A stretch of 63,966 nucleotides of DNA, counting the filler, from Reclinomonas americana ATCC 50394 (Eukaryota): assembly GCA_048213135.1 (NCBI GenBank). It is 11 parts of 11 records of this genome, joined end to end, with 100 filler letters (N's around TTAATTAATTAA, not from the genome) between each part and the next. Parts side by side here need not be neighbours in the genome. Positions count along the whole stretch, not along the records: positions 46,520 to 55,518 come from AFZH01020976.1; 10 more parts are not named here. The stretch is one strand, 5' to 3'. Within the stretch, counting starts at the first letter, position 1, and every line of letters starts with the position of its first letter. The translations under genes were made by a program, and so were the position numbers. This document shows, in pieces, positions 1 through 63,966 of this stretch. The notes beneath the pieces are model-generated. The model had not been told where the DNA came from. It did no database searches and saw only the letters and a list, made by a program, of their open reading frames with translations.

Positions 1-11600: not shown

Positions 11601-14401
11601 TCGCGCCAGCGCGAGTGGCGGGAGTTGGGTCGTACGTAGCCCTCCAGCACCTGTTCCAGAGAGGTAAGGAAAGGGTGATGGGCGAGGAGGGAGAGGAGGG
11701 AGAAGGTGAAACGCAACAGTCAGCAGCGCGGTGACGGATGTGTTTGTTGGTGGTGTGGGAGTCGGTGAGCGAGAGCGGCGTTCCGAAAACGAGTCGTCGG
11801 CGCAGGCCAGCGCAATGTCGGCCACGCAGAGGAGGCGGCGATGACCTGGTGGCGCAAGGAGATTATTTCTGAGGCACACAGACGGAGGGGGGAGAGACGG
11901 GGGGAGTCGATTGTAACGAACCACAGCCAGGTCGCCGAACGGAGAAGAATACCACCAGGTGCACCGGGTCGCACACGGCGCGCTTGGCGATGAGCGAGCG
12001 GCGGAGCTGTGTGTGGGGAGGGAGATTAGAAGGAGAAGGAGAGAGAGAGAGAAGGAGAGAGAGAAGAGAGTGAGAAGAGAGTGAGAATGAGGGAGCGAGA
12101 GAGAGAAGAGAGTGAGAAGAGGGAGAGAGAAGAGAGTGAGAAGAGAGTGAGAACGAGGGAGCGAGAGAGAGTGGGAACGAGGGAAAGACAAGCGGGGAAA
12201 GCGTGTGTGCGTCATTCAACAGGAAACAGAGTGCCATTCAGGGAGAAAGGAGGGAGAGAAAAATAGAGAGAAAGAAATGCACAACGCATGCAGCCAGCAC
12301 TCCTGAGAAGGAGTACAGAGGGAGGCAGAGGGAGAGAGGGAGGGAAAGGGGCAGTGCAGCGGAGGCCAGTCAACGAGTGCACCAACAACTCAGCGACACA
12401 CGCAATCAACACGTACGATACGCACGCAGCCAGCACGCTTGACAAGGAGCGCACAGAGAGAGAGAGAGGGAAAGAGACCGAGCAGCGGAGGCCAGTCTAC
12501 GAGTGCACCAACGACTCAGCGACACATACGCAAAAAACACGCACACGATACACATACAGCCAGCACTCTTGACAAGGAGCGCACAGAGAGAGGGAGGGAG
12601 GGAAAGAGACCGAGCTGCGCAGGCAAGTCAACGAGTGCACCAACGACACGCCGACACACGCAAATAAACACGCGCAAGGAGCACCCATTGAGTGATCGGT
12701 GCTCGATCTTGTGTGCGAGGATGACAAGGCGTCACTCTCTATCTCTCCTCTCTCTCACACGTACACACACTCACTGTCGCTCACACACGCGCGCGTAATA
12801 TGCTAACATGCTGAAGGCAACATGGCATGCAGATCGAATGCGAACCACACACATTACGCAAGCTCAAGAAAAAAGAACAAACACGCATTGTACACCACAG
12901 AAGAGGGTTTCGCAAGCAAGTCTGCCTCGCCTCCTGCACACCCTCCCTCCCTCTTCATCCGCAACGCAACTTGTGCCACCACCTGTGCAGCATCCTCCGC
13001 TGAAGTAATGTTGAGGTGGTCACGTCCCTCCGACAGCGACAACGCATCCGTGACAAACGAGGAGGCGCCCTTGGCTGTGCGGCTGCCACCGTCCACCAAG
13101 TAGGCAAAGACACGAACGTCGCCCGTGATTTCACTGGTGGGAGAAAACAATCAGCATTTTTCACATGAGAGAGAGATCAGAAGAAGGCGGATGTTGTAGT
13201 GAACAAGGCGGAGAGAACGACAGGAGAAGGAGGCCATGTAACAGAGGATGCGGTGTGTGAATGAGCAGAGAAAGATTGTGCACGTTGCACCAGGTGTGGT
13301 GGAGAGAGTGAGAAGAGTGGATAATATTACGGAGGATGTGGTGAATGAAATGAGAAGAGAAGAAGGGTCGTTGCAGAGGATACGAGGGAGGGCATGAGAG
13401 CAGAAGGAAGCTGAGGTTGCAGAAGACGAAGATGTGGGGAGGGAGAAGAGTGGATGGAATGTGGTTGAGAGAATGAAAAGAGATGGTGTTGCAGAGGAGG
13501 ACATTGCAAATAAGCGGTGGAGGGCAGGAGAAGAGAATGTGGATGTTGCGAAGAATGGGGTAGAGAGCGCGGTTGCAAGAGAGAAGATTTGAATGAGATT
13601 GCAGGCAACGCTTTGTTGCTCAAAGAAGGAGTAAGAGGAAGAGGGGTCGCAGAAGACAACGCACTCGTGACCCATCCAACGCAACGACGACTGCACCACC
13701 ACACCCTGATCGTCAATCACTCCCACTTGATGCAACAGTCGGACGCAGGTGGTCTCCAGCAGGCCACTCCGTCCGCGATGTCCAAACTGCGTGCCAAACT
13801 TGCAAGTCAGTGCACTCGACATCCCATTCCCAAAACAAATCGACCGCGCAACACACCAACAACTGCATCTTGGTTGGCGAGGTGTGCGCCAACGCCAGCA
13901 AGCACGCATGTCGATCCTCCAGCACTGCCGATAGACAGTGGTTCACGTGGCGACTGCGCTCCCACGTGTCGCAAATGTCGGGGTCGGCGAGGAATGCCTA
14001 TGGTGGAGAGAGTGAGCTTTTAGAGGTTGTGTTTTCGGAGACGCGCGGTGATCTAGACCTCATCAAACGAGTAGCGCGCCGGCAACACGCCAACGCTCGG
14101 ACCCGCCAACTCCAACTGCGCCTCGCCCGTGGCACGCGAGGCGCGCTCACGCAGCACCAGCCCACGCGAGGTGAGGTCGTCGCGGCGGGCCAGGAGGACG
14201 ACTGCAAGGGAAGGGGGAAGGGTGAGGACAAGAGAGGGAAGGGTGAGGACAAGGGGGGAAGGGTGAAGGCGGGGGAGAGAGGGACGGAGAGAAGGGAGAG
14301 GACGGCGAGCGAGAGGGACGGAGAGAAAGAGAGACAGGGAGATAGATAGAAATTGGAAATGCAGAGACCGATTCGAAACATGCGCAACAACGACAACAAA
14401 C

Positions 14402-14432
<31 letters not shown>

Positions 14433-15759
14433 GTAGAGACTGAGAAAGAAATCGGATAAGGGATAGCGAGCAACGGAGAACGAGCGCGTGGAGAGCTCGA
14501 TTCGAAATATGCGCAACACACACTACGAGACGACAACAAACGAAGGAGAGAGGGGGAGAGAGACGAACAAAGAGAAAACAGACACTTACAAGGGAGGGAG
14601 GAGGAACACAGACAGTCAGAGTGTGAAGCAAACAAGAGTAAGTGAAGACGTGGTAAACGACAACAAGCAACGGGAGAGAGCAAGAAAGAACTGACATACG
14701 AGATGGATTTACAGTGCGTGAAGAATTGGATTTGGAACACAGGAAGGCGACAAGAAGCAAGGGGGCAAGAGAGACAGAAAGAACTGCAGAGTACGTGCGT
14801 GAAGAAATCGATAGGAAACAAGAAGAAGTGGAAGAGAGATCAGTGACCGACAAACTCAACTCGGTACCGCATGCTCTCTCCGCACGGCGGCCACCTGCGC
14901 CGCCCACTTGCGCCTCGCCTTCCGCTCCTGCTCCGCTTCGAGCAGGCGTCGCGCCTCCATCTCCATCGCCGCCCTCTTCTCCACAAACGACGACAGCATC
15001 GCGGAAGACGATGCTGGTGCAGGTGGAGCGTGAGGGGCGAGAGGGGCGGGAGGTGCGGGTTTCGAGTCCTGGGGGGGAAAGCAAGGGGTGAGTGATGGGA
15101 AGCGATGGAGGGAAAGGGGTGACGAAGGAAAAGGCAAAGGCGATGCAATGCCAAGGCTTTGAGCAAGTGTGAGGAGAGTGAAAGGCAATGCAAAAGCGAT
15201 CCCTGATGCCGCCAAGGAGAGTCAGTGATTACGCGTGTGTGTATGAAAGAGTACGTGTTTGTGAGCGAGTAGCTGTGAGAGTGCATCGATATCGACAATA
15301 CATCAATGAAGGCGCCTTCAGAGTCGACGATGAGAGAGAGAATGAGAAAGAGAGAGAGTGTGTATGCAAGTGAGAACGATCGAGGGTGCATCTCGGAGGG
15401 TGAAAATGCAGCGATATGGATAACGCGTCAATGAATGCGCGCCTCCAGAGTCAACGATGAGAGACAGTGTGTGTGTGAGAGAGAGAGAGGGAACTTGTGA
15501 ACGAGAACGAGAATGAGTGCGACTGCGAGGTGCAAGATATCGTTAAAGCGCCGCCTAGGCGTCGCCTTGAACGTGAGTGTGTTCGTGTGGGAGACAGTGT
15601 GTATGTGTGTGTGTGTGTGTGCGTGCGTGCGTGTGCGTGCGTGCGTGCTGTGTGTGTGTGTGCAACTGTGCGAGTGAAAAAGGCAGCGATATCGATAAAG
15701 CGCCGCCAAGTGCCGCGCAGGCGTCGACTATCGCGCCTTAAGTGAGTGTGCAAACGTGT

Positions 15760-15804
<45 letters not shown>

Positions 15805-16281
15805 NNNNNNNNNNNNNNNNNNNNNNNNNNNNNNNNNNNNNNNNNNNNTTAATTAATTAANNNNNNNNNNNNNNNNNNNNNNNNNNNNNNNNNNNNNNNN
15901 NNNNGTGAGAGAAGTATGTGACAGTGATACGCGCATGAGTATACGCGCAACACTCTTTCCTCTCTCTCCTCCCACCCTCCCTTCCACTCTCTCTCCTCAC
16001 ACACTCACCTCCACACCACTCTTCTCCACACTCAATTGCTGCTGCTGCTGCTGCTGTTGTTGCTGTTGCACCGGTCTCTTCTTCGCCTTCGCCTTGCTAT
16101 CTTCCATTGCCGCCTTTTGCTTCTTTTGCGTCGCCACTACTTGTTTCGCCAATGATCGCGCACGAGATCCTCCTCCTCCTCCTCCAAGTTGCTGTTGTTG
16201 TTGCTGTTGTTGAGAGTTGGAGCCTGTAGAGGTGCTCGTTGAGCGACGGCGACGCGCAAGCACCTCGGCTGCGCTGAGCAT
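5634..16281 (-). CDS. Large multi-exon protein with a degenerate kinesin motor-like domain followed by a long disordered/acidic tail (probably spans the 15805 gap)
   Basis: Spliced order matches kinesin motifs: VPIVLLARR (VRVAVRVRP), RYSFDE|AF (FTFDRVF), VLEDRHACLLALAHTSPTKMQLL|FG (VLEGYNxTIFAYGQTGSGKTYTMxG), VTDALS (IRDLL), ITSAEDA, DPVHLVVFFSV (SSRSHAVFTI), LCVADIA (LVDLAGSE), TNTSVTAL (INKSLSAL), RWRDTALTRLLQPVL (PYRDSKLTRLLQ). Intron phases are consistent; continuity of the tail exons and of the 5' exon across the gap is less certain. Confidence 0.7.
12285..12670. repeat. Intronic minisatellite, three ~130-bp units
   Basis: cagccagcac...gacaaggagcgcacagagagag...ggaaagagaccgagc.gcg.aggc.agtc.acgagtgcaccaacgac repeated three times. 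Confidence 0.8.
15805..15904. other. Artificial contig spacer N44-TTAATTAATTAA-N44; same spacer at 17845, 22089, 25153, 30013, 33841, 46420, 55519, 58623 and 60536
   Basis: Ten identical 100-nt blocks whose core gives stops in all six frames; most abut microsatellites or low-complexity tracts. Confidence 0.97.
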
Positions 16282-17313
16282 GTTTTTGGTGGAATTTTGT
16301 GAGAGCCGGTGCTGACCGGTCCGTCCTGTGATTGTCCTGCGTGCAAATGTAATTTGTTTGACGGTGTGCTGGCGACGGTAGCGGCTGTGTCGCCGGCTAA
16401 AAGTGTTGAGAAGGGGTGGCTGGTGTGAGGGCTGTGGATCGGCGATTTTTTATTTGCGTGTCGGAGCTTTTTCCAGAGCACCAGCAATCCAACGAATTTC
16501 GAAATTACGGCACAGTTGCATGATGTTTGGCATCGGAGGCGAGCACGCGAAATCAGTGTCTTCCTCTCCCCGTTATCCTTGAACCGATGCGTGAGTGCGA
16601 TCAGCTGCAGCGGCTTTTTTACCCCTTGACCCGTCCCCGCGTGCGTGGAATCGCTGTTTCCCCGATCGTTTCCTCGACCCTTTGCACTTAAGTAGGACAA
16701 GGCGCAGATCAGCTTCGTTATCCAACCGTCGAGCACAGGCAGGTGAGACTTCTTTGCATGCAAATAATCGATCGCGAAGTGCAGCGGGTATGCCGGCGCT
16801 GGCGGCCCTACAGCAGAAACCACGGCTTTGAATGCACAAGGAATTCGCCTTCTTTCGATTTCCAACGCGTTTGCAGCGTGTATTGCTTGCCGGTCAGCAA
16901 TAACGCGATCGACGTCGCGCATTCGATATCGAGCTCGACAACGCCGCTGGCTCTGAATTCCATCTCCACTGACTGCGTGCGCATTGCAGCAAGATACAGC
17001 AAGCACACTATGTTCCCAGAGGCTGCCTGCTGCCCGTTGAGCGCGCTGTGCATGCTGATCAAATTCTTAGAAAAATGCAATACGTTTGTGCGCACTGCCA
17101 CATCGACGCACTTGCACCCCGCCATGCAGCACAACGGGTTCTGTAGCCCCACGCGCTCGTTATGGTGAATACAATGCGTTTTTTCGGTACAGGACCGCGA
17201 CGTCGCGAGTGGGCGGGAAATCACTCGAGTTGTCAGGCGGCGTGCGCGTGCGTGAGTGAGAGAGTGCACGTGAGTGGACGATAGCTGTGTGAGTGTCTGG
17301 AAGGCATGGAAGG

Positions 17314-17627
17314 ATGCCGGTGAGTGTGGAACAGAGGCAGAGAGCACTCTTTGTCACGAAAACACACACACACACACGCACACGCACGCACACACACACA
17401 CACACACACAAGAGTGAGTGAAGAGTGAGAAGGCCCTCTCTTAGCGCTTGGCCTTGACTCGCTCGATCAATCACTGTGATTTCCTCACATTACTCTCTCA
17501 CTCTCTCACTCTCTTCTCCTCGTCACAGACCATCAGCTACAGGACGCTGAGCGGGCAAATGAAAGAGTTTGATATCAGTGATGTGGTGCTGGAACCCTTT
17601 GGCTTTCGACACGGACAACTCGTGCAA
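17314..17627 (+). CDS. 5' part of an unknown protein (MP|TISYRTLSGQMKEFDISDVVLEPFGFRHGQLVQ), remainder lost in the gap
   Basis: ATG CCG|gtgagt at 17314-17325, acceptor cgtcacag at 17528, open exon 17529-17627, then donor gtttcg. Confidence 0.45.
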
Positions 17628-18018
17628 GTTTCGCTCAATCACTCATGAGGCTCTTCTTCCTCATCCTCCTCATTCTTCTTCTCCTCTTCCATGTTCCTCT
17701 GCTGCTTGTTCTCTTCCTCCTTCTATTCGTCCTTCTCCTCCTCATCCTTCTATTCGTCCTCCTCCTTCCATTTCTTCTTCTTCTTCTTCTTCTTCTTCTT
17801 CCTCCTCTTCTCCTCCTCCTCCTCCTACTCTCCTTCTTCTTCTTNNNNNNNNNNNNNNNNNNNNNNNNNNNNNNNNNNNNNNNNNNNNTTAATTAATTAA
17901 NNNNNNNNNNNNNNNNNNNNNNNNNNNNNNNNNNNNNNNNNNNNATTCAGCTGCAGGAGGAGGGGGATGGGTGAGCGAGCGGGACAAGGGAAGAGGGGGG
18001 AAGGAGGGAGTGTGGTAC

Positions 18019-18135
18019 CTTGAGCTTGTAGAGAGCCGTGGTCTTGCCGGCCGCATCGAGGCCAATCAGCGCGATGCGGTACTCCTTCTTGCCAAAGCCA
18101 AATGACTCGAAGAGGCGGCTGAATGTCTTGCCCAT
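18019..18135 (-). CDS. ARF: ADP-ribosylation factor (Arf) family GTPase, exon 1 only
   Basis: [39 protein letters not shown]: myristoylation Gly2, amphipathic helix, P-loop GLDAAGKT; donor at 18018. Confidence 0.9.
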
Positions 18136-18207
18136 GATGATTAGATTAGAGGAGGCGGGAAGAAAAGTTGTTGAGTTGGGGTGGTGCTTGCTCGCACGCT
18201 CGAGTGA

Positions 18208-20180
18208 CACTGGTTGAAATTGCGTCGCTTCCGATGGGTTACAAGGCGACTTCCATTGATTGGACGCGGTATTGGACAGATTGCACGCCCAGTGGATTGT
18301 CCATGGAACGGCGGTCGAAGTCGACCGTCTACTGGTGGATTCGTTATAGAAGCAATGGAACGCACCCGAGCAATGGATTTTTGACGGAAGACCACTGATT
18401 TCTTCAGCCCTCAGAAGACTTGGAAAGATCAATCATTGGAAGCTGCCGTAAGCCGTCAGTGCCGTTCTAAACATTGACACTGTCGAGTGCTGTCGAGTGG
18501 TGGATCGCGTCAAACCCGATCAACCATAGGAAGGAATCAAATGACTTCCACTGCTTGGACCATTCCATTGCTTTTCTTTGCTTGATGCAATCCATTCATT
18601 CAGCCTATGGACTTCTTCTGCTGCCTTCTGCTGCCTAACCTCTTCTCTCCATTCACCAATAGACGCACTCTGTGCAGAATCAATACCACGAAACAGCGCC
18701 TTGTGCGTGCAGGCTCCACTCACGCTTCGTCCACCAGCACCAACTCGCGGTAGTTGAGATCGTCGTCTATGGCGTCGTGCACACTCGCACACTCGCAAGA
18801 AAGCGTGAGCGCCATTGCCACCTGCGCGCCAGCGCCGGTGCGGTGGTGTAGGCGATCGTGGTCGGCAGTGAAAGACTTGAGTTCATCGCAGCCGGCGTGA
18901 TGAGCGCACGTGCCGCAACTAGGTGGCGGTCAACCGGTGATCGGCCACCGCGATCGCGATCTGCAAAGTGAGACCAACCGCTCAAGTTAGAGGAATGCAA
19001 GCACCGCAATCAGCCACAGAGGGGTCAGCACCAACCTTCTTCATTGCACAAGCAAGTCTCCGCCGATGGTAAGACTGCATTGACGAGACACACAAAGAGT
19101 GGTAAGATAGGGATGCACGGAACACCAGCAACCTGCACAACGCAACATGGAGGAGAGTGGAGCGCACAAAGCACGAAGACTTTATCGTGCACGCTGCGTT
19201 GTATCAGCCAGTGTTGATCATGGACTGTGTCAGCAGGTTAGAAGTCTAAGTATGCACGAGTCTAGAGGAGAATGCGGGAGGAAGCACTCACACAGACACC
19301 GCGTGAGAGAAGGTTCACACAAAGTCACTGGGATGACGTGCACAGACTACGGCACCAGTGCAGCGAGGCGCGGTGCCACAAAGCAACCTTTGACGCATCG
19401 TTGCCTTGCACACCGAGTCCACCAGCAGCATTGGAGTTGTCTTCGCTCGTCTCACACAAAATCAAGAAGATGTGCCTTCAATTTGAGTGCGTGTGATGAG
19501 AATTGCGGTCGGAGTTGACGAGTCGAGTCGACGCGAACTATTTACGTCCACAAGTCGACTTGTTCCGCCCTTTGTTGCCTCCTGCAACCATGTGGATACT
19601 TCAATGGCCACCAGCCTCTGCTTGGAAACACTACCGTCGCGATCGCTTGCTTTCATGACGAGCACGAGTCGACTCCAAATTTGTGATCACATGCATGCGC
19701 AGATCAGCGTGCACATCCGCAAGCAGCACGCAGCGGATTGTGCACTCGTCGGCGGAGTGGACGCACAGAGGAAACCTCGACAGCGACATTTCATCATGAT
19801 CAACAATGGAGTGCATGCATGATCACGCGTGGGTACCGGTGTGAGCGCTGCGTTGCTCGTTGTCGCCGGCCCGCTAGCGCTGTGCTGCAGTGGCCACGCT
19901 CACCGCGCTCAACCACCAACCGAGCACAACTGTCGACTTAGTGTGCACAGCAGACCACAGTCCCTGTCAACCGGTTGATCACACTGACAGAGTCGACCAG
20001 TGGAAGTGTGAGAACGCGGTGGCCATTGATTCCATTGACTTCTACAGGTGGACACAGTCGATCGCCTTCCAATTAGCGATCACCTTCCGCTGTTCCACTG
20101 CCTTCTATTGATTGTCTGAACCACGAACAGAAATCCATCCCCCTTCCATCGACAATCCATGAACGCAATTTCAACCAGTG
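18208..20180. mobile_element. Non-autonomous TIR DNA transposon, CMC (CACTA/Chapaev-like), 1973 bp
   Basis: Perfect 18-bp TIR CACTGGTTGAAATTGCGT (18208-18225; reverse complement at 20163-20180); 4-bp direct TSD GTGA (18204-18207, 20181-20184); many subterminal TCCAYTG-like motifs; no intact transposase ORF. Confidence 0.85.
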
Positions 20181-20787
20181 GTGATAATAAGATGCGATGA
20201 TTAGCAGGAGGCGAACCGCAGCGCATAAATAGAGCCTGACACGCTTCAGCTATTTTTATCTTTGCAGTTTGTCGAGTGCGCGCGCGCGCATTCGGGGGTG
20301 GTGCGCTTGGTGCATCGCCACAAATACACATTGCCGTTGAGGGTGATGCAGGGAGGGGTCGGTGGGGGGAGGGGTGGCGGTCGCAATTGCAGAAGAAAGA
20401 TGCGAATATCGCGCAAATTGGTTCGATTGTTGGCATTGATTTGTCGTGTTTCCTGTCCAATATCACAAGCAGCAGTATGTGGCGGTACGAAGAGGCCGAG
20501 ATATGCAGTCGTGACTGCTGCGTCGGGGAGTTCATGTTTTGTGGGGTGTACAGTATTTGTATTGAGAAACCGATTTGTTCAGTTTCCTTTGATTTTCACA
20601 CATCGGGACAAGGCAAACGCAGCAAAGCGCTAGCTGCACCGCAAAAAATTCCTTCCTTCGTCCTTCCCCTTTCCTCCCTCCTCGAAACGGAGTATTTCTC
20701 GTCACTGTAAGCGCTTAATTTTACAGTTCAACTCGGGACGACGACAGAAACGCATTTTTTTACTCTTTTTCATCGGTTTCTCGAGAG

Positions 20788-21093
20788 ATGGCATCTTCCT
20801 CACTCGTCCTCCTGCTTGTGCTGGCCACTCTGGCCCTGCTGGCGGTCACGTGCTACGCGCGCCCACTGCCGAACCGCGAGCCCGACTGCTCCAAGTTCCA
20901 GGACTGCCGCAAGCAGCGATGCGGGTGTGCGGCCTCGGCGGCCTCGCGTCGCGAGGGCCCGGCTTCGGACGTGTTCTTCGATTATGAGTTGGGCGGCTTC
21001 CGTCGCCACGTGCACGAGCGGGCGGACCAGCGCATCCATCGTCACCACTTGCACCAAGACCCCCCGCGTCCGTGCAATCGCCGCCACCGCTAA
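20788..21093 (+). CDS. Small secreted Cys/His/Arg-rich protein (101 aa), intronless
   Basis: Signal-peptide-like MASSSLVLLLVLATLALLAVTCYA followed by a Cys cluster and a His-rich tail; GC3-rich codons. Confidence 0.6.
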   Translation: MASSSLVLLLVLATLALLAVTCYARPLPNREPDCSKFQDCRKQRCGCAASAASRREGPASDVFFDYELGGFRRHVHERADQRIHRHHLHQDPPRPCNRRHR

Positions 21094-22188
21094 AAAGAAA
21101 ATGCGGTTTTTTCTTCTGCCTGTCTGTGTTGATTTTTGTTTTGCTTTTTGTTTTGCGGAAAGAGAGAGAGAGTGTGCGTGTAAACTACAGATGGTTATTG
21201 GGCTAAACAGTCTTTTATTCACGTCGTTATCTCGAATCTGCAACAAGAACACATCGTGAGCTGCACAGCCAGGATGAAAAATTGCATGAATCGTGCGCTC
21301 ACTCACTCGCGCACAAGCACACACACACACTCTGATGGCTGTGGCGAGTGCTCAATCACTGCCTTCTCTCTCATTCATACACACGCACAGAGGCACTCAC
21401 TCGTGCACAAGGACGCACGATCCCTCACACTTTCCGTTTGTCTGTCTGTCTCGTGCATTTGCAGAACTTCTCCCCTGTCACCCCGACTCTCATATCTTCC
21501 AGTGTCGCTCTTTCTTCCTCTCCCCCTCTCGTGTTTCTTGTGCCTCTCCCTTTTCTGTTGTCGCTCCAATCCCACTCCCTTCACGAGTCAATCTCTATTC
21601 TCTTGTTACGCTTTTCTTCCTCGCCTCCCTCCCAAAATCATTCCCACTTTCCCACTCTCATCTCTCGACTCTCACTCCTCACTCCCTCCGTCCCTTCTCG
21701 CATCGCTCCCTGTCTTGTCGGTTTTTCTTCCTCCCCTGCCTCCCGGTGTACCAATCTCATGTTTCTTGTGCCGCTCCCTCTTCTCCTGTCCCTCTCCCAC
21801 TCTCATCAATTCTCCGGTCGCTCTTGCTTCTTCTCCTCCATCCCTTTCACTCCATTCTTTCTCGTATCGCTTCCTCTTCCCTTGTCGCTCTTCTCCCCTT
21901 CTCCCTCCCATACCCTCACTCCCTCTCTCTCACTGTTATCGCTTCTCCTGTGGCTCTTTCTTCCTCTCCTCCATTTCCTCCCCAAAATCCCGCTCCCTCC
22001 TTCCTCTTCTCTTGTCTCTCTCTCTCCCCCTTCCCCCTTCCCCCTTTTGCCCCCTTCCCCATCTCCCCCCTTTCCCCCACCCACCATCNNNNNNNNNNNN
22101 NNNNNNNNNNNNNNNNNNNNNNNNNNNNNNNNTTAATTAATTAANNNNNNNNNNNNNNNNNNNNNNNNNNNNNNNNNNNNNNNNNNNN

Positions 22189-24251
22189 TGGAGTGTCGCG
22201 CTTGGTGCCTGTGGAAATAGATGTGAGAAGGCAGTGGCACGGCGCGAGAGAAGCGAGATTCACGCACCAGTCGATGCAATCACGGCAAAGCGCGACGACA
22301 TGAGATCCACCGCCAAATCCGTCACCGACAGCTCGTACGTGAAGCGAATGGAGAGCGTCGCCAAATCCCACACAAACATGTGCGTGGCAGTGCAGCTGAC
22401 CAAGCACGCACACCGTCGCAAGAACTTGATGCGTCGGAGGCTGGCGTTTGCCCGGTCAAACTTGTGATCGAGGACCGACAACAGGGTGTTGGTGTACGAG
22501 TCCCACAGCGTGACCACCTGCGTGGAGCACTTAGGGCAGAGAAGACACACACGAATAAAATCATCATTTCATCACCCACTCCTCACCTGGGGAAACGCCA
22601 CAGCCAACAACGATCCATCGTGCGAGTACGCCACATCACATGCAGGTGTCGACTGTGCGTCCTTGTAGTAGCCCACCGACCGGCAAATCCATGACTGCGT
22701 TGCGGCCGCCGCTGCAGCAGCATCTGCCTTGCTTGCATCGCCACCGGCGCTGCTGCTGCTGCCACTACTGCCGCCGCTGCTGCTTTGACGCATCCACACC
22801 TTGAAGGTGCCGTCGAGCGACGCCGACGCCACCATATCCTGCGACGGGTGGTACGCGAGGCCCGAGGCCGACGCCTTGGTCGAGTGTGGCTGGTCAACAC
22901 GGGCGTGCAACTCGAATCTGTTTACCCCAACCGTCGAGTTAGCATTCGCGAAATAAAGGCATGAGCAACAAAATGACCTCGCTCAACACGCAACTGACGC
23001 CTCTCCGCATTGTAGCCCCAGAATTTCAGGCACTCCACATACCGCTCACCCGTCGTTGGTCGTCGGTCGACCTGCGGGCAAAGCATATAATCAGCACGCG
23101 CATCAATGTTGTCATGCACTGGCAAAACAGCCCCCAAACGCAACAGTGGCCAGACCCTGCCCCGAATCGCTGAATGCCAGCGCCAAAATTGCCGGCTGCC
23201 GCAACTCCTCTTGGTCGGGTCGTGGCAGGCGGTTGCGCGGAAGCACCTCCAGCTCCGATGTCAGCCTGCGATTTGTAAAACAGGGAATGAGTTGCACGCA
23301 ACCAGATCATGCAGAAAACTCCGCCAGTCCGAGACTCAACTGCTGCTTGAAGGCATCAAAGAAATCGACGACAGTATTGGAAGCACAGGACACCACACAG
23401 TTGGTGCGTGGATCGCGATGCAGGCCACCCGGCAGCAACACTTGCGCCTTGCCCGCGGTGCCAATCACCACGCCATGCAGCACACGCTCGACATTGCGAG
23501 TGGCCGCCTGCACCAGCTTGAGGGTGCCGTCGGCAGTCATGACGCACACACGAGTGCCGTCCGGATTGACGACGACCGAGGTGAGTGGGCCACCGAGACG
23601 AGGCAGAAACTCGCGCGTGTGCGCTCCCAAGTGCCACACCACCAACACGCCCTCCTCGCCAACCGAGTACAGATACGTGACTGTGGGGTCGAGGCTCAGG
23701 CCAGCGACAGCGTGCGCGTGCCAGCGCAGCTTCGACACCTGCTCGCCGCCGACATACAGCACAATGCTGCCGTGCGAGTCACCAATGGCCACCGACAGAT
23801 TCTCCAGCGACGGCTCATCGTGCTGGCACGTAATGGCCAGCGCCGTGATGTCGTGCGTGTGGGTAATGTACTGCGAGCGAGCCTTGTCGGCCCGCGGCGA
23901 ATACACGTGCACCTCGCGCTGCGTGGCGTACGCAATCCACGCGCCCGACTCCGTGGCCACCATGCGCATGTGCAGGCTTCGATCGCCCACCGGCAGGTAG
24001 GCAAACTCGAGCAGCTTCTCCATTCGCTTCGAACCCTCCTCCTCGTCGTCGTCGTCGTCTTCGTCCTCTTGGTGGTGGTGATTGTGCTGGCGATGATGCC
24101 GGTGGTGCTGCAAGAGCGAGGTGCTCAGCAGACCGACCTTGTCCGAGTCCTCGGCCAACTGCCGGCGGTGCTTGACGCGGGCGCGGAAGTAGACCAGGTC
24201 GTCGCCGGGGAGCATCAGCACGTCGTACACGGGGCCGCGAACGTTGCGAGA
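22189..24251 (-). CDS. WDR75: WD repeat protein 75 / UTP17 (internal part, both ends missing)
   Basis: LRWHAHAV...GEEGVLVVW...REFLPRLG and LKFW...FELHARVDQPH...ASASLDGTFKVW...WICRSVGYY match the recalled WDR75/NAN1 family pattern; four introns delimited in frame. Confidence 0.8.
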
Positions 24252-24734
24252 CTGTGGGGTGGGTGGGCGAGGGCGGTGAGGAAAAGCAAAGGGATAGGGA
24301 GGAGGATAGAAGTGTAGAAGCACACACTGTGAAAGAGAAGAGAGAATGCTGTGAGAATGCCTCATGAATGCCACCAAGCAACGAAGAGGCGAAGATGCAC
24401 ACAAGACTCTCTCTCACACACACATAATGAAGCCGACTGCCAACAAGAACAAGTGACAGACAAGCAATGACGAACGCAGACGCACAGAAGACTCTTCCAC
24501 ACAAGCATGCAGAGTGAGAAAGACTTCAGAAAGCGCATGTTGTAACCAAGAGAAGCGAGTGACGAGGTTGCAGTAGAGTCACCATGTCTCTCTCTTCTCC
24601 TACAAACAAGCGCAAAACAGGCGAGCAACGATGAAACAAGAATGCACACAGGGACTGGGAGAGCGCGGCGACAAGAAGGATGCAAGCGAATAATCGCTTG
24701 CATCGATTGCACCTGCCACCCACCCACCCACCCA

Positions 24735-24775
<41 letters not shown>

Positions 24776-37000: not shown

Positions 37001-40000
37001 TTCTGCTTGATCTCAACTGTGGTTGCGCAGTGTCGGAAGCCCAGCACACGCCGACTGGTGAGACCTGTCCCTGCGCTCACTCTCCCTTCTCCTCGCTGTT
37101 CTCACTTTTCTCTTTCTTCAGCTGCTGTATCTCCTGCTTCACCGCCTCACTCATCTCACTCGCCCAACGACGACCTGCTGCAATCGCTGAAGGCGCAGCT
37201 GGCTGACCGAGATCGCGTGATCGCCTCACTGCGCGCCTCACTTGACGAGCAGCACGGTGCGTGAATCCTCTCCGTTGTGTGTGCTGCGTCCCTCTTTTCT
37301 CATGCGCGCGCGCACCTCAGTATCCGAGGACCTCGAGTCGCAGCTGCGAAATCGCATTGACGAGCTGGAAGAAATGGTGGCCGTGCGCGACGCGCATGTC
37401 ACACAACTGCAAAAAGCGGCCACCGCCGCTCCCACCGCCGCGCAGCTGGAGTCACAAGCAGCCGAAGTCGCCGCGCTGCGCTCCGCCGTGCAAGAGCGCG
37501 ACCGTGCACTGACCAGCCGCGTGGCGCAGCTGGAGGCGTGCGCGCAGCAGCTCGCCGATCTCAACTCGGACAACAATCGACTCGCCAAGTGCGTGTGCCA
37601 CCTTCTGTCCTTGTCTCCACAATCTCAGCGCACTCAGCCTTTCGCCGCGCGCAGAGCCAATCACGAAATGCAGCAACTGGCCGTCTCCCTCGAGACGCAG
37701 CTGCAAGAAGCGCTGCGTGTGGCATCGGCCAGCACGGCTGGTTCGCAGGCCATTGCCGAGCTGCAAGACGCGCTGCGAAAGAAGGAACAGTTCATTGTCG
37801 AAGTGATGGAAGAAGGTTGGCGTCACGCGGCACTCGTGGCCTCCCAGTCATACGTGCTTCTAAAGAGATGATCGTGCAGGCCAGGAGCTGTCGGCGCAAG
37901 TGGGCAAAAAGGCAGAGGAGTGCCGCGTGTTGACGAAAAAGGTCGAGACCCTCGAGCGTGACTTGAAGAAAGTCCAAGAGACGCTGCAGAGCAAGGAGGC
38001 GCTGCTGCAGAGCCGCCAGGCCGAAATCGAGGCGCTGAAGAGCACAGAACGCGAACATCTCGGTCGGTTGCACAATCGCGCACGCAAACTGCGGTGTCGT
38101 TCATCGCTCTCACCCAGTGCTGCAGATACCATCAAGCAAATGCGCGACATTTCGCGCACAACATCCAAGGAGGTCACCGAGAAGCATGCCGAGCTGACAG
38201 CGGCGCAGGAGAATGTGAAGCAGTTGCAGGTGTGTCGGCTTGGAAGTCCCTTCGTATGTTTTTCTCCTTCACCTCACCCTCGCTGCAGGCCGCTCTCGAA
38301 GCTGCTCACGCAGAAGCAGCTTCCGCGCGACGGGAGGTGGCCTCGCGCCGTGAAGAAGACAGCTCGCAAGCTCGGTGCGTAACATCACCTCATGCTCTCC
38401 ATCTTTCTCTCCTTCAACTCATCTCTGCGACAGTGCCGGCGAGGAGCGCATTCGGCTGGAGCTCACGCAGGAACTGAAACGCGTGCAAACCGAGGCCGCC
38501 GACAAGGAGCGCACGTTGCTGCGTACCAACCAAGAACTCCGGCTGAATCTGCAAAAGATCACAGAGGAGTCGGAGACGCGCGGCCGTTTGCTGCAAAAGG
38601 ACCTGCAGGAGGCGCAGCGTCGCTCGCGTGATCTGGAAAAGGAGAATTTGGAACTTGTCGCATCAGTGCCGCGCGCCACCCAACCCCTGCTGCGACAGGT
38701 CGACGAGCTGCGCGTGTCCCTGGAGGCCCTGCGGGAGAGCTCGGCGGAGAAGGAGGAGCGGTGAGCGACGCAAACAGGCAAGAGCGTTGGAGTAGTACTC
38801 ACTCGACGGCATGCGCAGGCTGGAACGCAATCGGGAGCAGGCTGAGCGCGAGGCGGCAACCCTTCGTGAGACCAACGTGCACCTGCGTTCGCAGATGGAT
38901 GAAGTGGTGGGTCTCCCTTTCTGTGCTCTGGATATCCATACCGTTTTTTTCTCACGAAAGCACAGAACAACTATGTGGCCACGCTGGAGGCCAAGATCGG
39001 CAACTTGCAAGCCGAACTGGCCAAGCTTCGTGCGCAGCGAGAGGAGGCGGAGATCGCCAAGGCCGAGCTGTATCAGGGCCAATCGCAGGCATCAACCACA
39101 ATTGCAGTTGCGTTGCTCGTCCACGTCTTTCACCCTTCCAACATCGCCACTCACCGCCACCGACAACGCGCAGGGCCTGGAGAGCGAGATCAGTGACTTG
39201 CGCGAACAGAACGATTCGCTGCAGAGCAGATTACAGGAGCAGCGTGCTGTGCATGAGGTGCGTATTGTGAGAGGAGATCATTGTGCGCATCTTGTCCGTT
39301 CACCCTTGCTGTCGCAGGTTCGCGAACGCGAGTGGAAGGCCGAGCGGGAAGTTTTGGTGCGCGGTGCCCTGCTGCCGCATCCGGCTGCAGGTCGACAGGA
39401 CGACGAGTCGACCCAAAAGCCGGCGTCGGGCGACCAACCATCGACGGCCACCAACGCTTTTGCATTCGGACTCACTGCCGATGTTGCGTGCGCATGCACA
39501 TGTCAACTTTCCTCGCACCTAGTTCTCAATATGTCTGTGTTCAGCGGCCACCCATGTTTGCATTTGACAACTCGGAGGCCCTCAATCGGCAGCGAGAGGG
39601 CGAGATTGCCTCGCTGCGTCGACAGATTGCCGAGCTGCAAAACACAACGGGTGCGTGCCTCTCCTCTCCTCTCCTCCACGCTTTCCTGCTCACCACTGGC
39701 TCATTTTCACTTCGCGTCTCAGCCGTGTTGGAGGAGGAGTTGCTGCAGGCGACCACGAAGAGCGAGGGCTTGTTGCGTCCTTGTGTGCCCGATCCCAACC
39801 AGCACGCCAGCTCATTTGCTCGCACGCACCTGCAGGGAAACGGAATTGACCGAGGCACTGACTGCATTGGACGAGCTGCGCGACGTGGAGGTGCGCCACG
39901 AGACGGCGCTGGAGATCATTGGCGAGAAGGACACGCGCATTGACGAGCTGATGATGGACATTATGGAGATGCGGACTGCGTTTAGAGAGCAAGTGGAGAC

Positions 40001-40040
40001 GCTGATGCGACAGCAAGGTGGTGCGCCGGGCCACTCATGA
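34045..40040 (+). CDS. TMF1: TMF1/Sgm1-like golgin (~35 exons; 5' end lost in gap)
   Basis: VMEEG|QELS motif, VPRATQPLLRQV motif and C-terminal RHETALEIIGEKDTRIDELMMDIMEMRTAFREQVETLM (TMF_TATA_bd-like); extensive coiled coil; Pro/Ala microexon array upstream. Confidence 0.85.
34961..37057 (+). repeat. Tandem array of 22 symmetric phase-1 microexons (9-51 nt) with duplicated exon+intron units
   Basis: Units such as cag|TCGCCACTCAACCGGCACCTGCAGTGCCTGCATCGCCAG|gt repeat at ~95-103 bp spacing (35647, 35748, 35843, 35944, 36045, 36148); all exon lengths are multiples of 3. Confidence 0.8.
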
Positions 40041-40249
40041 TTGTAAAGCGTGCCTCAGCAGTGCCGTGCAGACGACGACGATTGGGTGTGGGGGGGGAAT
40101 GCATTGCATTGCGAGAAAAGGACAAGAGGGAGTATTACAAGAAACAAAACACGCGACACGGCAGCACAAACAGGCTAGGCTGGAGAGCGCTTGTGCGCCA
40201 CAAACAAACGAATAACCATCAAACACAAAACACGAGTTATTAGCTCGTC

Positions 40250-43200
40250 TCACTTGCGGCGCGGTGCATTGACCGGCAACTCGGCAAGAGGCGAGCGATC
40301 GGCAGCAGTCGCCGAAGTGACGCTCTTCACGACTCTCCTCACCGCCGTCGACTTGCTCGCCTTGCTCTTGGGCGGTGGCGTCGGCTCGTCATCCTCGTCG
40401 TCGTCGTCGTCACTGCCGCCCATTTCTCCCACCTCCTCATCTTCGTCGTCCTCCTCATCCGAAACGACCACCATCTGCTTCTTGGACGGCCGAGCAGGTC
40501 GGGCCTTCGGCTGTGCCTTTGCCGGTGGCGGCGCAGCAGATGTGGAGCCAGGGCCCTCAAAGGACACAAAGAGCTCGTTGAGGTCGTCGCTGTCGCGAAT
40601 GACCAGGTTGTGCTCGTTCGCCAGATGCAGGAGGCAGATAAAGTAGTACGAGACCGACAGCTCCGACAGTTGCGACGGCTGAATGTGCTTCTCGGATGAC
40701 GACAGTGCTTGTGAGAATGTCATGGCGTGGTCCGCACTCGGCGATGCCTGTCGAAGGGGGAGGTGAGCAAGTTGTTGACTTCTGTCAGTGGTCGCCTCGC
40801 TGACACCCACCTCGCTCTCCTGCAACGTCGTCCAGAACGCCTCCTTGAGTCCCTTGATGTCGACGCGCTTCGCCACACGCGCATAGTCAATGTCCTCCAC
40901 GTGCACATGACGCGCCTCTTCGATGAGTTGCAGCTGTCCCTCCGGTACAGCCTCGCGGACGGGTGCGAATTCGTCGAGTTCCACCCCGCCGACATACTCG
41001 TCGGCCGAGCCAAACACGCCAGCACCGAATCCATCAACGTCATCACCGTGAGCATCACCCATGCCGTCATCATCGTCGTCGTCGTCGTCGTCGTCATTGC
41101 CGCCGGCAGCATTGGCGAATGGAGCACCGGACTGCATCGCCGCGGACGCACCTGGCTTGCCCATGCGCCAGCTGTGCTCGCCACCCTCGCACCGCTGCAG
41201 AGTTTGATGAGTCGCGAAGGGTGAAAGTGGCGATCAGCAACTGCGAATACGCACCACCAGTCGAGGCTTCAAGAACAGTGCGCGCAGCGAGTCGAGCGTG
41301 TAATGGAAGTCCTCGGGCAGCAAATGGAGATTGCTGGCAGCCGCCTTTTGTGATGACGCTGACAGTGTGTTTGACGATGGTGGGCCCGGTCTGAGAGCCT
41401 CAGCCACAGCGTCGCGATCAAATGGCGTCGAGAAATCGAGGAATGCGTCGGCGGCCGACTTTTTCCTCCGAACCGATTTGGTGGACTCGGCTGCCGCCGA
41501 TGCGGAACGTGAGCCACTCGAGCTTGCCGTGGCTGAGGTGGATGTGAATGGAGAGTTTAGTAAACGGGTCATTGTATGACTAGATTGCTGAAGAGTGCAT
41601 ACCGGCAGCACGGGCGGCGCGGAACTTCCAGTGATCGGGTCCGGCCCATGCCGCGTTCAATTTGGACATGTCAAAGTACGAGTACTCGTCCTCCAAAGCC
41701 ATCGCACTGGCAATGTCGACTTCGGTGGCGGCACCCTCCTGGAATCACGAGTAAGTAAGAAGGGAACTGGCGATTCATGTTGCTTGTTGAGTCACATACC
41801 GCGCCAACCCAGAAGCTTGCCGACGACGCGTTCATTCTGCCACCGGCATCGCCACTCGGGCCAGCGGCTTGATCGTCATCATCATCGTCCGACACATCGT
41901 CGTAGTCGGCCTCGTGTGCGTACCCCATTTCCGGCAGATCGGCCTCGGTCGGGAAGTAATCGTCACCAAACGTCGGGGCCCTGAGACGTGATCAAGTCAG
42001 TGATTGCCGTCGACCAGAATCACATACGTGAGTAGAAACAAGCACTCAACGGCGGTGCAGACGAGCTGTCAGCGGCGGCAGTCGCGAAAGTGGATTCCGT
42101 GGTGGCAATCTCGTGCCGCCGCTGTTGCGATGCGTGACAGGCAGCCGACACGCCTGCATTCGGGAGGGGAATGATGAGAATGATGGACGCAGTAGCAGCA
42201 ACACGGGTGTGAGAAGAGACAAACGAAACCTTGCAAGGCGGCGACTGCAAATGCCTCCACATTCTCCACAGCAGGTGCTGGCTGACCACTGGCCTCCATC
42301 GGCAGCAGCGGCACATACTCATCCTCTGCGTCTTGCACGCTCAGCAGGAAACCGCCACCCCCATCAATCTCATCTTCCAGTGCATGGTCCTCTGCGACAC
42401 GAGAAGTAAGCGCCCGCACTCAACAGGGTGAGCGAGCCATGTAAAATCATCCGCAACTGTCGTCGGAGAAGAAAAAGGCCGGACTGCTCGAGTCGAACAC
42501 GAGCATTCCTCGCGGATTGACCGACAGATTGCTGAGGAGCAAACCGGCAGCACCGCCCTCGTCAAAGAGCGCCGATGTCTTCTTGAACAGTGGGTCCACA
42601 TCAAACTCCAAATCAAACGTCTTGACCGACAGGGAGTCGGGATTGGCCTCCAGTGTCGCACTGGCATCAAAGGTTGCCGGTCGCTGTGCGTCCCCCGAAA
42701 GACACAAGACGTGAGTACGGTATCGTTGGAAAGAGAGTGATGGGCATGAAGAAGAATGAGACCTTGCGTCGGCGCCCACCGGCCTCGCCCTCCTCTCCCT
42801 CCTCGCCTTCACCATCATCATCGTCTCCGCCTCTGCCCTCACCGTCCTTGGCGCTGCGAGTGAGACCGCCGAGGACCTTGAAGACATCCGAGTGCACCGA
42901 GTCCACACGACACGAGAAGATCTTCACACTGGCGTCGAGGGTGCAGCTGGCGGCCTGGAAATTGAGTCCACGCGACGGATCCGACGCAGAGCCGCCCTCA
43001 TTGGAAGACACGGCGCTCTTCAGCACCGCGTCAATGTGGTCAATGAGGTTCAGCTGCCACGAGTTCTTGATGTTGATTTTCTGCGCGGCACGAGAGAGAG
43101 AGAGAGTGAGGACGGGGAAGAAGTGCACGACGGAGAGCGGGGAAGAGTGTGCTCAACGTTCTCCGCCGACAGCTTGATGCACGACGCGTACAGGTCCGTG

Positions 43201-43821
43201 AGCTGCGCATGACTCAGATCCTGCTGCGGCTTGCTCGGCGCCACCGGTCGCCCACTCAATGATGACGACGATGGCCCTGCTGCTGCTCCTGCTGCAGCCG
43301 ACACCATCACCTTTCCAGGCGTCACTGGCAGAATGCTCACTCGGCGACCAGCCATGCTGCTCTTGCTCTTCTTCTTGTTCACCTCCGCCTTCTTCGCCTT
43401 GTGCTTCGCACCACCGCCGCCAAAGTCACCATCCTCCTCATCATCATCGTCCTCCTCACCCTGCTGCTCCTCGGCATCATCGCCCGCGGCCTCACGCTGC
43501 GGTGTCGATGGCAACAGCGAGGCGCGCGCCATGATGCTCTGCCGCTTGCGCTCTCTCCTGCGGCGACGCCGTCTGCTCTCATCCTCGTCCTCCTCCTCCT
43601 CCTCCACTTCCGCCTCACTACGATCACACACACGTGAGCGACTGACTCTCACTAGGAAGAGACTTTGGCCACACTGACCGCTGCTCAGCGTCCTCGTCCT
43701 CCACAAACAACCGCTTCTCCTCGCTCGCCTGTGCGGTCGCCACCCCCTTGCCACTCGCACGCGACGGTCGCGGGCTCAGCACACTCAGTCGTCGTCGCTG
43801 CTGCTTCTTCTTCTCGTCCAT
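40250..43821 (-). CDS. NCAPH: Condensin complex subunit 2 (CAP-H/barren/Cnd2), ~10 exons
   Basis: CIKLSAEN|KINIKNSW; NFQAASCTLDASVKIFSCRVDSVH; VDPLFKKTSALFDEGG; EYSYFD; WAGPDHWKF; IDYARVAKRVDIKGLK; YFICLLHLANEHNL. Confidence 0.95.
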
Positions 43822-43892
43822 TGCTACAAACAAGAAAAATGAAAAATCGTAACGGTCAAAATTCGCGCTCAGCATCGGTCGGGCAAGCAGGG
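43822..43892. promoter_or_regulatory. Putative 71-bp bidirectional promoter/UTR region between NCAPH and COQ4
   Basis: Divergent ATGs at 43821 (-) and 43893 (+). Confidence 0.5.
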
Positions 43893-45429
43893 ATGAACGT
43901 GTTGTTCCGACGATGGTTCTCTTCCGCCACGAGCAACAGCTCATCCTCCTCACGTGTGTTTGTGCCACGCAAGACACCAGCAGTCACAGTTCCGTTGCTG
44001 TGTGAGAGATCAAGAGAGTTAGAGTGTCTCACTGCCTGATGTGACAGCCGACTCCTCCACTGTATGAGGGCCACTTGCGCACGAGTGCACTGGAGAAGGC
44101 GGCGATTGCTGTGGGTTCTGCGGTGACTGCGTTTGTGGATACGTATCGCGGTGATGCGATTGCGGCGTTGGGAGAGACGACGGGGTGGGTGGCGTTGCCG
44201 GCGATGCGCGGGAAGATGATGGAGAGTGAGGTGAGGTGGGGAGGGCGAAGGGGGGAGAGCGAGAAGAGGGAAGATGAGAGAGATGGAGCGGAGAAATGAA
44301 TCTCCGAATCGTTGCTTCTCTCCTTCTTGTTGTTGTTGTCGGTGGTGTTCTTGTTCTTCTCTATTTTCTTCTCCTTCTTCTTCATCTTCTTGTCCTTCAT
44401 TTCGCTCTTGTTGGCATTGATGTTCATCGTCATCGTCTTCTCCTCCTCCCCCCCCTTTCCATCACCTTCTTTCTTCGCCTACTTCTTCTCCTCCTTCTCT
44501 TGTTGTTGTTGTTGTTGGCGTTGCTGTTCATCGTCATAATCGTCGTCGTCATCTTCATCTTCTCCTCCTCCTCCTCCCCTTTCCATCACCTCTTCTCTTC
44601 CTTCTTCTTCCTATTTTCTCGTCCTTCTCTTCTTGTTGTTAGTGTTGTCGAAGAGGAAAAGGAGGAGGAGGAGAAGAAGAACAACAACAACAACAACAAC
44701 TTCGTGTCTTCCTCTTTCTCTTGCTCTTGTTGTTGTTCTCACTCTGCTCTTGTTCTTCTTCTTCTTCTTCTTCTTCTCCCCCTCCTCCTCCTCCTCCTCC
44801 CCCCTCCTCACCTTCGCTCCCCCAGTCCGGCCGACGGATATTGCAAGAGCGACCGGTGGTGACCAGCGAGACGGTGAACTTGGAGGCGCTGGCCAACAGC
44901 GACCCGGCGTCGTTTGGCTACGCGTATGCGCAGTTCATGCGCGGACATCAGTACACTCCCGACGAGCGGGCACCCGTGCGCTTTGTCGACGATGCGGAGC
45001 TGGCGTATGTGATGCTGCGGTATCGACAAGGTGCGGCAGAGAGACAGACGGGGCACAGAATAATTGCCCCGCTCCCATATCTCATCTCTCTTCTTCTCTC
45101 CTCCCCTTCCCCTTTCCCTTCCCCCAGTCCACGACTTTTGGCACACAATCCTCGGTATGCCACCAACGGTGCTGGGTGAGCTGGCGGTCAAGTGGACCGA
45201 GTGGCTGCACACGGGTCTGCCAATGACGGCGCTGTCGGCCCTGGTGGGCCCGCTGCGGTTACCGGCGCCGCATGTGGCGGTGCTGACCTCGCGTCTCATT
45301 CCGTGGGCGATTGAGGTGTCACGCCGCACGCCATTCTACTTGGCCCTCCGCTACGAGGATCACTTGCACGTGCCACTCGAGGAGCTGCGGCGGCAGTGGA
45401 ATGTGCCACCGACACCGTTGTTGGCATAA
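43893..45429 (+). CDS. COQ4: Ubiquinone biosynthesis protein COQ4, 4 exons
   Basis: Transit-peptide-like start MNVLFRRWFSS; LYEGHLRTSALEK; RGDAIAALGETTG; GRRILQERP; ELAYVMLRYRQ|VHDFWH...GELAVKW (HDxxH...E motif). Confidence 0.95.
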
Positions 45430-45473
45430 TTGAAAATTTGATTCACACTTATTCTGCCCCTTCTCTCTGTATC

Positions 45474-46534
45474 TCAGTGACGGTACATGCTCTCGATGCG
45501 CTCGCGCAACGGCGAATCGGCCGCCAGGTCCATCAGCTCTCCGCTCTCCACCACGTCCTTGGCCGGAGGGTCGTCCACCATCATGATCATGGCTGTGCGC
45601 GGCGGCAGATGTGAGCACAGAGTCAGAGAAGCTTGTCTTGCAAGCAACCCACCAGCGGCAATCGTCGACGTGTGGATCGCCGAGTACTTTGCACAGCAGC
45701 ACGAGATGCACCAGCAGTAGCAGAAGCGCATCTGCACGAGTGGCGGTCAGAGGAGGCATAACTTGCTTGCCCGCTCACCCGCACTCACCAAGCACGAGAA
45801 GAAGCACTCGCCACACCGGCACGGCTGATCGCCACGATCAGCCACGATCAACGAAGGCCGCACCATCGTCAAGCTCTGGAACCCAATAGCCCGCAGATCG
45901 CGTTCCACCTCACCCTAATCGCAACAACAACACCATGAGCGCGAGAGACAGAGACAAACGAGGGCGACTGACTCGACCTTGGTTCGCGAGTACAACAACG
46001 AGCTGTTCAGGTCGGCGCCCATGGACGACACATACACCCAGTGCTGCACATCGCCGGCCTTGGCCAGTCGCGCAAAGTCAATGACTGCATGCATAGTGAG
46101 CGACAGCGGACGATCATGCAACGTAGCCAAACATGAAAGATAACCATAGTCATGATCGATCTTGTAAAAGGCCGCATCAGAGCCGGCAACTGCGCGCGTG
46201 GTTCCCAACGCACAAAACACCACCGACGCATCGGCAAAGAGCTCGCGCAGCTCCGAGTTCTCCTCCATGTTGTCAAACGAGGCAAGCAGCACATAGTCAA
46301 GTTTCTCCGAGGCCTCCGCTTCCTCGAATGCCGCGCCTGCAGTCACGTGAGAGAGAGAGAGAGGAGGGGAGGGGGGGCCGGACGACGTCGGACCGAAGGC
46401 GACGACGAGGGGAAGTAGGNNNNNNNNNNNNNNNNNNNNNNNNNNNNNNNNNNNNNNNNNNNNTTAATTAATTAANNNNNNNNNNNNNNNNNNNNNNNNN
46501 NNNNNNNNNNNNNNNNNNNCAGGAGAGGGAGAGA

Positions 46535-46581
<47 letters not shown>

Positions 46582-46847
46582 CATCGAGGCATGCTCTCAC
46601 CACCAAGTTTGCGACGCGCGATAATGGTCACACGATGACAGCGATCGTGCTGGAGGAGACCGCGAACAGTATCCTTTGTTTTGTGAAGAAAAAGCATTGG
46701 TCAGTTTGCCCTTGTCATATATGTCGTTCCTCCCCGCACCTTTCCGCATGCTCCAGTGGCGCCAATGACCACTGCGTGGTATGGGCGTGAGCGATCGACG
46801 CCGCTGTAGGTGGCGACGGGTGCTTCCAACAAGGCGCCTGAGCTCAT
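45474..46847 (-). CDS. HTATIP2: TIP30/HTATIP2-like NAD(P)-binding oxidoreductase, 7 exons, spans the 46420 gap
   Basis: VVIGATGACGK|...VTIIARRKL; FCALGTTRAVAGSDAAFYKIDHDY; VSSMGAD...LYSRTK|GEVE; VRPSLI. Confidence 0.85.
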
Positions 46848-47257
46848 GACAGAATTGAAAAGGTAATTGTTGCAAGTCCTGCGACGCTCGGCCTTTCTTT
46901 GCGGCGATCAGCATGCAGGCATCTCGATTCATCATCCCTCCTCTGCTACTGCTTCTTTACGTTCATCAATGACACTCTGCTCTGTCCTCGTTCACGACAG
47001 CAACGCAACACAGCCTCACCACAATTAACATCACAACCTGCCTGCCTGTGTGCTCTGAAATCATCCGCGATCACAACAACACCCCTCTCCCTGTCCTCTC
47101 TTCTCCCACAAACCCCTCTCCCTTCCCCCCTCGCATCCATCTGCTGATTTTTGTAGTTTTCGTGTACTTGTTAGTGCGGGGTGAACGGACCGGGATTGTT
47201 GGCACAGAACTAAGCGCCCATAGACAGAGATAAGCCACTCGCGCCCACAGCTGGCGT

Positions 47258-48073
47258 TTAGAGCTTGTGGCTGGCCACACGCTTGGCGGCCAGATCCAGC
47301 TCGCGCTGGCCCTTCGACGTGATGTAGCGACTGCGCACACACAGCAACGAATCAGTCCCCTGTTCCTGCTGTTGCCGACGACGACGCTGCTACAGCCTGG
47401 TTCCTGCTGCTTCTGCACACTCACCCCTTCTCCTTGGTCTGCACCAACTCTGCGCGCTCCAGCTCTTGCAGCACGTGGCGGATGATGCCACCAGCAGCAA
47501 TACCCTGGCGGTTGGGTTGGCTTCCGCGGCGCTTGCAGCCACCGAACTTCTTGCGCAGGTAGCCCACACCCACACCCGGCTTCAGGTACACCTTGCGCAG
47601 GCACGCAGCTAATGGAAGAGCGAGTGAGCAACAGAGTCGACATGTCGTCCTGCGTGCACTCTCATGACAATCATCACACGCACCAGCGCGCACGTAGTAC
47701 CAGTCGGGATCATAGGGTGACAGCTCCTTGAAGCAGGCAGTCTTCACGTGCTGTTGATTGAAAGGGAGAAAGAGAGCGATCAGAGGCTACTTTGGTGATT
47801 CACACACACTCAGACACGCGTGCGCAACATCGAGCCACTCAGGCAGACGCAGTGCGCCCTGCGACTTGAGCTGCTTGGCGAACTCGGTGACGAGGTCCTT
47901 TGGTGCGACGTCCTTGACTGCGCGCATGTCGCACATGCACATGTCAGCCCCACTCACACACACTCACTCGCTCCCACACACGCAAACATCGACATCCCAC
48001 ATATTCCTTCCACTGCGCGTGTATGTGTGAGAGTAGTAAGGTGAAGGAACGCACCAACGACAGCTGAGCTCAT
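47258..48073 (-). CDS. RPS19: 40S ribosomal protein eS19, 5 exons
   Basis: Spliced: MSSAVVVKDVAPKD...PEWLD|HVKTACFKELSPYDPDWYYVRA|AACLRKVY...GRYITSKGQRELDLAAKRV. Confidence 0.96.
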
Positions 48074-48661
48074 GTTTTCCGTTCACCGCGACACGAACTG
48101 GTTGAGTAAGTAGAATTCCACCAGTCCGTTCCGATCAATGGCCTTACACCATCACTCAGCCCACATTGTGAGTACAGGTCGCCACCTCCTGCTCTCCTCT
48201 TTGTGTGTATGTGTCATGTGTATTGAGAGACAGCAGCGTTGGTGTCGATCAGTCAGGCAGCGGGCAGCAAGTGTGTGTGTGTCTGTGTGTGTGAGTGACA
48301 TGCATGTGCATGTCCATGTACGCCGCCCCTCTTACCACGCGTGTGTGCACTCGTCGCTCGTGCTGGTGTGTGTTCTAGTGTGCATGTGTGTGCCACGTGA
48401 GCCGTGCGTGTGGCTGTGACTCTCTGTGTGTGTGAGTGTGTGCATGAAGTGGTGTGAGGGGTGAGAGTGACATGGCGCGCCAGTGTGTGTGCGTGTGTGT
48501 GTGCAGTGCGGCAGTAGAGTGATGCGTGTGTGCGCAAGAGAGAGACTGGGCGTGCAGGGGGTGTCATGTTGATTTCAGGTCGTGAGTCAGTCATGACCAG
48601 CCATGCCACACGCTCACTCTCTCTCTCTCTCTCCTCCTCCTGCACGCGCACAGCTTCCTCC

Positions 48662-49470
48662 ATGCCGAACTCGTACGGTTACCGCGCGCGCACGCGTGAC
48701 TTGTTCAAGCGCAAGTTCCGCCAAAATGGCATGGCTTCGCTGAAGACCTTTTTGACCGTCTTCAAGGTCGGCGACATTGTGGACGTGGTGGCCGATGCTT
48801 CTCAACAGAAGGGTGAGCAAGCTCTACCGTGATGATGAAGGAGTGGAGTGGGATGCGAGGGATGCATCGGTCCTTTGTGTGTGACATGGAGACAGAGAGG
48901 CAGTGATCATCCACTGCAGCATGATGATGAGAATGATAGTTTGCATGAATGCATGCTGACTCTGCTGCTGCTGTTGTTGTTCTCTAGGTATGCCGCACAA
49001 GTTCTACCATGGCAAGACCGGCTACGTGTGGAACGTGACTCCCCGCGCTGTGGGTGTGGAGATAACCAAGACTGTTGCGTACACGCAGATGGAGAGAGAC
49101 AAGCAAGCAACCAGCCTGGCAGAGTAATCGTGCTCACTGTTGTCAACACCTCCAGGTCGGCAACCGCGTGCTCCGCAAGCGCATCAGCGTCCGCATTGAG
49201 CACGTGCGCAAGAGCAAGAGCCGAGATGCCTTCCTCCAGCGCGTCAAGGAGAACGACAAGCAGCGAGAGGCTCACAAGGCTGGCGGTGAGCGATTGTGCT
49301 TCGCACACACAAAGCACAATGTGCGTTCTCGTGGTCGCTGACTGCTTTGCAATGCAGCTCCCTTCGTCTCGACACGTCGCCAGATGCCTGGACCCAAGAC
49401 TGGTGGCATTGTCAAGTTTGCCAAGGCACCAATTGATGTGGCGGCCGAGAAGTTCGAGATCGTTGTCTAA
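48662..49470 (+). CDS. RPL21: 60S ribosomal protein eL21, 4 coding exons (likely 5'-UTR intron 48168-48653)
   Basis: [15 protein letters not shown]...KVGDIVD...[14 protein letters not shown]...|[20 protein letters not shown]. Confidence 0.97.
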
Positions 49471-49654
49471 AGGATTCGGGCGTGTTGCCGACGGTGGTTT
49501 GGCGCGGTGATCGCACTCTGCTTTTGGGCACTCCCCAGCGTATATTCGTTTGTGTGTGTGTGCAATGGTGGCGTGTGGTTGTTGTGTCGGCTGAGTACAA
49601 ACACACAAAATCTACAAGAGCAGTCCCCCCAACCCACGTTCACTTTGCTCTTTG

Positions 49655-50921
49655 TCACATGGGCCACACCACGCCGCCCATGATCATGTCGACGAGCCCC
49701 ACTGGTTTCTGCGCACCTCGATCTCCAGCTGCCGCGGCTGTCGCCGCCATACTCGTTGCGCCCGCCGCCGCTGTTCCGCGCACCATGCTGCCCATGATGA
49801 AGTCGAGCAGGTGGTCCGGCACCGCCTCGCCGCCACCGCCTCGTCCCTGCGGTGCCACTGGGGCGGCCGATGCTGCGCCGCCAGACGAGGACGAGGACGA
49901 GCTGGTGGTCGTGGTGGTGGCTGCAGTCGAAGGCGATGTGGTGTGCGTGAGCCGCTGCCGCAGCTCGTCTTGTATGCGGATCTTGTTGCGCACGGCAGGC
50001 GGCTACACAAAGCCACCACGTCTCAGTCTCCGGAAAAACGGCAAGGAGCCTGGCACACACACATACGTACCGAAAACGCTTCGTCTTCGCGACCGTCAAA
50101 GCCCTTGGCCTTGGTGCGCTTCCGGGCGTTGATGAACCCTGCGCACAACAAACCCCACACAGTCAGTGGTACTCGCGACACAACACGAACTGTTTTTCGC
50201 TTCGCACAGTTGTTGACTTGTTTCTGCAGAGGCCAGTGAGCAATACAAAAACAGTTTCAGTATTTTTGTGACGTCCTGCACGCAACAATGGTGAGGCCGG
50301 TCTCGGCGGCCAGCTGTGCCTTCTCGTCGTCGTCAGGATATGGACTGCGAAACAAGCAAAGGGTGAGCGGATTGTCTGTCTCACGGATCGTCGAGCACGC
50401 AACTGCTGACGATTTTCGTGAAACCACGAGCGCAGAATGTGGGTCGACAACTCTGGCAGCAACTTGCTGCGCTTGCGCGCCGCCGCCAACTCCACCGTCA
50501 GCTCCTCCAGTTCCGTCTCGCACTGCCGCTTCAGCTGATTGAGCGAGCGATCGCGCGAGGAGGAAGCCGGTGACGCCATGATCGGCGACATGACACTGGC
50601 AGGCACGGAAGGCACGGCTGGCGCAAGCACAGCCTCCAGATCACGCTCCATGTCGGAGATGTGCTGCTGCATCACGGCCTCCCACTGGGTGCGCTGCCGA
50701 TCGACGTCGGCTTTCAGCTGGCACAGCAGCGACACGGCACGAGTGAGAAACGTCTCTGCGACATTGTCGAGACTGCCGCCGAGCTCTCCATCGTCGTCGT
50801 CGTCGACGACCTCGTCATCAAGCATGCCCACATCCTCGTCGACATTCTCCAGCTCAAAGGTGGCGCGAAACGAGTCCACCAGCTGCCGCCACAGCACATG
50901 GGCACGGATCCTGCTCTCCAT
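49655..50921 (-). CDS. KNOX-like TALE homeodomain protein (MEINOX-like + ELK-like + homeodomain), 335 aa; exons 50921-50404, 50344-50287, 50223-50208, 50138-50071, 50002-49655
   Basis: Homeodomain [57 protein letters not shown]; upstream IRAHVLWRQLVDSF (KNOX1-like), ETFLTRAVSLLCQLKADV...EAVM (KNOX2-like), LKRQCETELEELTVEL (ELK-like); exon lengths sum to 1008 nt in frame. Confidence 0.85.
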
Positions 50922-51285
50922 CGATGATCGTCGGAAGAAAGGCACACTCACACCACAACAGCACTTGCAGGCGGCAAGACGCGGCGGATCGGGGGAACAG
51001 CAACCGTCAGGCACTGCCGCAATCGACAAGAGCAGTCGGCGCAGGAAAAAAACGGAAGAACCCGACCAGAGAGACTTACAGTGATGTGCTGCGTGACACT
51101 TATTCTTCCGCTCTTTCTCCGCGAGACAACTCGTGTCGAACTCGCCAATCATTTGTTCTTTTCATCCAGTGCAGCGGTGAGCGCGCCACCTGCAGGCGGT
51201 GAGTGTGGATGTGCGCGCGTCAGATTTCTTCTCACTGACTGCTGATCTCTCTCACACTCGACACAGAGAGAGAGAGAGAGGGAGA

Positions 51286-52598
51286 ATGCTGACCGACTGT
51301 GGGTTCCACGACGAGCTCGAGTTTGGCTTCCCACTGGCCACCACCGACTACTTCCCAGGCAGCAAGCACACGGCCATGGATCCACTCGACAACGACGATC
51401 TCTGGTCCTCACTCTCCATCGACATGTTCCTGATGGCCTCACTGGCCTCACCTCCTGCGCTTCTACCTCCACCTCCTCCACCGCCTGCTGCACTGCTGCT
51501 TCAGTCGTCGCCAGTGCCACGCATGCTCGAGGCACTGGTGAGCGGCCACCAATCGATCAGGCAGGCGGTGGAGGACGCGAGTCGAGCGGCAACGGCGGCT
51601 TCCATATGCGGCTTGTCCACTGATAGTTCGCGCCAATCGCGATTACTGGAGCTCCAGTTTCCGCGAGTGGCCAGCGCCAGTCGCTTTGCGTCGCATGTGC
51701 GCGATGAAGTGTGGCGCCGCTGGTCGGCGGCCCGCCAGATCCTGCTGGCAACGGTGGAGCGCATACTGCATCAGTCGCTGGATAATATGGCCGAATGCGG
51801 CGATGATGATTACGACATTGCGACTCTGGTGCTGTTACCGGCCTCGGCGATGCGTGCTCTGCTCTGCAGACTGGCCGATCTCGTGCGGATGCGCACGGTG
51901 CAGGTGGCGGTGGCGGCTGCCGATGCGCGCCTGGTGCAGTATCTGCGTGGCGTCGAGAGCTCGCTGGTACAACCGCCTTTACCGGCGCCGGTACAACGGT
52001 CATCATCGTCGACAACAACAACAACAACGGTGGCAACGGCGGCAATAGCAGCCAGCATCGGCTGCAGCCTGCCACCTCCTCCAGTCCTCCATCAAATGCC
52101 ACTGCTACCACCGCCACCACCACCGCCACCACCACCTATGCCGCGATCGCGGCCACTTGTGCGGTCGCCGATAGCACGAACGCGCTGCAACAAGCTGTCG
52201 GAGGACTCGGTTGGCCCGCTGCGCGACTGGTTCCTGTCGCACGCCCACCACCCGTACCCAACGACTGCCGAGAAGAGGAATCTGGCGTTCCTGACCGGTC
52301 TCCAGGAGCGTCAAGTGAGCAACTGGTTCACCAACATGCGAGGTTTGTCACGACGACCACGCTGCTTACTCTGCCCAACTCACCTCCTCCTTTTGCTGCT
52401 GACCCAGTGCGCCACTGGAAGGCAGTGCGAGAAGGCGGCTCGCCCAGCGTCGGCCAGTCGGGCACCGTCGATTTGGCGCGTCGCCGCCACAGTGCACCGG
52501 CAACCGCTCACTACCGTGTGAAGGAAGAGAACGAAGAGGACGAAGAGGAAGAAGAAGAAGACAACGACAGCGGCAGCGGGTACGCTCGCCGGCGGTGA
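51286..52598 (+). CDS. BELL-like (non-KNOX) TALE homeodomain protein, 415 aa; exons 51286-52342, 52408-52598
   Basis: Homeodomain KLSEDSVGPLRDWFLSHAHHPYPTTAEKRNLAFLTGLQERQVSNWFTNMR|VRHWK; the RVRxWK end resembles plant BELL WFINARVRLWK; subclass assignment is tentative. Confidence 0.85.
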
Positions 52599-52806
52599 TG
52601 AGAGGGGAAAAATGAAGGCGACCATCGACGCTTCGGATACGCTAATGGGTGGTTACGCATATAATAAGCCGGTTTCCCTCACGATTCACATACTGTGTGT
52701 GTTTCTTTTCTCGCTCCTGTAACAAGCACACACGCACGCACTCACACACAGACAGACAGACAGTCATTGCACAGAATACAGGCATACTCCAACCGCGACC
52801 TTGCAC

Positions 52807-55459
52807 TTAATGTCGCGACTTGTTGCCGCTCTTGCCCGAGGCGGCGGCGGCAGGTGCGCCGGCCGCTGACGGCGCGGCAGAGCCGCCTGGCGATGCCTTG
52901 GCGTGCGCGGCGCTCTTCGAGGGTCCAGGAGGCGGCAATGACGAGGCGGCCGACACAGCCGACTGGCCGACCGACGGCGGCGACTGTGAGGTGGCCTTAG
53001 ACGGGCCGGTGCCCACCGGGCTGCCGATGCCGCGGTGAGAGGCGGCAGCGGCGGCAGCAGCAGCAGCTGAGCTGGCCGACGACGGCGAGGTGCCAGCAGA
53101 GCCAGCGGCGACGTTGGCGGGGATGTTGGGTTGCGCGTACGGATCCGGGCGCGGGCACGGTTGCACGCCCCAGATGAGCTTGGCGTACTCGCCCACCGAG
53201 CGGTCGCTCGAAAAGTGGCCCGAGAAGGCCGTCGACAGAATCGATCGCTTGATCCACTCCTGCTGGTTGCGGTACAGGTCGTCCACGCGCTCCTGCGCCT
53301 CGAGGTAGTCCGCAAAGTCGTAGCCCGTAAGGTAGTAGTCGTTCGGGCCGTCAATGGCGTGCAGAATGCTGGCAAACAGCTCGGGGTCGCCAAACGTGCC
53401 GGCGCGGATCAGCTCCTTGACGCGCTCCAGGCGCGAGTCCTCCAGGAACTCGCCGCTCCTGCGGAAGAGGAGGAGAGAGAGAAGGATAAGTGAGGGGGAA
53501 GAAGGGAAGGGGGGAGGGAGGGGAAAGAGGGAAAAGGGGGAAGTGAAGGGGGGAAGGGAAAGGAGGGGGAAGGGAAAGGGGGAAAGGAGAAGAAAAAAGG
53601 CAAAAGGACGAGGGAAGGGAGAGGAGACGGAGGCAAGGAACGGAAGTCGTCAGGAGACGAGAGGAGCGAGATTGAGGACAGGACGAGTGAGGATGAAAAA
53701 AAAAGAGGAGGCAAGACGTGCGGGCATAGCACGACAAGGGACTGATGTGCGGCCATCGAACTATGAGAGAGAGAGAGAGAGAGACCTTCCCCATCCTCTG
53801 CTCCACCCACTCTCCAGATCACAAACTCACCGAACGCGATCACGAGCCGTGGCCACGTCGTCCTTCAGCGTACCAAAGATGAACATGTTCTCTGAGCCGA
53901 TGCGCTCCGCAATCTCAATGTTGGCGCCATCCATGGTGCCGATGAGCAGGCAGCCGTTCATCGCAAACTTCATGTTGCTGGTGCCCGACGCCTCCGTGCC
54001 GGCAGTGGAAATGTGCTGCGACAGATCCGAGGCCGGGATGATGACCTCGGCCAACGACACGTTGTAGTTGGGCAGGAACAGCAGCTTGAGGTACTGGTTC
54101 GTCTCCGGGTCCGAGTTGATCACGTCGCCCACCGAGTTGACGAGCTTGATGATGAGCTTGGCCATGGCGTAGCCAGGAGCGGCCTTGCCGCCAATCATCA
54201 CCGTGCGCTTCACCACGTCGCTGCGCTCCGCCGGCGTCATGCGCTTCAGGCGGTCGTAGCGGTAGATCACGCTTAGTACGTTCAGCAGCTGGCGCTTGTA
54301 CTCTGCGGTGCGGAGGGGATGAGACGAGAAGTGATAAAATTTAGAAGGGAAGCTGGTGGAACAAACCGTGGATGCGCTTGATCTGCACGTCGAACATCGA
54401 GTCGGTGCTGATCTGCACGCCCAGCGTCTGCTGCACGTACTCGGCCAACACACGCTGTGCGGAGAAGAGATAATTAGAAACATGCGTCTCGTCGCAGACA
54501 TCACACTCTTTCTCTCTTTCTCGCTCACCTTGTTGAACTGACGAATCTCAATCCACTCGCGCTGCAGCTCGGGATCCGAGACGTGATCGGCCAGATCGGC
54601 CAGCTTCTCCATGTTGAGCAGCCAGTCGTCCTGCTCGATCCACTTGGAGATGAGGTCGGCGTACTTCGGGTTGGCAATGGCCAGCCAGCGGCGCGGGGTG
54701 ACACCGTTGGTGACGTTGAAGAAGCGCTCGGGGTACATGTCGGAGAACTCCTTGAACACGTGCGTGCGGAGAATCTCCGAGTGGATCATGGCCACGCCGT
54801 TGACGGCGTGCGAGCCCACAATGGCCAGGAAGGCCATGCGCACCATCTTGGTGTCGCCCTCCTCGATGATGCTCATGCGGCGGATGCGATCAATGTCGCC
54901 AGGGTAGCGAGCGGCAACCTCCAGCAGGAAGCGGTGGTTGATTTCAAAAATGATCTGCATGTGGCTGCACCGACGACAAGGTCAGAAAAAAGTGAGGGTG
55001 ACGGGGGGAGGAAAGAGATGAAACAAAAAAAGCGACTGACCGAGGCAGCAGGTGCTCCATCAGCGGCACCGGCCACTTCTCCAGGGCCTCCGGCAGCACA
55101 GTGTGGTTGGTGAAGGCAAAGACACCGCGGGTGACGGCCCAGGCCTCGTCCCAGCCCATGAACTCGTCGTCGACGAGCAGGCGCATCAGCTCGGCCACCG
55201 AGATGGTCGGGTGCGTGTCGTTCAGCTGGATGACGACCTTGTCGGCCAGCTGGGTCAGCGGGCGGTGCTGCTTCTTGAAGCGGCGCACCACATCCTGCAG
55301 CGTGGCGCTCGAGAAGAAGTACTGCTGCTTCAGGCGCAGCTCCTTGCCGACGTAGGTGTTGTCGTTCGGGTACAGCACGTACGACACGGACTCGGCACGG
55401 CGGCGGTGCTCAATGGCCGAGATGTAGTCGCCCGAGTTGAAGGACTGCAGGTCGAATTC
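52807..55459 (-). CDS. PYG: Glycogen/starch phosphorylase (GT35), 5' part lost in gap
   Basis: [77 protein letters not shown] (PLP lysine); [11 protein letters not shown]. Confidence 0.97.
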
Positions 55460-55618
55460 CTGTAAAGAGGGACGTGATGAGAAAAGGGGAGGGAAGGGAG
55501 GGAAGGGAAGGGGAAGGANNNNNNNNNNNNNNNNNNNNNNNNNNNNNNNNNNNNNNNNNNNNTTAATTAATTAANNNNNNNNNNNNNNNNNNNNNNNNNN
55601 NNNNNNNNNNNNNNNNNN

Positions 55619-58198
55619 TGGGATGTCCACGTGGCCAAAGAGCACAGCAAACTCATAGGCCTCCGCCGACGGGAACTGATCGCGACGTAGTCGCAGGCTC
55701 ATCTGTTGCGCCGTCTGCGCAAGTGATTCTAGGCGACGAGCAGCCTCCTGTTCCTGTTCCAGTTTCGCGCGACGCATGGCTCGAAATTCGTCTGCCACTC
55801 TGGACACCGCCGCATGAAGGTGCGGATCAGCCGGTACCTGCGTCACATCAGTGCCAGCGGCGGTAGTTCGCACAATGTCACCATCAGCGGCATCTCCGGG
55901 CTGCGTATCCGCCGCCACCAATGGCGCCGCCGGTACCGGCACTCGATTGTCCTCATCGGCCTCCTTTGCCATGTCACCGCTCTGTGACTCCGTTACGTCG
56001 AGTCCTTCCTCGCCTTCCTCCATTTTGGTGGCCAGTACTCGGTTATGTCGATGCTGTTACGTCGTCGGCAACCAGCATGAGTAAGGGATGCGCAGACAGA
56101 AACTAGTCGACAGTGTGTGTGCGTGCATGTGTGCTGTCAACGAAACTGCGGTGCCAGGTGGCGAGACACGAAGCAGAGAGGCGGCGGAGACGCCAGCCGA
56201 GCTCTCCGAGCGGTGCGTTACCCAGTCCTCAGTGTTGACGGTGTTCTCGCCGGCGTGTACGAGACGGCGCACAGGGCCACCTCCACTACCAGCAGTGAGT
56301 ACCTTTCGGCCGGTGACACGCTTTCCGCCCCTGCTGTTATCGGTTGCACCAGTCCGACCAGCCAACATTTCCTCCTCCTCCTCCTCTTCTTCATCGTCGT
56401 CGTCGTCGTCGTCGCTGTCGGAACCGTTGCGCTGTGGGGCAGTTTGCGGTCGATCGGCAGCAGAGGCCTGGAGAATGTGGGCTGCAGACTGGCGATTCAG
56501 CGCTCCAGCTGGAAATCGATGCCCCCTGCCAACCAACACACATGCTACTTGTGAGCAGGCACAGGCACACAGTGGCAAAGTGGAGGACGCCCAACCTCCA
56601 GTTGCCAGCCGAGCGCACATCCCTTCGCTTTCCTAGGGTCGTCGCGGGTGCGGGCAGCAGCAGTCCCTCCTGGTGCGGAGACGTGCGTGAAAAGCCGACC
56701 AATTCTGCAGGTGTGACAGCCGCGCGGATGGCACCCATCTGCGAGACGCACACCACTCGTGTGAGTGCTCTTCTGTCCCCCCCTTTGACCGATTCCCGCA
56801 AACCAAATTACCCGCACCACGGCAGTGGAACAAGGTTGCCATTTGTTGTCAACACGTGGTGTGACCGCGTTGCGCTCGGGGGCACGAAGCGACAACAGCG
56901 TGTGCATGTGTTCGAGGTCTGAGCGAATCTGGCGCAGTTTCCACGACAATCTGCAAGAGTGGTGGCGGTCGGTCTCAGTGCCTCGTCCCTCCACAGCCAC
57001 GGGAATCAAACCTCTCATGATCCTTTTCTCTCCACCCATGCAGCACGGCATGACGCGCGTGGTGTCTGGCCACCAGCGCGTCACGTTCACGCCGACACTG
57101 ATTGAGATACGTCCGCACGGCCACAAACGAGGCCAGCACGTGCTCTATGTGCAGCTCCTACACGACGCATGTCTCGTCAGCGCACATACAGAAAACACGC
57201 ACGCATACACGCGTGCATACGCACCAGCTCGTCATGATACTGCTGGTCTTCGTCTGCAATCGCCGGCAGTGTGATCACCGGCAAGGCACCAACATCGGTC
57301 GGCACTCGATCCAGGTAGCTGACCACATCAAGCACGCCCGCACGGTGTTTTTGCTGCGCCACGGTCACCCACAGAAGAGCAGTTGAGCACACAGCAACAA
57401 GACATTCAAAGGGCGACAAGAAGAAACGCGCACCTTGAGCACGCTCAGCGCGGTACCATCGGATCGTTGGCACACCTCCATCATCTGATCCCACAGGGCG
57501 TTGAGGTCGTCAACCAGCGACCTGGCAAACAGGTCCAGGTACTCGTGCTGCGGCAAGAGATTGTGAAAATCTCCACCACTACCACCAAACGAGCAACGAC
57601 GACCATGACAACAACTGACGCAACATTGTGACGCGCCTTGCGCTGCAGTTGTTTGCGCTCTCGTGCCAACGCGCGGCGTGTCTCACCCGTGGTCGACTCG
57701 ACTTGATCGTGCACACGCTGCGCCTCTTGCAGCGCCTCGCGGAACAATCCCTCCACTGGTGTACTGTTGGGTGCACGTGTGTGTGTGTGTGTGTGTCAGT
57801 CCAAGCGCACGCTCTCTCCTCCCTCCCACTCTCTTGACCAATACACAAACACGCACACACGCATACGAAAGGAGTGCAAAATCACAACGAGAGCGAGCGT
57901 GCGGCCATGTCGTGTCACATACAGAGACACTCAACATCTTCTCATCGAGTCGAGCCACCAGCGACACTTCATCCTCTGTGATGGTGACGCCGGCGGGGAC
58001 ACTCGCTGTGTGCTGCTCATGGGTGGGGAGCGCAGGTGCCGAGCCGCTCTTGCGCAGCGATCCGTGTCGCAAGCTGCTGCCACTCTTCTTGCGGTGGTGG
58101 TGAGGTGGTGGCGGGGTCGGCGGTCCCACCTGATGGGGGCCGTCGACGGGGCTGCCGGGCGTCGACACCACAATGTGTGGCGCCGTCGGCGCTGCCAT
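55619..58198 (-). CDS. Unknown multi-exon protein with coiled-coil and acidic segments, 3' partial
   Basis: Exons join in frame: MAAPTAP...LDEKI|TPVEGLF...ARHN|HEYLDLF...VLK|QKHRAG...DEL|ELHIEH...; no family recognised. Confidence 0.6.
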
Positions 58199-58501
58199 CC
58201 GATATGAGCGTTGTGTGCTAGGGGGGCACGCGATGAGAACACGGTTTGATGGGCAATGACAGCACCCCAACGAAACAATAAGTAGGGGTACAGTACCCCA
58301 AGAAGGGAAATTTCAGAAAGCAGAAAGAGAATTGAAAGAAGTGACAGAGGAGAGGGGAAAAGAAGGCAGGGGAAGGAGACAAGAGAAGAGGAGAGATGTG
58401 AATAGAAGACAAAAAAGACTTACCACACAGTTTGCTTCTGCGCAGCATGAGAGAAAAACGGGAGTTAGCCGACCGCCCCTTCCACCCATCGTTACCCCAT
58501 C

Positions 58502-58589
<88 letters not shown>

Positions 58590-58722
58590 TAGAAGAAGAA
58601 GAAGAAGAAGAAGAAGAACGACNNNNNNNNNNNNNNNNNNNNNNNNNNNNNNNNNNNNNNNNNNNNTTAATTAATTAANNNNNNNNNNNNNNNNNNNNNN
58701 NNNNNNNNNNNNNNNNNNNNNN

Positions 58723-60241
58723 GATGTAGTAGGTCGACAGGTTGGCGTTCACGATCCAGTGCCAGTGCCGTTGGTGGACGGAATGGAGCTGGTGTCAATG
58801 TTGACGGCAGAGCCGGCAGTGGCCGCAGTCACCGATGAGGCACTGGTGGTCGAGTATACCACACGGTAGGCGTTCACGTTCGGGGTCGGGGTCGTCACGT
58901 TGCCCTGAGTGGCGCTCGAGGTGGCGGTGTTGGAGCCGCCGACGCTGATCGGGGTCGAGAAGTTGAGGCGCACGCCAGTCGAGAACAGGCGCGAGTACGC
59001 CACGTTGGTGGGCGCAGCAGGCACGTGCACCGAGCCGTTGTTGTCGGTGGTGGCCTGGATGGAGCCGGCAGCCGACGCAGTCGTGCCGGTGCCGCTGACA
59101 GTGAAGATAACCTTGACCGTGTACTGGGTTGCAGCCACAAAGTTGTTGGCATTGCCGCTCACAGTAAAGCCGGTGATCTGCTGGTAGAAGTCAGAGCTGT
59201 ACGAGAACAGGCCGTAGAACGAGGTGGTGAGCGTGCCGTTGCCAGTCGCGCCAGAGGTGATGGCAGGCTGGTCAGTGCTGGCATTGGTCACCGTGAAGGC
59301 GGCGGTCGGCGCAGCGGTAGTGTCGCCCGTGCCAATGGTGGCAGGGTAGTTGAAGGCGACGACAAACGACGTCGACAGCGAAGTCACCTGGTCCACAGAG
59401 CCAGTGTACGGAGCCACAGCGTAGCCAGTCGGCGTGGCCGGCGCACCCGACGCCAGCGTCACCGTCACGGCGGTCGAGAACGTCAGGCTGGCACCGTTCG
59501 CTTCCGGAGTGCCGCTGCCGTTGTTGTAGGTCGTCGAGATGGCGCAGCTGGTGCCAAAGCAGGCCAGTGACCTTGACGAGCACGCGGTTGCGCGACAGAC
59601 CAGAGCTGCCGGCCGGGATGCCAAAGTCGGTCAGGTCGGCAATGGTGGTGACCACAGTCATGATCACCGCACCGCTGCCGCAGTCCGACTTGACGTACCA
59701 CGAGGCAGCGTTGATGACACCCACATTGGCCGCCACACCCTCCCACTCCACCCACGCCGAGGCGTAGCGGAGGTTGGACGACAGCGTCGGCGCCGCAGTC
59801 GACACCTTGGCAGCATCGGTGCCGCTGGTGGTCAGAGTGCCGCTCCAGGGCGCAGTCGAACGGTTCACCTGCGACTCAGTCCACACGTTGATGGTGTAGC
59901 CCTGGCCAGTGGTGGCATTGGCGGCGGCGAGAGTGGACAGAGTCACACCGCGCCACGCAGCAGACGAGATGTTGGCGCTAGTCACAGTGGTGGGACCAGT
60001 GTCGCCGGTCAAGAACGCGCGGTAGGCAGTGGAGCCGGTGGCGAGGTTGGTCGTCTGCTGCACAGTGAGAGACGTGTTGATGTCCTGGAACTGGTTGGCG
60101 CCAGTACTAGTGCCCACCGAGCCAATGGTGGAGAGACCGCCCAGGCCGACAAGGTCAGTCACAGCTGCAGCCAGATGGTGGCCTGGGTGCTGCCGATGTA
60201 GTAGATGGCGTCGGAGCCGGCGGTGGCGGACGGGCCGCCGT
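58723..60241 (-). CDS. Thr/Ser/Gly-rich beta-strand surface protein with FN3-like features, internal exon with three frameshifts
   Basis: VKVTGL-FGT, VPAAPTNV, YRVVYST, GQGYTINVWT motifs and strong codon bias; frame changes near 60175, 59560 and 58762. Confidence 0.55.
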
Positions 60242-60664
60242 CTGTTTTGACGGGAGGAGAAGTGTGAGCTCGAGCTCCGGGCGGAGAGAAGAAGAAAAGG
60301 GAGTGACAGAGTGGGAGAGAGAGACAGAGAGGGAGAGAGAGACAGAGAGGGAGAGAGACACAGAGAGGGAGAGAGAAAAAAGAATGCGCATATGTGTGCG
60401 TGTGTGCGTGTGTGAGAGAGGTGGGGTGAGAGAGAACCATCGTCGGCACGACAGGTTGTCAAATGCAGTCGGAAAAATGCTTGGTCTGCGGCGGCAAATC
60501 TGCATTGAGCAACCCCTGGTCCGGCGCGATCGCCANNNNNNNNNNNNNNNNNNNNNNNNNNNNNNNNNNNNNNNNNNNNTTAATTAATTAANNNNNNNNN
60601 NNNNNNNNNNNNNNNNNNNNNNNNNNNNNNNNNNNGAGGAAGACTACGCGCGTGTCGACTGACT

Positions 60665-61880
60665 TGGACGACTCGAAGCGGATCTGGTAGGCGATCTGCG
60701 AGCCGTACTCGTTCAACGTTTCCTGCACCAATGACAACGACGACGAGCGTCATGTTAGCAATCGTCGCAGCCGCACGCTGCAATCTGCGGCAGCACACAC
60801 ACCTGCGCCACGCGACGGCAGAGCGACATGGCCGAAATGCGTCGCGGCTGTGTGCAGGCGATGCGACGGTAGCCAGCATCGAGTAGGTATTGCGGTACTT
60901 GCGTCGACTTGCCACAGCCCGTGTCGCCGGCCACCAACACAATCTGATTGTCGCGCACGGCCTCCAGCAGCTCCTCTCGATGAGCCGCCATGGGCAGATT
61001 GGCTCGGTCCTGCTGCAGCTTGGCGATCTTGGCCATGGTCTTCTTTTGCAAAAAGTCCTCGAAGAGCACCATGGCCTTCAGGAACTCGTCCACTGCACGG
61101 CGCGACAAGTGCGGCTCCCACCTTTTGCGAGTCACGTGAGCGCCGACGAACGCGTAGCAAGTAAACAGTCACAAAACGTACCGACTGCGCAAGGCCTCCA
61201 CACGCGCCAACATGTCCGGCGACAAGGCAAAGTTCACACGATGCCGGTTGTCGTACTGCTCGGGGAACTGCTGAAACACAGCCGCCGCTCGCCGATCCGC
61301 ACTGCTTCCATGCAGGAGCTCCGCCACCGACACTCGCGGTTTCGATCGCGCGCCCGTCGTCCCCGCAGGCCTGCCCGTGGCAGCCACACGCTGCCTCACG
61401 TAGGAGCAGTAGTTGTCGTAGAACTCTGCATGCACTCAGCGTGAGACGGGAATCGCACAGACCGCAATGCAGGTATCGCACCTCGAAACTCGCGATATTT
61501 TTGCGAGTACGGCTGAATGAGATCACGATGCGAGAAGAACACCTCCTGCAGCAGCGGCTCAAACGTGGCAAACTCAATCAACCCGTCGTCTTCACCCTCT
61601 GCACCAGAATGATGATGATCCGTCAGGACAAGTGCATTCAGACTCGTCATCACCATCATCGCCAACCTTTGCGCATTGACGGTGGCGGCGCTGGACCTGC
61701 TACGGAGGTTGTCCTCGATGTTGACTTGCGTCGCGTTTCATGTCGCCTCTTGTCCTCATCACTGGCATCACTGGCATCATCAGCATCCTTGCCTGTACGT
61801 TGCGTGGCAGTGATGGCAGCTGGCGTCGATACGCCAAGCTCGACATCCCACTTGGAGATGCGTGATCGCTTGCGCTCCAT
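60665..61880 (-). CDS. DHX34: DEAH-box RNA helicase DHX34, 5' part
   Basis: [87 protein letters not shown]. Confidence 0.9.
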
Positions 61881-61959
61881 CGCCGTAGGAAAGGTTTGAT
61901 GTAATGGTGGATTGCGGATCAATTGAACCCCACTATCACGACACAGACACACACCTTCG

Positions 61960-63966
61960 ATGCGCACGACATTGCTGATTGTCGCTCTCATCGCGCTGGT
62001 GGCGGTTGTCGCCGCTGCCTCGTCGACCACACGCGCTGCAGACAAGTTGCGTTTGTTGAAATGGTTGGGCGGGGTGGGGGGTGCTCAAAGTGATGCGACA
62101 TTTTCCCCTCTCTCTCTCCTCGTTCAGGTACGCCCTGGAGCCGCGAGTGGCGCCCGAGTATGCGCACTCGGCTGATGGACAGCGCACAGTGCACGCGCTC
62201 TCAGAGGTAAGAGAGAGCGTGTGTTAGGGTGAGTGGCTCGGTCAGTTTGATCATTTTTTTGTGTTGTTCGCTTAGGGCGCCGCGGAGCGTCCTCGCGCAG
62301 TGGCACCGATGCCGAAAGGCTGGCAAGTGACCACTGAAAGCCGCGCCGATGCCGAGAACAACCTGCGCTCGCTCAACATGCGCTTCACCATTGCACTCAA
62401 GCAGCGCAATGTCGACACGCTGCGAGTTGCGTGCTGCGATCGCTGCGACGGGTATGCATGAAGACTCATCTCCGTGCATGCATGCTACAGGCGGATTTCT
62501 GGGAGATCTCCGACCCCAAGTCGCCTCGTTATGGAGAGCATTACTCGTTTGATGCACTTACCAAGTTGGTGAGCTCCTCCAAGGAGACCATTCAGGCGGT
62601 GCAGCAGTGGGTCGAGGCGCACGGTGGACTGGCGGAGCTGACGCCGAGCCGCGATTTCATGACGGTGTTGATGCCCGTCGCCAATGTCGAGACCCTCCTG
62701 CAAGTGCGCTTCCAGGTGTTTGATCACCCCGAGACCAGTTGCGCCGAGTGACCTTGCGCTGTGTTGTGTTGTTGGTGCTGACGCTGCGATGCAGACCGCC
62801 GTGCCATCCGCACTCGCGATGTGTACACGGTGCCGCAGTCGATCGCCCCGCACATTGATTTCGTGGGCGACATTGTGCGCTTCCCCAGTTGCGTCGTCTG
62901 CGCGCTCTCTTGTGTGCTGCATGATCTCTCACGCTCGGTTGTCGCAGAGCTGCCGAACCGCGTGCCCGAGTACCCGCCGACCGTGGCAGAGTTGGATGCG
63001 CAGGCGCGTTCCACTGCCCCCACCACTCGCGACGCTCAGGCGATACCGTACATTTTCGGCCTCAAGTTACGCAGCTCACAGCCCGACCACACTGTGTGTG
63101 CTGTGCGCACTCAATAATTGACATTGCGTGCCACAGGTCGGGTGCCAACCAGATTCTGTACTCGTTCGCCCCGCAGTGCGCCGACAACTCCTTCGCTGTC
63201 TTCGACTCGACGACGCAGACGCTGTGTGCCAACGTCGGTAACGCCATCACCACCGCGACGCTCGGCGCCGACGCGCAGGGCACCGCCAGTCCGACACCGA
63301 TGGCGCTCCCGCTGCAAATGTCCAACTGCGTGCAGTTGCGTCCAAGGAAAGGGAGGGATTGTGTATCCGAGCAGGTACTGACTGTGTGTGCAGGTGCTCG
63401 ACGCTGCCGTCGTGCCCTGGCTTCAAGAGCGCCAGTGGCTGCCAGGACAACTCCGCAATTTGCTCGCTGATCCTCAAGGGCGTTCCCAACAACGTACCCG
63501 TGTTCCCCTACATGTCGGTGCAGTACAACAATGGCCAGAGCGAAGTCAAGTACTACGGCACCTCGCAGTCTCCCAAGGTCTCTCAACCTGCCTGTACCTG
63601 ATTCACTGTGGCGTGTGCGCATGGGTGAACTCACGAAACTCGTGTCAGATGCAAATCCAAGTCACCGACTGGACGACCCCGCAGTCCATCCAGCAGCTGT
63701 ACCGCATTCCGACCGGCATTCGTGGCTCCAACCCGAAGAACTCGATGGTGATGCTCGCGCACTCACTCACTCACGCGCATCACGTCAAGAGAGCCTTGTC
63801 ACTCACTCTTTTGCTGTTGGTGGTGGTGCAGTCGGTTGCCGAGTTCCTGCAGCAATTCTACAGCCCCGACGAACTGCAGGTGTTCTTCACCTACTTTGGA
63901 CTGCCGAAGAACCTGGCCAACAGCGTCACCCTCATTGGCCCCAACGACGCCACCAAACCCGGCGGC
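61960..63966 (+). CDS. TPP1: Tripeptidyl-peptidase I / sedolisin (S53) precursor, 3' partial, at least 10 exons
   Basis: Signal peptide; prodomain FTIALKQRNVDTL...ISDPKSPRYGEH...HIDFVGDIVRFP; catalytic domain start TTPQSIQQLYRIP, SVAEFLQQFYSPDELQVFF, GPNDATKPGG. Confidence 0.9.

Follow-up and report, generated by a model that had tools for sequence, protein, structure and literature searches.

Two TALE-class homeodomain transcription factor genes lie physically linked, head to head, in the compact and intron-rich genome of Reclinomonas americana (ATCC 50394; assembly GCA_048213135.1, record AFZH01020976.1), and this pairing is both real and unusual. The minus-strand gene has five exons and encodes 335 aa, the plus-strand gene has two and encodes 415 aa, and after splicing both are intact, each with a complete homeodomain of 63 residues. 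All five introns are GT-AG and are 59-69 nt long (59, 63, 69 and 68 nt for introns 1-4 of the minus gene), the gene models having been built from sequence logic alone, namely splice sites and open frames (Table 1). Within the window, which is the whole 63,966-nt (64-kb) stretch of DNA analysed, just 2 of the 271 stop-to-stop ORFs of at least 110 aa are homeobox matches (2/135 plus 0/136). The best explanation, in which we place middling confidence, is that this is an old, linked and probably co-regulated TALE pair whose products are possibly heterodimer partners.

Table 1. Features of the divergent TALE gene pair; positions are those of the window and minus-strand exons are in transcription order
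Feature	Position	Strand	Basis
Minus TALE gene, whole coding span, 335 aa and stop	49655..50921	-	spliced frame open over 1008 nt
Minus exon 1: helical N-terminus (aa 1-147), then N-terminal arm and helix 1 of the homeodomain; ends after the first two bases of the HPYP His codon	50404..50921	-	gene model
Minus exon 2: (H) and 19 residues, homeodomain loop and helix 2	50287..50344	-	Homeobox_KN match
Minus exon 3: 16-nt micro-exon, KQVNN and first base of the W48 codon	50208..50223	-	flanking GT-AG introns of 63 and 69 nt
Minus exon 4: (W)FINARKRTKAKGFDGREDEAFS, homeodomain helix 3	50071..50138	-	gene model
Minus exon 5: low-complexity C-terminal tail, then stop codon	49655..50002	-	gene model
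Minus homeodomain of 63 residues (aa 148-210), split by introns 1-3	50101..50480	-	gene model
Exon 5 motif, copy at aa 285-294	49781..49810	-	
Exon 5 motif, copy at aa 323-332	49667..49696	-	
Spacer between the two start codons, 364 bp, GC 0.56	50922..51285	.	sequence
Single CCAAT/TGATTG site	51145..51151		
Putative 68-nt GT...AG intron in the plus 5′ UTR	51199..51266	+	deduced from sequence
Plus TALE gene, coding span, 415 aa	51286..52598	+	gene models
Plus exon 1: aa 1-352 and one base	51286..52342	+	gene model; Homeobox_KN
Plus homeodomain (aa 297-359), split by the intron	52174..52427	+	gene model
Plus intron, 65 nt, GT-AG, homeodomain position 54(1/2)	52343..52407	+	Joo et al. numbering
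Plus exon 2: (V)RHWK..., acidic tail, stop codon	52408..52598	+	gene model

The layout agrees with the first-pass annotation, which had described two HPYP-bearing TALE genes diverging from this spacer with the right coordinates and strands, and which had the minus homeodomain split over four exons, as it is over exons 1-4 of the model. The short motifs that it had listed are likewise all there: WFINARKR in the minus gene, where intron 3 falls within the W codon, and in the plus protein EVWRRW, AMRALLCRLADLV and WFTNMR|VRHWK, the last interrupted by the intron. Membership of the TALE class is clear for both proteins. The distance from F20 to W48, typically 28 in homeodomains, is 31 in each, HPYP and the three-residue TALE extension are present in each, and alignment of the plus homeodomain to that of the non-TALE protein SIX1 takes a gap of three residues. 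The proposed profile check with Pfam Homeobox_KN (PF05920, cut-off 24 bits) bears this out, with 55.2 bits and E 6.4e-15 for plus exon 1 (E 7.7e-7 with the Homeodomain profile) and 25.3 bits and E 1.3e-5 for the minus gene, the latter from the exon 2 frame alone (ORF 50260-50640). Against PDB sequences plus exon 1 has 24 matches, of which 22 are TALE homeodomain entries, including PKNOX1 (1.2e-7), MEIS, TGIF, Exd/PBX and MAT alpha2, one is SIX1 and one is not a homeodomain.

Assignment to classes within the TALEs is less straightforward. None of the nine terminal pieces (four plus five sub-pieces) of the two proteins matches KNOX1, KNOX2, ELK, POX, PBC, Meis_PKNOX_N or Mating_N at E<=10, though because the filters of HMMER discard most matches weaker than about E 0.1 a distant similarity to such partner domains may still exist. 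The labels KNOX1/KNOX2-like and ELK-like, given earlier to segments of the minus gene, thus find no match at that threshold, the former in either the 172-aa exon 1 or its two sub-pieces, where Pfam yields chance coiled-coil families alone. The minus gene is plausibly on the MEIS/KNOX (MEINOX) side, from hand counts over 50 aligned homeodomain positions against few comparators, in which it shares 29/50 residues with human MEIS and 25/50 with its neighbor, and from motifs seen by eye. Its N-terminus reads I-R-x-H-x-L-W...F-R, followed by an acidic linker and then S-L-D-N-V, and by eye resembles the KN-A/KN-B stretches of glaucophyte KNOX and human MEIS among the sequences of Table S2 of Joo et al. 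(2018, PMC6219170). The minus homeodomain introns are at c(2/3), 42/43 and 48(1/2), the last being, by its GT-AG boundaries, one base off the 48(2/3) position that is a MEIS/KNOX marker in that study.

In the plus gene POX (PF07526) does not match exon 1 or its three sub-pieces at E<=10, the BELL-type homeodomain intron at 24(2/3) (Joo et al. 2018, PMC6219170) is lacking, the sole homeodomain intron being that at 54(1/2), and the homeodomain is divergent with its helix WFTNMR, so that the POX-like and BELL-like labels of the first-pass annotation are unsupported. Nor does PBC (PF03792) match any plus piece at E<=10. The LDNM motif of the plus protein is common to human PBX1. Position 50 is T (WFTNMR) as against G in PBX1 (WFGNKR); choanoflagellate ‘PBX-like’ proteins also do without G50 (Joo et al. 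2018, PMC6219170). In the Joo et al. collection, at up to 400 characters per entry, WFTNMR does not occur, and the TALEs compared from its Table S2 all read WF[I/G/S]N in contrast to it. By hand count the plus homeodomain shares 21/50 residues with PKNOX1 and 20/50 with PBX1.

The two homeodomains are related to each other at 29 of 58 positions (blastp E 1.4e-13; none of 300 shuffles reaches the score), but they differ in recognition helix, with I50/A52 in minus and T50/M52 in plus, and no intron position is common to the two genes. These identity counts and the lack of a common intron position together argue for an old divergence and not a recent copy. Outside the homeodomains the proteins are, at the sequence level, essentially unrelated save for a weak motif, SLDN[VM]AE ... 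LLC[QR]L.AD[VL].R.RT, that both carry some 100-135 residues N-terminal of the homeodomain; the N-terminal regions otherwise give a weak local score of 46 that is reached by 12 of 300 shuffles. In Joo et al. Table S2, in the entries available, LDNM is found once, in human PBX1, and LDNLM once, in a MEIS entry. Five motifs of the locus are absent from it, and the Monosiga and Salpingoeca TALEs there are different proteins, on which grounds a choanoflagellate origin is rejected.

Both N-terminal regions are predicted to be helical. Single-sequence AF2 of minus exon 1 gives helices at 2-22, 48-102 and 119-171 with a low-confidence mean pLDDT of 61, and what lies ahead of the homeodomain is, again at low confidence, a helix continuing into it. 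In plus exon 1 the N-terminus is acidic/hydrophobic, and the exon also encodes proline runs, a helical stretch at about aa 76-227 and the homeodomain as far as WFTNMR; AF2 of aa 66-245 likewise gives helices, at a low-confidence mean pLDDT of 58. Complex prediction with minus aa 1-150 and plus aa 66-245 gave an ipSAE of 0.00 in both runs, with controls that did not fold, and speaks neither for nor against an interaction. The low-complexity tail of minus exon 5 has the motif L[LV]D[FM]IMG[SG][MV]V twice, its copies being 85% identical at the DNA level (repeat D7).

Relatives of these N-terminal regions are hard to find. A phmmer search of 1.84 billion representative proteins with minus exon 1 brought up no match at E<=0.001, and 563 pattern matches to this exon in metagenome contigs yielded none confirmed by tblastn; for plus exon 1 the protein homologue search gave no match and none of 510 pattern matches in metagenome contigs was confirmed by tblastn, the homeodomain region alone giving two word-sharing candidates, neither of which scored. 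The minus N-terminus has just two chance-level matches among PDB sequences (E 0.32 and 1.2), and its best match in an ESM Atlas feature search was a basidiomycete HD1 cluster at 0.77, below the noise level of the tool; the plus N-terminus had no usable match there.

The spacer is the sole room for both 5′ UTRs and both promoters, and so we infer a bidirectional promoter. TALE-type motifs are not enriched in its 364 bp, TGAC being present 4 times against about 2.7 expected and TGAT 4 times against about 2.6. An intron in the plus 5′ UTR is possible, its candidate length fitting that of the five coding introns. The pair is flanked by housekeeping genes, for eS19, eL21, glycogen phosphorylase, Coq4 and condensin, of which eS19 on the minus strand and eL21 on the plus strand form another divergent pair directly upstream; the window is gene-dense, and short spacers between divergent genes occur often in it.

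In a stretch of 62 residues only, eS19 scores 75 bits with a plant protein and about 43-45 bits with yeast or human, so that by this measure the organism does not resemble an opisthokont, and among the entries compared it is closest to those of plants, Euglena and Toxoplasma. The glycogen phosphorylase ORF has no near-identical protein, and a best full-coverage identity of 53%, in a database that includes NCBI, EukProt and MMETSP eukaryotes, with mixed green-algal, amoebozoan and chytrid matches and similar scores with the animal and Arabidopsis enzymes. A sequencing-run contig of 304 nt covers 49400-49602 only, outside both TALE genes, and other matches are low-complexity.

TALE pairs as such are already known. 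Many protist lineages have one MEINOX-type and one PBC-type TALE, most surveyed protist genomes have 2-12 TALE genes, with none in Bodo saltans, and the two classes heterodimerize in every lineage examined experimentally, among them three prasinophyte species, with the duplication of a proto-TALE gene in one lineage after another being the proposed source of such pairs (Joo et al. 2018, PMC6219170). Like MEIS/PBC of animals and KNOX/PBX-GLX-BELL of Archaeplastida, as outlined there, the present locus has two TALEs whose helical regions ahead of the homeodomain differ, the minus protein being MEIS/KNOX-like in N-terminus and homeodomain, and an LDN-type ‘MEINOX motif’ upstream of the homeodomain in both. 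Unlike them, its proteins are without HMM-detectable KNOX, MEIS, PBC or POX, and its introns miss the 44/45 and 48(2/3) markers. In green algae, Galdieria and brown algae the passage from haploid to diploid is driven by pairs of TALEs. Chlamydomonas GSM1/GSP1 and Ectocarpus ORO/SAM, each made up of two TALEs, switch on the diploid or sporophyte program, and no statement of linkage between their partners was found. Going by gene-model names the Monosiga pair is on scaffold_23 and scaffold_2, whereas here the genes are adjacent and divergent. In Bostrychia moritziana PBX-type and KNOX-Red1 TALEs lie in the sex-determining regions U and V (bioRxiv 10.1101/2025.02.11.637652), so that there too TALE partners are tied to a genomic region, but with one partner per haplotype, in contrast to two on one haplotype 364 bp apart. 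Head-to-head linkage of two TALE genes was not found described in the literature searched.

In the explanation preferred, the minus gene would be a MEIS/KNOX-type (MEINOX-like) member and the plus gene a divergent lineage-specific TALE, the T50 and M52 of its unusual recognition helix making a different DNA half-site probable. The pair would stem from a single TALE gene that was duplicated locally and in inverted orientation long ago, or be a kept ancestral linkage, and not be due to chance. Both genes would be co-regulated from the bidirectional promoter and, by analogy with MEIS/PBC and KNOX/PBX-GLX-BELL, their products would act jointly, most likely as a heterodimer formed via the helical N-terminal regions; differentiation, encystment or a life-cycle transition are candidate programs for their control. 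A shared promoter predicts co-expression of both partners in the same cell, unlike the gamete-split logic of Chlamydomonas GSM1/GSP1 and the dependence of it and ORO/SAM on gamete- or stage-specific expression. That contrast counts against the explanation, as do the nine pieces with no heterodimerization-domain match at E<=10, the phmmer search of minus exon 1 that found nothing, the weak N-terminal similarity of the two proteins, the minus intron one base off the MEIS/KNOX marker, the by-eye nature of the KN-A/KN-B resemblance and the low confidence of the AF2 models.

It is possible, if rather doubtful, that the locus is just the relic of an old inverted duplication with no partnership between the copies, which would now be independent, each working alone, as a homodimer or alongside some other partner, and adjacent only by virtue of the compact genome. 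The motif common to both N-termini is in keeping with this, as is the frequency of divergent gene pairs such as eS19/eL21 and, with the few comparators used, the plus homeodomain being nearer to its neighbor than to PKNOX1 or PBX1; yet the minus homeodomain is nearer to human MEIS than to its neighbor, the homeodomains are only 50% identical with different residues at 50 and 52 and no intron position in common, and heterodimerization of the two TALE classes wherever Joo et al. (PMC6219170) report experiments also speaks against it. That members of two unrelated TALE classes became neighbors by chance would be easier in a gene-dense genome where short divergent spacers are common, but with a handful of TALEs among some ten thousand genes the likelihood that two are direct neighbors is, by a rough estimate, on the order of 1 in 1000. 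The low TALE counts of Joo et al. for most protist genomes also speak against it, and the common SLDNxAE motif argues for a common origin; we regard chance as quite improbable.

The basidiomycete HD mating-type locus (bE/bW, SXI1/SXI2) has divergent HD1 and HD2 genes with a short common spacer, HD1 being a TALE and HD2 a non-TALE protein, with dimerization regions N-terminal to the homeodomain. The divergence of two homeodomain genes from a short spacer here matches that layout, and would fit a mating-type-like or ploidy-switch cassette in which each haplotype has both TALE partners and only products of different alleles dimerize after cell fusion, turning on the diploid program. The TALE pairs that drive haploid-to-diploid transitions elsewhere, and those in the Bostrychia U/V regions, are consistent with such a cassette, as are N-terminal regions that are helical in the low-confidence AF2 models, fast-evolving and without database relatives, the sub-noise ESM Atlas match of the minus protein to basidiomycete HD1 being a lead only. 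However, both genes are TALEs rather than one TALE and one non-TALE, Mating_N has no match at E<=10 in the nine pieces, the flanking genes are housekeeping ones, no receptor or HMG gene is among the 271 ORFs of at least 110 aa in the window, and repeats do not appear to have built up within 49400-52800. The cassette must be considered a long shot, and equally slim is the chance that it would be a TALE-TALE compatibility system outside fungi, with allele-specific N-termini and the logic of basidiomycete HD1/HD2 built from two TALEs. A related and bold reading is that the locus keeps, still linked, the proto-TALE duplication put forward by Joo et al. (PMC6219170).

TALE heterodimers have been proposed as an ancestral eukaryotic sensor of gamete fusion, and in the published cases available partners are so far either unlinked, as in Monosiga on the evidence of gene-model names, or split between sex haplotypes, as in Bostrychia, so that a tightly linked divergent pair would be a third arrangement. 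If the R. americana pair are co-expressed housekeeping regulators, it would be a modest addition to TALE diversity from an under-sampled lineage. Alternatively, were the allelic reading true, a fungal-style self/non-self homeodomain locus would have evolved outside fungi. As a linked TALE-TALE pair it could show how such pairs originate by local duplication.

Two TALE homeobox genes, referred to here as the minus gene (49655-50921) and the plus gene (51286-52598) after their strands, lie in a eukaryotic genome whose introns are short and whose G+C content is about 57%. Joining the five exons of the minus gene gives a 1008-nt open reading frame (335 codons and a stop), with introns of 59, 63, 69 and 68 nt that are all GT-AG, and restores its homeodomain exactly. 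Intron 1 splits the His codon of HPYP between CA and T, exon 3 is a 16-nt micro-exon encoding KQVNN and the first base of the Trp codon, and exon 4 completes WFINARKR. The first-pass annotation had placed both genes correctly, and its coordinates, the 364 bp between start codons (50922-51285), HPYP, WFINARKR and the joining of WFTNMR to VRHWK all stand.

Features of the TALE pair and its surroundings (window positions)
Feature	Position	Strand	Remark
TMF1-like	38.8-40.0 kb	+	
Condensin subunit 2	40.3-43.2 kb	-	
Coq4	44.6-45.4 kb	+	
eS19	about 47424-47786	-	
eL21	about 48660-49470	+	
TALE pair	49.7-52.6 kb	-/+	
Minus gene start codon	ATG at 50921	-	open frame into homeodomain, broken off after ...WFHENRQ
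Minus gene exons	50921-50404, 50344-50287, 50223-50208, 50138-50071, 50002-49655	-	joined at canonical GT-AG boundaries
Minus gene introns 1 and 2	50345-50403, 50224-50286	-	shared first nine bases
Minus gene intron 3	50139-50207	-	within ORF 50023-50256
Minus gene tail motif	49667-49696, 49781-49810	-	two copies
Repeated 17-mer	49609-49625, 51021-51037		just past minus stop codon; within spacer
Possible 5'-UTR intron, plus gene	51199-51266	+	68 nt, GT...AG, CTGAC branch-like site
Plus gene exon 1	from ATG 51286	+	352 codons, ending in WFTNMR
Plus gene intron	52343-52407	+	65 nt, GT-AG; joins exon 1 to VRHWK...
Plus gene stop	52596-52598	+	415 aa in total
Glycogen phosphorylase	52.8 kb to at least 55 kb	-	
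Low-complexity tail of glycogen phosphorylase	52810-53100	-	Ala/Ser/Pro-rich
Sedolisin-like gene	62.3 kb	+	

In the minus gene, introns 1 and 2 open with identical nine-base donors, GTTGCGTGC. Such a donor stands out against the GTGAG type read in the neighboring eL21 gene and might mark a weak splice site, a regulated one, or the trace of an intron duplication. Intron 3, at 69 nt, is a multiple of three and is without an in-frame stop; a transcript that retained it would encode an untruncated protein, but one with 23 extra residues where the W48 junction should be and with helix 3 destroyed.

Both genes encode TALE homeodomains. F20 and W48 lie 28 residues apart in a typical homeodomain and 31, three more, in both of these proteins. 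Pfam Homeobox_KN matches plus exon 1 (E 6.4e-15) and the frame containing minus exon 2 (E 1.3e-5, barely over the curated cut-off), and homeobox family matches occur at these two loci only among the 271 stop-to-stop ORFs of at least 110 aa in the window, scanned in two sets (2/135 and 0/136). Against PDB sequences plus exon 1 has 24 matches, 22 of them TALE homeodomain entries, including PKNOX1 (1.2e-7), MEIS1/2, TGIF, Extradenticle/PBX1 and MAT alpha2; the other two are SIX1, for which the alignment has to open a gap of three residues, and an entry that is not a homeodomain.

Class is less sharply defined. By hand counts across 50 aligned homeodomain positions, the minus protein is identical to human MEIS at 29 and to the plus protein at 25, and the plus protein to PKNOX1 at 21 and PBX1 at 20. 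The helix 3 sequence NNWFINAR of the minus protein is also present in choanoflagellate proteins termed PBX-like by Joo et al. (2018; PMC6219170), and so is not by itself diagnostic of class. Within what was compared of Table S2 there, LDNM of the plus protein occurs once, in PBX1, and its recognition helix WFTNMR has no occurrence in the first 400 characters of each entry. The Monosiga and Salpingoeca TALE proteins of that table differ from both proteins here, and the gene-model names put the Monosiga pair on scaffold_23 and scaffold_2, whereas the Reclinomonas genes are adjacent. Stated most safely, the minus gene would be a MEIS/KNOX-like member and the plus gene a divergent member of the TALE class whose recognition helix is unusual.

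Outside the homeodomains, the KNOX1/KNOX2-like, ELK-like and POX-like labels of the first-pass annotation find no Pfam support: at E<=10 none of nine pieces (four, and five sub-pieces) matched KNOX1, KNOX2, ELK, Meis_PKNOX_N, PBC, POX or Mating_N, the sole matches being coiled-coil families at chance level, and as HMMER filters discard most matches above about E 0.1, distant similarity may have been missed. There was likewise no match for minus exon 1 by phmmer against 1.84 billion representative proteins, none for the plus protein in word-seeded homologue searches, and no meaningful one for the minus N-terminus among PDB sequences. Single-sequence AlphaFold2 predicts, with low confidence, all-helical regions in the minus N-terminus (helices 2-22, 48-102 and 119-171; pLDDT 61) and in plus residues 66-245 (three long helices; pLDDT 58). 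By eye against Table S2, in readings that are leads rather than tests, I-R-x-H-x-L-W ... F-R of the minus N-terminus resembles KN-A, and the S-L-D-N-V helix past its acidic linker KN-B or 'LDNLM', of glaucophyte KNOX and human MEIS. Ten residues of the pattern L[LV]D[FM]IMG[SG][MV]V stand twice in the minus C-terminal tail, with DNA copies 85% identical and no family found in Pfam; they may serve as a short linear motif for interaction or activation.

Alignments and intron positions together indicate that the two genes are not recent copies: in blastp the homeodomains alone align (29/58 identical, E 1.4e-13, a score reached in 0/300 shuffles), and the weak local alignment of the N-terminal regions (score 46; core SLDN[VM]AE ... 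LLC[QR]L.AD[VL].R.RT) is equalled by 12/300 shuffles. The C-terminal tails are unrelated, and no inverted DNA repeat beyond low-complexity runs links the genes. Homeodomain introns, in the numbering of Joo et al., are at c(2/3), 42/43 and 48(1/2) in the minus gene and at 54(1/2) in the plus gene, with none in common; neither gene has one at 44/45 or 48(2/3), positions those authors consider ancestral (PMC6219170), though the minus 48(1/2) is one base off the latter. If a single local duplication gave rise to both genes, it would be old. Chance adjacency is unlikely, about 1 in 1000 by a rough estimate resting on the 2-12 TALE genes of most protist genomes in their Table S1 (Bodo saltans has none; PMC6219170), and so local duplication or selected linkage is the likely cause.

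Since the spacer must house both promoters and both 5' UTRs, co-regulation of the two genes would be the simplest expectation. TGAC and TGAT motifs are not enriched in its 364 bp. A possible 5'-UTR intron of the plus gene, if real, would set transcription start deeper into the spacer and the inter-promoter distance well below 364 bp. A 17-mer, AATC[T/G]ACAAGAGCAGTC, present twice with 16/17 positions matching, may be a coincidence or a regulatory element held in common.

The genes flanking the pair are housekeeping ones, the first half of the window has WD40 genes, an Arf-like gene and a class-3 lipase, and no receptor or HMG gene is among the long ORFs of the window. eS19 and eL21 form a second divergent pair directly upstream, and head-to-head gene pairs seem common in the genome. 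The eS19 fragment, weak evidence from a 62-residue stretch, has plant entries on top (75 bits), then Euglena, tomato and Toxoplasma, with yeast and human at about 43-45 bits. The closest full-coverage match of the glycogen phosphorylase ORF is 53% identical in a database including NCBI, EukProt and MMETSP eukaryotes, and its matches come from a mixture of green algae, dictyostelids and chytrids, so that the lineage is poorly sampled and, with eS19 considered, probably outside the opisthokonts; the Phosphorylase match stops at residue 162 of a 280-aa frame (ORF 52807-53649), and a long low-complexity tail appears to extend beyond the catalytic domain. One sequencing-run contig matching 49400-49602 has an extra TG at 49550, a microsatellite length difference within the (TG)n tract that lies in the 3' region of eL21, with all other letters identical. 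The 880 N bases between 15805 and 60635 fall in ten places, each with two 44-N runs 12 bases apart, a regularity more suggestive of masking than of gaps in the assembly.

For the suggestion of the first-pass annotation that a KNOX-like and BELL-like pair here could be a mating-type or ploidy-switch locus, positive support is limited to the gene arrangement. The literature searches turned up no account of two TALE genes arranged head to head. Most safely stated, this is a real, old and tightly linked TALE homeobox pair, and the simplest role for it, going by all the TALE pairs that have been tested, would be as a heterodimer of the two proteins.
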